Origin: Candidatus Sulfomarinibacteraceae bacterium
Lineage (GTDB): Bacteria; Acidobacteriota; Thermoanaerobaculia; Thermoanaerobaculales; Sulfomarinibacteraceae
DNA length: 64,000 nucleotides
Assembly (NCBI GenBank): GCA_963796455.1
Contig: CAWCLO010000004.1
Location: 480,001-544,000 of the forward strand
Reading direction: 5' to 3'
Below the pieces are notes generated by a model. It searched no databases. It had not been told where the DNA came from and worked only from the letters and a program-made list of their open reading frames with translations. Positions 1 to 64,000 of the stretch are shown piece after piece. A program made the translations under genes and the position numbers. Positions within the stretch are counted from its first letter, which is position 1. Every line of letters begins with the position of its first letter.

Positions 1-2
1 TC

Positions 3-620
3 CGAGCCGCCCTTGGGCTCGACGAGGTACATCTGTACGGCCATTCCTGGGGGACCATGCTGGCGGTGGACTCGTACCTCACCGGTGCTGACGGTATCCG
101 AAGCCTGATCCTCGCAAGCCCGGCCTTGAGCATCCAGAAGTGGGTCGAAGACGCCGACCGTCTGCGAGCCGATCTCCCTGAAGAGGTCCAACAGACTCTG
201 GCGGAACACGAAGAAGCCGGCACCACGGATTCTGAGGAGTATCTGGAAGCGACGATGGTTTTCTACCAGCGTCATCTCTGCCGACGGGAGGAAGCCTGGT
301 CGGTGCTCGGTCCGATTTTCGAGCAACTGAATATGCAGGTATACGGGACGATGTGGGGGCCGAGTGAATTTTTTGCCACCGGGGCCCTGTCAACCTACGA
401 CCGAAGCGGTCGGCTCGGTGAGATCTCGGTACCGACCCTTTTCACGGCTGGACGCTTCGACGAAGCCACGCCTGAAACGACGGGCTGGTATCAGAACCTG
501 GTCCCTGATGCCGAGTTGGTCATCTTCGAGGACAGCGCCCACATGACCATGCTCGAAGAGCCGGAACGGTACGTCGAGGTCATCAGAGATTTCCTGAAAC
601 GTGCCGAAGGCGGCCGCTGA
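3..620 (+). CDS. Proline iminopeptidase-type alpha/beta hydrolase (peptidase S33), 5'-truncated by window edge
   Basis: Frame open from base 3: RAALGLDEVHLYGHSWGTML (GxSxG nucleophile elbow), MWGPSEF, GRFDEATP, FEDSAHM (catalytic His). Confidence 0.85.
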   Translation, partial: RAALGLDEVHLYGHSWGTMLAVDSYLTGADGIRSLILASPALSIQKWVEDADRLRADLPEEVQQTLAEHEEAGTTDSEEYLEATMVFYQRHLCRREEAWSVLGPIFEQLNMQVYGTMWGPSEFFATGALSTYDRSGRLGEISVPTLFTAGRFDEATPETTGWYQNLVPDAELVIFEDSAHMTMLEEPERYVEVIRDFLKRAEGGR

Positions 621-996
621 AACACCAGCATTTACAGCAATACCAACCAGTTTGGACCAGAAAAACCGTTCATTCGGGCGATTGTGGCTGGCGGCAAGGG
701 GCCTGGGTGAATCAACCTTCGCCGAGTGAAACCAACTCGCGTCGCTTTCCCGTTCGTCTTTCTGCAACTACTGCCGCGCTGGGCCGTAAATTGAGAAAAT
801 GGTAGTTCGGATAGCAACTACCTGATCACTCATACAAAGGTCGGCGCCAGAATGGACATCCTCATCGCTTTTCGGGTTCTCCCGCCTCGACGCACTTTGA
901 TGGAAATTCTCGAAGCGCTTCCTCCACGGTGAATTAGGATTTCGGGACGATGGATCTGCCCCGCCGGACTTCCTTCTTGATCCGCGGTGGCCGCCG

Positions 997-3233
997 ATGA
1001 AGGGCCGCCACGGCGTGATTCAGTCAATTCTCGGTCTGAGCCTTTTGGCGGCCACGGTGTTGCACCCGAGAGTTGCAGCGACTGCCGAACCCCACGTTGT
1101 ACCGAAAATCGATGACCAGATTCGAATCGACGGTCTTCTCGACGACCCGGGCTGGAAGGAAGCACTGGTCCTCGAGATCGGTGTTGAGGTTCGTCCTGGA
1201 GAGAACATTCCTGCGCCGGTGCGGACCCAGGTTTCGATCTGCTTCAACGACCGTATGCTTTTTGCGGCATTTCGTGCCTTTGATCCCAACCCGGGCGCGA
1301 TCCGGGCCCGCTACTCGGACCGCGACAGATTGTGGAACGATGATTGGGTAGCTCTGGTCCTCGATACCTTCAATGACGAAAGACGTTCCTTCGAGTTCTA
1401 CGTCAACCCGCTCGGTATCCAGGCCGACTCGATCGAAACCGGCAATGAAGGTGGGGGGCCTCAGTGGGACGCGATCTGGGATTCTGCGGGGCGTATCGAC
1501 GGCGAAGGCTATGTGGTGGAAATTGCGATCCCCTTCAGTTCGCTCCGATTTCAACCCACCGGCGGCGAACAGACATGGGGATTCGATGCGGTCCGCAACT
1601 ATCCGCGCCTGGTGAGCCACGTCATCGGCCTCTTCCCACGCGATCGGAGCAACAACTGCTATCTGTGTCAGGCTGACAAAATCCGAGGGTTTTCCGGCGC
1701 CAGTCCCGGCCGCGCCCTCGAATTCGATCCGACAATTTCAGCCATCCACAGCGAAGAACGGGATCCTTTCCCCGATGGGAGCTTTCACGAGGTGGATTCC
1801 ACGATCGAACCAGGTCTGACGGCCCGCTGGGGTGTGACGCCGAACCTCAATCTGAGCGCCACCATCAACCCTGATTTCTCGCAGATCGAAACCGACGCCG
1901 CCCAGCTCGACATCAATACCCAGTTCAGCCTGTTTTATCCCGAAAAGAGGCCCTTCTTTCTCGAGGGATTCGACTACTTCCAAACCCCGTTGAATGCCAT
2001 CTACACCCGGACGCTGGCCAACCCCATATGGGGAGTCAAGGTGGCAGGGAAGATCGGACCCAGCGCCATCGGATTTTTCTCCGTTCGGGACGAGGTGACC
2101 AATCTGCTGTTTCCGGCGACGGAGGGGTCGTCCTCGACTCAATGGGACGCGCAAAGCACCGGGACCGTTTTCCGCTATCGCCACGACATCGGCGCATCTT
2201 CGACCATCGGAGCATTGATCACCGATCGAGAGGGGGATGGTTACTTCAATCGACTATATGGTGCCGACCTCGATCTTCGTTTCACCCCCAAGGACACCCT
2301 GTTATTGCAGGTGCTCGAATCGAAGACGAAATATCCGCTGCACATCGCCGAGGACCATGATCAGCCGGAGTCGGTGTTCGACGGCCGGGCGATCGACTTT
2401 CTCTATGCCCACCAGACCAGGAGTCACGAGATCTACGCCAAGTATCCGTGGGATCAGCCCGGGTTTTCGGGCAGATCTGGGATTCGTTCCGCAATACCGG
2501 GTTCAAGTTCTACGACACCGGATATCTGCATACATGGCAGCAGAACGACCCAACCCATTGGTACAACCGAATCCGAGTATGGCTGGGCTACGAACGCGAA
2601 GAGGACTGGGACGGCAACATGCTCCGCAGTGCTCCCGGGACCTTCGTCATGTACTTCGGTCCGTTCCAGTCCTTCCTGGTAGGAATCTTTTATTACGGTG
2701 AACAGACCTATCTGGGGAGGGAGTACGACGACCGGACCTACGACGTTCGGCTCACGTTTCAGCCCTCCCGCGACCTCGAGTTCGGTCTCCGCGTCGATGG
2801 CGGAGACGATATCGACTACGCCAACAATCGCCCGGGAAAAAGACTCAGGCTCGTGCCATCGCTGGATCTCTTTGCAGGTCGCCACCTTCGATTCGACTTC
2901 AGCCACATCTACGAACAGCTCGACATCGACGAAGGGCGTCTCTACACCGCGAACCTCAGCGAGCTCAGAACCATCTATCAATTCAACCGGCGGGCTTTCG
3001 TTCGTTTGATTCTCCAGTACACCGACTACGCCTTCGATGAGAATCTCTACGCCGACGGCCGGGACCCGGTCTTCCGACACCTCCTCACGCAGTGGCTCTT
3101 TACTTACAAGGTGAATCCGCGAACCGCCCTTTACCTCGGCTATACCGACAACTATCAGGCCGACAGCCGGATCGATTTGACGCAGCTCAATCGCGCGGCC
3201 TTTTTCAAGATCGGATATGCGTGGGTTCCTTAG
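997..3233 (+). CDS. Exported CBM9-like/DUF5916 domain protein; two apparent frameshifts (~2445 and ~2495)
   Basis: Signal peptide; IRIDGLLDDPGW, LDTFNDER, NPDFSQIETD, FYPEKRPFFLEG motifs. Continues through a short third-frame segment GISPGFRADLGFVPQ into ORF 2448-3233, ending FFKIGYAWVP. Confidence 0.75.
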
Positions 3234-3353
3234 CCTGACTCTTCCTCGGATGTTGACGAGCCTGCGATCCCCGTCAACCCAGCCTCCGCGAGACCTTCCA
3301 TGAGGTGGTCGGTCAAGGCAGGGGTGTTTCCTTGACGCTCGATCAACTCGGGG

Positions 3354-4799
3354 TCACTCTGCTGCAGCCGCGGATGCCCCGGGGATTTCCAGACGGTCCA
3401 CCGGTGCGGCGCTCTGCAACTCCCGAGCGGTGGTTCCTATGCTTTGACGGTGATATCGGCTCGGGACAACCATCAGCGAGGTCGGGAGCACATCTTCGAA
3501 ACGGCGAACGACTCGCAGCCACTGTTCGGCGCCAAGCCACCGGTGCATTTCGGTCAGCAGATTGCGCCACTCGACCGAATCGGGTTCGACGGCGTGCAAC
3601 AACGAATCGAGCAGGGAGAGGGTGTTTTCGATCGGCATATAGGAGGCAAGCACACCGATCAGATGCGGCCGCTCGAGAATGCACATTTCGTAGGCTCCCT
3701 CAAGCATTTCGAGGTGCTGCGCAAGCTCCAGTTCGGCGAGCACCGGCAGGAAATTGGCCTCCTCGTAGTCGAAGTGGGCGAATTGACCCTTGCGCAACAC
3801 GACGCATGTGGAGGCGAGAACCTTCAAGGAGTCGGCACGGGAACCCGGTGTTTCGCCGAGGGTCAGGTCGAAGAGTTCGAGGAGGGAATTCATCTCGGCC
3901 TCTTCGTGATCGTGTTGTCCGATGGCATCGGCGGTAAAACCGGGGTCGTTTCTGGCGGCGTCGAGAGCTGGAAACAGCAACAGGTTTTCGAGTTTGGCGT
4001 GGAGGGCCACCGCGCGGAACAACAAATAACAAAGATCGTGCGCTTCCTGAAGTTCGGAGTTGTCGCGATCCTCGCCCTCGGTGAGGGTCGAGGTACGGGA
4101 AACGACGTCGTCCCACATGGCGCGGAATCCGGAGTGGTGAAGACGTCCGACCTTCATCGGTTTTCCGTACTTTGCCTTTTTTGCATAGAACTGGCGCAGA
4201 AGGTGTCGTTGAGGAGCGATCTCGCGAAACGAGGGTCGGTTGACGATTCGATCCACCCAGGCATTGAAATCATCGTTTTCGAGAAAGATGGCGGGAACGT
4301 GGTCGCGAATCTCCACCATGAACGGGAGGCGGTACACGAACGGTGCGATATGGCCGTCGGCCTGGGAAAAATTATTGCCCCCGAGGTACGGCCCGCCACT
4401 CGCAGCGCGCACGAACTCGACCTTGTCGAGTGCTCGATCGAGTTTGTCGCGGAATTCCCGTTGGATGGGTGGCTTGCCGGCCAGGATGACCTTGGACATA
4501 CAGCGGAAGAGGGAATCCAGTGCATCCAATATTTCCGGATCACTTCGATAGGCTTCGCCCGCCTCACCTGCCTGGTCGATGAGATAGTCGACGATTTCTC
4601 TCGAATCCTGCAACAGCGGACTGCCGTCGGCTGGGGCGAAAACCGGCCACTCGCCGCCGGTGTTGGCTTCACGAACCGTCTCCGGGATATTCGGGTGATA
4701 CGCGACAGCGATATCCAATCCCATTTCGGTGGCCGCGATTTGTGCACGGTGGTTGAAGGGGCAAAGCGGCCCGTTGCTATAGAGAGTGCCGATGGTCAT
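3354..4799 (-). CDS. Glutathione S-transferase (Cys-type, CPF motif) fused to a C-terminal hemerythrin/HHE domain
   Basis: Start taken at ATG 4799. N-term LYSNGPLCPFNHRAQI...WPVF...QDSREIVDYL; GST-C GPYLGGNNFSQADGHIAPFVYRL; hemerythrin ligands HHSGFR, HAKLENLLLFPAL, HDHEE, HFDYEEANFLPVL. Confidence 0.75.
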   Translation of the reverse strand: MTIGTLYSNGPLCPFNHRAQIAATEMGLDIAVAYHPNIPETVREANTGGEWPVFAPADGSPLLQDSREIVDYLIDQAGEAGEAYRSDPEILDALDSLFRCMSKVILAGKPPIQREFRDKLDRALDKVEFVRAASGGPYLGGNNFSQADGHIAPFVYRLPFMVEIRDHVPAIFLENDDFNAWVDRIVNRPSFREIAPQRHLLRQFYAKKAKYGKPMKVGRLHHSGFRAMWDDVVSRTSTLTEGEDRDNSELQEAHDLCYLLFRAVALHAKLENLLLFPALDAARNDPGFTADAIGQHDHEEAEMNSLLELFDLTLGETPGSRADSLKVLASTCVVLRKGQFAHFDYEEANFLPVLAELELAQHLEMLEGAYEMCILERPHLIGVLASYMPIENTLSLLDSLLHAVEPDSVEWRNLLTEMHRWLGAEQWLRVVRRFEDVLPTSLMVVPSRYHRQSIGTTARELQSAAPVDRLEIPGASAAAAE

Positions 4800-4989
4800 C
4801 TGGTGCCTCCCGGCGGAACGATTTTTTGTGCGGTGTGATGAACAGGACGAGATTAGCATAATGAGTTGCAGTATCAGAATCAAAAAAACGATCCAGGCTT
4901 GCACGAATTGCTTCCGACCTTGTCGATCGCCGCATGCGGTTATGATTCGGGAGTTCAGCCGAAACGCGCGATCAGGAGAAGGAAGTGAC

Positions 4990-5814
4990 ATGCGAAGAAG
5001 GAGCACAATCACATTCGCGGGATTTCTTTCCGCCTTGCTCGCCCTGACCGCGTGTGCCGCGTCGTCGATCCCGGAGCCTCCTGCGCTCTGGATCGAACCG
5101 GTGACCGGGATGGAGTTTCTCTACGTCGTCCCCGCCCGGTTCACGATGGGCAGTGGTGAAGAGGTTCCGGGGCGTCAGATCGACGAGGTCCTCCATGATG
5201 TCAATCTGACCAGAGGTTTCTATCTCGGGCGCTTCGAGGTAACTCAAGAGGAATGGGTCGAAGTGATGGGGAACGACCCGAGTCAATTCTCCGCGTGCGG
5301 ATCTCGCTGCCCGGTCGAGACCGTGAATTTTTTCGACATCCAGCAGTTCATCCAGAGACTCGGTGAGCGCTCGGCGGGTCATCGATTTCGGCTTCCGACC
5401 GAGGCCGAATGGGAGTTCGCCTGCAGAGCAGGCACGACAACGCCATTCTCCACCGGCGAGAATTTGACGAGCGAGCAGGCGAATTTTGACGGGAAATATC
5501 CGTACGACGGCGCGCCGGCGGGTATCTTCCGAGGATCACCGGCGCCGGTCGGCAGTTATCCTCCCAATCCTTGGGGATTCCACGACATGCACGGCAACGT
5601 CTGGGAGTGGTGCCAGGATTGGTACGGGCCGTACCAGGAGGGTGAGGTCATCGATCCCCTCGGACCGGCGAATGGAGAGTTGCGGGTTATCCGAGGTGGA
5701 AGCTGGCTCTTTGACGGCAACAGTGCCCGTTCGGCGCTTCGCTACACCCATGCTCCCGAGGATGATGGATTCAGCCTGGGCTTCCGGCTGGTCAGAGAGG
5801 TCGGGGATCGCTGA
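4990..5814 (+). CDS. Formylglycine-generating-enzyme (SUMF1/FGE-sulfatase) family lipoprotein
   Basis: Lipobox LTAC; FTMGS, EVTQEEW, RLPTEAEWEFACRAG, PNPWGFHDMHGNVWEWCQD, RVIRGGSW, LGFRLV motifs. Confidence 0.9.
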   Translation: MRRRSTITFAGFLSALLALTACAASSIPEPPALWIEPVTGMEFLYVVPARFTMGSGEEVPGRQIDEVLHDVNLTRGFYLGRFEVTQEEWVEVMGNDPSQFSACGSRCPVETVNFFDIQQFIQRLGERSAGHRFRLPTEAEWEFACRAGTTTPFSTGENLTSEQANFDGKYPYDGAPAGIFRGSPAPVGSYPPNPWGFHDMHGNVWEWCQDWYGPYQEGEVIDPLGPANGELRVIRGGSWLFDGNSARSALRYTHAPEDDGFSLGFRLVREVGDR

Positions 5815-5826
5815 GTGCCTGGTCGA

Positions 5827-7146
5827 TCAAAAACGGATCGTGAGCCCCGACAACGCCCGCAGTTCCTCGTAGTCGTCGTGGTCGGTCCTTTCGACGACCA
5901 GGAGCAACGAGAAAGTGCGGCTGATGTTGGCGTTCATCGAGAGCGAGAACCGTTGACTCTCGGGCCGGATCTCGATCGTCCCGCCTTCGCCGTCGCGGTA
6001 CTGGAACACCGAAAGCGATGTCAGATAGTCCAGCGAAAGGTAGACCCTTGGACCGATGGTCTTGCCGAGCGAGACCCAGGTCGAGTCGTACTCCCGGTCG
6101 AGACGGTTGATTCGCGATGTGGAGGCGGAGAAATCGAGTCCGATCGCGCCGATGTTGTTGATCGACAGACCGAGATTGCTACGGTCGGCCCATTCGTCGT
6201 CGGAGTTGTTTCGGTCGCGGCCGTAGCCGACCCAGAATCGAACCCGTCGCCACGGGTTGATATTGACCCGCAAGCGGCCCGATTCAAAGAGCAGGCCCTG
6301 GAGCCGCTCCGGATCCACCGGACGGCCGTCCAGCACATCGTCGGTGATCGAACGGGCGTCGATGGAGCGGCCCCGGTGGTAGGTGCCCTGGAATTCGATC
6401 AGCCGCACCGGAGCGTAACGAATGTTGGTGAAAAAATAGCTGAGTTCGTTTTCCCCGAGACCCGCCGGGCCATCGATGTCGTACTCGAGGGCCTGATAGA
6501 AAAAGAACTTCCTTTTCACGGGGATGAAGTTGTTGAAGATCACTGTCGAGCGTTCGGTGAGTTCCTCGTTCCGGATGAGGACCCACCCGAGCACGTGGCG
6601 GCGGCCGTGCGCGGCATCGACGGCCGCGTAAACGCCGCCCTTGGTGATACCGTCCACAAAACCCAATTCGCGGATCTTTGGTTCAACGCCTGCAAAGAGC
6701 CCGAGCCGGAACTGGCCGAGGGAGGAGGCATGGCGAAAGCGGTATTCACCGGCCACGCCGGCAACGGCGCCGATACCGCCCATATCGCGTAGCCACATCT
6801 GGCCCAGACGAAGATTCCATTGATCGCCGGTGCTTCGATATCCGATCCACGCGTCGTAGACGGAAACCCGTTCATCGCGCCCCTCCTCGCCCGGGTAGGT
6901 GGCGATCCGTGTATCGAGGCCGAATTCGAAGTGTGAGGAAGGCTTCGGATCGGAGTAGAGCGAAAGGGTGGCGATCACTTCGGAAAAATCGTAACTCTCG
7001 CCCGCCACGAGGTCGCGGTCGGACCAGTTGTAAAAGAGGGCGAATCGTCCGTTGGCGGGAATCGCTTGAGCCGACACCGACTGGGCCGGTAACAACGAAA
7101 CCGATACCAGAACCAGAACAAAAAGAACCAGTCTGAACCTAGCCAT
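5827..7146 (-). CDS. Putative outer-membrane beta-barrel protein (cytochrome-associated porin candidate)
   Basis: Signal peptide; alternating hydrophobic/aromatic strands throughout; C-terminal ...LSGLTIRF ending in Phe; start overlaps the end of the upstream cytochrome gene. Confidence 0.7.
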   Translation of the reverse strand: MARFRLVLFVLVLVSVSLLPAQSVSAQAIPANGRFALFYNWSDRDLVAGESYDFSEVIATLSLYSDPKPSSHFEFGLDTRIATYPGEEGRDERVSVYDAWIGYRSTGDQWNLRLGQMWLRDMGGIGAVAGVAGEYRFRHASSLGQFRLGLFAGVEPKIRELGFVDGITKGGVYAAVDAAHGRRHVLGWVLIRNEELTERSTVIFNNFIPVKRKFFFYQALEYDIDGPAGLGENELSYFFTNIRYAPVRLIEFQGTYHRGRSIDARSITDDVLDGRPVDPERLQGLLFESGRLRVNINPWRRVRFWVGYGRDRNNSDDEWADRSNLGLSINNIGAIGLDFSASTSRINRLDREYDSTWVSLGKTIGPRVYLSLDYLTSLSVFQYRDGEGGTIEIRPESQRFSLSMNANISRTFSLLLVVERTDHDDYEELRALSGLTIRF

Positions 7147-9443
7147 GGCTCGGCCTCATCCGGAACACCGCGTCTTCTGGTTTTCGTCCGTCGGGGTGGC
7201 AGGAATAACAGGCAGCCGAGTCGTAAACATACCCGGTCTCGCCGTCGTGGTCGTCATCGGCATCACTGCGCGGGTGGCAACCGGCCGCGAGACAGTTGAA
7301 GATCCTGAAATTTGATGGATTGCGATGGCAATCGTCGCACTCTGTGCCCGCGTGTTTGCCGCTGTTGATCGGGAAATAGGTGTGATCAAAGGTTCCCTGG
7401 TTCCAGCTCGAGTCCGTTGCGCGGTGGCAGAGCTCACAGTCGGTCGGAAAACCGGCCGCAGCGTGGTTCGGGTTGTTGCTGCCGTTGTAGTCGTTCAGAT
7501 GGCAGCCGACGCAGTCGGTGGGCGTGCCGGCATAGATCTCCGCCCGAGTGGCATGAGGTGCAGTCGAGTGTGGCGTGGATCCCGACCAGGGAAAACGGGT
7601 GATCGAAGGATCGCACCCCCCACGTAGTGGGCTGGTGACATGCGTCGCAATCGGTGGGGAAACCGGCCGTCTGGTGGTTTGGGTCGGTGGTGGCGTTGTA
7701 GTCGTCGCGATGGCAATCGACGCACTGAGAGGGGAGGCCGGCATAGACGCCGCTGGAGTGACAAGTGCTGCATGGTTGGGCGGTGTGCGAGCCGACCAGC
7801 GGCCACACCGAGTGCGGGTAGTTTGCTCGAAACCAATTCGAGTCGGACTGTCTGTGACAGGTGTCGCAGTCGGTGGGAAAACCGGCCGCCGTGTGATTTG
7901 GGTTGTTGGTGGAGTTGTAGTCGTTGAGGTGGCAACCGACGCAATCGGTGGGCGTACCGGCGTAGACACCACCCGAGTGGCAATCAGAGCAGTCGAGTGT
8001 GGCGTGGACCCCGACCAGTGAATAGGGGTGGTCGACGGTAGCGCCCGACCAGGTGGTTGGTTGATGGCAGTTTTCGCAGTCTGTCGGGAATCCGGCCGAC
8101 TGGTGGTCGGGGTCATCGGTCGCGTTGTAGTCGTTGAGGTGGCAGCCGACGCAATCGGTGGGCGTACCAGCATAGACGCCGCCGGAGTGGCAGTTGGCAC
8201 AATCCAACGTCGCGTGGACACCGGCGAGTTGATAGGGATGATTGAATTCCGCGTCATCCCACGAGTTGTCCGCCTGGTTGTGGCAGGCGTCGCAGGTCGT
8301 CGGGAAAGCCGCGGCGCCGTGATCCGGATCGTTCGTGCCGTTGTAGTCATCCTGGTGACAGGTGAAACAGTCTTGTGGCGTTCCCACGTAGATTCCGCTG
8401 CTGTGGCACGCGGCGCAGTCGAGAGTCGCGTGCCGGCCGAGCAGGCGGTACCGATGCTCGAAATCTGCCCCCTCCCACGAACCATCGGTCGGGCGGTGGC
8501 ACGCATCGCATTGAGTCGGAAAACCGGCTGCAACGTGGTCGGGCTCTCGAGCGCCTTCGTAATCCTCGCGATGGCAGGAATAGCAGTCCTGGGACACGGG
8601 ACCGTCGAAGCGTCTTCCGGTGTGGCAGCCCTCGCAGCCCACGGTCAGATGCTGGGTGCCGACCCGAACACCCGTGTTCGCCTGATGGTTCCACTTCGCC
8701 GGGATCCAACCGGTCGGCTCATGACAGTCCTGGCATGCGGAACCGAGTCGAGCCCGGTAGGGGTCGTCTTGACGGCGGATCCAGTGGCAGTCGTAACAAT
8801 TCGTCGGTGTGCCTTTGAGAACGCCATTCCAATGACAGGATGCGCAGGGGACGGCCAGGTGGCGGCCTTCGAGCGGCAGCAGGGTCGATTTGTGAAATGC
8901 CCGCGAGGCATTTTTAAAATGGGTGTCCATCGAGTGACATGTGGTGCAATCCTCACCCAGCGTGCCTTGGTGGGCGTCCAGGTGGCAGGTGGAGCAATCG
9001 GGCGTCAGCTCGAGGAACGATCGCGTGGTGTGACATTTTGAACAATCGCCTGAAAAACCGCCGTGGTACCCCTCGAGGGCGAAGCCGGTTTCGTTGGCGT
9101 GATTAAAATCTTCCCGTTCGATGGGTCTGAGATCGGTGTCACGCCCCTGGTGCTCGACGTGGCATACGGCGCAGTCATCGGCCGAGGCCTCGCGATGGAG
9201 CCCTTTCCTGGCGGCGATGCGGTCACCAATCTGATCGTGGCAGACCAGACACCGATTGCCATCGACCTCGAGATCGTCGTTGTGGCAGCTGTCGCAGCTT
9301 TCCGGGTCTTCAAGGCTCTCGTGGGCCAGGCTGAGCCGACCGGGCATGAAATCGATGTCGTCTTCCTGGGCATGCACCAGAACGGTGAAAGCTATCAGGA
9401 TCGTCGCCAGAATGACCACCCGGGGTCCGTCCGACCGCCACAT
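7139..9443 (-). CDS. Large multiheme cytochrome c (~30 heme-binding motifs, ~767 aa after repairing one frameshift at ~7538)
   Basis: 25 CxxCH in ORF 7434-9548 plus 4 CxxCH and 1 CxxxxCH in the continuing frame (ORF 7139-8533). Signal peptide from ATG 9443 (...LIAFTVLVHA|QEDD); alternative start 9548. Confidence 0.92.
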
Positions 9444-9542
9444 TGAAGGTGCCGAGTGGCGATCGTCGTCAACGGTCGCAAATTCTTGTTCCGATCTCTT
9501 CAATGTCAGTCCTCGCTTGTTGTAGGAGTCGTACAATCTCAG

Positions 9543-9581
9543 TTTCACATATGAGCACTTGATTTAGTGCTCAGGTGAAAC
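9543..9581. promoter_or_regulatory. Inverted repeat upstream of the cytochrome operon (candidate operator)
   Basis: TGAGCACT-N6-AGTGCTCA perfect 8-bp palindrome at 9552-9573, flanked by GTTTCAC...GTGAAAC. Confidence 0.45.
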
Positions 9582-9710
9582 CGAGTCGCAAAAAACCAGA
9601 GGAAATCTCGACTCGGAGTGACCGGCATCACCCGCAAACCAGATGGGAGGCCCGTTCAACGGCGTACCGGGCTTCCGGGTATTGGGTGGATTCTCGAGAG
9701 TTTCTCAACC

Positions 9711-9880
9711 TTGTCCGAGACAGCATTCCGGACGGCGTCAGCGATCAGGGACGGAAAAAAGCAGACAGCGTCCGCGGACAGAAGTCAGCGGCAGCGTCCA
9801 AATATCAGCGCTAGCGAACAGCACTCACATCTTCGAATTCAACAGCCGCCAATCCATGGTACGGACCTGATCGAACGCTG
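9711..9880. repeat. Dispersed repeat, left-arm copy A, with small-gene 3' remnant
   Basis: Starts TTGTCCGAGA, CAGCG-rich; aligns with 35210-35395 including GAACAGCACTCA-ATCTTCG-TTCAACAGCCG...CGGACCTGATCGAA. Confidence 0.75.
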
Positions 9881-9969
9881 GCAGAAGCTTGCTGCCGGGA
9901 GGATTGTCTCGGGTTGATTCAGCAAGGGCCACTTGCCAGGGAGGGTGGCTGCTCGGGGACCGGGCCTTC

Positions 9970-10467
9970 CTATTCACCCTCCCAGTAGTCCAGCCTGCCG
10001 GCCTCTGAAAAGAAACCCCCAAAGGGTGAATCCTGCGGTCGCATGCCGGGTTTCCGACCGGCGACAACACCGAATTTTCCGGAATCGGGGTACTGGAAGA
10101 CATCGGTGTCGATCGTCGTACTCAGCGCGAGATAGCGGAGCTCCAGGTCTCCAGTGTTGATGAGTTGGTGCGCCACCTCCGGGCCACCAGGGGGGCAGGC
10201 GATCATGTCTCCCGAGCGGACCGGGAGATCCTGATCACCAAATCGCAGCACGCCGTTGCCGGTGATCACGAAGAAAAACTCTTCGTTGGTGTGGTGGTTG
10301 TGAAACGGGAAGGCACGTCTGCCCGGTGCCACCTCCGTCAGGTTGTACGAAAGTTTTTTCGCTCCAATCTGATTGCTGATCGGGGCGACTCTCGCGTCAA
10401 AACGATCACCATGACGGAGTTCGTGAACATACTCTGCGTCGTCGATGTTGAAAACCGGACCGGCCAT
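9970..10467 (-). CDS. Cupin domain protein
   Basis: AFPFHNHHTNEEFFFVITGNG and GPEVAHQLIN cupin motifs; YPDSGK...YWEGE tail typical of this family. Confidence 0.9.
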   Translation of the reverse strand: MAGPVFNIDDAEYVHELRHGDRFDARVAPISNQIGAKKLSYNLTEVAPGRRAFPFHNHHTNEEFFFVITGNGVLRFGDQDLPVRSGDMIACPPGGPEVAHQLINTGDLELRYLALSTTIDTDVFQYPDSGKFGVVAGRKPGMRPQDSPFGGFFSEAGRLDYWEGE

Positions 10468-10664
10468 CTTGATCTCCTTTGTGGGGGTGCAATTTCACGC
10501 ATTGTTGCATGAGCGGTTCCGAGTCGCGGAAATTCGTGCTGGCAACCATCCGTTTCATGGAATTCTTTGGGGCCTCGCGGGTTTCTAGAAAGGGGTTGTT
10601 CTGAGATTAGATCTTAATTTGCCATGCTCGCCATGGGGCGGGTGGGTTTTTTGGAGGAGTGGGG

Positions 10665-13374
10665 ATGATCGGAAGCAGTTTTTCGCACTATAAGGTGACA
10701 TCCAAATTGGGTGAGGGTGGGATGGGTGAGGTGTGGCGCGCCGAAGACACCAAGCTCGGCCGCGACGTCGCACTTAAAGTGCTGCCCGACGTCTTTGCCC
10801 AGGATCCGGAGCGGTTGGCGCGCTTCGAGCGCGAGGCCCGGGTATTGGCATCGCTTTCCCACCCGAACATTGCCGGAATCCACGGTCTCGAGGAGATCGA
10901 CGGGAAACGTTTCCTGGTGATGGAGATGGTGGAGGGTCCGACCCTGGCTGAGCACATTCAGCAGGGCCCGATGCCCATCGAAGAGGTGGTGCGTTTCTCC
11001 AAACAGATCGCCGACGCGGTGGAGGCGGCGCATGAAAAGGGCGTGATCCACCGGGACCTCAAACCGGCCAACGTCAATATCACCCCGGAAGGCACCGTGA
11101 AAGTCCTGGACTTTGGTCTCGCGAAGGCCCTGACCGGGGACCCGATGTCTGGCGAAGGAAGCAATCAGGATCTCTCGTTGTCACCGACCATGACCCAGGC
11201 GATGACGGGGATGGGCGTGCTGCTCGGCACTGCCGGCTATATGAGTCCGGAGCAGGCTCGAGGCAAGCCGGTCGACCGGCGGGCGGACATCTGGGCCTTC
11301 GGCTGCATTATGTACGAGATGCTCACCGGGCAACGGTTGTTCACCGGCGAGACAGCGACCGATGTGATCGGTGCGGTGGTGCACAAAGAACCGGATCTGG
11401 ACGAGCTGTCGACGAGGGTGCCGGTGCGCATTCGCCGCCTGCTTGAGCGCTGTCTGCAAAAGGACGCGAACCGCCGTCTGCAGTCGATCGGCGACGCGCG
11501 GATCGCCCTTCAGGAGTGGATCGAGAACCCCGAGGATGAACCGGTCGAGGCTGCGAGTGGCCGGCCGGCCTGGCTGCTCTGGGCTGCCGCCGCAACGGCG
11601 GGGGTGATCGGTCTCGTGCTGGGAAGTGTTTTTCTTGGGTCGAATGATCGGGAACCGCAGTTGGTCCAACGCATCGAAGCCGAGATCTCCGAAGAGGTGC
11701 TGTTCACCAATCGCGGCGCCGCCGCGGTGCCCTCACCGGATGGTCGATACCTCGCCTATGCGACGAGGATCGACGGCGGCGGCGCGCTTTATCTGCGGCC
11801 CCTGGACAGATTGGAAAGCCTGCAGGTGGCCATCGGTCAGGCTCGTGACTGGCCGCACAATGCATTCTTTTCCCCAGACAGTCAGTGGCTCGGATTCTTC
11901 ACGGTCGCCGAACTCAAGAAAGTGCCGGTAACCGGCGGTTCCCCGATCACGCTGGCTCAAACCGAGATGCCCCGTGGGGGCAGTTGGAGTTCGGACGGAC
12001 GGATCGTCTACGCTTCCAGCATCGAACGCCGGTCTCTCGATCGTGCCGGCAGCGGGCGGCGACGTCGCCTCCTTGACGACGGTGCCGGAGGGCGAGGGAC
12101 TCGAGAGTCATCGCTATCCCCAGTGGTTGCCCGGTGACACGGCGGTGCTGTTCACGGTCGTAGAAGCGACGGGAACTCGGCTCGAAATCGTCGACGCCGC
12201 CAACGGGGAACGCCGGGTGTTGCACGAGGGAGGTGCCTACGGCCGCTACGTGTCGACCGGCCACGTGCTCTTCGTCGACGGCGATGCGGTCTTTGCGATG
12301 CCTTTTGACGACAAGCGACTCGAGCGCACCGGTTCGCCGATGCCGGTGCTCGAGGGAGTCGCCTCGCTTCCGGCCGCAGGTGAAGCGCAGTATGCGGTCT
12401 CGGACACCGGGTTGCTGGTCTACCGGCCGGGATCGGACGACCTCAACCCCTTCCCGATCGCCTGGGCGGACCGCACCGGACGCGTCGAAAGTCTGTGGGA
12501 CGACGAAGGCATCTATGGCTCTCCCCGCCTCGCCCCGGACGGACGTCGGCTCGCGGTCTCGGTTCAGCGCGGGGACGACTGGGATGTCTGGGTCTACGAT
12601 ATGGAGCGTGATGTCGCGACGCGACTGACCTTCGAAAGTGGATACGATGCCGATCCGGTGTGGTCACCAGACGGCCGCTTCATCGCCTTTGCCTCGGATC
12701 GCGACGATGGTCAGATCGCTGCCTACCGTACTCGAAGCGACGGCACCGGCGAGGCGGAGCGGTTGATCGAGCCAGGCAAACTCGAATTCCCGGCTCCTTT
12801 GAGCTTTTCGCCTGATGGTGCGCGTCTCCTGGTGATCACCCCGGGGCCGAACGGTTCGGACGATCTCTGGTTCCTTTCTACCGATGGACAGGGTGAGCCC
12901 GAACCTTATCTCGCCTCACCTTTCGACGAAGGCGACGCACACTTTTCGCCCGACGGTCGTTGGATCGTCTACCGATCCAACGAGACGGGAGACTCGGAGA
13001 TCTACGTCCGTTCGACGACGGGGCCGGGCAAATGGCAGATCTCGGATGGCGGCGGATGGCAGCCTCTGTGGTCGGGTGATGGGGAGACGTTGTTCTACCG
13101 CAGTCGCGAGGGTCTGAACGCCGTCGAGGTCGAAGCCGGCGGAGACGAATTCAGGGCCGGTCGACCCCAGTTTTTGTTCGGGGAGGTTTTCGGCGGTCCT
13201 GCGGGTGTGCGGCTGCCGGGCTATCTCTTTTACGACTACGACGTCAGCGCTGACGGCGAGCGCTTTGTGGTCTTCCCACGAAGGACCGCGGAGGAAGTCG
13301 GGAATGCGGACATTCACGTTGTCAACGGTTGGTTCGAGGAACTCCGACGACTGACTGCGGGTGGCAGCAATTGA
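10665..13374 (+). CDS. Membrane Ser/Thr protein kinase with TolB/PD40 beta-propeller ectodomain, copy 1 (frameshift ~12014)
   Basis: [32 protein letters not shown] segment; repeated (F/W)SPDG. Removing one T at ~12014 joins ORF 10659-12137 to 11974-13374; RBS GGAGGAG. Confidence 0.9.
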
Positions 13375-13422
13375 GCAGGGCGTGCGAATTTCAGCAGTCA
13401 GCGAGACAGTGAAGGAGTGGGG

Positions 13423-16161
13423 ATGATCGGAAGCAGTTTTTCGCAATACAAGGTGACGTCCAAACTTGGCGAGGGCGGCATGGGCGAGGTGTGGCGCGCC
13501 GAGGACACCAAGCTCGGTCGCGACGTCGCACTCAAAGTGCTTCCGGATGCCTTTGCCCAGGATCCTGAGCGCCTGGCGCGTTTCGAGCGCGAGGCCCGGG
13601 TACTGGCATCGCTCTCACACCCGAACATCGCTGGGATCCACGGTCTCGAAGAGATCGACGGTAAAAGATTTTTGGTGATGGAGATGGTGGAGGGTCCGAC
13701 CCTGGCTGAGCACATTCAGCAGGGCCCGATGCCGATCGAAGAGGTGGTGCGCATCTCCAAACAGATCGCCGAGGCGGTGGAGGCGGCGCATGAGAAAGGG
13801 GTCATCCACCGCGACCTCAAACCGGCCAACGTCAATATCACCCCGGAAGGCACCGTCAAAGTCCTGGACTTCGGCCTCGCAAAGGCACTGACCGGGGACC
13901 CGATGTCGGGCGAAGGCAGCGACCAGGATCTCTCGATTTCGCCGACCATGACTCAGGCGATGACCGGCATGGGAGTGCTGCTCGGGACCGCTGGCTATAT
14001 GAGTCCGGAGCAGGCCCGGGGCAAGCCGGTGGATCGTCGAGCAGACATCTGGGCCTTTGGCTGCATCATGTACGAGATGCTCACCGGACAGCGCCTGTTC
14101 ACCGGAGAGACGGCGACCGATGTGATCGGGGCGGTGGTGCACAAAGAGCCTGACCTCGACGAGCTGTCGACAAAGGTGCCGACGCGCATCCGACGCCTGC
14201 TCGATCGCTGTTTGCAGAAGGACGCGAGCCGACGACTCCAGTCGATCGGCGAGGCGCGGATCGCCCTCCAGGAGTGGCTGGAAAACCCCGAGGAAGAAGC
14301 AGTCCCTGTGTCCGAGGGCTCTCGCCGCTCGCCGTGGTTGATCGTGGCCGGTACCGCGGCCGGACTACTCCTGGGAGCGCTCCTTGGAGGTTGGTTGCTC
14401 GGCGGTAGCAGCGAGCCGGAGCCGCTGCGGCGCTTTGAAATTAACGTTTCGGAGCAGGGGCTGTTTTCACGGCTCGGAGCCGGTTTGGTTGTTTCGCCGA
14501 ACGGCCAGGCGATCGCTTACAGCCCCGGTGAGGAGGGTGGGACACAGTCCCTTGTGATCCGCCCGCTCGACCGATTCCAGGAGACGGTGCTGGCCACCGG
14601 CGAAGGTGCGAATGGACCCTATCACCCGTTTTTTTCACCTGACGGCTCGTGGCTCGGTTATGTGACACCGGGTGAGCTCAAGAAGATCTCGACCAGTGGT
14701 GGCGCACCAATCACTCTTGCGGAGGTCGATCGGAGTCGCGGCGCGAGTTGGGGACCGGACGGAACAATCGTCTACGCTCGATCGGTGTTGACGGGTCTTT
14801 CTCTCATCTCGGCAGCCGGTGGGGACCCGACACCGCTCACCGAGTTGGACGAGGGGGCCAAGGAGCAGACACACAGATGGCCCCAGTGGCTTCCCGGCGG
14901 CAAGGCGGTGCTTTTCAGCTCCCTCAACCAGGGTGGGCAGTTCGCATTCGAGGATGGTGTCATCGAGGTGGTGGACGTCGAAAGCCGGGTGCGCAAGGTG
15001 ATCCACCGGGGCGGCTACTATCCGCGCTACGTATCTACCGGACACATCCTCTACGTTCACGAAGGGACACTTTTTGCTCTGCCCTTCGACGTCAAGAGCC
15101 TCGAGGCCACCGGTTCGCAAATGCCGGTACTGGAAGGTCTCGAGACCAATGCGGGCCAGGGTTCGGCGCAATACGCTGTTTCGGAGAACGGACTTCTGGT
15201 GTACCTCGAAGGATCGGATGAGCTCAAACCATTTCCCATCGTGTGGGCGGACCGGGAAGGGCACGCCGAGACCTTGTGGCAGGAGACGGGGATCTACGGT
15301 GGGCCGCGGCTCTCGCCGGATGGCGGCCGGCTCGCAGTCTCGGTGCTGCGTGACGGCAACTGGGATGTCTGGGTCTATGACCTGGAGCGCGATGTCGCCA
15401 CCCGCATCACCTTTGGCGAGGCCTATGATGCCGATCCCGAGTGGTCGCCCGATGGACGCTGGATCGCATATGCCTCCGAGGTCGACGGCGTCGACGGCGT
15501 CTTCCGCAAACGAACCGATGGGACCGGCGAAGCGGAGGTCCTGCTCGAGCCGGGAAAATACACATTCCCCGCTCCGCACTCCTGGTCGCCCGATGGCCGC
15601 CATCTCGCGATTCAGGTTGCCGGAGAGGGTGGTCAGAACGACATCTGGATCATGCCTCTTGACGAAAATGGTGCCGGGGATCCGGAACCCTTCGTATCGA
15701 CACCGTTCACAGAGAGCGGGCCGAGGTTTTCTCCGGATGGCCGTTGGATCGCCTATACCTCCAACGAGACCGGTCGCCCGGAGATCTTTGTCGCGTCCTT
15801 CCCTCCGGGCGGTGGCAAGTGGCAGGTTTCCAGCGGTGGCGGCACCCAGGCCCTTTGGTCGGGAGACGGTCGTGAACTCTTCTTCCGCACCGATACCGGC
15901 ATCATGTCAGTCAGGATCTCGACCGAAGGTGCTTCGTTCAGGGCAAACCGACCGGATGTTGTTTTTGAAGCTGGATTCCTTGGCGGGCTGCGAGGAATTC
16001 TCTTACCGGGGTTCAATTTTCCGGATTACGACGTCTCTCCGGGCGGTGACCGTTTCGTGATGTTCCAGGGCACAACCGAAGGCGCCCAGGCGACCGAGGC
16101 AAAGGTCGTGCTTGGTTGGTTCGAAGAGCTGCGGCGTCTCACTGAAGCCGGTGCTCCGTAG
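13423..16161 (+). CDS. Membrane Ser/Thr protein kinase with TolB/PD40 beta-propeller ectodomain, copy 2
   Basis: Intact ORF with all Hanks kinase motifs, [25 protein letters not shown], multiple SPDG repeats. Confidence 0.95.
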
Positions 16162-16239
16162 AAAACGTCGAGGAGCCCGAATCGTGGACACAGCAATTGA
16201 AATCTATAGCTCGAGTGAATTCGAGGGGGAACGCACGCA

Positions 16240-18960
16240 ATGATCGGAAGTAGTTTTTCGCAGTACAAGGTGACATCGAAATTGGGCGAGGGCGGAATGG
16301 GGGAGGTGTGGCGCGCCGAGGACACCAAGCTCGGCCGCGACGTCGCTCTCAAGGTTTTGCCCGATGCCTTTGCCCAGGATCCCGAGCGGCTGGCGCGCTT
16401 CGAGCGCGAGGCCCGGGTTCTGGCATCGCTCTCCCACCCGAATATCGCCGGAATCCACGGTCTCGAGGAGATCGACGGCAAACGATTCCTGGTGATGGAG
16501 ATGGTGGAAGGCCCCACTCTGGCGGAGCTCATCCAAAAGAGCCCGTTGCCGATCGACGAGGTGGTGCGCATCGCCAAACAGATCGCCGAGGCGGTCGAAG
16601 CGGCGCATGAGAAAGGGGTCATCCACCGCGACCTCAAACCGGCCAACGTCAATATCACCCCGGATGGCACCGTGAAAGTCCTGGATTTCGGTCTCGCGAA
16701 GGCCCTGACCGGTGACCCCATGTCTGGCGAAGGAAGCAATCAGGATCTCTCGTTGTCACCGACCATGACCCAGGCGATGACGGGGATGGGCGTGCTGCTC
16801 GGTACCGCTGGCTATATGAGTCCGGAGCAGGCCAGGGGCAAACCGGTGGATCGGCGAGCAGACATCTGGGCCTTTGGCTGCATCATGTACGAGATGCTCA
16901 CCGGACAGCGCCTGTTCACCGGAGAGACGGCGACCGATGTGATCGGGGCGGTGGTGCACAAAGAGCCCGACCTCGACGAGCTGTCGACGAAGGTGCCGGG
17001 CCGAATTCGACGCTTGCTCGACCGCTGTTTACAAAAAGACGCGACCCGGCGACTCCAGTCAATCGGCGAGGCGCGGATTGCCCTCCAGGAGTGGCTCGAG
17101 AATCCCGAAGCCGAAGCACCCACATCGGGGCAGGCCGCAACTTCGGGTCTGCGTCGTTGGCTGCCGTGGGCGGTCGCCGCCGGCGCCCTCCTGCTTGTTC
17201 TCGTGCAGGCGACCGGTTTGGTGGGCGGGCGAGACAGTTCTCCCGAGCCGGTCCGACGGGCGACCATCGAGGTTGGGGAGGACGGGCTGTTTTCGGGCTT
17301 CGGCACCAGCTCCGTGTTGTCCCCCGACGCAAGGATGCTGACCTTCGTCACCGGTTCCGGAAACGAGGGCGGCAATATTTTGTTGCGCCACCTCGACCGA
17401 TTCGAACCGACGACGATCGCAACCGGTGGGGCGGGGGCGGCGCCATACCAGCCGTTTTTCTCACCCGACGGCGAGTGGCTCGGATACGTCACCCCGGCCG
17501 AGCTTAAAAAGGTCTCGACCGCAGGCGGCGCGCCGATCACTCTGTGCAGCGTGAATCTCAGCCGAGGGGCGACCTGGGGGGAGAACGAGACCATCGTCTT
17601 TTCGCCGTCTCCACGAAGCCCGCTCATGAGCGTGTCCTCGGCTGGTGGCGAACCGCAGTCGCTGACCGATCTCGGCGAGACCGACATCAGCCACCGCTGG
17701 CCGCAGTGGTTGCCCGATGGGGAGACTGTTTTGTTCACATCGCTAAACGAAGGATCCGACAACTTCGAGGGGGCGAATCTCGAAGTGTTGACGGTGGCGA
17801 CCGGCGAGCGCAGGGTGGTCCATCGCGGCGGGTATCACGGTCGATACGTGGAGACAGGACATATTCTCTATGTCCACGAAGGCACTCTGTTCGCCCTGCC
17901 GTTCGATCTGAAAAAGCTCGAGGCCCGCGGTTCACAGATGCCCGTGCTCGAAGATCTCGACGCCACCGTCGTCCAGGGCGCCGCGCAATTCGACGTCTCG
18001 AAAAACGGTGTTCTCGTCTATGCCGCCGAGTCGCAGCAGGGCGACCCCTTCCCGATCGTCTGGGTCGATCGGCACGGACGCACGGAATCATTGTGGGCGG
18101 AGCCCGGGCTCTACGCAAATCCCGAGCTCTCACCCGATGGACGTAAGTTGTCGCTCTCCATGCTGCGCGGCAACAACCTGGATGTCTGGATCTACGACCT
18201 CGTGCGGAAAGTCGCAACGCGTCTGACCTTTGACGAGGGCTATGACGCCGATCAGGTCTGGTCGCCGGACAGCCGAACCATCGCCTTTTCTTCGAATCGC
18301 GGTGACGGCAACAACTCCATCTACCGCAAGGCAGCCGACGGGTCCGGAGAGGTCGAGGTGGTCGTCGAGGCAGGTGAGATGCCCGCCCTTTACCCGACGT
18401 CCTGGTCCCCCGACGGGAAGTGGCTCGCAGTCTGGACGGCCAACTCGGATGTCTATGTCGCGTCGGTTGAAAGCGGCGAGCTCGAGCCGTTTCAAAATAC
18501 GGATTTCGGTGAGTTCAACCCGAGCTTTTCCCCGGACGGCCGCTGGATCGCATATGACTCCAACGAATCCGGCCGGCTCGAAATCTATGTCCGCGGATTC
18601 CCATCCGGAGGTGGCAAGTGGCAGGTATCCGACGGAGGTGGTGCACTGGCGCGGTGGTCCATGGATGGGCGTGAGCTCTTCTACCGAACCGACACTGGCA
18701 TCATGGCGGTTTCAGTCGACGGCAGCGGTTCGAATTTCGAGGTCGGCACGCCCCGCAATCTGTTTGACGGCCCTTTCCTGGGCGGGACCAATGGCGTCGA
18801 TATCGGCGGGTTCATTTTCCCGGACTACACCGTCAGCGGCGACGGCCAGCAATTTGTCATGTTCGCCGGTCGGGAGGAGACGAGCCGCCCGACCTCGGTG
18901 CGGTTGGTGACCAACTGGTTCGACGAGCTGAAACGTCTCACGGCCGCTGGAACCAGATAA
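16240..18960 (+). CDS. Membrane Ser/Thr protein kinase with TolB/PD40 beta-propeller ectodomain, copy 3
   Basis: Intact 906-aa ORF, same architecture as copies 1 and 2. Confidence 0.95.
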   Translation: MIGSSFSQYKVTSKLGEGGMGEVWRAEDTKLGRDVALKVLPDAFAQDPERLARFEREARVLASLSHPNIAGIHGLEEIDGKRFLVMEMVEGPTLAELIQKSPLPIDEVVRIAKQIAEAVEAAHEKGVIHRDLKPANVNITPDGTVKVLDFGLAKALTGDPMSGEGSNQDLSLSPTMTQAMTGMGVLLGTAGYMSPEQARGKPVDRRADIWAFGCIMYEMLTGQRLFTGETATDVIGAVVHKEPDLDELSTKVPGRIRRLLDRCLQKDATRRLQSIGEARIALQEWLENPEAEAPTSGQAATSGLRRWLPWAVAAGALLLVLVQATGLVGGRDSSPEPVRRATIEVGEDGLFSGFGTSSVLSPDARMLTFVTGSGNEGGNILLRHLDRFEPTTIATGGAGAAPYQPFFSPDGEWLGYVTPAELKKVSTAGGAPITLCSVNLSRGATWGENETIVFSPSPRSPLMSVSSAGGEPQSLTDLGETDISHRWPQWLPDGETVLFTSLNEGSDNFEGANLEVLTVATGERRVVHRGGYHGRYVETGHILYVHEGTLFALPFDLKKLEARGSQMPVLEDLDATVVQGAAQFDVSKNGVLVYAAESQQGDPFPIVWVDRHGRTESLWAEPGLYANPELSPDGRKLSLSMLRGNNLDVWIYDLVRKVATRLTFDEGYDADQVWSPDSRTIAFSSNRGDGNNSIYRKAADGSGEVEVVVEAGEMPALYPTSWSPDGKWLAVWTANSDVYVASVESGELEPFQNTDFGEFNPSFSPDGRWIAYDSNESGRLEIYVRGFPSGGGKWQVSDGGGALARWSMDGRELFYRTDTGIMAVSVDGSGSNFEVGTPRNLFDGPFLGGTNGVDIGGFIFPDYTVSGDGQQFVMFAGREETSRPTSVRLVTNWFDELKRLTAAGTR

Positions 18961-19003
18961 GAGGCGTCGATGTTCGGAGATTCCGGAGACGGCCGGCGAA
19001 ACG

Positions 19004-19036
19004 AAAAAGCGCTCATCATCCGAAGATGATGAGCGC
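19004..19036 (-). terminator. Intrinsic terminator between convergent genes
   Basis: GCGCTCATCATC-CGAA-GATGATGAGCGC perfect 12-bp stem preceded by AAAAA (U-tail on minus strand). Confidence 0.8.
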
Positions 19037-19076
19037 CGAGAATACGGTGCGGAGCCATGTCAATTGGGCCGTCTGT

Positions 19077-20596
19077 CTATGGAATATCCCCGAATTGGCA
19101 GCGGCACATCTGGATCGCGCGCTTTCTCTTGCCGGTGATCACACCCTTTTTCCTCAGTTCGTTCGGTATTCGGAGACAGCCGCTACAAATTGACCGTGGC
19201 TGCTGGCGGCCGCGGCGATCGCCGCGATGTCGTCGGACATGCTGCATCCGTCGTCAAACAGATATATTCGGAACACCAGTGTCTCGATCCCGTCGATCAC
19301 AATCGTCGGACTGAGATCCGATGTTGGGTTGCAGTCCACGTCGTCGGGTACGCCGTCACCGTCGGTATCCGTAACGAGACCGAAGACGTAGGCCGAACCC
19401 GAGTATTGCCCGACATCGGATTGATAGGGAGCTCCGGCGAAAACCGTGCCACCCGAGGACGCCACCGACCAACCGAATGCGGCGTCGGGATGGCCATCTG
19501 ACGCGACGATCTTGTCGACCTCGCTCCAGACGGTGCCGGTTCGGGTGAAGACATAGGCCGATCCTGTCCGGGAGTCATCCTCCCAGGCTCCGACGACGGC
19601 GGTATCGCCCGTAACCGACACCGAAACTCCGAAATTGTCGCCGCCCAGGCCATCGGAGGCGGCAAGTTTCTGCTCTTCGGACCAGGTGGTACCTGTGCGG
19701 GTGTAGACATAGACGAATCCTGGGCTCGGGGAGAAGTGGGGTGTGCCGATGAAAGCTGTATTCCCGGAAACCGAAACCGAGGAACCAAAGGCGATGTCGC
19801 TTGTGTCGGGTGATCTGAGCTTGGCCTCTTCGGTCCAGGTGGTTCCGCTGCGGGTATAGATGTACGCGGCGCCTGTATAGCTGTAGCCGCTTGTCTCCCA
19901 GCCTTCATAAGGAGCGCCGATGACACAGGTATCTCCAGAAAGACTCAAGAATCTCCCGAAATCATCGCCCAGGAACGCATCCGACGCGGTCAACTTGGCC
20001 TCTTCTGTCCAGGTCGTGCCGCTTCGTGTAAAGACGTATGCGGACCCGGAGTTCTGGCCATCGTCATCGTCGTAGTAGGCGCCGATGACAGCTGTGTTTC
20101 CTGATATCGTCACCGAAGTACCGAAGCGATCGCCGACCGCGGTGTCCGAGGCGATCAGCTTGGCCTCTTCTGTCCAGGTGCTACCACTTCGTGTAAAGAT
20201 GTAGGCCGCTCCGAGGTTGGGGTCGTCAACATATGTTCCGACGATGATAGTGTCGCCCGAGATCCCCACCGAGACCCCGAAATTATCTTCAACCGCCGCG
20301 TCCGATGCGGTCAGTTTCTGTTCTTCGGTCCAGGTGTTTCCGTTCCGAACAAAGACATAGACCGAGCCTGATGCATACCCGTTTTGGTCGTCATAGGCGG
20401 CGCCGACGACGGCGGTGTCGCCGGAGACAGCCACCGAAAAGCCAAAAGAATCACCTGCGGTGATGCCTGTGGAGGTCAGTTTCAAGTCTTCAGTAGCTGC
20501 ACACAGCACACTCGCCGTTGCCACGACGATTGCGGCTGTCAGCCCGATCTTCCGAAGATCTGTAAAGCATCGTGTTCGCCCGATTCCGATGTTCAT
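19077..20596 (-). CDS. Secreted FG-GAP repeat (integrin-alpha-like beta-propeller) protein; C-terminus apparently frameshifted
   Basis: Seven repeats of FGxSVxxSGxTxxxGA...GxAYxFxRxGxxWxEExKL; DTDGDGVPDD Ca-binding motif. After NHGQFV-like HGQFVAAVS the coding pattern continues in another frame (NELRKKGVITGK...DIP*) to TAG at 19077. Confidence 0.85.
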
Positions 20597-20838
20597 GATG
20601 TTTCTCTTTCTTTTCGAGTTCGAAGATGAGTAGGTTGTCCCGCGGTGTTCAGAGAAGAATCCTTGATATGGAATGAACAGTTCAGCCGGAAATCCAAGTG
20701 AGATCATGTGTCTAAATTGTGTCTCGGTCGCAAAGTCTGTATTCAAACTATACAGTTCTAACTGTTGATGTAAGGCTCACCGCGGCATTGAAGTCCTGCT
20801 GCGGCAAAACCGATCGGCTGGTTTGAAAGGATCCAGCA

Positions 20839-21083
20839 TCAACGGAGTGACGCATTCGGAGCGGGCGTCACGGGTTTTCGCAGCCTGCGCCCGATTCGTT
20901 TTTCTCCGACGGTTCTGGCGTAGGCCGAGACGATCAGATTGCTGGTCCGAGGATCATCCACGATCCAGAAAGAGGCGGTCAGGCCGCTGCTCTCGGAGAC
21001 CAGGCCGGCGTGATAGAGGACAACCAAAAAGATGAAAATGTACTCAGATTGTCCAAAAAATTCAGTCTTCCCCTGCAAGCCAT
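20839..21083 (-). pseudogene. N-terminal remnant of an acyltransferase-3 (OpgC/MdoC-like) gene
   Basis: RBS plus ATG at 21083: MACRGRLNFLDNL.., shifts frame to IFLVVLYHAGLVSESSGLTASFWIVDDP, then similarity ends after ~50 codons. Confidence 0.55.
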
Positions 21084-21109
21084 GATCTCTCCCTCGAAAA
21101 AGTTGTGGT

Positions 21110-21748
21110 TTAGCGTGTGAAGTCGGTTCGTCCCCGGTAGAGAACTGCGGCGACTCCCATGGTGGTGAGCACGACCACGACGATTCCCATTTGTGCTTGA
21201 ATCGTGTGAAAGAAAAACTGGGATGCCGCGAGCACGAGGATCGCTCCCACGAAAACCGCCCACCCTGCCAGAGCCGCCCTCGACCGACGTTGGCGCCGCG
21301 CCGCCGTCGATTCCTGCGCCAGCGGTCCGAGCTGGGCATAGGCGAAGAACTGCAGCGTGAACCCGCTGGCCTGGTAAAGGGAGGTGTGTTCAAAGTTGTT
21401 GGTAATCAGAAAGGCGAGACCGACAATGGGTATCGCCGCGATGGCGCAGAGTCCGAACAAACACGAGGGGAGGAGCACAGTCACCCCAGCGAGTTGACGG
21501 GGGGTAAGGGGTCCGGCCAAAAGTAAACGTGCACGATGTTCGTCGATCCGGTAACCCTGGGCCACAAAGGAAACCACCATCCCGGCGATGGCCGGAAACA
21601 TGGCCAGCAAGAAGACCGGTGGGCCTTCGCCTTCCTCAAAAAACCGAATAAGGACACTCAGCAACAGGGAGACGAACGCGGCGATGCCGAGACCGCCAAG
21701 GAGCCACGGCTTGAAATAGGTGATTTCAGTCTTGAGCGCGTGCAACAT
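21110..21748 (-). CDS. Integral membrane protein, probable ABC-2 type permease
   Basis: About six hydrophobic segments; overlaps the end of the ABC ATPase gene. Confidence 0.75.
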   Translation of the reverse strand: MLHALKTEITYFKPWLLGGLGIAAFVSLLLSVLIRFFEEGEGPPVFLLAMFPAIAGMVVSFVAQGYRIDEHRARLLLAGPLTPRQLAGVTVLLPSCLFGLCAIAAIPIVGLAFLITNNFEHTSLYQASGFTLQFFAYAQLGPLAQESTAARRQRRSRAALAGWAVFVGAILVLAASQFFFHTIQAQMGIVVVVLTTMGVAAVLYRGRTDFTR

Positions 21749-22637
21749 GGTGCCCCTCCTTGAGAATCTGTACGGCAATCTCATCGACGCTCATTCGTGA
21801 GACCTCCACCGCCTCCGCGCCGAGCGCGGAGAGCTGTTGGATCGTCGCTTCGGCTTCGCGGGTGATGACCTGATGCTCGGTCCGGACCCTCCGGTGCTCG
21901 ACGATTCCGGCGAGATCGAGCTCGTCCTGCTGCAGCCGGAAGGAGATCCTGCGCCAGCTCTCTGAAAGCTCATCCCGTCCGGTCCGGAGAACGATCGATC
22001 CATCTCGGAGGAATGCAAGCTCGTCCGCCAGCCGGTTGATGTCGGACAGCACGTGGGTGGAGTAGAGCACGGCATGTTCTCCGTCCTCCGTGATCTCCCA
22101 GAGCACGTCCAGGACCTCCGAACGCACAACCGGATCGAGACCGGCGGTGGGCTCGTCCAGCAGCAGCAGCCGGGGGCCGTGGCCGAGGGCGGCCACGATC
22201 GCGAGCTTGGTCTTGTTGCCCCGGGAGAGCTTGCTGACCGATCTGTCGAGCGGAAGCGCGATGCGTTCGGCGAGCCGCACGGCATTGTCCTTCGACCAGT
22301 CCGGAAGCAGGTGGGCCATATAGTCCAAATTGCGTCTGGCGGACCAACGCAAAAAGAACCCGCTCTCTTCACCAACGTAGCCGATGTCGCGGCGGTATTC
22401 GGTGCGATCCGGGTGAACCGGGTCGCCGTAGACCTCCACGGTGCCGGCATCGGGCACGATCAGACCCGCCATACAGTTGAGGGTCGTCGTCTTTCCGGAA
22501 CCGTTGGGGCCCACCAGGGCGAGCACCGTTCCCGGCTTCAGAGTGAGGTCGATCGGACCGAGCTGAAAACCCGGAAAACTCTTGCTCAATCCGGTCAGAC
22601 GGGCGGCGGCGTCGGCCTGCGGCCAACTATCAGTCAT
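21726..22637 (-). CDS. ABC transporter ATP-binding protein (YtrB-like)
   Basis: Walker A GPNGSGKTT, signature LSRGN, Walker B LLLLDEPTAGLD, STH switch. Confidence 0.95.
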   Translation of the reverse strand: MTDSWPQADAAARLTGLSKSFPGFQLGPIDLTLKPGTVLALVGPNGSGKTTTLNCMAGLIVPDAGTVEVYGDPVHPDRTEYRRDIGYVGEESGFFLRWSARRNLDYMAHLLPDWSKDNAVRLAERIALPLDRSVSKLSRGNKTKLAIVAALGHGPRLLLLDEPTAGLDPVVRSEVLDVLWEITEDGEHAVLYSTHVLSDINRLADELAFLRDGSIVLRTGRDELSESWRRISFRLQQDELDLAGIVEHRRVRTEHQVITREAEATIQQLSALGAEAVEVSRMSVDEIAVQILKEGHHVARAQD

Positions 22638-23017
22638 TTGCGAGCCCCTTTCCGTAAGAGCCGGTCAAAAATACGCCGCATGTCCTCTACACTCAAACCC
22701 TCGGCGGTGGCGTGGGTTACCAGTTTGGCCAGCGCGTCCGCGAAACGATTTTTTGCCATCGTGTGCTTCTTTCCCTCAGGGATGGGCGCTACCCAGAACC
22801 CCTTGCCTCGTCGGGACTGCACCAGTCCCTCCCGTTCCAGATCCTCGTAGGCCCGCTGCACGGTGATCACGCTGACCCGCTGCCCTTTGGCAAGACCCCG
22901 GATCGACGGCAGCGGGTCACCGCCGGCGAGGTCCTTTGACAAAATCTTTGCCCGCACCTGTCGCGATATCTGCGCGTGGAGTGGCTCGTCGGAGAGTTCA
23001 GACAGGTTGAGAATCAT
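22634..23017 (-). CDS. GntR family transcriptional regulator, YtrA subfamily
   Basis: PLHAQISRQVR...LPSIRGLA...SVITVQRAYEDLEREGLVQSRRGKGFWV; short C-terminal helix; precedes ABC ATPase. Confidence 0.93.
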   Translation of the reverse strand: MILNLSELSDEPLHAQISRQVRAKILSKDLAGGDPLPSIRGLAKGQRVSVITVQRAYEDLEREGLVQSRRGKGFWVAPIPEGKKHTMAKNRFADALAKLVTHATAEGLSVEDMRRIFDRLLRKGARK

Positions 23018-24081
23018 GGCGATTCTCCGTCCGCCCTGCGAACGAGCATCGCAGCCGTCCAGTCGTCTTCCGGTGCCCTGGCGGTGTGCCTTTGAACCCG
23101 GTCGAAAAGACCACTCAACCATGAAGAGGGCGTGCTGCCCGATGGCTCCTGGCCGAGCATCGTCTCGAGAGCGCTATAACCCAGAGGTTCTCCAGAGGTG
23201 TCGAGAGCCTCGGGCAAGCCGTCCGACAGCAGTAGGAGACGGTCATTTTCGGCGATCTCGATTGTGCGGTAGGCGTAGGCGACCTCTTCACGAACTCCCA
23301 GTGGAAGCCTCGGGCCGGGTACCGAAAGGGGCTGTGGCAATTGATCGGGACCCATCAGGTAGGGATCCGGTGCGCCGGCGTTGGCGAGTTCGACCAGGCC
23401 CCGGGACGGCCGGTACCGCGCCAGTGCCAGGGCAACGAATTCTCCGCGACCGAGTTCGAGTGCAAGGCGGCGGTTGAGGTGAGTCATCGACTCGGCGACA
23501 CTTCCCTCGGCGGTCACGAAGGGGAGCATGGCCTTCACTGAAGCCATGATCAGACTGGCCGCGAAACCCTTGCCGGCCACGTCGGCCACCACAACATCGA
23601 CACTGCCGTCGGGGTGGCGGAGAATATCGTAGAAATCGCCCGCGACCACCCGGGCCGGCAGACAGCGCGCCGCGATTTCCCAGCCGGGGCCGACCACGTC
23701 GGAAGGGGGCAGCAAACGGCGTTGCACGTCGCGCGCCATTTCGAGTTCGCGCCTGCCGAGCTCTTGCGCCACCAGCTTCTCGAGCTGCAGGCGTTCGACC
23801 AGATCGCGCCGGCGTTCCGGGCGGAGCTCAGCCACTCTGACCTCTTCCGTGGGCAGACCGGTAAGCAGGCCGTCGTCAATCAGAACTTCGTAGGCAGCCT
23901 CGACTGTCGAAGGCGCAATCCGGTGTTGGCGCGCCAGTTGGCGGTGGCCCGGAAGAACTTCACCGGTCGTCATTTCACCGCGGGCGATGCGATTGCGGAG
24001 TTGCCGGACGATCTGTTCGCGAACCGGTTCAGGGTCCCCAAGGGCCAGGTGAAGGAGCAATGAAGATGGTTTACTGTTCAT
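23014..24081 (-). CDS. GntR-type HTH fused to SpoIIE/PP2C Ser/Thr phosphatase domain
   Basis: N-term PVREQIVRQLR...LPGHRQLA...TVEAAYEVL; linker ELEMARDVQRRLLP; PP2C motifs AGDFYD, VADVAGKG, ANAG, LLSDGLPE, EDDWT. Confidence 0.85.
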   Translation of the reverse strand: MNSKPSSLLLHLALGDPEPVREQIVRQLRNRIARGEMTTGEVLPGHRQLARQHRIAPSTVEAAYEVLIDDGLLTGLPTEEVRVAELRPERRRDLVERLQLEKLVAQELGRRELEMARDVQRRLLPPSDVVGPGWEIAARCLPARVVAGDFYDILRHPDGSVDVVVADVAGKGFAASLIMASVKAMLPFVTAEGSVAESMTHLNRRLALELGRGEFVALALARYRPSRGLVELANAGAPDPYLMGPDQLPQPLSVPGPRLPLGVREEVAYAYRTIEIAENDRLLLLSDGLPEALDTSGEPLGYSALETMLGQEPSGSTPSSWLSGLFDRVQRHTARAPEDDWTAAMLVRRADGESP

Positions 24082-24121
24082 ATACGGTATATACAGTATG
24101 GCTCGAGCCTGATTCTGTCAA
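24072..24121 (-). promoter_or_regulatory. Sigma70-type promoter with overlapping GntR/YtrA-like palindromic operator
   Basis: Minus strand TTGACA (24121-24116)-17 bp-TACTGT (24098-24093); 27-bp palindrome TACTGTtcATAtacggTATatACAGTA (24072-24098) covers the -10 box and the start codon. Confidence 0.7.
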
Positions 24122-25275
24122 GGCCCGCCGGAAAGTTTTTTTGGCTGACGGGCGATCTGATCCAGGTTTTCGATCAGCGTGTCGATGTCCTGCCGGTTGT
24201 TATAGAACTGAGGTGAGACTCGCAACGTGTTGCCATCCCTGACGTTGACGACAATCTTGCGTTCCATGAGTTGCCGTTTGACTGTCTCTGGATCGGGCAT
24301 GTCAAAACCCAGAATCCCAGCCCGTTCGTGCCACGGTCTCGGGGTGACGACATTGAATCCGCGTTCTTCGACCCGGTCGTAGAGGTAGGTGGTGAGATCT
24401 TTCACCCGCTCCTCGATCTGGTCGAGACCGATGTCGAGAAGAAACTCCAGGCTCCGGTGCATCACCCAGATCCCGAGGTAGTTCGGGTTGCCGAACTCGA
24501 ATCGGCGCCCATCGGTTGCGAGAGTCAGGTTCTCTGCCCATTTGTCATCCGATGCAAAGCTGAAACGGGCGACATAGGCTGGGTCGATCTTCGAGGCAAA
24601 TCCCTCGCGGCAGTAGAGGAAACCGGTACCGGTTGGGCTGAACAGCCCCTTGAAGCCACCTGCCACCACGACGTCCGCCCCGGTTTCGGGAAGCGGTGTG
24701 GAGAGAATGCCGACGGCCTGGATGCCGTCGACGACCAGGACGATTCCACGCTCCCGGCAGGCAGCGGCGAGTGTTGGAATGTCGAAGCGATAGCCGTTGC
24801 CGTAGGCGACCCATGACACGCCGATCGCGCGGGTCCGGTCATCCATCTTGTCGATGAATGACTCCGGCGGAATCCGACCGTCCGATCCGGCAACGACCAC
24901 CACCTCGACGCCGATTTTTTCCAGCCTCCGCCAGGGCAGCACACAGGCGCTGTGCTCGAACTCGGAAATGAGGACCCTGTCACCGGCTTCAAGACCGAGG
25001 CCGTGGGCGACGATGTTGATGCCTTCCGAAGTGTTCTTGATGAAGGAGAGTGTCGAGGGCGCGACGCCGACGAGGCGAGCCAGGGTGTCGCGGGAGCGCT
25101 CGATCTCGTCGATCGAGAAGGACTGTTTTCCGACCCGTTCCCACATGTCCGCCATGTAACCGATCATTGCCTCTTCGGCGCACTTTGGAAGCGGCGCTTT
25201 TGCGGCGGCGTCGAGATAGATCCAGTTGTCCAGAGTCGGAAACTGTTTGCGAATGGCGGCAAAATCTGCAGGCAT
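24118..25275 (-). CDS. PLP-dependent aminotransferase class V family enzyme
   Basis: IYLDAAA, KNTSEGIN, EHSA, VVDGIQAVG, GGFKGL (PLP Lys), RFEFGNPN, LRVSPQFYN. Confidence 0.9.
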   Translation of the reverse strand: MPADFAAIRKQFPTLDNWIYLDAAAKAPLPKCAEEAMIGYMADMWERVGKQSFSIDEIERSRDTLARLVGVAPSTLSFIKNTSEGINIVAHGLGLEAGDRVLISEFEHSACVLPWRRLEKIGVEVVVVAGSDGRIPPESFIDKMDDRTRAIGVSWVAYGNGYRFDIPTLAAACRERGIVLVVDGIQAVGILSTPLPETGADVVVAGGFKGLFSPTGTGFLYCREGFASKIDPAYVARFSFASDDKWAENLTLATDGRRFEFGNPNYLGIWVMHRSLEFLLDIGLDQIEERVKDLTTYLYDRVEERGFNVVTPRPWHERAGILGFDMPDPETVKRQLMERKIVVNVRDGNTLRVSPQFYNNRQDIDTLIENLDQIARQPKKLSGGP

Positions 25276-25421
25276 CGTTCCCCCCGTCCCGGCGGGTCAT
25301 GATGGCATATCCGATGGTGAGGGAGTTGTTCACTTGACGCGATCGGGGATCTCAAGGAAGCTTCAGCTCTCAGCGGAAGCAGTGAAGACCCCTGGGGAGC
25401 AGATTCTTGCGGAGGAGAACC

Positions 25422-26402
25422 ATGTCCACAGACCCCTATCTATTTTTGCCGTACTGGCAGGGGCACGATTCGTTCCTGATCCAGAAGAGCCTGTTGAACG
25501 AAGGCGAGCTCGCCTCTGACGGGCTCCCGTTGCCCCCGGAGGAACTGCTGCTCGGCCACAACCACGTGAATTACATCGAGTGGGGTCAAGAACATGTTGC
25601 AACCATGCGCCGGATCCTCGGCGAATCGGGTCATCGCTTCGAGGAGGGGCAGCGTGTGTTGGACTTCGGGTGTGGCTCCGGCCGGATGATTCGCGGCTTC
25701 ATCGAGGAAGCGAAAGACAGCGAGTTCTGGGGAGTCGATATTCGCTCCGACCATATATTCTGGGCGAAGCACCATCTCAGTCCGCCGTTCCACTTCGCCA
25801 CCACTACTGTTGTTCCTCATCTGCCCTTCGAGGACTGCTATTTCGATCTCATCTATGCCGGCTCGGTCTTCACCCACGTCGACGACCTCGCAGATGCCTG
25901 GTTTCTCGAGATGCGGCGGATACTGCGACCGGGTGGGATGATGTTCTTCACGATTCACGATCAGCACAGTGCAGAATTGACCAGAACCACCTTGCGTGAC
26001 GATTTCGTCGGCAAGATTTTATACTCGCACGAAAATTTTGAGAGTTTTGTCAACAGCGATTTCGCAATGTTCACTGTCTGGCGCTCGGCAGATTCCCAGG
26101 TCTTTTACGACCTCGACTACCTGCGCGGCAAACTGTGGGATGTGTTCGATATTTTGTCGGTTCACGAGGAGGCTTACGGGTATCAGACGGCCGTATTGGT
26201 TCAGAAACCGGATACCGAGCGTCCCGAACGGTCGATGTGGCGACAAGCGGAGCCCGACGAACAAGCAGCTGACCTCGCCACCGAACACCAAAAGGTCCTG
26301 AACAGCCGGACGTATCGATTTGGTCACGCCCTGGCCGCGCCCTACTGGCGGTTGCTCGAGTTCATGCGAAAACTCAAGGGAACAAAAACAGAACCGGAGT
26401 AA
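25422..26402 (+). CDS. Class I SAM-dependent methyltransferase
   Basis: VLDFGCGSGR, GVDI, LPFED..FDLIYAGSVFTH, RILRPGG; C-terminal 'VLNSRTYRFG..L..P' tail seen in surface-polysaccharide enzymes. Confidence 0.88.
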   Translation: MSTDPYLFLPYWQGHDSFLIQKSLLNEGELASDGLPLPPEELLLGHNHVNYIEWGQEHVATMRRILGESGHRFEEGQRVLDFGCGSGRMIRGFIEEAKDSEFWGVDIRSDHIFWAKHHLSPPFHFATTTVVPHLPFEDCYFDLIYAGSVFTHVDDLADAWFLEMRRILRPGGMMFFTIHDQHSAELTRTTLRDDFVGKILYSHENFESFVNSDFAMFTVWRSADSQVFYDLDYLRGKLWDVFDILSVHEEAYGYQTAVLVQKPDTERPERSMWRQAEPDEQAADLATEHQKVLNSRTYRFGHALAAPYWRLLEFMRKLKGTKTEPE

Positions 26403-26411
26403 TGGGGCACA

Positions 26412-26470
26412 GGGTCGGAGTCCGCGTCCGAGCCCGTATCGAAGCGGTAGCGACAGCGAACCGTGGTCGG
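26412..26470. repeat. Degenerate right-arm copy E of the dispersed repeat
   Basis: GAGTCCGCGTCCGAGCCCGTATCGAAGCGGTAGCGACAG resembles GAGTCCGCGTCCGTGCCCGAATTGCAGCGGCAGCGACAG at 62448-62486; lies between convergent genes. Confidence 0.6.
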
Positions 26471-26491
26471 CGATCGGTCGCCGAGCTGCCC

Positions 26492-27451
26492 TCAGAGACC
26501 GAAGCGTTCCAGCTCCGCAGCGACCCGGAAGCCTCCCTGCCGGATCGTCTGTTGTGCTTCGCCACCGATCTCGAGTGCGGGGTTCGTGTGGTTGAGGTGG
26601 ATGAACCGGATCTTGGCGCGTTCCTCAGCTGGCAATGGTGCAAAGCGCTTCATACTGTGCGCGATGAATGGGTGCGGAAAGCCGGACATGTCGCGTCCCG
26701 GCATCTCCTGCTGGTTGTAGAAGGTGGCGTCGAGGTAGGCCACGTCGACCGTGGCGATGAGATCTTCGATGCGGACGCCCTGATCGTCCAGCTCTTCCCA
26801 GCTGTCGATGTCGGGAATGAAGAGCGCCGATCTATTCGGGCCCTCGATTCGGAATCCCACGACCTCCGAGAACTCCTGTCGATGAGGAACAGAGAGGGGA
26901 GTGACGCGAAGGCGCTCGTTGAGAGCGACAGGCTTGCCGTTCTCGAGCGGTATCAGCTCGATGTTTTGGTACCGGACGAGCTGGCTCCACGGCCCGTTTT
27001 TCTTGAGGTAGTCGAGCATGCGCGGCATCGCGAAGACCGCGACGTTTTTTGCGCCCATGACCTCGTGGCCAAGGTGCATCAGACCGGTGTAGTGGCCCAT
27101 GTGGGCGTGGGTGAGGAGAATACCCGCGAGCCCGGGCTTGCCCGCCACCGGAAACGCCGTGTCGAGCCGGTGGAGTTGCTCGCGGAAATCGGGCGTGGCG
27201 TCGAAAAGCCAACGTTGAGAAGAAACCGGATCGACCAGGGCCAAACAGCTCGCCAGCCGCCCTTTGCTCGGATCGTCCCACGCGGCGTGGTCCTTGGATC
27301 CGGCCTGCGGCACCCCACCATCCTGGGCGATGCCGAGGACCAAGAGCCACGGGTGGTCCGGTTCCGCGTCGGTGTTTTCCCCGGCGGCAGGGACAACGCT
27401 GATCGCGATCGGAGCGAGGCACAGGAGCGAAATCAAGGTGTATTTCCTCAT
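26492..27451 (-). CDS. Exported metallo-beta-lactamase-fold hydrolase, PqqB-like
   Basis: Signal peptide; LGIAQDGGVPQ, LFDATPD, LTHAHMGHYTGL, VPHR, LDATF, IHLNHTNP. Confidence 0.85.
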   Translation of the reverse strand: MRKYTLISLLCLAPIAISVVPAAGENTDAEPDHPWLLVLGIAQDGGVPQAGSKDHAAWDDPSKGRLASCLALVDPVSSQRWLFDATPDFREQLHRLDTAFPVAGKPGLAGILLTHAHMGHYTGLMHLGHEVMGAKNVAVFAMPRMLDYLKKNGPWSQLVRYQNIELIPLENGKPVALNERLRVTPLSVPHRQEFSEVVGFRIEGPNRSALFIPDIDSWEELDDQGVRIEDLIATVDVAYLDATFYNQQEMPGRDMSGFPHPFIAHSMKRFAPLPAEERAKIRFIHLNHTNPALEIGGEAQQTIRQGGFRVAAELERFGL

Positions 27452-27718
27452 GTTCGGGAAGGTACCACAGGGTCCCGGCTTTCAGTTCTCAGGCGATCTC
27501 CCTCCGGCCACGAATCAGGTCGTCGACTGGAACCCGTGAGATCGATCAAATTATGATAAATGTATAAATAAAAAACATTCGGGAATGGAAAGGTTGCGAT
27601 GCTTCGAGGCGTATAATGAACCTCGCATGCGGCGATAGCTGCCGGCGACAGGTGGCTGAGCTGACTACGGGAATCAATGTGTGTTGACCAGGTTCGCTGA
27701 ACTCCAGGATGGTCCATC

Positions 27719-28810
27719 GTGAAAATCGCGTGGGTTTCGTTCGAGTTTCGTGAGTACAGCGTTCTCCAGGCGAACGCTCTATCTGACGAACATCAGGTCC
27801 TCCTGATACTGCCGGACAACAATCTCTTCGATTCCGAGCTGCAGGTTCGATCAGAGATCGACCACTTTCGATTCTGGCAGCCACGTCTTCGTCAACCCGT
27901 GCGCCAGCTTCGATCGATATTGGAAATTGTCCGCAGAATCCATGAGTTCCAGCCCGATGTGATCCACTTTCAAGGCGGCCACCTCTGGTTCAATTGCGCC
28001 TTGCCCCTTCTGAGGCGCTATCCACTGGTGATCACCGTGCACGATCCCAGGCGTCACGAAGGGGACACTGAATCGAGAAAAACGCCGCAGTGGATCATGG
28101 ATTTCGGTTATCGTCGAGCCGATCATGTGATTGTTCACGGGAAGAGCCTGGTGGACGTCACACATGAGGCAATCGGAATACCCCGGAACAGGATCCACGT
28201 CATCCCCCATGTCGCTCCGGTGACCTTTCCCCGCATCAAGGACATCGACGAGGACGAATTCGGAGTACTGTTTTTTGGTCGGATCTGGGGATACAAAGGC
28301 CTCGAGTACCTCATCCGCGCGGAACCGCTGATCTCGAGCCGGGTCCCGGACGTGATGATCACCATTGCCGGATCGGGGGAGAAATTCAACAGGTATCGGC
28401 GCATGATGGTTCATCCCGAACGGTTTTTTGTCGACAATGGATGGATCAGCTACGAGCAGCGGGCAGTGTATTTTCAAAAATGCGCGTTCGTGGTTCTGCC
28501 ATACATCTCGGCCACCCAGAGCGGAGTCGTCTCGACAGCGTTCAATTACGGGAAACCTGTGATCGTGACTTCGGTCGGTGCGCTCCCGGACGCGGTGGAA
28601 CATGGTCGAACCGGGCTCATCGTGCCACCGTGCGAAGAACAGGCTCTGGCCGATGCGATCGTCGATCTCCTTCTCGATGCACCGCGGCGTCGCGAGATGG
28701 GTCTCGAGGCGCGCACCAGGCTTCAACGGGAGTGCGCACCGCAGACCATTGCTCAGAGCAACCTCGAAGTCTATGGGCAGGCCATCCGCGACCACCGGGC
28801 GAAACGCTGA
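27719..28810 (+). CDS. Glycosyltransferase family 4
   Basis: TVHD, LFFGRIWGYKGLEYL, VVLPYISATQSGV, GKPVIVTSVGAL. Confidence 0.93.
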   Translation: MKIAWVSFEFREYSVLQANALSDEHQVLLILPDNNLFDSELQVRSEIDHFRFWQPRLRQPVRQLRSILEIVRRIHEFQPDVIHFQGGHLWFNCALPLLRRYPLVITVHDPRRHEGDTESRKTPQWIMDFGYRRADHVIVHGKSLVDVTHEAIGIPRNRIHVIPHVAPVTFPRIKDIDEDEFGVLFFGRIWGYKGLEYLIRAEPLISSRVPDVMITIAGSGEKFNRYRRMMVHPERFFVDNGWISYEQRAVYFQKCAFVVLPYISATQSGVVSTAFNYGKPVIVTSVGALPDAVEHGRTGLIVPPCEEQALADAIVDLLLDAPRRREMGLEARTRLQRECAPQTIAQSNLEVYGQAIRDHRAKR

Positions 28811-28850
28811 AACGCCATCACGTCCTGGTGCACGGCACCCGCCCCGCTGA

Positions 28851-28953
28851 TCAGAGCTTGACGATGACGTCGAAGTCACCCCGGAACATTCGCGGACCAT
28901 CGACAGCCATGTCTTTCGAATTCATCAATTTCCTGAATTGAGCGTTTTGTGCC
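28851..28953 (-). pseudogene. C-terminal remnant of a DUF1428 (YbaA-like) gene
   Basis: ...FRKLMNSKDMAVDGPRMFRGDFDVIVKL* resembles the family ending MPFDGKRMxxGGFxxIV; no intact 5' part seen. Confidence 0.45.
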
Positions 28954-29129
28954 ATTCGTGCTGGAGAGACTGTCGCTGAAGACGGCCCCTGATGACCGGA
29001 CAATGACGCCGTCCGCCGGTCCCCGTCGCTATCCGAGAGTCCAACCTGGACCGAGTGATCCAGGCAGTAGGACACAACTCTGAAGGTAGGCCAAGGCCCG
29101 CCCTGCCAGGGCGCTCAAAAGTGGTGGGC

Positions 29130-29306
29130 CTATTTTGGTTTTGCTTTCCCTTTGGAGGCCGGAGTCCTGCCGGAATCCCGCAGCGCCCGCCGCAACAAAA
29201 ACTCCACCTGGGCGTTGACGCTGCGCAGGTCGTCCGCCGCCCACCGTCTCAATGCGTCGAGGACCTTGGGGTCCAGGCGCAGGAGAAAGGCTTCTCGTTT
29301 GCTCAC
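29130..29306 (-). CDS. Arc-like ribbon-helix-helix DNA-binding protein (58 aa, absent from the ORF track)
   Basis: GTG start overlaps the SPFH stop; MSKREAFLLRLDPKVLDALRRWAADDLRSVNAQVEFLLRRAL...; typical partner of SPFH genes. Confidence 0.85.
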   Translation of the reverse strand: MSKREAFLLRLDPKVLDALRRWAADDLRSVNAQVEFLLRRALRDSGRTPASKGKAKPK

Positions 29307-30262
29307 GTGTAGAGCGAACCAGTGTTGACGACCGGCTGAACGTGGCGATCGCTGCAGAGGACAACCAGGAGGTTCGAGACCATGGCCGCCCTGCGTTCAT
29401 CGTCAAGTTCGATGATGTTTTTCCGCGACAGATCATCGAGCGCCATTTCCACCATTCCGACCGCGCCCTCCACGATTTTGGTGCGCGCGGCGACTACGGC
29501 CTGTGCCTGCTGACGCTGCAGCATGGCGGCGGCGATTTCGGGCGCGTAGGCAAGGTGGCTGATCCGGGACTCGATGACTCGCACACCGGCCTTGTCGAGA
29601 CGGCCCTGAATGTCGGCCTCGAGTTGGTCTCCGATTTCGGCTGTGCTGCCGCGCAGGGAAACTTCGTGGTCCTCGCTGTCATACGGATACCGGCTGGCCA
29701 TGTTGCGCAGCGCCGCCTCGCTCTGCACGGCCACAAAATCTTCGTAATCGTCGACCTCGAAGAGCGCCTCGGCAGTGTTGACAACCTTCCACACGACAAC
29801 TGCAGAAATCTCGACCGGGTTGCCGTCGCGATCGTTCACCTTGGACGGCCGGCCGGCGGTTCGTGACTTCGCCTGGATGATCTTGCCTTCGGCCGACTTC
29901 TGCTCGGGTTTGTGGATCGACCCGGTTTCGAAATTGCGGATGCGGAGCGAGATTTTCTTCTTCGAAAAGAACGGGTTGACCCAGAAGAAGCCCGAATTTA
30001 GAACGGAGCCTTTGTATTTGCCAAAGAGGAGCAGGACCCGTGCCTGGTTTGGCGCAATCGCCATGAAACCGAAAAGGCTGATGATGGCGAAAACAAACGC
30101 CGCGATGCCAAGCGAAAGGAGCAAAACGTTCCGGCCTCCGCCAGCTTCGGAGAACGCGATCACATTCACTAAGAACAGAACCGGGCCTCCGAAGATCATG
30201 GCCAGGGTCACGATGAGTGGGAACCAGCCGCTCATGGGTCGATAGGTCTTTTCTACAGTCAT
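29303..30262 (-). CDS. SPFH (band 7) domain membrane protein
   Basis: Two TM helices; LFGKYKGS, GFFWVNPF, KVNDRDGNPVEISAVVVW, HLAYAPEIAAAMLQRQQA, MVSNLLVVLC. Confidence 0.93.
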   Translation of the reverse strand: MTVEKTYRPMSGWFPLIVTLAMIFGGPVLFLVNVIAFSEAGGGRNVLLLSLGIAAFVFAIISLFGFMAIAPNQARVLLLFGKYKGSVLNSGFFWVNPFFSKKKISLRIRNFETGSIHKPEQKSAEGKIIQAKSRTAGRPSKVNDRDGNPVEISAVVVWKVVNTAEALFEVDDYEDFVAVQSEAALRNMASRYPYDSEDHEVSLRGSTAEIGDQLEADIQGRLDKAGVRVIESRISHLAYAPEIAAAMLQRQQAQAVVAARTKIVEGAVGMVEMALDDLSRKNIIELDDERRAAMVSNLLVVLCSDRHVQPVVNTGSLYT

Positions 30263-30279
30263 TTCTTTCTTCCTTTCAT

Positions 30280-30307
30280 ATATCATTATGATATCACTTC
30301 AATATCA
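30280..30307 (-). promoter_or_regulatory. Three TGATAT boxes at 11-bp spacing (candidate RHH operator)
   Basis: ATATCA on + strand at 30280, 30291 and 30302, immediately upstream of the SPFH-RHH operon. Confidence 0.6.
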
Positions 30308-30407
30308 TATACGCAGTGAGTTCGATTTTTGTTCCAATTCGTTTTTTCGCTGCCGATTCCGGGTTTGTGATCGTTGTGTTAGCCTCCTTTAAAAACCGGA
30401 GGTCAAT

Positions 30408-30761
30408 ATGGAAAAGGCGATGTGTTTCGGTCGTGGAGCCCGAGTGTTGGTGGGATTCGTTTTCGTCCTGGCGGCGGTTTCGTTGGCAGCAGCAGGTGAT
30501 GATCCGGCTGCAGGTCACGAGGTTTTCGGGACCATCGTCGGCAGTGACGGCGGCCCATTGGCCGGGGTGCTCGTCGCCCTTTCCGGCGGTGACGTCAAAC
30601 AAAAGGTGGTATCGGACGCCGAAGGTACCTTCCATTTCGCGGAAGTACCGGCCGGGAGCTACTCCATGGTGTTCAACAAAAAGGGCGCGAAAAAGATCAA
30701 AAAGGAGATCACGGTTTCCTCCGAAGATCTCGATCTGGGCACCATCGCCATGAACGAGTAG
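30408..30761 (+). CDS. Exported carboxypeptidase-regulatory-like (transthyretin-fold) domain protein
   Basis: Signal peptide; GTIVGSDGGPLAGVLV...SDAEGTFHFAEVPAGSYSM. Confidence 0.8.
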   Translation: MEKAMCFGRGARVLVGFVFVLAAVSLAAAGDDPAAGHEVFGTIVGSDGGPLAGVLVALSGGDVKQKVVSDAEGTFHFAEVPAGSYSMVFNKKGAKKIKKEITVSSEDLDLGTIAMNE

Positions 30762-30778
30762 GCAGGGTTACGCCGTCC

Positions 30779-32485
30779 TCAGGATTCCGCATCGTCCGTA
30801 CGGCGTTCGTCGCAGGTCGGTACGATCGGCAGTTTCCTGAGAACCTGCATGAACGGGTCGATCTGGATGTCGTTCTCGCGAAGACCCGGGAGCGTGGCCA
30901 GGTTCCCGGTGAATTCAATGCGAACGATTTCGTCGTTCACGCGAACCGGTATCGGCATCGGAAACTCGAGATCGCCGATATTCTGCCACTCGAGGATGAG
31001 CCCCGCATCGGTTTCGCTGACTCCGAGAACGGGCAGCGGACCTCGTCGCGCGTAGACCTCGAAGAACCAGGCCAGATCCTGACCGGCCTCCTCGCTGGCG
31101 ATGTTCACGAAGTCGTCGGTTGAACGGAGGCGGGCCTGAATGGGTGGCTGCAGCTCCCCGGGATAAACCGTGTCATAGACGAGCCGTCTGGTTGCGCGCC
31201 AGAAGGCGTCCTCTCCAATGAGATATCGCAGCGAATGGAGCAGCCATGTGCCCTTGGTATAAATGTCGCCGGCCGGCCCGTTGCCTTCGGGGTCGTCAAA
31301 ATAGAGCTGGTCGGCGGAGAACTCCTCACGTGGTGCAATTGGGTTGCAGGCGTTGATCCCTAGATAGGACCGGTACATGCTTGAATAGAACGCGGCGTCC
31401 CCCATGACCTCACGGGCGTATTCGGGTTGCATGAAGGCGCCGAATCCCTCGTGCAGCCACATGTCCGAAACGGTCACGTGGGTCATGACGTTGCCGAACC
31501 ACTCGTGCGCCAATTCGTGATGAAATAACCAATCAAAACCGTAAGCGCCGCGTCGGAACTCGTTGCCGTAGGCGTTGATGGTCTGATGCTCCATTCCGAG
31601 ATGCGGGGTCTCGGCGACGCCGAGCTTCTCCTGCCCCCATGGATAGGGACCGACCTTGCGTTCGTAGAACTCGATGGTAGCCGCGAACTCCCGTTCGAAG
31701 AGATCGCGCGCCTGATCCTCGTGGTCCTCGATCGCCCAGAACTGCACCGGTATCTCGGTGCCGTTTGAAGATCGATAGACGTCCTCGATCAGAACGTAGG
31801 GGCCGACGTTGAGCGCCACACCATAGGTATTGGTGGACACGTCGGTCCGCCAGTGGAATGTGTGCCTTCCTTCGCCAGCCTCAGCCACATCGATCAACAC
31901 GCCATTCGAAGCCGCCGTCAAGCCTTTCGGTACTGTGAAGAACAGATCCATGCCTTTCGGTTCACCGCTTGGGTGGTCTTTGCACGGCCACCAGATATCA
32001 CAGCCTTCGCCCTGCATGGCGGTTGCGATCCACGGTTTGCCCGATGGGGTCTCGCTCCAGACAAAGCCTCCATCCCAGGGCGCGCGCGCGGCCTCGATCG
32101 GTTGCCCGTGGTAGTGGACCGTTACCTCGTGGCTCGTCCCTGCCGCCACCGGGGAGCGCAGGGTCACAAAGAGCTTGGCCTCGTCGCGGCTGAATTCGAG
32201 CGGGCCGCCGGCGTCCTCGATGAGGTCGATCGTGTAGAGGCCGTCAAAATCGAGCTCGAGGACAGACATTTCGATCACGGCCATGAATCGGACTGCGGCC
32301 GATCCGGCAATTGCCTTCTGCTCGATCAGGATGTTGTTTCGAAGCGTGTAGTGCTCGACATCATAAGCCTTGAGACCATCGGACATCGGCCGGCTCGAAT
32401 CCAGCGTGATCTCGCTGCGGGTGACGTCAGGCGGACCACAAGCAGCGACAGCCAGCAAAATGATCAGGAACAGGATGCGAATCAT
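30779..32485 (-). CDS. M1 family metallo-aminopeptidase (lipoprotein)
   Basis: Lipobox VAAC; WWPCKDHP, GMEHQT, HELAHEWFGN...WLHEGF, IYTKG. Confidence 0.93.
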   Translation of the reverse strand: MIRILFLIILLAVAACGPPDVTRSEITLDSSRPMSDGLKAYDVEHYTLRNNILIEQKAIAGSAAVRFMAVIEMSVLELDFDGLYTIDLIEDAGGPLEFSRDEAKLFVTLRSPVAAGTSHEVTVHYHGQPIEAARAPWDGGFVWSETPSGKPWIATAMQGEGCDIWWPCKDHPSGEPKGMDLFFTVPKGLTAASNGVLIDVAEAGEGRHTFHWRTDVSTNTYGVALNVGPYVLIEDVYRSSNGTEIPVQFWAIEDHEDQARDLFEREFAATIEFYERKVGPYPWGQEKLGVAETPHLGMEHQTINAYGNEFRRGAYGFDWLFHHELAHEWFGNVMTHVTVSDMWLHEGFGAFMQPEYAREVMGDAAFYSSMYRSYLGINACNPIAPREEFSADQLYFDDPEGNGPAGDIYTKGTWLLHSLRYLIGEDAFWRATRRLVYDTVYPGELQPPIQARLRSTDDFVNIASEEAGQDLAWFFEVYARRGPLPVLGVSETDAGLILEWQNIGDLEFPMPIPVRVNDEIVRIEFTGNLATLPGLRENDIQIDPFMQVLRKLPIVPTCDERRTDDAES

Positions 32486-32629
32486 GGCGATCTCCCTTTC
32501 GCGTATTGTAGCCGCGCTCTTAACAGACCAAAGGGTCGCCCATTCGCACTCTGACTGAAGTGATCCGACGAAAAGATCTCAGAAACCGCCTGAATGAACC
32601 CGCGTACAATTATCAGGGGGTACACAGCG

Positions 32630-33691
32630 ATGGTCCATGGCAATCGGAGTCGCAGAAGCTTCATCAGAGATCTCGTGGCACTGAGCGTGGCCGGCCCGTC
32701 GGCCCTCAAGGCTTTTGCCGAGACGGGGACCGTCGAAAAGACGCTCCTTCCGATCAGAAAACGAGTACCGAATCCCTTCGTGGAGAATGGGAAGCCGATT
32801 GTCGTGGTGGTTCATGGGGACGACTTTCCGACGATGCTGGCCAAAGGCATGGACGTCCTGGGAGGCTTTGTCCGTTTTGGAACCGGTAAGTCGGTCATCA
32901 TCAAGCCCAATTTCGTGTTCGACAAAAAGACCCGTTATCCGACCACGACCCACGAGGATTCGGTTCTGACCACCGTCCAGTTTCTGCAGAAGGAGGGCTT
33001 CGGCGATATCTGTGTTGCCGATCGCCGTGGCAAGAGAATGGACAGCGGCCGAGCCGGCGGAAAATTCGAGTGGAGCGGACTGAATGATCTGGCTGAAGAG
33101 GGTGGTTTCACCACCGATTCGCTCATGGACGACGCCGAGGCGCCGACCGTCCACGTCGGTGATTCCAATTGGACGACCCTGCCGTCAGTGGGTGTCATCC
33201 AGAAGATCTACGAGGCGGGCCTGATCATCAATATGCCGACCCTCAAGCGGCATTCCCAGACCAATCTCACCTGTTCATTGAAGAACAACATGGGCGTGCT
33301 CGATGTGCCGACAACGGAATACATGCATCTGTGGGGAGATGCCAACAAGGCGGAGCACGATGCCATGCCCAAAGATGAGGTGAACCGGAGGCTCTGCATG
33401 GCCGTGGCCGAGGCCGCGATGGCGGTCAGCCCGGAGATGACTGTGATCGACGCGAGAACGGTGCTCTGCAAAAACCACGGCAGCGTTTCCTCGGGTGAAC
33501 CCCGCGTGGCCAATCGACTGATCATCAGTGGCGACCCGGTCGCGGCGGACGTTTATGGGGCCAGCGTGCTGAAGGAAGTCTACGAGGCCTATGATCTCGG
33601 ACCCACCAGCAGCACTTTCCAACACGCATCAGCGCTTGGAATCGGGGTTGCGGATCTGAACAACGTGGTGGTCAAGGAGATCAGGGCCTAG
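32630..33691 (+). CDS. DUF362 domain protein with twin-arginine signal
   Basis: SRRSFI Tat motif; VIIKPN, IINMPTLKRH, TCSLKNNMG, DPVAAD motifs. Confidence 0.85.
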   Translation: MVHGNRSRRSFIRDLVALSVAGPSALKAFAETGTVEKTLLPIRKRVPNPFVENGKPIVVVVHGDDFPTMLAKGMDVLGGFVRFGTGKSVIIKPNFVFDKKTRYPTTTHEDSVLTTVQFLQKEGFGDICVADRRGKRMDSGRAGGKFEWSGLNDLAEEGGFTTDSLMDDAEAPTVHVGDSNWTTLPSVGVIQKIYEAGLIINMPTLKRHSQTNLTCSLKNNMGVLDVPTTEYMHLWGDANKAEHDAMPKDEVNRRLCMAVAEAAMAVSPEMTVIDARTVLCKNHGSVSSGEPRVANRLIISGDPVAADVYGASVLKEVYEAYDLGPTSSTFQHASALGIGVADLNNVVVKEIRA

Positions 33692-35009
33692 CGGGCCAGC
33701 TGATCTTCCCATCGTATCGTTCTTCTATAAGGTCGATGAATCCATCGGGGATGTAGCGCAGAATGACGTTGGTCCCTGGGGCCGGCGGTCCGGGCAATCG
33801 GGGAATGGGGTGAGGATCGGTGCAGTAGCCCCACCCCGGGGTGTCCGGCGGATCCACCAGTCGAGTCCCTCGAGGCAGAGAGGGAACTCTCATCTTCGGC
33901 ATCCGGTATACGGTAATTTCGCTGAGGTCGAAACCATGTTCGAGGAGGGCCTGAACCTGCGTACGCCTGACCATTTTCTGATCAGTCGAATCTGGTGGTC
34001 GATCCTGATCGCTGGACGAGTTGGCGTCGTATCCATCCACCCCTGAACCACCAAAGAGGTATGGCAAGTTCGATTTGTCCATCCACTTGGATCTCGCCGC
34101 CACGAGGACCCGTTCGGAGTCGCGGCCGACCGCAACGGTCTCACTGTTGAACTTTGCGAGGAATTGACCGTCGGATCCGGAGATCACGAAATCGTGATAA
34201 TTGTCCCAAGCAGTAAGGAAGAGAAAATCTCCGACACCATCACCGTTGACATCTTCCGAAAACGTCGTGACGGGTTCAGCCAGGTAGGGAATCGACCACA
34301 GGCACTCGATCTCATTCCGCCATCCATGATCGACCCGGACGCGGGCAATCAGGCCGTCCAAATCACCGTCGTCGGAGCGCTGTGAATAGACAACCAGCCA
34401 ATCGGTCTCCGAATCTTCGATCGGCATGTAGCCGATTCCCACTATTTCCAACGACCCATAGGATTCAGACCAGTAACGGGCTCGACGGTTCGAAAAAAGT
34501 GCGCGTCCGATCTCTGCAGGAGATGCAGTCGTCTGTCGTGGTTTCCTTTGTTCGAATTGGTATGCCACCACATTGACGGCCTGGCGGTCCATTTTTTCTT
34601 TCCGGCCGACAACCCAACCTCCGATCTCGGCTTGCACCACCGCCAATCCGGCAGAATCCAAGAACGTCCGCACGGCCTCGGTCAGGGTTCGACCCCGCCA
34701 CTGGTCCTCGAAATCGAGCGATGCACGATTCTGAGCGTCGAGGAAATAGACAAAATTATTGGGCGGGGAAGAGAGGCTTTCAGCCGGGCCGAAAACATAC
34801 ATGGCCCTCTCCGGGAGGGTCGTCCGGTACGAAGGGCTCTCGGACAACTGGACGAGATAACCCTCTCGGTCTTCGATGATCTCTGCGGATAACGAGCTCT
34901 GAGCAAGTTGTTCGCAACCAGATTCCGCGTGGGTTCCGAGTGCGACCAGAACCATCAGCGCCGCAACCGCTGAGATCTCGTGGGCCTTCACCAGGTCACC
35001 TCCAACCAA
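33681..35009 (-). CDS. Hypothetical exported protein (start uncertain)
   Basis: 442-aa ORF with signal-like N-terminus and one DVNGDGVGDF Ca-binding-like motif; no family recognised. Confidence 0.55.
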   Translation of the reverse strand: MVGGDLVKAHEISAVAALMVLVALGTHAESGCEQLAQSSLSAEIIEDREGYLVQLSESPSYRTTLPERAMYVFGPAESLSSPPNNFVYFLDAQNRASLDFEDQWRGRTLTEAVRTFLDSAGLAVVQAEIGGWVVGRKEKMDRQAVNVVAYQFEQRKPRQTTASPAEIGRALFSNRRARYWSESYGSLEIVGIGYMPIEDSETDWLVVYSQRSDDGDLDGLIARVRVDHGWRNEIECLWSIPYLAEPVTTFSEDVNGDGVGDFLFLTAWDNYHDFVISGSDGQFLAKFNSETVAVGRDSERVLVAARSKWMDKSNLPYLFGGSGVDGYDANSSSDQDRPPDSTDQKMVRRTQVQALLEHGFDLSEITVYRMPKMRVPSLPRGTRLVDPPDTPGWGYCTDPHPIPRLPGPPAPGTNVILRYIPDGFIDLIEERYDGKISWPARP

Positions 35010-35209
35010 TTTCTTGACCGTCTCATTTTCATGGTAGGACAGGGATATGTCGCCAATGTGGCGGCGATGCGGTTGGTGTTGGGCATGCCTGGGCGGAAGA
35101 CACCTCCAGTCCGAGACGAGAAGCGGGGAAGGGGAGGTTTTGCCTCCCCTAGATTGTGCCCCGTGGAGTCGTTCAGCCCGACCTCTGGATGGATCGATCT
35201 TCGAAACTC

Positions 35210-35530
35210 TTGTCCAAGATGGAGTCTCGGATGGCGTTCAGGGACAGCGACAGAGAACAGTAGACAGCGTCAGCGAACAGAGATCAGCGGCAGGGACAAT
35301 GACTGCGATCAGGCGTCAGCGACAGCGAACAGCACTCAAATCTTCGGGTTCAACAGCCGGCATGTCATGGCCCGGACCTGATCGAAGGCGTTCATTGTGT
35401 CACGGTACCTGATCGCTGCCCCTGATCGCTGTCCCTGTTCGCTGTTGCCTGTCGCTGTCGCTGGACACTGTCGCTGCCGCTGCAATTCGGACGCGGACGC
35501 GGACGCGGACGCGGACACGGGCACAGGCAA
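35210..35530. repeat. Dispersed repeat copy B: left arm + small-gene 3' remnant + right arm
   Basis: Left arm TTGTCCAAGA..(CAGCG-rich); remnant YRDTMNAFDQVRAMTCRLLNPKI* on minus strand (35336-35408); right arm (CGCTG-rich) GCTGGACACTGTCGCTGCCGCTGCAATTCGG followed by CGGACG x4. Confidence 0.85.
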
Positions 35531-35623
35531 CCGCGAACTGGACATGCCAAAAACCAACCCGCAGACCCTATGTTGTCAGGCGGGCAACATCCCGACGATC
35601 TGTTTTTGACTGCTGTGGACCTT

Positions 35624-37759
35624 CTATTGAAAGCCCCGCCGTGCGAGGAGTGGTTCGACGCTCGGTTCCTGGCCGCGGAATCGGAGGTAGAGCGCCATCG
35701 GATGCTCGCTGCCGCCCGGCTCCAGGATGTTCTCGCGATAGGATTGCGCCAGCTCCGGGTTGAAGATGCCCTGCTCCTTAAAGTACTCAAAGGCATCGGC
35801 GTCGAGCACCTCGGCCCAAAGATAGCTGTAGTAGCCGGAAGCGTAGCCGCCGCCCCAGACGTGACCGAAATAGGGTGTGCGATAACGCGTGATGATGGAG
35901 TCGATCATCCCGATCTCGTCCATGACCTCGGCTTCGAAGGCCAAGGCGTCCTTCTGCTCGGTCTCGGTCAGGGTGTGCCACTTCATGTCGAGCAATGACG
36001 CGGCCACGTATTCACCCGTGATGAAGCCCTGGTTGAATTTGCTGGTGGCGTCGAGTTTGTCGATGAGCTCCTGAGGGATGGGTTCGCCGGTTTCGTAGTG
36101 GGTCGCATAGGTGGGCAGCACGTCGGGGTGCATGGCCCAGTTCTCCATCATCTGCGAGGGAAGCTCGACGAAGTCCCAATAGACATTGGTCCCCGAGAGG
36201 CTCTCGTAGGTCCCATCGGCAAGGATGCCGTGCAGGGCGTGGCCGAACTCGTGGAAGAGGGTCTTGACCTCGTCGAGGGTCAGAAGCGCGGGATCGTCAC
36301 CGACCGGTTTGGAGAAATTGGCGTGATTGGCCACCAATGGACGGATGTCCTCACCGCCGACCTTGTATTGCTCGCGGTAGGTGTTCATCCAGGCGCCGCC
36401 GCGCTTGCTGGCCCGAGCAAAATAGTCGGTGTAGAGCAGGGCCAGGTGACTGCCGTCAGCGTCCTTGACCTCGTAGACCTTGACGTCCTCCTGGTAAACC
36501 GGAATATCGGTCCGCTCCTCGAAGGTGATGCCGAAGAGACGGGTCGCCACATCCAGGGTGCCGGCGAGCACGTTGTTCAGCTCGAAATAGGGTTTGACGG
36601 TGGCCACGTCGAAATCGTACTTTTCAGCCCGAATCATTTCGGAGTAGTAGAACCAGTCCCAGGGCTCGAGTTTGAAGCCGCCTCCCTGAGCATCGATCAT
36701 CGCCTGCAGGTCCGATGCTTCTTGTTTGGCGGTTGCCAGCGCCGGTGCCCAGACGCGTTCGAGCAAATCGAACACCCGATCGGGGGTCTCGGCCATGCGT
36801 TCTTCGAGCACGTATTCGGCGTGAGTTTTGTAGCCCAGAAGTTGGGCGCGCTCCACTCGAAGGGCGGCGATCCTGGCGGCCACTTCCCGGTTGTCGTACT
36901 CGTTGCCGTTGCTGCCCAGATTCATATATGCACGGTAGAGTTTTTCGCGCAGATCGCGGCGTTCGGAGTAGGTGAGGAAGGGCGTCCAACTGGTGCGCTG
37001 CAGGTTGAAGGCCCATTTGCCGTCGAGACCGGCAGCAGTTGCGACGCCGGCGGCTGCTGCCACCACGTCGTCGGGCAGACCCTCCAGATCAGCCGCGTCT
37101 TCGATCAAAAGGGCGGGCGCGTTCATCTCGGCCAGGAGATTGTCGCTGAAACTCACGCCCAGCGTCGAAAGCTCCTCGTTGATGGCCCGCATCCGTTCTC
37201 TGGCCTCGCCCTCCAGCCGTGCTCCGTTGCGGACAAAACTGTTGTAGGTGTCCTTGAGAAGCATTGCCTGCTCGCTATCGAGATCGAGTTCGCTCTTCTG
37301 GTCCCAGACCGCCGCCACCCGCTGGAACAGCTCCTGGTTGAGGGAGATATCGGTGTAGTGGGCGCTCAGGATCGGCGCCATCTCCTTGACCACGGCCTGG
37401 GTCTCGTCATTGGTGTGGGCGCCGTTCTGGTTGCTGACGAAGACGCTCACACGCCCGAGCATCTCACCGGATCTTTCGAGGGGCTCGATGGTGTTTTCGA
37501 AGGTCGGCGCCTCCGGATTGTTCACGATGGCCGAAATCTCGGCTTTGTGATCGGTCATGCCCAGTTCGTAAGCAGGTACGTAATGGACCGGGACGATCTC
37601 ATCAAAAGGTGGTGCGCCGAATGGATCCGTCCACTCGACAAAAAAGGGATTTTCCCCAGCTGTCATCGTATTCTCCTCGGTTGAGTGCTCACCGGCGCAG
37701 CCACCGGCCACAACGGCCAATCCAACTGTCAATGTCAGAAGCAGATACCTTGTTTTCAT
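35624..37759 (-). CDS. dcp: M3 family metallopeptidase, peptidyl-dipeptidase Dcp-like (lipoprotein)
   Basis: Lipobox-like AGGC; KRGGAWM, TLFHEFGHALH, DFVELPSQMMENW, GYYSYLWAEVLDADAF. Confidence 0.92.
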   Translation of the reverse strand: MKTRYLLLTLTVGLAVVAGGCAGEHSTEENTMTAGENPFFVEWTDPFGAPPFDEIVPVHYVPAYELGMTDHKAEISAIVNNPEAPTFENTIEPLERSGEMLGRVSVFVSNQNGAHTNDETQAVVKEMAPILSAHYTDISLNQELFQRVAAVWDQKSELDLDSEQAMLLKDTYNSFVRNGARLEGEARERMRAINEELSTLGVSFSDNLLAEMNAPALLIEDAADLEGLPDDVVAAAAGVATAAGLDGKWAFNLQRTSWTPFLTYSERRDLREKLYRAYMNLGSNGNEYDNREVAARIAALRVERAQLLGYKTHAEYVLEERMAETPDRVFDLLERVWAPALATAKQEASDLQAMIDAQGGGFKLEPWDWFYYSEMIRAEKYDFDVATVKPYFELNNVLAGTLDVATRLFGITFEERTDIPVYQEDVKVYEVKDADGSHLALLYTDYFARASKRGGAWMNTYREQYKVGGEDIRPLVANHANFSKPVGDDPALLTLDEVKTLFHEFGHALHGILADGTYESLSGTNVYWDFVELPSQMMENWAMHPDVLPTYATHYETGEPIPQELIDKLDATSKFNQGFITGEYVAASLLDMKWHTLTETEQKDALAFEAEVMDEIGMIDSIITRYRTPYFGHVWGGGYASGYYSYLWAEVLDADAFEYFKEQGIFNPELAQSYRENILEPGGSEHPMALYLRFRGQEPSVEPLLARRGFQ

Positions 37760-37904
37760 GATGATTCTCAGAACCTCCACGGGATTGGGGACTGGTTGCT
37801 CCGTCCGCCGGGGACAGGCTAACACGGTGTCCGGAGGCTTTTTCGAGAGATGTGTCACTTCGCCTCGAAAAATTTTCGCGTACCGAGGCGGTGCCGCGGA
37901 CTGA

Positions 37905-38201
37905 TCACATTGAGTCTCGGTGCTGACCTCGGAGATACCACTTGATGGCAACGAAGGGGAACAAAAAGAACAGCACGTTCAGGCCCTTCATGATCGTCAT
38001 CACATAGAGGAAAAAGAGATCGAATTCCTTCCTGGTGATTTCGAGCATCTGGGCATGAATGGTGTAGATGAGGTCGCCCAGCACGAGCGACACAGCCCAG
38101 GTGAAGAGCATGGCTCCGACCGTGATGAAAAAGCACCTCAAGAGAATGTCGGCGATGGCGTGGAGTGTCGCGACGGTGCTCTCGGCCATTTCCCTGCTCA
38201 T
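37905..38201 (-). CDS. Small two-TM membrane protein (DUF6868-like)
   Basis: ILLRCFFITVGAMLFTW...IYTIHAQMLEITRKEFD...MKGLNVLFFLFPFVAI; RBS GGAGG. Confidence 0.65.
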   Translation of the reverse strand: MSREMAESTVATLHAIADILLRCFFITVGAMLFTWAVSLVLGDLIYTIHAQMLEITRKEFDLFFLYVMTIMKGLNVLFFLFPFVAIKWYLRGQHRDSM

Positions 38202-38247
38202 TGGTTGGCCTCCGCGAGGTAGTTTGCAGCTTCGATCGTTTCCCGAC

Positions 38248-39726
38248 TCAGTCCGCACGCCGAACGTGAACCATCGCAGGATCTGACTGTTCGCCACTCG
38301 CCGAAACCGCAAACACCGCAATCCTGAAATCGGTGTCGCCCCCGAAAAGACTCTGGACCTCGGTCGGGATCTCTTTTGTCGTGAAGACTCCCCGAGAGTT
38401 TGCGGTGACCACGGTCTCCACCAGGCGGCCCTCTCCGAGCAGCACGATCGATCGGGTGACGGCATAGTCGATGACGATGCGTACCTTCTGTCGCGGTGAA
38501 GCGGTTCCCGTCACTTTGATCGTTCTCCCGACCTTGCTGCCTTCCTCTGGGCTGGTGATCACGGGCGCCTTCGGTTTGTCTTGATCGACATCTTCCCAGC
38601 CGTCGTCCGCAGCCGCCGCTCCGGCCGCCGTAAACACCAGCGGCGCGTCGGCCAGGACGGTCTGGCTCGGTCTGTTCGGAAGATCGAGGCGCGCCACGAT
38701 CGGCGTGTCATCAAGGTCGATGCCGCGCGGAATGGTGTAGACCAGGACATAGGTGCCTGGATCGCCGATGAGCTCTTCCGCCCGAAGATTGCTCTCCACA
38801 TTCACGATGTCGATGGTCAACCTTCCTCCGGGAGTTCCTGTAGCGGTGATCCGCACGCGATCCCCTGGAAGGAGCTGTCTGCCTCCGTCGTGGGTGACCT
38901 GGAGCTGCGGTTTCTCCGTCGTGGTGGCCGATAGGCGCTTGACGTACCAGACCTGACGAGTCTTGGGGTCGAGACGCAACTCAATCCGGTCATTGGGCCG
39001 AAGGCCGGCAAACGCGAATTCGGTGCCGTCGGACTCTTCGTAGCGGGTGTGACGGTTGACCATCAGCTGATCTGACATGCCCTCGAGCCTCAGGCGGTCT
39101 TTTGTGACGAGGTTGAGGACCCCTTCTCCGAGAAGACGGGTTGCTTCGATCGATGTCGCGCGTCGACCGTTTCCGAAACGAACCTTGACGCGATCGCCGT
39201 AGGCGAGCTCCGTCCACTGGATCCTTCGTCTCCGGCGGTCGTTTTCGGTGAGATAAATGCTCGTGTTGTTGAGCAGGATCACCGGTTCGAGACCGGAGTC
39301 AGTCAGGGCGACGATCTGAGCGGACGGCGACTCGACCCTTTCGATCAGAGGGCCTTCGAATGAAGATCCGCGGTCGGTCTGATGGTCGTACACGATGTTC
39401 AGCCCACCCTCCAGATCGGGGAGTGAAGCGTTGATTTGGGTCGGTGTCCGGGTCACTGATGGGCCACGGGTCGTAATGTTGAGCCTGCGTTCAGCCACAT
39501 CGAGCTGAGCCGAGACCGCGGTGGTGGACGAGAACGTGCCTGAGGGAAAGGTCAGGGTCAGGTAGGGGCCGAGCTCCAGTTCGATCTCTCTTCTTTGGTC
39601 GGCCACTCGTGCTGCCGAGAAAACCTCAGTTCCTGAGTTCGTACTGATCTTTTCTTGAGAGTGAGCCGGGACGCCACCCGAAATGGCCATTGTCAAAACA
39701 CACAGAGAGAGGAGCGAACGCTTCAT
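38248..39726 (-). CDS. Hypothetical exported multidomain protein (DUF5666-like OB repeats plus Ig-like C-terminus)
   Basis: Signal peptide; ELAYGDRVKVRF / GLRPNDRIELRL repeats; APVITSPEEGSKV..IKVTGTA. Confidence 0.6.
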   Translation of the reverse strand: MKRSLLSLCVLTMAISGGVPAHSQEKISTNSGTEVFSAARVADQRREIELELGPYLTLTFPSGTFSSTTAVSAQLDVAERRLNITTRGPSVTRTPTQINASLPDLEGGLNIVYDHQTDRGSSFEGPLIERVESPSAQIVALTDSGLEPVILLNNTSIYLTENDRRRRRIQWTELAYGDRVKVRFGNGRRATSIEATRLLGEGVLNLVTKDRLRLEGMSDQLMVNRHTRYEESDGTEFAFAGLRPNDRIELRLDPKTRQVWYVKRLSATTTEKPQLQVTHDGGRQLLPGDRVRITATGTPGGRLTIDIVNVESNLRAEELIGDPGTYVLVYTIPRGIDLDDTPIVARLDLPNRPSQTVLADAPLVFTAAGAAAADDGWEDVDQDKPKAPVITSPEEGSKVGRTIKVTGTASPRQKVRIVIDYAVTRSIVLLGEGRLVETVVTANSRGVFTTKEIPTEVQSLFGGDTDFRIAVFAVSASGEQSDPAMVHVRRAD

Positions 39727-39959
39727 AATCCATCGATTCCTTCCCGGCTCGGCGCCGATGTCACGAACAGGTTCTTGGTTGAGACTACCGTAGATCCAGG
39801 CCCATATCGCTGCCTGTTACGGATTTTCAATATCCCCATGCATTCAGAGACCGAATTGACCGGCCGAAGGTCACATTGATCGAGTCATCCCAGCCGCGAA
39901 ACGAATCATCTGGATTTATGCGATCGCCCCCGGCTCGTATGAACTCCGGTGACCGGGGT

Positions 39960-41750
39960 CTATCGCGCCTTCATCTGCTCGATCATTTCCGCCGCATGGA
40001 TATTGCGGGGATTCAGCGCAAGTGATTTCTCGTAGTTGGCGATGGCGAGTTCGGTTTCACCGGCTTCCATGTACGCCTCACCGAGGCTGTCCCAGGTGTT
40101 GAAGGAGTCTGGAAAGAGTCGGGTGTTGAGTAGGAACACGGCGATCGCCTCGTCGGTTCGGCCGGACTCGGTGAGCAGCCCGTATCCCATCTGGTTGAGC
40201 CTTCCCTCCTCGAGATCGTCGCGGCCCCGATAGGCGGCGATAGCCTCCTCGGTGCGCCCTGCCAGGAGGAGTTCCGGCGCCAGGACCTCGTCATCGGTCA
40301 AACGTGTCCATTCCATATCGGCGTCGCCGGATACGACTTTTTGGATGCGGCCGTTCGCTCCTCGGGCGAAGGTGAAGGGACCTGTGAAGCGATTCTGGTA
40401 GCGGAATGTGTCCGGGGCCACGGGATAAACGGTCAGAATGCCCGGGCTCAGGAGTTCTCGATGCACCAGGTGGCCGTCACCGGCGGTCAGGATCACGACC
40501 CGGTCGGCGCCGGCGCGGTAGCGGCCGGCATATTCACCGAGCTCATCGGCGCTGATCTCGATCGACCGGATTTCATCCGGCAAGAAACCCGCCCAACCGT
40601 AGACCTTGGCGATGGCATTGATCACCTCTTCTATCACGACCTCGCCTCGGGCCGCGTTGGTCATGACAGCGGCGCCATAACCGTCATCGCGGTGGAACAT
40701 CAGCTCGCAGCGGAAACCGTAGTTGCCACCCCCGTGCATGAAATATTGTTCATCCCGCCCCTGAAATCGAAAAAGACCCAGCGCCGCATCGCCCTGCACC
40801 GGAGTCAGCATCTGCTCGGCGGTCTCCCGGTTGATCAAAGAATCGTCGTCGCCGCGCACGGCGCGCTGGATCTCGATTGCGAATCGAGCCAGATCTGTGG
40901 GGGTTGTCCACAGACCTGCTGCGGCCATTTCCGGGTAGATGTGGCTGTTTCCGCCGTTTTTCTCATTGCCGACGTGAGCCTTGGCGGCATTCCGGGCACG
41001 CGAGGATGCAAGGGGCTGTTCGAAGGCGCTCTCCGACATCCCGAATGGACCGAGGACCATTTCGTGCATCAGTTCGGGAAAGGACTTCCCAAGGACGTCG
41101 ATCAACATCTGCTGCACGATGGTGGTGCCGCCACCGGAGTATCGAACTCTCTCCCCGGGTGGGATATCGACACGAATGGCCGGCGTGTTGGCCGGTGATT
41201 CACCATCGAGAACCTGCTGAAGCGACGGAAGCGAAGCATCAGGTTCGTAGCCCGGAAAACCGTGAACGGTGGTCCCTCCGGTGTGGCTGAGCAGCATGCG
41301 CAACGTAACAGGTGTAGCCGTGGTGAGCTCGTTCTCGGGAAGCGTCCACGACCTCAGGTATTGATTGATCGGGGTATCGAGATCCAGGTCTCCGGATTCC
41401 ACCAATCGATGCACCGCCATCGCAGTCACCGGTTTGCTGATCGATGCGGCCTGGAAGACGGTCTCCGTGTCGGCCCCTTGACCCGTCGAGCGGTCGGAAA
41501 TGCCGTATGCCTTTGCCCAGATCACCTCGAAATCCTGGATGACCGCAATGCTGACCGCCGCGACCTCGAGCGATGCCATGCGTTCTTCGAGCGGAGTACC
41601 AGCCCGCCCGGCCACCGGTGCGCCATCGAAGAGACCCTGCTCGACCTGACCGATGAGTTCGGCATCAGTCGGAGGCGGTGTTTCGGAAGCGCACGACACC
41701 AGCACCAAAACACAGAAAAAGACCACCAAAGAACTTCTGCCTTGTTGCAT
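39960..41750 (-). CDS. Beta-lactamase-family serine hydrolase lipoprotein with C-terminal TPR
   Basis: Lipobox LVSC; FQAASISK (SxxK), LLSHTGG, YSGGG, HGGGNYG; TPR NTWDSLGEAYM..AIANYEKSLALNP. Confidence 0.92.
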   Translation of the reverse strand: MQQGRSSLVVFFCVLVLVSCASETPPPTDAELIGQVEQGLFDGAPVAGRAGTPLEERMASLEVAAVSIAVIQDFEVIWAKAYGISDRSTGQGADTETVFQAASISKPVTAMAVHRLVESGDLDLDTPINQYLRSWTLPENELTTATPVTLRMLLSHTGGTTVHGFPGYEPDASLPSLQQVLDGESPANTPAIRVDIPPGERVRYSGGGTTIVQQMLIDVLGKSFPELMHEMVLGPFGMSESAFEQPLASSRARNAAKAHVGNEKNGGNSHIYPEMAAAGLWTTPTDLARFAIEIQRAVRGDDDSLINRETAEQMLTPVQGDAALGLFRFQGRDEQYFMHGGGNYGFRCELMFHRDDGYGAAVMTNAARGEVVIEEVINAIAKVYGWAGFLPDEIRSIEISADELGEYAGRYRAGADRVVILTAGDGHLVHRELLSPGILTVYPVAPDTFRYQNRFTGPFTFARGANGRIQKVVSGDADMEWTRLTDDEVLAPELLLAGRTEEAIAAYRGRDDLEEGRLNQMGYGLLTESGRTDEAIAVFLLNTRLFPDSFNTWDSLGEAYMEAGETELAIANYEKSLALNPRNIHAAEMIEQMKAR

Positions 41751-41945
41751 CGACCCCCCTGCGTCACATCGGATCTCGGGCTTGCTCTGACTGATCATAC
41801 GCGCAACTGGATGCGGCGCTTCACATCCCTTCGTCAGGCGCCCTCCGAGGCATGAGATGGCCGGCTCCACAACCGACTCATCGGTGAGGTATCCTCTGAA
41901 CACGATCGAGCACAACTCAAGCCGGAAAATTCGGGAGGACGCGCG

Positions 41946-43178
41946 ATGGCTGTGGATCACAAGCCCGTGAATCGAAGACGGTTTCTCATGTATCTGGCGA
42001 GCAGTCCGTTCCTCGCCCCGGCGCTGGCGGCCCAGGTTGACGAGCCCTTTGCCACCTTCCTCGATCGATCGGGTGGGGGAGGCCTGATCGATGACCCGGC
42101 GCATGCGCTGGATATCTTCGATCTTCAGGCCGCCGCAAAGGCAGCCCTTCCCCCGGCCCACTATGGCTACCTCGCCACCGGTGTGGATGGCGACGCCACC
42201 CTGCGGGCGAACCAGGAGGCGTTCGCGGGCCTCCAGCTCAGGCCGAAACGCCTCGTCGATGTCAGCACCATCGATATGAGCCGGACGCTCTTCGGTGAAC
42301 GCTGGGAGACGCCGATCGTCGTGGCTCCAGCCGGAAGCCAGAATGCGTTCCACGAGGACGGAGAGATTGCGACTGCGAAGGGTGCCAGGAGTCGAAAGCA
42401 CCTGCAAATCCTGTCGAGCGTGACCACGCGTTCGATCGAGGACGTCACCGCGGCGCGCGACGCGCCGGTTTGGTATCAGCTCTATCCGACTTCGAACTGG
42501 GAAATCACCAAGAAACTTTTGCGGCGTGCGGAGGCGGCGGGTTCACCCGTGGTGGTCCTCACAGTCGATCTGCACGTGGGAAGCAACCGTCTCACCGAGC
42601 AACGCCTGCGCCGGCTGGACACCCGGGACTGCAGCCAGTGTCATGGCAACGAAGCGACAAGTTTCTTTGATCGTAAACCGATGTACGACGGCACCGGGAT
42701 TACCGGTTTCGGCGAATTCGCCACACCGGGGTTGACCTGGGATTTTGTCAGAAGGGTCAAGGATTTCACGTCGATGAAGCTGGTCGTCAAGGGAATCGTC
42801 ACCGCAGAGGACGCACAGCGCTGTCTCGAGCACGGCGCCGATGGAGTCATCGTCTCGAACCACGGCGGCCGGGCCGAGGAAAGCGGCCGCGCGACAATCG
42901 AAAGCCTGCCGGAGGTTTTGGCGGCTATCGGAGGGCGGGTGCCGGTCCTGATGGATAGCGGCATCCGCAGGGGCACCGACATTTACAAGGCCCTCGCTCT
43001 AGGCGCCGACGCGATCTGTGTCGGCCGGCCATATCTCTGGGGGCTTTCTGCCTTCGGTCAATCGGGGGTTGAACGGGCCCTTGATCTACTCCGTGCCGAA
43101 CTGACGATGGTGATGGCCCAGATGGGAACGCCTGACCTTGGCGCGATCAGTCCGTCATCCGTGTTGTCAGAGGTCTAG
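41946..43178 (+). CDS. FMN-dependent alpha-hydroxy acid oxidase/dehydrogenase with Tat signal
   Basis: NRRRFL Tat motif; WYQLY, LTVD, VVKGI, VSNHGGR, DSGIRRGTD, VGRPYLWGL; extra CSQCH in the variable loop. Confidence 0.92.
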   Translation: MAVDHKPVNRRRFLMYLASSPFLAPALAAQVDEPFATFLDRSGGGGLIDDPAHALDIFDLQAAAKAALPPAHYGYLATGVDGDATLRANQEAFAGLQLRPKRLVDVSTIDMSRTLFGERWETPIVVAPAGSQNAFHEDGEIATAKGARSRKHLQILSSVTTRSIEDVTAARDAPVWYQLYPTSNWEITKKLLRRAEAAGSPVVVLTVDLHVGSNRLTEQRLRRLDTRDCSQCHGNEATSFFDRKPMYDGTGITGFGEFATPGLTWDFVRRVKDFTSMKLVVKGIVTAEDAQRCLEHGADGVIVSNHGGRAEESGRATIESLPEVLAAIGGRVPVLMDSGIRRGTDIYKALALGADAICVGRPYLWGLSAFGQSGVERALDLLRAELTMVMAQMGTPDLGAISPSSVLSEV

Positions 43179-43205
43179 CTGCTCTCCTCGATGGGAAGAT
43201 CCAGT

Positions 43206-44609
43206 TCACCACACAAAAGGCATCTGGAAAATACAAAAATATCCAAAAACAAAAAACGCAACGGTTAGACTTGCCCCGAAGATCCAGTGTGGTTTGAGGA
43301 TCATTTTTGCATCTTTCGATAACATTTTCGGCATCACAATGTACAAACCGGAAAAGACCCACAATGCCTGAAATGGTGTAAGAATCAATCCTTCGAGAAT
43401 AGCCGCGATCTTTACCAAAAAGACAGGTTTCAAACCGAAAGAAAAAACAATAATCATACTTGTTAAGAAAAAGAACCCGAGGAAAAAACGAAATTGCGTT
43501 TTCCACTCGAATCTTTCGTTGAATTGTGGGATACAGATTCGGAAAGAATCCGCCAACAAACGCGGCCACCCCGCGAGTTGTCCTATCTGAGTGGCGATGA
43601 GCGCGCAGGCCCCCGCGATCATGAAAAGCATTCCCCCGAAGGCCCCCCATTGAGAGGAGAATACCGTCGCCAGGGTCGTGGCGACCTCGGGTCCCTCGGG
43701 TGCCAGGTGTTTCGGTCGCAATACTCCGGAACCGGCAAACAAGAACCCAACAGTCGTGACCACCCCGATGATCATTGCGAGGCTCGCGTCGGTATAGACC
43801 ACGTGGCACCAGCCTTTGATCTTTTTTGCCGTGGCAAGGGACATTGTTCTGAGCATCTTTTCATCTGCCGGCTTTCCGTAGCCGCGTCCGGCTGTGGCGC
43901 CATATCCCGCACCAATCACCCAATAGGTGTACCAGACCTGGCTCGCAAATCCTCCGGCAGCCCAGCCTAACAAAGGCAGGATTTCGCGCCACGGGTTGGC
44001 CTGAATACCCTCGCTCTTCAAGGCCCAATCAGGAACTGCGGGAACATCGAATAAAAAGCCTTTGAGAATGGTCCCTATGCCGGGAAAAACAGTGATTGAT
44101 ACATAGAGTACACCGACCACGACAATGACGATGAAAAAGCTCATGATCAATTTGAGAAAATTGAATACGTTAAACCAGACAACAACGAGAGCAAAGATGG
44201 TCACAAACCACCCCGAAATCAGCGGCGAAATGCCGATAAGACTGTGGACAAAAATACCGGCTGCCGCAGCGATTGATCCGATGGATATTGTTGCCGCGGC
44301 GGACTGGGCCACCAGGGTTATCCAGACACCCCAGTTTTTCGGTCCGGGCACGCGAGAGATCATATCGATCATGCCCTCACCGGTGCAGACGGTGTAGCGC
44401 GCTCCGGCCATCCCGATCCAGAATTTGAGCACGATGCCGACAACGATGGCCCACAGAACCGTCGGACCAAGGATGGCGCCCACCCGTGTCGAGAGGATGA
44501 CTTCGCCCGAACCGATAAATTCCGCCGCCCAGACGATCGACGGTCCGACGACCGCCAGGATGGCCAATCCCCGGGGCGGAGTCTTTATTGAATGCCCGTC
44601 TTCCATCAA
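43206..44609 (-). CDS. Nramp-like (divalent metal transporter family) membrane protein
   Basis: GPSIVWAAEFIGSGE, RYTVCTGE; about 11 TM segments. Confidence 0.8.
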   Translation of the reverse strand: MMEDGHSIKTPPRGLAILAVVGPSIVWAAEFIGSGEVILSTRVGAILGPTVLWAIVVGIVLKFWIGMAGARYTVCTGEGMIDMISRVPGPKNWGVWITLVAQSAAATISIGSIAAAAGIFVHSLIGISPLISGWFVTIFALVVVWFNVFNFLKLIMSFFIVIVVVGVLYVSITVFPGIGTILKGFLFDVPAVPDWALKSEGIQANPWREILPLLGWAAGGFASQVWYTYWVIGAGYGATAGRGYGKPADEKMLRTMSLATAKKIKGWCHVVYTDASLAMIIGVVTTVGFLFAGSGVLRPKHLAPEGPEVATTLATVFSSQWGAFGGMLFMIAGACALIATQIGQLAGWPRLLADSFRICIPQFNERFEWKTQFRFFLGFFFLTSMIIVFSFGLKPVFLVKIAAILEGLILTPFQALWVFSGLYIVMPKMLSKDAKMILKPHWIFGASLTVAFFVFGYFCIFQMPFVW

Positions 44610-44707
44610 CGTCTTCTCAGCATCGATGTGGTTTGGTTTTTCATGATGTTTGGCAATCTGTTCCTTCGAGCCGGCTTCGTGGCGCAGATGAGTCTCCTCG
44701 AATTGTT

Positions 44708-47357
44708 CTATCGAGCAAATGTGTTGACGATCAGGGTCAGTGGAGCGGTCTCGTAGTCACCGACGCTCCGATTGACGAGAAAAGTCTGGCCGTCGTTCGT
44801 ATCAATGGGTTGCCGGGAAGTGCCCGATTTGAGATCTGCGCTGAAGAGCGTTTCGGGCGAGCCGATCTGAACCGGGGCGGTGTTGCTCCCGGCTCGAATC
44901 GGGACAGCCATCACCACGGTTTCGTCGGTGATGAAAAAAGCTCGCGTCCGTCGCGCCTCCAGACCGGGCCTGAACCGCCGTTCGTCGACACCCGCCATCG
45001 ATTCACCGGATCGGGGAAAGTTTGGACATAGACTTCGAAACGGCCCGTTTCGTTGGATTGAAAGGCGATCAGCTTTTCGTCCGGGGAAATGACCCCGTGC
45101 TGTTCGATGAAGGGCGTGGTGAGGAGAGGTGTCAAGGTCTCATCCTGGACAGAAAAGACACCCAAATCTCCATTTCCTCCCATCGTCGCCTCTGAATATT
45201 CGATGACGATCAGCCCGTTTTGCGACCAGGACCAGGGACCGCTGATCTTTGACTCGTCCCCGAATAACAATCGCTCATCGTCGCCACCACGCACTGAGCG
45301 AATGTGGGCGGCGCCGCCAACGATATCGCGGGTCGAATAAAAGGCGATCTGCCGTCCGTCTGGTGACCAGATGGGAATGCTTTCGTCCTGAGCGGCGGAT
45401 GTCAGACGGGTACCCGGAGCCACGCTCGATATCGTAGATCCAGATGTCGCCGCGGTTGGTGACGTCGCTCTGGTCGACGGCAACCATTGTGCCGTCCGGC
45501 GACAGCTGGGGGTTATAGAAATTACCGGAGTCACTGATCACGTCGAGATCGTGTCCCTCGCGATCGACGAGCACGAGCTCTTCACCGGCGAGGATGGTGC
45601 CGGTGCGGAATACGAGGGTGCCGTTTGCCGCGACCGAGAACATCCCGAGCCCGATGCGCGGATCGAAAAGCACATCGGGATGGAGCAGCCGAGACTCACC
45701 TTCGAGTTGGAAAGTCTCGAGGTCGAAGGCCTGCGCCCGCAGATGGCCGTCTTGCCACCACAGCAGATCACCCGAGGGCGCAAAAACGCCGGCGGAATTG
45801 GAGGCGAGAACCGATACGTCCGTCCGGCCGTCCAGGCTGCCGACTCGAAGCTCGTGTTTTTCCGCTGTCGAACCGTATATTCGCTTCAGGTACAAAAAGT
45901 GGTTCCCGTCCGGCAGAAAGGAAGGGAAAAGGTATTCGAGATCGCCTTCGCCGGACAAGATGGTGTCGCCGGATCCGCCGGTCGCCGGGATCTTCGTCAA
46001 ACCGCTCCTACTGGTGAAGGCGATGATTCCCTCGATGGCTCCAGGCGCCGCTTGCCCTCCCCGGTGCCTCGGCGAGAGTTTCGACAACGCCATTGTCGAG
46101 AGAGAGTTTTTTCAACTCGGTGTCGGCAAAGAAACCGATCGATCCGCCGTCGGGCGACCAGAAGGGGAGCCTTCCGCTCTGGGTGCCCGCAAGAGGTGTT
46201 GAAGAACCGTCCTCCAGGGAGCGCAGCCAGAGATGCTCGGAACTCTTCTCCATTCCTCGCACCGAAAACAATCTTCGAGCCGTCGGGGGAAATGGCGAAT
46301 CCGGTGCTGACCAGAAACCCGCCCGAGGCTGGAGCAGGGATGCTCGCCACGAGCCGTTGACGGGGTGCTTCGCGGATTTGACGAACCGATCCATCCCCAG
46401 ATCGCCGCGATGAGGGCGAGGCCGGCAACGGCCCACGGAAGGACCCGTCGAGCAGATGTCCGGTTGTGAGGCCGGAGTGAAGTCCTCGAAATCCGGCCCG
46501 TCGTCAGGTTCTTCGTTCAATTCGAGCCGGGCGTCGGCCATATCGTGCAACCGGTTCCGCGGGTCCTTCTGGAGACAGCGCCGGAGAAGTCGTCGAACCG
46601 AGGATGTCGTCGAGTCCGGGAGGGCATTCATATCGGGCTCTTCTTTGAGCACCGAGGCGAGGGTGTCGGAAACGGTGTCGCCTTCGAAGAGCCGCCGGCC
46701 GGTCAGCATCTGCCACAGGACGACCCCGAAAGCCCAGATGTCGGCCCGCTTGTCGACCGCCTGGCCGCGCGCTTGTTCGGGTGACATATAGGCTGCGGTG
46801 CCCAGAATCACTCCTTCGATGGTGGCGTGGCGGGTCATGGTCGGCGACAGCGAGAGGCTCTCCTCGTTGTCGTCGGTTTGCCAGGCCTTGGCCAACCCGA
46901 AGTCGAGCACCTTGACCGCACCATCCGGCCGAATCCGGATGTTCGCCGGTTTGAGGTCCCGGTGGACGATGCCCTGCGCGTGCGCCGCCTCGAGTGCGTC
47001 GGTGAGTTGCAGCGAGATGGCGACGGCGTCGTCGTACGGGACCGGCCCGCCCTCGATCACCTCGTCCAGGCCCCTGCCTTCCACCAATTCCATCACCAGG
47101 ACGTGCTGGCCGCCAAGCTGTTCCAACCCGTACAGGGTCGCGACGTTTGGGTGGTTCAATGCGGCCAGCAGCCGCGCCTCGCGTTCGAAACGGGAGAGGC
47201 GTTCGGGGTCACCCTCGACCTCCTCGGGGAGCACTTTGAGCGCCACCTCACGTCCGAGGGATGTGTCCTCGGCGCGCCACACCTCGCCCATACCGCCCTT
47301 ACCGAGCGGCGCACTGACGTGATACGCCCCGATGATCTCGCCGATTTTTAATGACAT
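44708..47357 (-). CDS. Ser/Thr kinase-TM-PD40 propeller protein interrupted by about six frameshifts (errors or pseudogene)
   Basis: Intact kinase domain 47357-~46480; propeller segments are distributed over ORFs 45997-46428, 46008-47357, 45275-46093, 44911-45534 and 44708-44998. Confidence 0.8.
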
Positions 47358-47462
47358 GGAGTGGTCCTCGGGCGAGATTTTATCTCAATTAACTTGAGAA
47401 TGGTAATTATCTGGAGAAGTGAGAGTGGTTCAAACCGGAACGAATGGGTGTCGATTGTCCGG

Positions 47463-48383
47463 TCAGCGGTTCAGCCACATCACCATCGAGCGGGTGACGT
47501 ACTCGGCGGCATCGTGCTGTACGAAGTGGCCGGCGTCCGGGATCGCAATCAGGGTCAGATTGTTGTCGATCCATTCCCAGGTGTCGTTCCAGCCGGCAGG
47601 GAGGAGCGCCTTGTCCTCGAGACCAAAGATGGCCAGCACGGGACAGCTGATCGTACGGAGCGGCGCCGGACCGGTCTTCGTGGGGGAGGATGCATCCGTG
47701 GATTTCGGATAGTTGGCTTTGTAGTAGTTGAGCATCGCCTCGAAGTCGGAACGCTCGAAGGCTTCGATATAGATCTCCCGTGTCGCGTCATCGTCCACCC
47801 AACCGGCAAGGCCTGCAGCCGTCAGATCGAGATGAGCGCCCTCCTTCTGAAAATCCCGTGCGTAGCTGCTGTTGCTCTGTTGTTCTTCGTTGTTTGCGAT
47901 TTCGCGGAACAGGCCGTTCGGGTGGGGTGTCGAAAGAATGATCAGACTCTCCACGAGATCGGGTCGCCAGATTCCGACCTGCCAGGCGATCGCTCCGCCC
48001 CAGTCGTGGCCCACGACAACCGCCTTTTTCTGTGGGAAGTGTCCGATGACCGCGGCGATGTCGCCGATGAGGGTCCGCATGAGGTAGTTCTCGACTCCCG
48101 CTGGTTTGTCGCTCTTGTTGTAACCGCGGAGATCGATCGCGACGACCTGGTGATTTTCAGCCAGGGCCTTCATCTGATGACGCCAGGTGTACCAGAAGTC
48201 GGGAAAGCCGTGGATCAGGACAACCAGCGGTCCTTCGCCGGTGGTGGCGTAGTGGATTTTGACACCGTCGTGGTCTACGAATCCGTGTTCGACATCCAGC
48301 GAAGAGCCGCCGGCAGCGACGGCTGTTGATGCCAGAATGAAGCTGACAGCTACGAACGCGAAACGATCAATAATAACCCTCAC
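47463..48383 (-). CDS. Exported alpha/beta hydrolase, epoxide-hydrolase-like
   Basis: Signal peptide; HGFPDFWYTWR, GHDWGG, LNYYKAN, AGHFVQ. Confidence 0.9.
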   Translation of the reverse strand: MRVIIDRFAFVAVSFILASTAVAAGGSSLDVEHGFVDHDGVKIHYATTGEGPLVVLIHGFPDFWYTWRHQMKALAENHQVVAIDLRGYNKSDKPAGVENYLMRTLIGDIAAVIGHFPQKKAVVVGHDWGGAIAWQVGIWRPDLVESLIILSTPHPNGLFREIANNEEQQSNSSYARDFQKEGAHLDLTAAGLAGWVDDDATREIYIEAFERSDFEAMLNYYKANYPKSTDASSPTKTGPAPLRTISCPVLAIFGLEDKALLPAGWNDTWEWIDNNLTLIAIPDAGHFVQHDAAEYVTRSMVMWLNR

Positions 48384-48427
48384 GAAATTTCTCCAGACGA
48401 TCTCGGTCCGTCAGAACTCAATTCTAG

Positions 48428-49046
48428 TCATTTCCTTCGCGTGCAATTCATGGTCGCGACTGCAAACCAGTTCGTGCCTCCGTCGGTCGTCCACTCCTGC
48501 TGCCAGTTGAAGGTGGTCTCGGTGATGTCGGAAAACGTGATTCGGACCAGGCGACCCTGTGCATTTTGGCCGGTCATCGTGACGGTGCCGTTTTCATCAG
48601 TCGCGGTGAAGGTGGCGAGTTTGCGGTTCGTGCGGTCGATCCAGGCCATGTGCCACAGTGCTTCTTCAGGGTGGTAAATGCGGATGTTGGTGCCCTCGAA
48701 CCGTTGAATCGGCTCCTCGCCGGGCCCGGCGTCCGTCAAGCTGATCCAGTCATCCTGAATCGCCGAGCCATCGAGAATCAGGTACCAGCGCCAGAGCGCC
48801 CGGGTCGGTTCATCCGGCCATGAGCCGTCTCGATTCCGTCTGACAATCGACGCATCCCATTCACCGACCAGTTTGCTGAATTCGCGGGTTTCCGGCAGTG
48901 CAGTGGATTGCTCCATCCCTTCTACCAATGGCTCGTCTGTGGTTGCAAGCCCTCGCTCGTCACCTTCACTGGTTTGTGAAGCCGCCGATAGCCAGCGGAA
49001 ATAACAGGGTGATCAATAGGAATGCCGCGGCAATGTGTCGATTCAT
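48428..49046 (-). CDS. Hypothetical exported protein (DUF1579-like beta-barrel); frameshift ~48988 separates the signal peptide
   Basis: FSKLVGEWD...ILDGSAIQD...FSDITETTFNWQQEWTTDGGTNW; upstream ATG 49046 encodes MNRHIAAAFLLITLLFPLA in an adjacent frame. Confidence 0.65.
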
Positions 49047-49216
49047 CAATGACCTCTATTCTGATTGTGGTGAGCTGGACTCTGTTCTTACGGTCTCAGC
49101 AATCCGATGTTTCGTTGTCTCGATGCGCCGGCCGCCGCAACCACGCGTCATGTGCAGCAGGTTGCGAGCATCGCCGACCGAACGCACGAATCGATGACCT
49201 CGCCGTACGACGGCTG

Positions 49217-49945
49217 TTACTCGGGCATCCGGAAGCGTGCGTCATCGAGATCGGGATCGAGCTCGATATCTTCGATGACGATTCTGATGGTCTCGGGCCG
49301 GTTCTCGATGTGGCTCTCGATTACGTGCGGGAAAACGAGCCCGTCCACCGCCCGGAAGTCCGAGAAGATGTCCACCAGTATCACGTCGCGACCGCGCATC
49401 CTTCGCGGGATGTCGGAGCGGACGATCTGGCGCGACGTGACATCAATGTAATCGTGGCGGACCGAACCGTTCTCGAGCGATACCTTGATCTTGAAGGCTT
49501 CGCCGCTCGCAAGCGACTCACGGCCCAGGAGCTCGACCACGTGTTCTTTCTCCCGCCAGTCGACGAGATGGCCTTCAATATCGCGCTCTTCGATGCCCAT
49601 CAGCGAATCGGTCTCGGGTGTCACCACTCGGGGCTCGAACTGACCCTCCAGAGGATCGACCTCCCAGCTGGTTTCGCCATCGTGCGCAAAGACGCTCTTG
49701 GCGCCCTGGGAGGAGAATTCCAGGCGGAAAAATCCGGGACGTTTGATTTCGTAGGTCACTCGAGCCACCCTGCCGCCGCTCGCGGTCGCGATCCCGGTTG
49801 CCCGGAACGACCGGAGCGCCTGGATCCGTTCCTGGCCGCCGCGGGCAGCGATATTCGAGTCGACGATTTCGTCAACCGGAGACGGTGACGAGCACGCCGC
49901 GAAGAGTGCGACGAGCAACGGGAGCGCTTTCAGGTACTTATTCAT
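49217..49945 (-). CDS. Lipoprotein, LolA-like/outer-membrane lipoprotein-sorting family
   Basis: Lipobox FAAC; IAARGG, KRPGFFRLE, FSDFRAVDGLVFPH, LDDARFRMP. Confidence 0.7.
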   Translation of the reverse strand: MNKYLKALPLLVALFAACSSPSPVDEIVDSNIAARGGQERIQALRSFRATGIATASGGRVARVTYEIKRPGFFRLEFSSQGAKSVFAHDGETSWEVDPLEGQFEPRVVTPETDSLMGIEERDIEGHLVDWREKEHVVELLGRESLASGEAFKIKVSLENGSVRHDYIDVTSRQIVRSDIPRRMRGRDVILVDIFSDFRAVDGLVFPHVIESHIENRPETIRIVIEDIELDPDLDDARFRMPE

Positions 49946-50637
49946 GGGTTGCTCCCATCTGCCGGCCATACAGTGATCCCCGGCCGCGGCCAGTACCCTG
50001 GCCCGGATCCCCAGCCCCAGGAGACCGAATTGCGGTTCCGAGATGCCTCGCGTTCGGCTTCCGCCCGCTGCTTGTCGGCCTTCTGTTCGGCTTCGATCTC
50101 CTGGATCTTCGCTTCATTCGCCTGACGCTCCGCGGTTTCGCGGGTCTGCCGCTCGGCGAGAATCGACTGTCGTTCGGCCGGCGTCATCCACTGGCCCTCG
50201 AATTCGACATAGCCCTGTGCACGATAGCTCTCCTCTTCAGAGACCCATTTCCCGTTGACTTGGACTCGGCCGAGGGCGCGGTTTGCTTCGGGATCGTCGG
50301 GCAGGATCGCGACCACCTGAGCGTAGGCCTTCAGTGCCTGGCTCGAAAGTGCCCGGTTCGTGGCCCAAAGAGCCAACTCCCGCCACGCTTCCGCATCGCC
50401 TTCCGGAATGCTCGCGGCGCGCTCCCGATATTCCTGGAGTGGCGAGACGCTCTGTTCAATACGGACAACGCTCGACATCCGCGCCGACATCGTGCCTCCG
50501 CCACCTACATCGACGGTCACTGAATCGTCCGTTTGCTCGATGATCACGCCGGTGATCTGACCGCCCCCACGTAAGAAGACGTCATCCGCAAAGGCGGGAG
50601 AGGCTACCAGTGCGATGACCACGATTGCTCGCTTCAC
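49942..50637 (-). CDS. Hypothetical exported protein with TPR-like and coiled-coil segments
   Basis: GTG start with GGAAGGA RBS; AFA|DDVFLRGG; PDDPEANRALGRVQVNGKWV; stop overlaps the next start. Confidence 0.7.
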   Translation of the reverse strand: MKRAIVVIALVASPAFADDVFLRGGGQITGVIIEQTDDSVTVDVGGGGTMSARMSSVVRIEQSVSPLQEYRERAASIPEGDAEAWRELALWATNRALSSQALKAYAQVVAILPDDPEANRALGRVQVNGKWVSEEESYRAQGYVEFEGQWMTPAERQSILAERQTRETAERQANEAKIQEIEAEQKADKQRAEAEREASRNRNSVSWGWGSGPGYWPRPGITVWPADGSNP

Positions 50638-50876
50638 TCCTTCCTCCCTCTCACCGGCCATCGCCTACGGCCGCTGCTGACACTGCATCAAGGACCTTTG
50701 TTTCGGTTGCCATGACGGGAGTGTAGCACCGCTGCGATTCGGGAAGGTGAGTGCCAAATTCAAGGTCTTGATGGCCTTTATGCCGGTTGTTTTTGCATCC
50801 AGGGTGTCGACCTGCTGGTGATGTTTCGTCTTCGGCACGGACCGCCGGGTATACTCCGTTTCACTGGGGGTGGGCC

Positions 50877-52367
50877 ATGAGAACATCGCGTCGATCGATT
50901 TCATTTTGGCTGGTTTTCGGCCTTGTCGTGCTCTCCGGATCCGTGGATGTGCCGGCTCAGGAAATGCCATCCGAGGTCGCGGGTTGGATCGAAGAAAACG
51001 TGCCGCTGGCCATGGAAGACGCCCACATGCCGGGGTTCAGCATCGCTGTGGTCAAGGATGGAGAGACCATCTATTCCGAAGGATTCGGTCTCCGCGACAC
51101 CGGGAAGATCCTCCCCGCGACGGCGGACACCCTCTATGGAATCGGCAGTATCACCAAGAGCTTTGTGGCCATCGCGATCATGCAGCTTGTCGAAGCTGGA
51201 GAGATCAGCCTCGATGATCCGGTCAGCAAACACATCCCCTTCGAGCTCGGGATGCCGGGCGACCCCATCACGATTCACCACCTGCTGACCCACAGCCTCG
51301 GAATCCCGAGCCTTGCCACTTCGACGGTCGCCATCTCGCGCGGACTCGGCATGGACACCGGGGTGCCGCTGGGGAGCGCGGATGACTTCTATCGATTGGT
51401 CAACGGCGCCGAGGACGAGATCGTTGCCCGTCCAGGCGAGCGCTTCTTCTACCACAATGCGGCCTGGAGGATGCTCGGGGCCGTCATCCAGGAAACAGCC
51501 GGGATGCCGTTCCATCAATATCTGAAGGAAAAAGTGATCGATCCGCTGGGGATGCAACGGACGACGCTGAGCCTGACCGCTTTCAACGCCGATCCCGATC
51601 ACATCCTGCCGCACCTCAAGATGGGTGATGAGGTGGAAGCCTCGGTGTTTCCTTATCCGAATCCTGACGACAACCCCGACTTCAGCTTCATCACGGCTGC
51701 CGGAGGGATCGTCAGTTCGGCCAACGAGATGACGAAATACCTCAATGCCCAGATCGATAAGGGCAAGACCGAGACGGGTCGCCTCGCGAGCGAGCAGGCC
51801 TTCGAGACGATGCAGCAGTTGCACATTGACAGAACTGACGGCTACTACGGTGAATACGGCTATGGATATGGCCTCGGCATCACTCCCGACTTTCTCGGTC
51901 ACAAAATGGTGGGTCATGGAGGATCCATCGCAGTCTCGACGGCATACATGGCCTTCATTCCCGATCTCGAGATCGGGGTCGTGATGATGGGCAACAGTTC
52001 GGGCATGAACTACTCGATCATCGCCGAATCGGTGCTCGCCATGCTCATGGACAAAGATCCGGCTGAGGTGCTCCCGGCGATTCAAATTCGCGAACGGATG
52101 CAACGCCTCACCGGGGACTACGAGGTCTACCGCGGGCTCGAAAAGGCGAGGGTCATCAACAGGAGAGGCCTTTTGTATCTGGAGCAGACGAACCGAAGAA
52201 CCGGCAAAACCAGCGCGACGCCGCTGATCCCGGAGGACCCGATGCTGGGCTCAACTGATTTCTACCTGCTCGGCAACGGCATCAAATCTCCCGTCGAGTT
52301 CGCGATCCGCGACGACGACACGATCGTCCTTTGCATTGGGAGATACTGCTACCACAAGGTCGATTGA
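50877..52367 (+). CDS. Beta-lactamase-family serine hydrolase (Pab87-like peptidase)
   Basis: Signal peptide; YGIGSITK (SxxK), LLTHSLG, FFYHN (YxN), GHGGS. Confidence 0.9.
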   Translation: MRTSRRSISFWLVFGLVVLSGSVDVPAQEMPSEVAGWIEENVPLAMEDAHMPGFSIAVVKDGETIYSEGFGLRDTGKILPATADTLYGIGSITKSFVAIAIMQLVEAGEISLDDPVSKHIPFELGMPGDPITIHHLLTHSLGIPSLATSTVAISRGLGMDTGVPLGSADDFYRLVNGAEDEIVARPGERFFYHNAAWRMLGAVIQETAGMPFHQYLKEKVIDPLGMQRTTLSLTAFNADPDHILPHLKMGDEVEASVFPYPNPDDNPDFSFITAAGGIVSSANEMTKYLNAQIDKGKTETGRLASEQAFETMQQLHIDRTDGYYGEYGYGYGLGITPDFLGHKMVGHGGSIAVSTAYMAFIPDLEIGVVMMGNSSGMNYSIIAESVLAMLMDKDPAEVLPAIQIRERMQRLTGDYEVYRGLEKARVINRRGLLYLEQTNRRTGKTSATPLIPEDPMLGSTDFYLLGNGIKSPVEFAIRDDDTIVLCIGRYCYHKVD

Positions 52368-52431
52368 TGGATGGATGAGTCTCGCAGACGCATTCTATTG
52401 TGAGATGTAGAATGCGGGGAGGGGGCTCAAT

Positions 52432-53412
52432 ATGAAGATTATCCTCGGTTGTATTCTGATTCTCGTGCTCATACCCTGTTCGGCCATGAGCCAATCAGCC
52501 GCAGAGACCACGCCGGGCGGGAAAATTTCGCTGGTCAAGATGCCGTATCGAGGATCGCGTAACGTGGCCGAACTCTCGCCGTCGCCGGATTATCTCGCCC
52601 AGGGCGGCATCGAGAAAGTGGTCGGGTCCCTCGGCTACAGCGTTGCCCCGATCGATACCGTCGCCTTGACGGCCGAGGAAGAGAAACAATATGGCGTTTG
52701 GCAGCGTCTCGCGCTGGCCAACAACCACCTCGGCGAAATCGTCGCCTCCCGGATTCGGGAGGGCGTGATGCCGGTGGGTCTGCTCGCCAATTGCAGCTCT
52801 CTCATGGGGATGCTGGCCGGGGTGCAGCATTCCGGACCAACAAACCGCCCCTTGCGAGTGGGGCTGATGTGGATCGATGCCCACGGTGACTTCAATACGC
52901 CCGAGACGACCCTGAGCGGAATGCTCGGGGGCATGCCGGTGGCCATTTCCGCCGGGCTGGGTTTGACGAGGCTGAGGATGGTCTCCGGTCTCGATCCGGC
53001 GTTGCCACCGAGTTACATCACGATGGCCGGGGTTCGGGACACCGATCCCCTCGAGCAGGAACTGCTCGACCGATACCGCATCGCGATGATCACCTCGGCC
53101 GAACTCATGGAGCCCGGAATCGCCATCAAACAGCAGATGGCGCGGCTCTCCCAGATCACCGACATCATCTACGTCCACATCGACATGGATGTGCTCGATC
53201 CGAGAGAAGTCCCGGGGCATGGCCTGGCGGTTCCCGGCGGGCCCTCCAGCCTCGAGTTGGCATCCGCGCTGACTCTGATGTTCAGCTATCCAAAGGTCGC
53301 GGCGCTCGGGATCGCTTCCACGCCCTATGGTGAAGACGACCCTGCGCAGCTTTCGCAGCAGGCCGCCTACAACCTCATCGCCGGTGCCATCAAGGGGCTC
53401 CAGCAACGCTGA
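52432..53412 (+). CDS. Arginase/ureohydrolase family protein with signal peptide
   Basis: WIDAHGDFNTPETT..GMP, GVRDTDPLE, YVHIDMDVLDP...PGG. Confidence 0.88.
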   Translation: MKIILGCILILVLIPCSAMSQSAAETTPGGKISLVKMPYRGSRNVAELSPSPDYLAQGGIEKVVGSLGYSVAPIDTVALTAEEEKQYGVWQRLALANNHLGEIVASRIREGVMPVGLLANCSSLMGMLAGVQHSGPTNRPLRVGLMWIDAHGDFNTPETTLSGMLGGMPVAISAGLGLTRLRMVSGLDPALPPSYITMAGVRDTDPLEQELLDRYRIAMITSAELMEPGIAIKQQMARLSQITDIIYVHIDMDVLDPREVPGHGLAVPGGPSSLELASALTLMFSYPKVAALGIASTPYGEDDPAQLSQQAAYNLIAGAIKGLQQR

Positions 53413-53449
53413 GGTGAGTTCGTGGTTCTGGACAGTGGTGTCCAGAACT

Positions 53450-53480
53450 CGATACTAGATGCTAGGTGCTAGATGCTGGA
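53450..53480. repeat. Short heptamer tandem repeat
   Basis: CGATACT AGATGCT AGGTGCT AGATGCT GGAT. Confidence 0.55.
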
Positions 53481-53486
53481 TCACTG

Positions 53487-53850
53487 TTGTCCAAGACAGA
53501 GTCTCGGATAGCGTGCAGGGACAGCGGCAGAGAACGGTCGACAGCGTCAGCAATCAGTCATCAGCGTCAGTGATCAGCGGCCGGGACAGTGAACAGCGTT
53601 CACTTCTTCGGGCTCCGGCCTTTGTGGTGCGGCCGTCTCGGCCGCACGGTGTGCAGGCGAGACGCCGACACCACAACGGCTGTTCCTTCTGTTGAACCAC
53701 CCGGAGGTGGCCACTTCGTCGCCTGGACTCCTGATCGCTGCCGCTGCTCTCCGTCGCTGAAAACTGACCGCTGTCCTGGTTCGCTGTTGCCTGACGCTGA
53801 CGCTGGACACTGTCGCTGCCGCGGTAATTCGGACGGGGACGCGGGGCAAT
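53487..53850. repeat. Dispersed repeat copy C: left arm + REP doublet + right arm
   Basis: Left arm TTGTCCAAGACAGAGTCTCGGATAGCGTGCAGGGACAGCGGCAGAGAAC matches 35210ff; right arm GTTCGCTGTTGCCTG..GCTGGACACTGTCGCTGCCGC..AATTCGGACG matches 35436-35495. Confidence 0.85.
53622..53676. repeat. REP-like inverted doublet
   Basis: TTGTGGTGCGGCCGTCTCGGCCGCAC-GGT-GTGCAGGCGAGACGCCGACACCACAA; each half is itself palindromic and the two halves are inverted copies. Confidence 0.7.
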
Positions 53851-54095
53851 GCCGAACTCAGTCAGCCGAAAACCAATAACGATCAGAAATAATCGGTGAA
53901 TGACACCCCGATGCCGAGAGCGTTCTTGTGGACGTTGTGACCGTAATTCCTCATTCGTCGAGGGTCTGAGGTTGCGAATCACGACGAAACAACTGACCTC
54001 ACAATGCGACGAAGAGCCTCCTGACTCCTGCGTGGCACACCTGCACGATGCACCCGTGCAACAATGCGGAGTGTGGCACCCATGCGAATAACATC

Positions 54096-55698
54096 ATGAC
54101 CGTCTTGCTCCGAAATCTGAAGCTCGCCCTGGATCACGACGAAGACGACCTCGGGTCCGCGGCGGCCGAGCACCTTGGCCTCGACGCCGGGGAGGTCGAG
54201 CTTCGGTCGATCGTCAGGAAGTCTCTTGACGCCCGCCGCCGCCGACGGCCGCAGTTTCTTTACACCCTCGCCATCGATCTGCCGGCTGAGGTCGAGCGAT
54301 CACTGCTTGCCGCGGACCCGGCGCCGATCGAACCGTATCGCTCGTCCGAGCGGGTCGAGATCAAAACCATGCGGCAAGCGGCAGATTCCAAACCGCCGGT
54401 TGTGGTGGGTTCCGGCCCGGCAGGTCTCTTTGCGGCCTACAGGTTGGTCCAGGCCGGTTTCGCACCGGTGGTCATCGAGCGGGGCCTCGAGGTCACCGAA
54501 CGCACGCGCCAGTGGAACCGATTTCTCAAGGGCGATGCCTTCAACCCGGAGAGCAATCTGCTTTTTGGTGAGGGAGGTGCCGGTACCTACTCCGATGGCA
54601 AGCTCTATACCCGGGTCAAGGACCCGAGGGTCGGTGAGGTGCTCGAGATCCTCGCCAACTACGGCGCTCCACGGGAGATTCTCTACGACGCCAAACCGCA
54701 CATCGGGTCGAACTTGCTGCCCTCGGTTGTTCGCCGTCTGAGAAACTCGCTCCGCGACCGCGGGGCGGAATTCCGCTTCTCGACAAGGATGACCGGTCTT
54801 CGAATATACGGCGGGAGGATCTGCGGCGTCGGACATCGAGCCTGGTGAGGCTCTCGAAGCTCAATCTGTTTTCCTCGGTCTCGGGCACTCGGCGCGCGAC
54901 ACCATCCGCACACTCCACGACCAAGGCATCGCCATGGAGCAAAAGCCATTTCAACTCGGGGCCCGAATCGAACACCCCCAGTCGGTGATCAATCGGATGC
55001 AGTACGGTCCCGATTTGTGCTCCCACCCGGGGCTGCCGGCCGCCGACTATCGACTCGTCGCCAGGATTCCCGGCGGCGACCTCTTCAGCTTCTGCATGTG
55101 TCCCGGCGGCGAGATCCTTCCGGCCACCGAGAAGGCGGGTTCCATCTGCGTCAACGGCGCCTCGCCCCTGGGACGCAAAGGCAGTTTCGCCAACTCTGGT
55201 TTTGTGATCACCTTCGATCCGGCCGAGTTTGGAGGCGAGGGGGTCCTCGCCGGCATCGAGTTGCAGGAAGAAATCGAAGGCCGGGCGGCGGCCCTGGCCC
55301 GCCAACCCTTTGGCGCGCCCGCCCTTCGTTTGCAGGATTTCGTTGGCGGCTGCATCTCCACCGAAATCCCCGAGTCGAGCTATCCGCTGACCCTGACGCC
55401 GGCGCCCTTCGAGGAATTTCTGCCTCCTCGTGTGATCGATGCCCTCCGCCGCGGGCTCGACGTCCTCTGTGCCCGTTTGCCCATCCTGCGCCATCCCGAG
55501 GCGATCATCGTCGGCCCCGAGTCGCGCAGTTCGTGTCCGGTGCGGATTCTCCGCGACCAGCGGACCCTCGAATCTCCCTCTGCAGCAGGTCTCTACCCGA
55601 TGGGGGAGGGTGCCGGCCACGCCGGCGGCATCATGTCCGCGGCCATCGACGGGATGCGCTGTGCTGAAGCTTTCCTGGGGCGCAGCGATAGCATTTGA
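54096..55698 (+). CDS. NAD(P)/FAD-dependent oxidoreductase (uncharacterised FAD-dependent dehydrogenase family); frameshift ~54831
   Basis: VVGSGPAGLFAA, FGEGGAGTYSDGKL, KPHIGS; after removing one G: LGHSARD, RIEHPQ, FCMCPGG, ESRSSCPVRI, GEGAGHAGGIMSAAIDG. Confidence 0.9.
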
Positions 55699-55708
55699 AT
55701 GAGCGTGG

Positions 55709-58139
55709 TTACTCGGGCAGCGTGACCTCGAATCTGATCGCGTTCAGTTGTTCGGGGGAGCTGCCGACTCGTTCCAGGAACGCTCGCCAGCGAGGGTCGT
55801 TTTCGATGGATGAATAGAACGGCAGCAGGAACTGCTCGGTCAGTCCGGCTTCGTTTTGCTCGAGGGCCTTGTCGAGCCAGCTCATGGTTGCATCGCCGTT
55901 GCCGGTGAAGCCAAACACATGCGCGACTTCTGAGGGCCACTCACGACCCCAGCCTTGGATCAGTTCTTCGAGCCTGAGCTCGTGCTCATCCTTTCGTTCG
56001 AGCGCAAATAACGCGAGAGCCTCACCCTTGACCCTCCATTCCTCGTCTTCCTCCCTGGAAAACATATCGAACGCCTCAGCGGGGTCACCGTTGAAGAGCA
56101 TCGCCAGTCCGAGGTGGTGGGGACCGCCGATGTCGTTCGGACTCAAGTGGAGTGCAGTGGCGTACGAAGCCTCCGCCCGGTTCCATTGACGGTCGTAGAA
56201 ATAGCTGTGGCCGAGGAGGGTATGGGCATTGGAATTCAGCGGGTCGCGAGCGGTGACGTATTTCCCGAGGGCGATTGCCTCATCCAGACGGCCGAGGTGT
56301 TCCAGCAGAGTCGCGGCGCTGCGGTAGATGCCGAGATGGGCCGGGTCCAGCGCCAGGGCTCGTTCGCAGTGGCGGGCGGCGGCGGCAAGATCGTTGTCGT
56401 GCCACAACGCGATCCAGCTGAGGGTCTCATGGGCCGGGGCGTAGTTCGGGTCGATCGAAAGAGCCCGTTCGGCCGCCTCCCGGGCGAGACGATAGCCCTC
56501 GTCGGCGGGGCGCAGCCCGTTGTTCGTCTGGTTCAGATAGCTCGCGGCCAGACCGTCCCATGCGGGTGCATAGTCGGGATCGATCGCCAGGACCTCTTTG
56601 AAGAGTGCTATGGCCTGCTCAATGCCTTCTGCAGTCAGTTGTCCGCCGACGTGGCGGGCCTGCAGGAACAGAGAATAGGCTTCGGGGTCGGTTGCGACGA
56701 TCGTGGGTGCGCCGCCGAGCAGCGCGATTTTCAACTCTTCGACCACCGCGGCGGCGATCTCATCCTGGATGGCAAAGATGTCATCGAGCGTCCGGTCGTA
56801 GGTCTCCGACCACAGGTGGGTGTCGGTGCGTGCGTCGATCAGCTGCGCCGTGATGCGCACCTGGTTGCCGGCCTTGCGCACCGAACCTTCCAAAACGTGG
56901 GCCACGTTCAGGCGTTTCGCGATTTCGGGTATCTCCAGGTTCTGGCCCTTGAATGAAAAGGCCGAGGACCGCGAGATCACCCGCAGCTCGGGAATCTTCG
57001 CCAGGAGATTCAGAAGCTCTTCGGCGATGCCGTCCGAGAAGTACTCATTGCCCGCGTCATCGCTCATATTGATAAATGCCAGAACGGCGATGGACCTGTC
57101 GTCGGCTGCGGCGGCCGTTGGTGCGAGCTCCGGCTCGGGTGTCAGGGTGGCCCTACCGAACAGGAAGGCCAGCGTGGCGATGACCACGAGGGCGCCCACG
57201 ACCCAGATCCATCCGCGGTTTGCACGGCTCCGGGATTCGGTGCGGGGCACCATCACGGTGGCGCCGGTCAAGCTGACGCCCGATTCGGTTTCATTTTTCA
57301 GCTCGCGCAACTGGTTGCGGATTTCGGCGGCCGAGTGGTAACGATTCTCCGGGTTCTTCTCGAGACAGCGGGACACGATTTGCCCCAGATGGATCGGCAG
57401 ATCCGGTTTGAGTTCGGGCAACGGCTGCGGTGCATCGCGGAGGATGGCCATGCTCACATCCATCTGTGAGTCGCCTCGAAACGGTCGTTGCCCGATGCCA
57501 GCTCATAAAGAAGGACGCCGAGGGAAAAGAGATCACTGCGGTGGTCGAGGACCTTCCCTCGGAGTTGTTCCGGCGACATGTAAGGGATCGTCCCGACCAG
57601 GGTCCCTGCAACGGTCAGGCTCAGATTGTGCGTTTCGTCTCCGTCGACGGCATTCGTGCTCTCCGTGTGTTTCGCCAGCCCGAAATCGAGGACCTTGACC
57701 CGCCCATCGTCAGCGATCATGACGTTGGCGGGTTTGAGGTCTCGATGCACGATGTGCTTTGCGTGGGCGGCCGAAAGTGCATCGGCCACGGCGATACCGA
57801 TCTCGAAGATTCTCGACAGCGGGAGACTCCTTCTCGCGAGGATCTGGTCGAGGCCCCGGCCTTCGACGAGTTCCATCGTCAGGAAGTGAACGCCGGAATC
57901 TTCTTCCACCGAAAAAAGCGTGACGATGTGGGGATGATTGAGCCCCGCGACCGTTTCGGCCTCGCGCTGAAAACGTTCGAGGCGCTCGGGGTCGGCGGCC
58001 ATTTCCGGAGGGAGGATCTTCAGGGCGACGTCGCGCTTGAGTTTGTGTCCCGCGCCCGGTAGACCTCACCCATTCCGCCTTTGCCGAGCAGATCGATGAT
58101 CTCGTAGTGAGCGAGTTTGCTTCCTTGCTCCAGAGCCAT
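55709..58139 (-). CDS. Ser/Thr kinase-TM-TolB-N/FlgO-like-TPR protein; frameshifts ~58045 and ~57491
   Basis: [82 protein letters not shown] repeats. Confidence 0.88.
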
Positions 58140-58390
58140 TGGAAGATTCTAACCCGCTCGGCGCTCACCGTTTTCGGTGCGGCATGGACGTGATCCTTCG
58201 GGACTCTCCAATTCCGGGTGTCATCCGCTTGCACGATGGATCTCTGTGAGTTCGCGACCGGCGATCGCCACCGACGTCACGGCAGCGGCAAGGGTCGCGG
58301 CAGCCGAACGTACTCTTGGGATCATCGAATCTCCGCAATTGAAAATCTTTCTCATTTACGGGGGAGTTGACGACGGTTTTCATTGACGGA

Positions 58391-58419
58391 TTGACACTGG
58401 GTTTTCCAGGACATAGATT
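58391..58419 (+). promoter_or_regulatory. Near-consensus sigma70 promoter
   Basis: TTGACA (58391-58396)-17 bp-TAGATT (58414-58419). Confidence 0.7.
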
Positions 58420-58578
58420 CTCATTAGAAATTACGATTTTGAGAGAAAGTAGGTGAACGAGGCAAGGCCAAGGGATCTGATCCCGGCCAACGTCTGGACC
58501 GGTGGTTCATTGCGTACCGGAGACGCGACCGAGCTTTGGTCTTTCTGTTTTGCGACCCTCCCAGGAAAGGAACTGAAG

Positions 58579-60114
58579 ATGACAAGCAAGATGTTTCGAT
58601 TGGGTGCGTTCATCGTCCTCCTCTTCGTCGCCCCTGTGGTATCCGCCAACTACTGCGCGCTCGACGAAGTTCCGGCGGCGACTCTCCTTTTTCCATTTGT
58701 GGCTTTCGATTATGAAGGTGGGTACAACGGTCAGACGACCCAGATCGCCATCACCAATGTTTCGTCCGAAGCGCAGATTGTCCACGTGACCATCTGGTCC
58801 GACTACTCCGTTGCAATCCTCGATTTCAATGTCGTGCTGACCGGCTACGACGTGGTTCGCATGAACACCCGCGACATCCTCGCTTTCGGCCTCCTACCGA
58901 CCGAAGACGAGGCGACTTCCCGCAAGGACAATATCTGGGTCGACGACGACAGCAACGCGGGCGGCACGCCCTTTGACGACGGCCCCTGGTCAACCCACAA
59001 CGAACTCCACGATCCGCCGGTCGTTCTCAGCAACCTGCCGGATCCCGAATCGACCACGCCGTTGGACTGCGATCCTGACGACTGGATCTCGTCACCGGTC
59101 AACTACGTCGACCCGATCCCACCGGGAACGCTTGGCGTTTTCGAGGGCTATCTCAAGGCCAGCCAGACCTCGGCGAGGTCCTACCTCGACTGTGCGGACG
59201 AGGTTGAAGAGTTTCCGGAGGAAACGTGGTTCATCGCCCGCGACAGCGGCCCGGTGTGGATTTATGTGACCGCCGACGTGGTGGCTTCCTGCAACAAGGA
59301 CCTGCCGGACGGACAGGCTTCGACCTATTTTGCCCTCGATCGTGCGAATACGGATGGGGTACTCGATGACAATGTGCTGATCGGTGACGTGATCTGGCTT
59401 GATACGGGGAAACGGTTTTCAGAAGCGGATGAGGCGGTCCATCTCGAGTCCTTTGGACCGGCATCGGACGTGACTTTTTATACCCGCTACACCCTGGCTT
59501 TCGACGCCTTTGCCGATGGCCGCGAACCGCTTCCATCCGCGTGGGCGATCCGTTACCAGGTGATTCAAGATGATGGCATCGATACCTGGATAAGGGTCTT
59601 CAAGGGTTCGACTCTCAACCGGACGGTTGCCGACCTGGCGAGTTCGAGCGTGGGTCCGAATTGGGGATCGATCAACTCGGTTGGTCCTGCCAATCTCTAC
59701 GCTTCGGCGTGCGTCCCGTACACCTACTACGCGTGGGACGAGGACGAAAATGTGAACTCGGTTTCTTCGGACGAAGATCCCTGGTCCGGCACCGAGGACC
59801 CGATTCGACCGGTTCCCAATCTCCTGCCGTTGGAGGTTCAAGAGGTCCGGATCGACCAGTTCTTCATCGTCCGCGAGGATCCCGATGAGGAGTTCTTCGG
59901 CTGGCTACTGCTGATCTGGCCGGGTTCGAACGGTGCGCCGGTCGGAAATACCGCGGGTGATCTGGACGATCGGTATCAGACCTGGGTTGGGGCCAGATAT
60001 ACCGGTTTCGGGTATTTTTCGGCTGGACTCAGCGGCGCCGTCATGGCGAACTTCAACTGCGACGATACCCAGGTATTGCCGTTGCTCGGTTTGGGGCAAC
60101 CGCGGGTCCGCTGA
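58579..60114 (+). CDS. Hypothetical exported acidic protein (CALDEVPAATLLFPF-type N-terminus)
   Basis: Signal peptide ..VVSA|NYC; Asp/Glu-rich, several Cys; RBS GGAAAGGA. Confidence 0.75.
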   Translation: MTSKMFRLGAFIVLLFVAPVVSANYCALDEVPAATLLFPFVAFDYEGGYNGQTTQIAITNVSSEAQIVHVTIWSDYSVAILDFNVVLTGYDVVRMNTRDILAFGLLPTEDEATSRKDNIWVDDDSNAGGTPFDDGPWSTHNELHDPPVVLSNLPDPESTTPLDCDPDDWISSPVNYVDPIPPGTLGVFEGYLKASQTSARSYLDCADEVEEFPEETWFIARDSGPVWIYVTADVVASCNKDLPDGQASTYFALDRANTDGVLDDNVLIGDVIWLDTGKRFSEADEAVHLESFGPASDVTFYTRYTLAFDAFADGREPLPSAWAIRYQVIQDDGIDTWIRVFKGSTLNRTVADLASSSVGPNWGSINSVGPANLYASACVPYTYYAWDEDENVNSVSSDEDPWSGTEDPIRPVPNLLPLEVQEVRIDQFFIVREDPDEEFFGWLLLIWPGSNGAPVGNTAGDLDDRYQTWVGARYTGFGYFSAGLSGAVMANFNCDDTQVLPLLGLGQPRVR

Positions 60115-60363
60115 GACCAGCCGTCTATCAAAGACCGTTTCGACCGATCTCGGTGAAGATTCCGGGCTCGATCGGCCAGGGCGGAGCATTCACCGTTTGG
60201 TGAGGAGGCGCACAACGAGGTGGGGTGCGGCTTTGGCCGAAATTCGGAGTGGGGCCAGGTGATCAGCGAATGAGCACCTCATCCAACAACGGGTGAGCAA
60301 AAGCGACCCTATACTCATGGACTGTCGTGGAGTGACTGTGCGACCAAAATTCTGGAGTTCCTG

Positions 60364-62403
60364 ATGAACAAGACGATCTGGCTTTCGATCCTCGCCCTTG
60401 CCGCAGCATTCAATTCTGTTACCGCCGCCGAACTGGACGACGAAAAACTCCAACTCATCGACATCTTTCAATTGGAGTATGCCGCCGATCCCCGGATCTC
60501 GCCCGATGGCCGAAACATCGTCTATGTCCGTTCATTCATGGACATCATGACCGATAGCCGGCGGTCGAATCTGTGGATCCTGAAGGCTGATGGATCGGAT
60601 CACAGACCGCTGACTTCCGGCAACGAGAACCATCGTTCGCCGCGATGGTCGCCCGATGGCAAACGGCTGCTCTATATCTCCGGCGAAGAAGATTCTCCGC
60701 AAATCTATTGTCGATGGATGGACACAGGACAAAGCGCCAGACTTTCCCGTCTCGTGAACTCGCCGAGCGACCTCGCATGGTCGCCGGACGGTCAGCACAT
60801 CGCCTTTTCGATGTTGGTGCCCACATCCTCCAAGCCTTTCGCCAAAATGCCGCCCAAACCCAAGGGTGCGGAGTGGGCGGAACCGGCGAAAGTCATTCAG
60901 AAGCTCCGCTACAGAGCCGACGGCCCCGGCTATCTCAAGGACGGGTATTTCCACATTTTCGTCCTGCCCGCTGAAGGCGGTACGCCGCGGCAGATCACAT
61001 CCGGGGACTTCCACCATGATGGCCCTCAGTGGACACCCGACGGCAAGTCCCTCGTTTTCTCCGCCAACCGACATGAGGACTGGGAGTATCAACCGCGCAA
61101 CAACGAGGTCTATGAAGTCAGTCTTTCAGACCGTCAGATCACGGCCCTGACCGATCGGAAGGGACCGGACAACAGCCCGGCGGTTTCACCGGACGGAGGA
61201 CAGATTGCCTACCTGGGTTATGACGACCTTTTCCAGGGATATCAGGTCACGCACCTTTACGTCATGAACAACGATGGCAGCGGCGCGCGCCTCGTCACGG
61301 GTGATTTTGATCGTGACGTCAGGAACATCAAATGGAGTGAGGACGGTCGAGGTCTGTTCTTTCAGTACGACGAGCGCGGCAACACCAAGATAGGGTTCGT
61401 GACATTGAACGGGAAGGTCGAATCCCTCGCCGGCGATGTCGGCGGCATGTCACTCGGCCGGCCGTATGGGGCGGGCACCTACTCCGTCGCCGATGATGGG
61501 AGCTTTGCCTTTACTCTTTCCCGTCCTGATTTTCCGGCCGACGTGGCGGTGGGCCGCCGGGGAGCCGAGCCCACCCGTCTGACCCGTCTGAACGAGGACC
61601 TTCTCGGCAACAAGCTCCTGGCAACGGTCGAAGAGATCTGGTTCGATTCTTCTTTCGACGGCCGGAAAATCCAGGGCTGGATCGCCAAGCCGCCTGGATT
61701 CGATGCCTCCAAGACCTACCCGTTGATTCTCGAGATTCACGGTGGCCCCTTTGCCAACTACGGCGACCGCTTTGCAGCTGAGATTCAGCTGTACGCTGCC
61801 GCCGGCTACGTCGTGCTCTATATCAACCCCCGGGGAAGCACCAGCTATGGGCAGGAATTCGGCAACCTGATCCACCACAATTACCCCGGCCAGGACTACG
61901 ACGATCTGATGTCCGGTGTCGATGCCGTCATCAACAAAGGGTATGTGGACGGCGAAGGGCTCTACGTCACCGGCGGGAGCGGCGGCGGCGTCCTTTCGAG
62001 TTGGATCGTCGGGAAAACGGATCGGTTCAAAGCAGCCGTCGTCGCCAAACCCGTCATCAACTGGTACAGCTGGAGTCTGACTGCCGACAACTACAGCTTC
62101 TATTACAAGTACTGGTTCCCAGGTCCGCCTTGGGAGCACATGGAGCACTACATGAAGAGGTCTCCCTTGTCCCTGGTCGGCAACGTGACGACGCCGACGA
62201 TGCTGCTCACGGGAGAGAACGACTACCGGACGCCGATGTCGGAATCGGAGCAGTACTATCAGGCGCTCAAGATCCGAAAGATCGATACCGCTCTGGTCAG
62301 GATACCCGGCGCTTCCCATGGAATCGCAAATCGTCCCAGCCAGCTCATCGCCAAGATCGCGTATATCTTGAAATGGTTTGAAATCCATCGGGACCCATCG
62401 TGA
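60364..62403 (+). CDS. S9 family peptidase (acylaminoacyl/dipeptidyl peptidase) with PD40 propeller
   Basis: Signal peptide; WSPDG repeats; IHGGP, NPRGSTSYG, GGSGGG, DYRTP, SHGI. Confidence 0.95.
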   Translation: MNKTIWLSILALAAAFNSVTAAELDDEKLQLIDIFQLEYAADPRISPDGRNIVYVRSFMDIMTDSRRSNLWILKADGSDHRPLTSGNENHRSPRWSPDGKRLLYISGEEDSPQIYCRWMDTGQSARLSRLVNSPSDLAWSPDGQHIAFSMLVPTSSKPFAKMPPKPKGAEWAEPAKVIQKLRYRADGPGYLKDGYFHIFVLPAEGGTPRQITSGDFHHDGPQWTPDGKSLVFSANRHEDWEYQPRNNEVYEVSLSDRQITALTDRKGPDNSPAVSPDGGQIAYLGYDDLFQGYQVTHLYVMNNDGSGARLVTGDFDRDVRNIKWSEDGRGLFFQYDERGNTKIGFVTLNGKVESLAGDVGGMSLGRPYGAGTYSVADDGSFAFTLSRPDFPADVAVGRRGAEPTRLTRLNEDLLGNKLLATVEEIWFDSSFDGRKIQGWIAKPPGFDASKTYPLILEIHGGPFANYGDRFAAEIQLYAAAGYVVLYINPRGSTSYGQEFGNLIHHNYPGQDYDDLMSGVDAVINKGYVDGEGLYVTGGSGGGVLSSWIVGKTDRFKAAVVAKPVINWYSWSLTADNYSFYYKYWFPGPPWEHMEHYMKRSPLSLVGNVTTPTMLLTGENDYRTPMSESEQYYQALKIRKIDTALVRIPGASHGIANRPSQLIAKIAYILKWFEIHRDPS

Positions 62404-62440
62404 GGAAGTCTGCTGAATAGGCGAATCCAGGGATTGAACC

Positions 62441-62548
62441 CGCGTCCGAGTCCGCGTCCGTGCCCGAATTGCAGCGGCAGCGACAGTGTCCAGCGGCAGA
62501 GACAGGACAGGGACAGGGAGCAGAGACAGGAAACAGCGGTCAGCGGCG
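62441..62548. repeat. Dispersed repeat right-arm copy D (inverted relative to B and C)
   Basis: CCGAATTGCAGCGGCAGCGACAGTGTCCAGC is the exact reverse complement of the core in copy B; flanked by CGTCCG-type and GGACAG-type hexamer runs. Confidence 0.85.
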
Positions 62549-62670
62549 GTCGACCGGGGCGACAAGCTCGAGATGATGCTCGCCATGGGCGCCGACCAGG
62601 TCATCGACTACCAACAGGAGGACTTCACCCGTGGCAACGGGCGCTACGACCTCATCCTCGATCTCCCGAT
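62546..62670 (+). pseudogene. Internal fragment of an MDR-family NAD(P)-dependent alcohol dehydrogenase/quinone reductase
   Basis: AVDRGDKLEMMLAMGADQVIDYQQEDFTRGNGRYDLILD; no start, begins directly at the repeat. Confidence 0.7.
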
Positions 62671-62821
62671 ATCAGTATGTTCTCTCCCTATTTCCGGACG
62701 TTCGACCACTCTGATCCACCATATGGACAGCAACAGCACGAGGCATGGTTCTTGCTGTTCCTGTTTGGGTCCGTGACAGTCACTGAAAACAAGTCGAAAT
62801 AACTTATTGGGGAGCGAAACC

Positions 62822-64000
62822 ATGATCCAAAGAGAATCAATTCATTCCGGGATTGGTCGTACTGTGGCGGCCCTTTTCTTTCTCATCCTGACGACTGCGG
62901 CGAGTGTGAAGGCGCAACAACTGACCGCCGAGGATCGTGCCTCTATCGTTGAGAAGCTCGCGGTCGCGATCGAAGAGGGCTACGTCCTGGAAGCAAAAGG
63001 CCGCGACCTGGCGGCGCAACTGCGGAGCATGCAGGCTGCCGGAGACTTCACCGAAGACAATCCCGGTGACCTCGCTGAGGCGCTGAGTACAACGCTCCGC
63101 GAGATCAGCGGCGACCTTCACTTTCGAGTCAACTACGGGAGCATGGCAGGAGTGGTCGGGGGGCCGCAGCGGCGCATGGTGCGGGTCTCGCCCGGAGAGC
63201 CCGAAAGATCGGCCGGTGGTGAGCGCCGGGTGATGCGGGTGCCCGCGGGACAGCCCCAACCTTCCGAAGGCGGTGAGCGCCGGATGGTACGGGTCGCACC
63301 CGGAAACATGGGCGCACCGGCCGGTGGTGAAGAAATGTCTGCCGAGATGTCCGCGCTCTTCGGAGCGATGGCGGCGCGCTTTCCCGACAACTACCGGGCG
63401 GAGATCCTGGCCGGGAACGTCGGTCTATTGGAGATCGACATTTTGTTTCCGCCCCACGACCGGCTCGACGAAGCGATGAAACTGTTGGCCGACACGGATG
63501 CCTTGATCCTCGACCTTCGCTCGTGTCCCGGTGGCACCGGCATGACCACCCGTCCGCTCGAGAGTGTGTTCTTCGCCGAGAGCACCGAACTCGTGACCAT
63601 GGCCGTTCGCGGTGAAGATCCCGAGCCCGTCATGTCCACCGACGAGACACCCGGCGGGGTCAAATATCTCGACAAGCCGGTTTTTGTCTTGACTTCGAAG
63701 GGCACGGGATCGGCCTGTGAAGAGGTGGCGTGGTGCCTCAAGTATCACGACAAAGCGGTCCTCGTGGGCGAGACCACGGCGGGCGCCGGCCACGGCATCA
63801 GCGCGATCTCCAACCTCGGCCACGATCTGAGCGCGACCATCCCCAATATGATGCCGATTCATCCGAATTTTGAAGGCGGTTGGGAGGTCATTGGTGTGCC
63901 GCCGGACGTGACCATCGGGTCGCGCAGCGCCGCCGACGAGGCCCACCTGTTGGCCCTGAACGCGATCATGGAGCATGCTGAAGGCAGCAAACTGAGCGAG
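62822..64000 (+). CDS. S41 family (IRBP-like) peptidase, 3'-truncated by window edge (absent from the ORF track)
   Basis: Open frame from ATG 62822; signal peptide; SGDLHF, GNVGLL, LILDLRSCPGG, VFVLTSKGTGSACEE, VGETTAGAGH, WEVIGVPPD. Confidence 0.9.
   Translation, partial: MIQRESIHSGIGRTVAALFFLILTTAASVKAQQLTAEDRASIVEKLAVAIEEGYVLEAKGRDLAAQLRSMQAAGDFTEDNPGDLAEALSTTLREISGDLHFRVNYGSMAGVVGGPQRRMVRVSPGEPERSAGGERRVMRVPAGQPQPSEGGERRMVRVAPGNMGAPAGGEEMSAEMSALFGAMAARFPDNYRAEILAGNVGLLEIDILFPPHDRLDEAMKLLADTDALILDLRSCPGGTGMTTRPLESVFFAESTELVTMAVRGEDPEPVMSTDETPGGVKYLDKPVFVLTSKGTGSACEEVAWCLKYHDKAVLVGETTAGAGHGISAISNLGHDLSATIPNMMPIHPNFEGGWEVIGVPPDVTIGSRSAADEAHLLALNAIMEHAEGSKLSE

What the first reader, a model, noticed from the sequence alone, without database searches (positions are those of the whole stretch)
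5827..9443. Two-gene porin-cytochrome conduit candidate: ~30-heme modular cytochrome coupled to an unrecognised beta-barrel
Seen: after repairing one extra base at ~7538, the cytochrome has 29 CxxCH plus 1 CxxxxCH in ~767 aa and a Sec-type signal. Its end overlaps the start of a 439-aa barrel-like protein ending in Phe. Established: MtrAB, PioAB and Pcc conduits pair a periplasmic multiheme cytochrome with an outer-membrane porin, with about 8-10 hemes in the characterised ones. Inference: one 30-heme chain could span the periplasm and thread the barrel. That would make a minimal extracellular electron-transfer system; I recognise no MtrA or MtrB sequence features, and the likely host lineage is little studied for EET.
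Basis: partly seen in the sequence, partly recalled or inferred. Interest (0 to 1): 0.8.

Follow-up and report, generated by a model that had tools for sequence, protein, structure and literature searches.

The report
Single-chain heme wire threading a barrel
These two genes encode a 30-heme cytochrome built from three-heme repeats and a protein predicted to form a 22-stranded outer-membrane barrel; one conserved repeat is predicted to plug the barrel, so the chain would likely carry electrons between the periplasm and an outside tail whose length varies widely among related bacteria.

Summary
In detail: 29 CxxCH plus one CxxxxCH in 767 aa, and a 439-aa protein modelled as a plug-less 22-strand barrel. 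The extra base is most likely an assembly error; both bridging contigs from related strains lack it. The pair is conserved: 72 of 78 barrel loci have the cytochrome beside or near them, with 18 to 138 hemes, nearly always in threes. Co-folding a relative's pair (0.67, best control 0.00) places only one triheme unit, the most conserved, in the barrel lumen. Before that unit, relatives carry about 6 or about 24 hemes; only the long form lies beside a membrane cytochrome-b-like gene (19 of 29 versus 0 of 13). After it the count varies freely. So this chain probably does not span the periplasm: a 6-heme head inside, 21 hemes likely outside. It looks like a fused, reduced variant of the predicted, untested PCC3-type conduit; homology to PCC3 proteins could not be tested. 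This scan noted the same pair before on other DNA. No function is shown.

The parts
7139..9443 (-). Multiheme c-type cytochrome gene, 767 aa when read through the surplus base; ten triheme units, 30 heme motifs
   Evidence: Pfam PF14522/PF14537/PF02085 over cut-off
9369..9443 (-). Sec-type signal peptide (aa 1-25), no lipobox cysteine
   Evidence: read from the sequence
8910..9368 (-). Six-heme head (two units), homologous to the start of stand-alone first cytochromes of split clusters; predicted periplasmic
8691..8909 (-). Junction triheme unit (aa 179-251): most conserved unit, the one predicted to fill the barrel lumen; split relatives start their second cytochrome here
8463..8690 (-). Second junction triheme unit (aa 252-327)
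7391..8462 (-). Five tandem 70-72-aa triheme repeats, the length-variable part; predicted extracellular
7537..7543 (-). Site of one surplus base (frameshift), most likely an assembly error
7139..7390 (-). C-terminal cap triheme unit with the CxxxxCH motif
5827..7146 (-). 439-aa outer-membrane protein, predicted 22-strand plug-less beta-barrel, C-terminal Phe, start overlapping the cytochrome stop by 8 nt; no Pfam or NCBIfam family

Best explanation
The genes encode a 30-heme cytochrome and a predicted outer-membrane barrel that likely form a one-chain electron conduit: the junction triheme is predicted to plug the barrel, the 6-heme head would face the periplasm and the 21 hemes behind the plug would extend outside. 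Shown: motif count, ten-unit layout, gene coupling, conservation, and free variation of the part after the junction. Predicted: the barrel fold and the docking of the junction unit. Inferred: bis-His ligation of all hemes (exactly two His per heme), the inside/outside polarity, feeding of the short head by soluble periplasmic carriers as in MtrA, and electron transfer itself; its direction and substrate are open. Relatives with a 24-heme head would reach a membrane cytochrome-b-like protein directly. The chain likely arose by fusion of the two cytochromes of a PCC3-like cluster, and this genome carries the reduced form. Part of the heme-loaded chain would have to be threaded through the pore during assembly.
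For: Layout: each unit has 3 heme motifs and 6 His; 62 His in all, one in the signal peptide and one at the C-terminus. Barrel: pLDDT 90.4, 22 strands; best match is the barrel part of a TonB-dependent transporter, Z 19.4, rmsd 4.7, 381 aligned. Co-folding of the L040 pair (barrel 43% identical; 18-heme cytochrome with all unit types): score 0.67, best of 3 controls 0.00; the mark is reached by 116 of 157 solved and 2 of 215 mismatched pairs, roughly, since my own alignments were used; runs share at least 61% of contacts, partner pLDDT at least 70. Confident contacts lie only on residues 143-215, the junction unit, and on lumen-facing residues of 18 of 22 strands plus outer loops; these are more conserved than the rest (0.73 vs 0.56). 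The junction unit has 25 of 58 non-ligand positions at least 90% conserved, against 9-17 in the other five units. Five of 120 listed homologs begin at this unit behind their own signal peptide. Split clusters with homologous barrels: Emticicia plasmid (23 + 40 hemes; barrel hhalign 84%, E 7.7e-6) and Acidobacteriota loci L123, L126, L127, L130. Hemes before the junction: 6 in 13 loci, 22-24 in 29, nothing between; after it 12-52 and 114 in one 138-heme ORF. Membrane gene in the locus: 19 of 29 long-head, 0 of 13 short-head; 12 of 13 short-head genomes gave no match at all. At about 1 nm per heme (MtrA about 100 A), 24 hemes match a periplasm of about 200 A. Maturation genes are present.
Against: No experiment and no expression data. 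The complex is a relative's, folded without hemes; one of three runs scored 0.33; a cytochrome-in-barrel pose may be recalled from the solved MtrAB. Polarity rests on 25 listed contact pairs and strand parity; it is suggestive only. The cytochrome alone folds poorly (pLDDT 56, pTM 0.24), so a straight wire is not shown. The head-length/membrane-gene link gives only 6 independent pairs, about 5 in the same direction and none opposite, median p 0.06; 7 of 10 long-head genomes without an adjacent membrane gene had no match anywhere, so a long head does not need it. The rows for the conservation count were chosen for having the junction motif. No export route is known to me for such a fused chain; the two secretin matches fall below the GspD cut-off. 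The cultured split-form carrier Emticicia is not known to me as a metal reducer (recalled).
Confidence: 0.6

Rival explanations
1. The junction unit docks in the barrel as a loop, but head and repeat tail both stay in the periplasm. The barrel gives a single contact point to the outside, and the variable tail acts as a charge store or distributor rather than an external wire.
For: One Sec signal and periplasmic heme attachment make the periplasm the default place; no threading is needed. The contact list does not say where residues beyond 215 go. Storage was proposed for similar large cytochromes (passages).
Against: Junction residues 157-162 touch the mid and periplasmic half of the strands, while 186-190 touch outer loop 3 and 209 the outer half. 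Only the tail varies freely while the head is fixed at 6 or 24. A 114-heme tail is hard to fit in a 20-nm space. PCC3's second, variable cytochrome is predicted extracellular.
Confidence: 0.2
2. One reading: the whole chain lies across the periplasm and its C-terminal cap enters the barrel, MtrA-style.
For: 30 hemes could span the periplasm; the cap is present in most complete relatives and lies next to the barrel gene.
Against: The co-folded cytochrome contained the cap, yet no cap residue is among the confident contacts (unnamed residues are uncertain, not excluded). The cap is less conserved than the junction (12 vs 25 of 58). Lengths from 18 to 138 hemes do not fit a fixed span.
Confidence: 0.07
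3. In this genome the pair is a decaying remnant: the frameshift is real and the loss of the membrane partners left it without function.
For: The frameshift is in the assembly; the membrane gene was not found in the genome (90.5% complete); the genome has other conduits. No reads of this strain were laid.
Against: Both bridging contigs of related strains lack the surplus base. Close intact homologs exist (75% identity, 30 and 36 hemes). Short-head, partner-less forms recur across the barrel tree (7 changes needed), several with intact frames. 17 of 43 complete chains in relatives show frame switches, as expected from error-prone assemblies of repeats.
Confidence: 0.07
4. The barrel only exports and anchors the cytochrome; the surface chain serves adhesion, sensing or redox buffering, not respiration.
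For: The barrel's nearest solved folds are transporters, ushers and porins. The pair is patchy: 10 of 41 close relatives and 23 of 301 genomes of the phylum, the window's included.
Against: Heme motifs run without a gap through the docked unit, and long forms sit beside a membrane protein with two W-x3-H-x13-H motifs and an NAD(P)/FAD/2Fe-2S oxidoreductase, which points to an electron path from the cytoplasm.
Confidence: 0.06

Closest known systems
PCC3 predicted porin-cytochrome cluster (He et al. 2017, PMC5566968; Hoover et al. 2023, PMC10734462; similar 24+49-heme cluster in Arbour et al. 2020, PMC7399161)
   Same: [quoted passage not shown] Function untested there too.
   Different: Here one chain instead of two cytochromes; the first part is cut to 6 hemes; no membrane gene in this locus or found in this genome; Acidobacteriota rather than Proteobacteria. 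Sequence homology to named PCC3 proteins was not tested.
MtrAB / MtoAB / PioAB
   Same: Cytochrome inside a plug-less barrel; a short periplasmic part fed by shuttles; two-gene forms exist.
   Different: Cytochrome scores 25.5 bits against a DmsE/MtrA cut-off of 192; the barrel hits no family and has 22 strands (MtrB 26, recalled); MtrB match Z 14.7, rmsd 6.8, 357 aligned, below the 22-strand transporters. The outer part is fused, not a separate MtrC.
Geobacter c7-domain polymers (GSU1996 type, TIGR04257)
   Same: Tandem triheme units; TIGR04257 scores 41.7 against a cut-off of 40.
   Different: A profile of this family finds no solved chain at E 0.01. The third distal His lies between motifs 2 and 3, whereas c7 has it before motif 2 (c7 order recalled). 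Those polymers are not known to me to be coupled to this barrel.
Geobacter-type Pcc (OmbB-OmaB-OmcB, ExtABCD; Shi et al. 2014, PMC4245776)
   Same: Porin gene beside a cytochrome gene; two-gene versions in Anaeromyxobacter and Kuenenia.
   Different: Their periplasmic cytochromes have at most 14 hemes; the porins could not be compared here.
Acidobacteriota clusters of Flieder et al. 2021 (PMC8528874) and Fiorito et al. 2026 (10.64898/2026.05.27.727921); Lentimicrobium 61+20-heme cluster (PMC13013709)
   Same: Porin plus multiheme cytochrome genes in the same or similar lineages, proposed for extracellular electron transfer.
   Different: The Flieder cluster has NHL-repeat and isomerase genes absent here; Fiorito's representatives have 8-13 hemes. 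The Lentimicrobium cluster may be the split form by its counts; I did not see its sequences.

Membership tests
PCC3 | Inner-membrane protein with two W-x3-H-x13-H motifs and SGxxG in the cluster | tested here: not met
   Not in this locus and no match in G000 (90.5% complete). Present with these motifs invariant in relatives, in 19 of 42 scored loci.
PCC3 | Two separate cytochromes, one periplasmic and one extracellular | tested here: not met
   One ORF with one signal peptide here; split forms with homologous barrels exist elsewhere.
PCC3 | Repeat-built cytochrome with about 25-30 aa per heme | tested here: met
   742 mature residues for 30 motifs, about 25 per heme; PCC3 examples 26-30.
PCC3 | Adjacent beta-barrel porin (22 to about 42 predicted strands) | tested here: met
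   22 strands in the model; range.
PCC3 | Sequence homology to named PCC3 proteins | not testable with these tools
   No named PCC3 sequence could be obtained; plasmid searches gave only the Emticicia cluster and short porin-less relatives; the paper's table body was not readable.
MtrAB/MtoAB/PioAB | DmsE/MtrA-family decaheme cytochrome | tested here: not met
   30 motifs; TIGR03508 25.5 bits against cut-off 192.2.
MtrAB/MtoAB/PioAB | MtrB/PioB-family porin | tested here: not met
   No Pfam or NCBIfam hit at E 0.1; no PDB sequence hit for the 67-row profile; 22 strands; MtrB ranks 29th by fold.
Geobacter-type Pcc (OmbB/ExtB) | Porin homologous to OmbB or ExtB | tested here: inconclusive
   No family hit, but no OmbB or ExtB sequence was compared directly.
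Geobacter-type Pcc (OmbB/ExtB) | Periplasmic cytochrome of at most 14 hemes | tested here: not met
   30 motifs here; 14 is the largest in Shi et al. 2014.
c7-domain polymer (TIGR04257) | c7-type triheme domain | tested here: inconclusive
   TIGR04257 just over cut-off, PF14522 over cut-off; no solved chain found by profile or by a low-confidence model; ligand order differs from c7 as recalled.
Extracellular electron conduits in general | [quoted passage not shown] | not testable with these tools
   Needs bench work.

The most novel reading that the evidence does not exclude
A nanowire made as one polypeptide that threads its own dedicated barrel: a conserved triheme plug sits in the pore, a head of fixed length (6 hemes for shuttle-fed, 24 for membrane-wired cells) stays inside, and a tail whose length is set by tandem-repeat number reaches outward, up to 114 hemes (about 100 nm) in a 138-heme relative. 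This would be a route to a long extracellular wire without polymerising subunits and would need an undescribed threading step.
Probability: 0.45. Interest if true: 0.85.

Novelty: new variant of a known kind. Interest (0 to 1): 0.62.

Why it matters
PCC3-type clusters have been predicted since 2017, but none of the passages I read shows which part of the giant cytochromes meets the porin or why they are so long. This family gives a specific, testable answer: one identifiable triheme unit, with a fixed-length inner part and a free-length outer part on either side. The 18-heme pair (about 850 residues together) is small enough to express and solve. If the tail is outside, sediment and soil Acidobacteriota carry genetically length-tuned wires, relevant to mineral and humic redox cycling and to designed bioelectronic wires. 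Short-read contigs often end inside the repeats (25 of 78 loci), which helps explain why the family is overlooked.

Tried and rejected
Pfam and NCBIfam give nothing for the barrel; the ESM Atlas gives unnamed Acidobacteriota clusters, and outer-membrane barrel families at 0.92 only. PDB sequence searches with the barrel and cytochrome profiles: nothing usable. The cytochrome model was poor and its fold search empty; this says nothing about the fold. No RNA holder listed. Runs X5-X8 did not bridge the frameshift. Named PCC3 proteins could not be reached, so membership by sequence stays open; look-ups of ten distant barrel hits named almost no organisms; Atlas clusters near the head include Pseudomonadota, a lead only. 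A type II secretion secretin was not shown: two matches below cut-off. Weak Pfam hits below cut-off (OCC1, SLT_beta) were set aside as Cys/His-repeat noise. Window neighbours (FGE-sulfatase-like, GST-hemerythrin, cupin, kinases) do not form a conserved neighbourhood, apart from a kinase-family cluster in 11 loci, mostly on the other strand. Literature searches that found no description of this fused pair: Thermoanaerobaculia + multiheme + porin, 0 papers; PCC3 + Acidobacteri, 0; porin-cytochrome + fused + single polypeptide with two more terms, 0; some searches gave the papers cited. The library lacks most subscription papers. Unseen material may bear on this: Flieder Suppl. Fig. 7, He Suppl. 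Table 4 body and Fig. S1 sequences, Fiorito supplements and parts 5-8, and Fig. 6 of PMC13264449, whose groups with more than 20 motifs or with a ferredoxin-NADP reductase may include this family.
Full report
OBSERVATION. Both genes lie on the minus strand. The cytochrome starts at ATG 9443; its first frame has 25 CxxCH motifs and a second frame ending at 7139 has four more plus one CxxxxCH. The parts add up to 767 aa with one surplus base near 7538. Shuffled DNA gives 0.125 motifs on average against 29. The second gene (7146-5827, 439 aa, final Phe) overlaps the cytochrome stop by 8 nt. Of eight public runs laid on the site, two had a contig bridging it, and both lack the base; the other six did not bridge it. 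These are related strains, not this one. The assembly has other split genes. I read the frameshift as an assembly error.

ANATOMY. The cytochrome is ten triheme units, each with three heme motifs and six His, which fits bis-His ligation throughout (inferred). In order: signal peptide, a two-unit head, two junction units, five 70-72-aa repeats and a cap. The repeats are 62-77% alike in DNA. The partner has no Pfam or NCBIfam family, 340 relatives among 8000 scored candidates and 178 among the 50% representatives. AlphaFold2 gives a 22-strand barrel without a plug (pLDDT 90.4, pTM 0.77). Its best structural match is the barrel part of a TonB-dependent transporter (Z 19.4, rmsd 4.7, 381 aligned); MtrB ranks lower (Z 14.7, rmsd 6.8, 357 aligned).

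HOST AND CONSERVATION. The nearest relatives are titled Ca. Sulfomarinibacteraceae, Holophagae or Thermoanaerobaculia. The barrel was found in 10 of 41 close genomes and 23 of 301 across the phylum, 11 of them weakly; both counts include this genome. Of 78 barrel loci, 67 have the cytochrome directly upstream, 5 nearby, 5 end within 450 nt of the barrel, and 1 has none. Of 26 complete single-frame chains, 25 have a multiple of three motifs, from 18 to 72; one further ORF has 138 motifs in 3434 codons, with 30 of 34 repeat modules distinct. The genome has ccmABCEF-like genes (all below the curated cut-offs), an MtrC-family gene over cut-off beside a split MtrA-like gene, and a GSU2203/GSU2204-type pair, so this pair is not its only candidate conduit.

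WHICH PART MEETS THE BARREL. Three lines point to the first junction unit (aa 179-251). It is the most conserved: 25 of 58 non-ligand positions at 90% or more, against 9-17 in the other units (rows were chosen for having the motif). Five of the 120 listed homologs start at this unit behind their own signal peptide. And co-folding of the shortest complete pair (L040; 18 hemes, all unit types present) scored 0.67 against 0.00 for the best of three controls, a mark reached by 116 of 157 solved and 2 of 215 mismatched pairs (roughly, with my alignments); runs agree in at least 61% of contacts and partner pLDDT is at least 70. All confident contacts are on residues 143-215, this unit, and on alternate residues of 18 of 22 strands plus outer loops. 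Early residues of the unit touch the mid and periplasmic half, later ones outer loop 3 and the outer half, which suggests head inside and tail outside. Limits: a relative, no hemes, one run at 0.33, possible recall of MtrAB, and only 25 listed pairs for polarity. The cytochrome alone modelled poorly.

TWO LENGTHS, TWO RULES. Of 59 loci with 12 or more motifs, 42 could be scored (10 were cut at the 5' end, 7 lacked my junction pattern). Before the junction they have 6 hemes (13 loci, this one included) or 22-24 (29 loci); after it 12-52, and 114 in the 138-heme ORF, whose head has 24. A membrane-protein gene with two W-x3-H-x13-H motifs and SGxxG, usually preceded by an NAD(P)/FAD/2Fe-2S oxidoreductase gene, lies in 19 of 29 long-head and 0 of 13 short-head loci. 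Twelve of the 13 short-head genomes gave no match anywhere; the exception has a second cluster; completeness was not given for the other genomes. Against: 7 of 10 long-head genomes without an adjacent copy gave no match either, and on the barrel tree (41 rows, 7 changes of head length) there are only 6 independent pairs, about 5 concordant and none opposite, median p 0.06. At about 1 nm per heme (MtrA about 100 A), 24 hemes fit a periplasm of about 200 A; this is inference.

FUSION. Distant homologs of the barrel sit beside two separate cytochromes. The Emticicia oligotrophica plasmid NC_018749 carries ccsA, the membrane gene, a flavoprotein, a 23-heme cytochrome that starts like the head, a 40-heme cytochrome that ends in the cap, and a 538-aa protein homologous to the barrel. 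Acidobacteriota loci L123, L127 and L130 are similar, and L126 has a stand-alone 6-heme head and a 12-heme junction-plus-cap protein on either side of the barrel. The direction, fusion or fission, was not tested with a rooted tree.

MECHANISM. Most likely (0.6): both proteins cross the inner membrane by Sec, Ccm attaches the hemes, the junction unit plugs the barrel, the 6-heme head exchanges electrons with soluble periplasmic carriers, and 21 hemes extend outside. The fold and docking are predicted; polarity, feeding and electron transfer are inferred; direction and substrate are unknown. Rivals: both ends periplasmic (0.2), cap in the barrel (0.07), pseudogene (0.07), anchor only (0.06).

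COMPARISON. It works like a porin-cytochrome conduit. It fails the MtrAB tests. It is closest to PCC3: He et al. 2017 (passages; Fig. S1 text, Table S6, legend of Table S4) and Hoover et al. 2023 (passages) describe a 21-27-heme first cytochrome, a variable second one, a porin and a membrane protein with the same motifs. Arbour et al. 2020 (passages, section 18, first part of one supplement) note length variation in such proteins. This locus fails two PCC3 features (two cytochromes, membrane gene) and homology to named PCC3 proteins was not testable, so I do not file it as a member. Also seen: Shi 2014 (passages), Flieder 2021 (passages and supplement rows), Fiorito 2026 (parts 1-4 of 8; largest count 116 motifs), PMC13013709 (passages), Edwards 2020 (two passages; largest then 86), PMC8100337 and PMC13264449 (passages). 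Recalled, from no call: strand number of MtrB, ligand order of c7, the physiology of Emticicia.

NOVELTY AND SCORE. New variant of a known, untested kind. Earlier notes of this scan reached the PCC3 comparison for this family several times and once for this very pair in another genome; they are unchecked and not independent support. What I did not find in them as shown, or in the searches named under Tried and rejected, is the barrel-binding unit, the fixed-head/free-tail rule or the 138-heme ORF. Interest 0.62; the boldest reading has probability 0.45 and interest 0.85.

Noticed in passing
L139 (G365:C24:85000-104000, minus strand; same locus as L079): One open frame of 3434 codons with 138 heme motifs (24 before the junction, 114 from it on), membrane gene upstream and barrel downstream; above the 86 and 116 maxima in the passages read. 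Some repeats are near-identical, so the number needs read support.
   Followed up: partly
L101:16198-28782 (Emticicia oligotrophica plasmid NC_018749.1): Complete split-form operon with its own ccsA on a plasmid of a cultured strain: a ready experimental model, and a hint that the cluster can move.
   Followed up: partly
L131 (G000:C3:49502-54467): MtrC-family decaheme gene (over cut-off), split MtrA-like gene and a 690-aa unassigned ORF in MtrB position.
   Followed up: partly
L132 (G000:C1:627278-630588): GSU2203-family decaheme plus GSU2204-family (seleno)protein, both over cut-off; the second is interrupted by a stop before its last part, possibly a selenocysteine codon (not checked).
   Followed up: no
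G000:C4:912486-915713: A 23-heme protein with a membrane-like C-terminal part, divergent from a pentaheme membrane cytochrome gene; a candidate inner-membrane electron source for the short head.
   Followed up: no
window 10659-18960: Three tandem Ser/Thr kinase genes with long repeat-like C-terminal parts; the first is split by an apparent frameshift.
   Followed up: no
window 997-3233: DUF5916/CBM9-like outer-membrane gene split in two frames, probably another assembly indel.
   Followed up: no
window 3354-5012 (minus): Glutathione S-transferase-like domains fused to a hemerythrin-like domain.
   Followed up: no
L062, L085, L087, L089, L092, L126: Gene order is shuffled: the barrel precedes the cytochrome, is separated from it, or lies between split halves.
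   Followed up: partly
P0128, P0135, P0136, P0140: Longer barrel homologs (617-1038 aa); three carry or weakly match N-terminal AMIN domains, suggesting cell-wall anchoring in some lineages.
   Followed up: no
L060, L093, L049: Loci titled Eubacteriales, Methanoregulaceae and Methylomirabilota; L093 sits next to a Vicinamibacterales barrel on the tree, so mis-binning is likely for it; the others were not checked.
   Followed up: no
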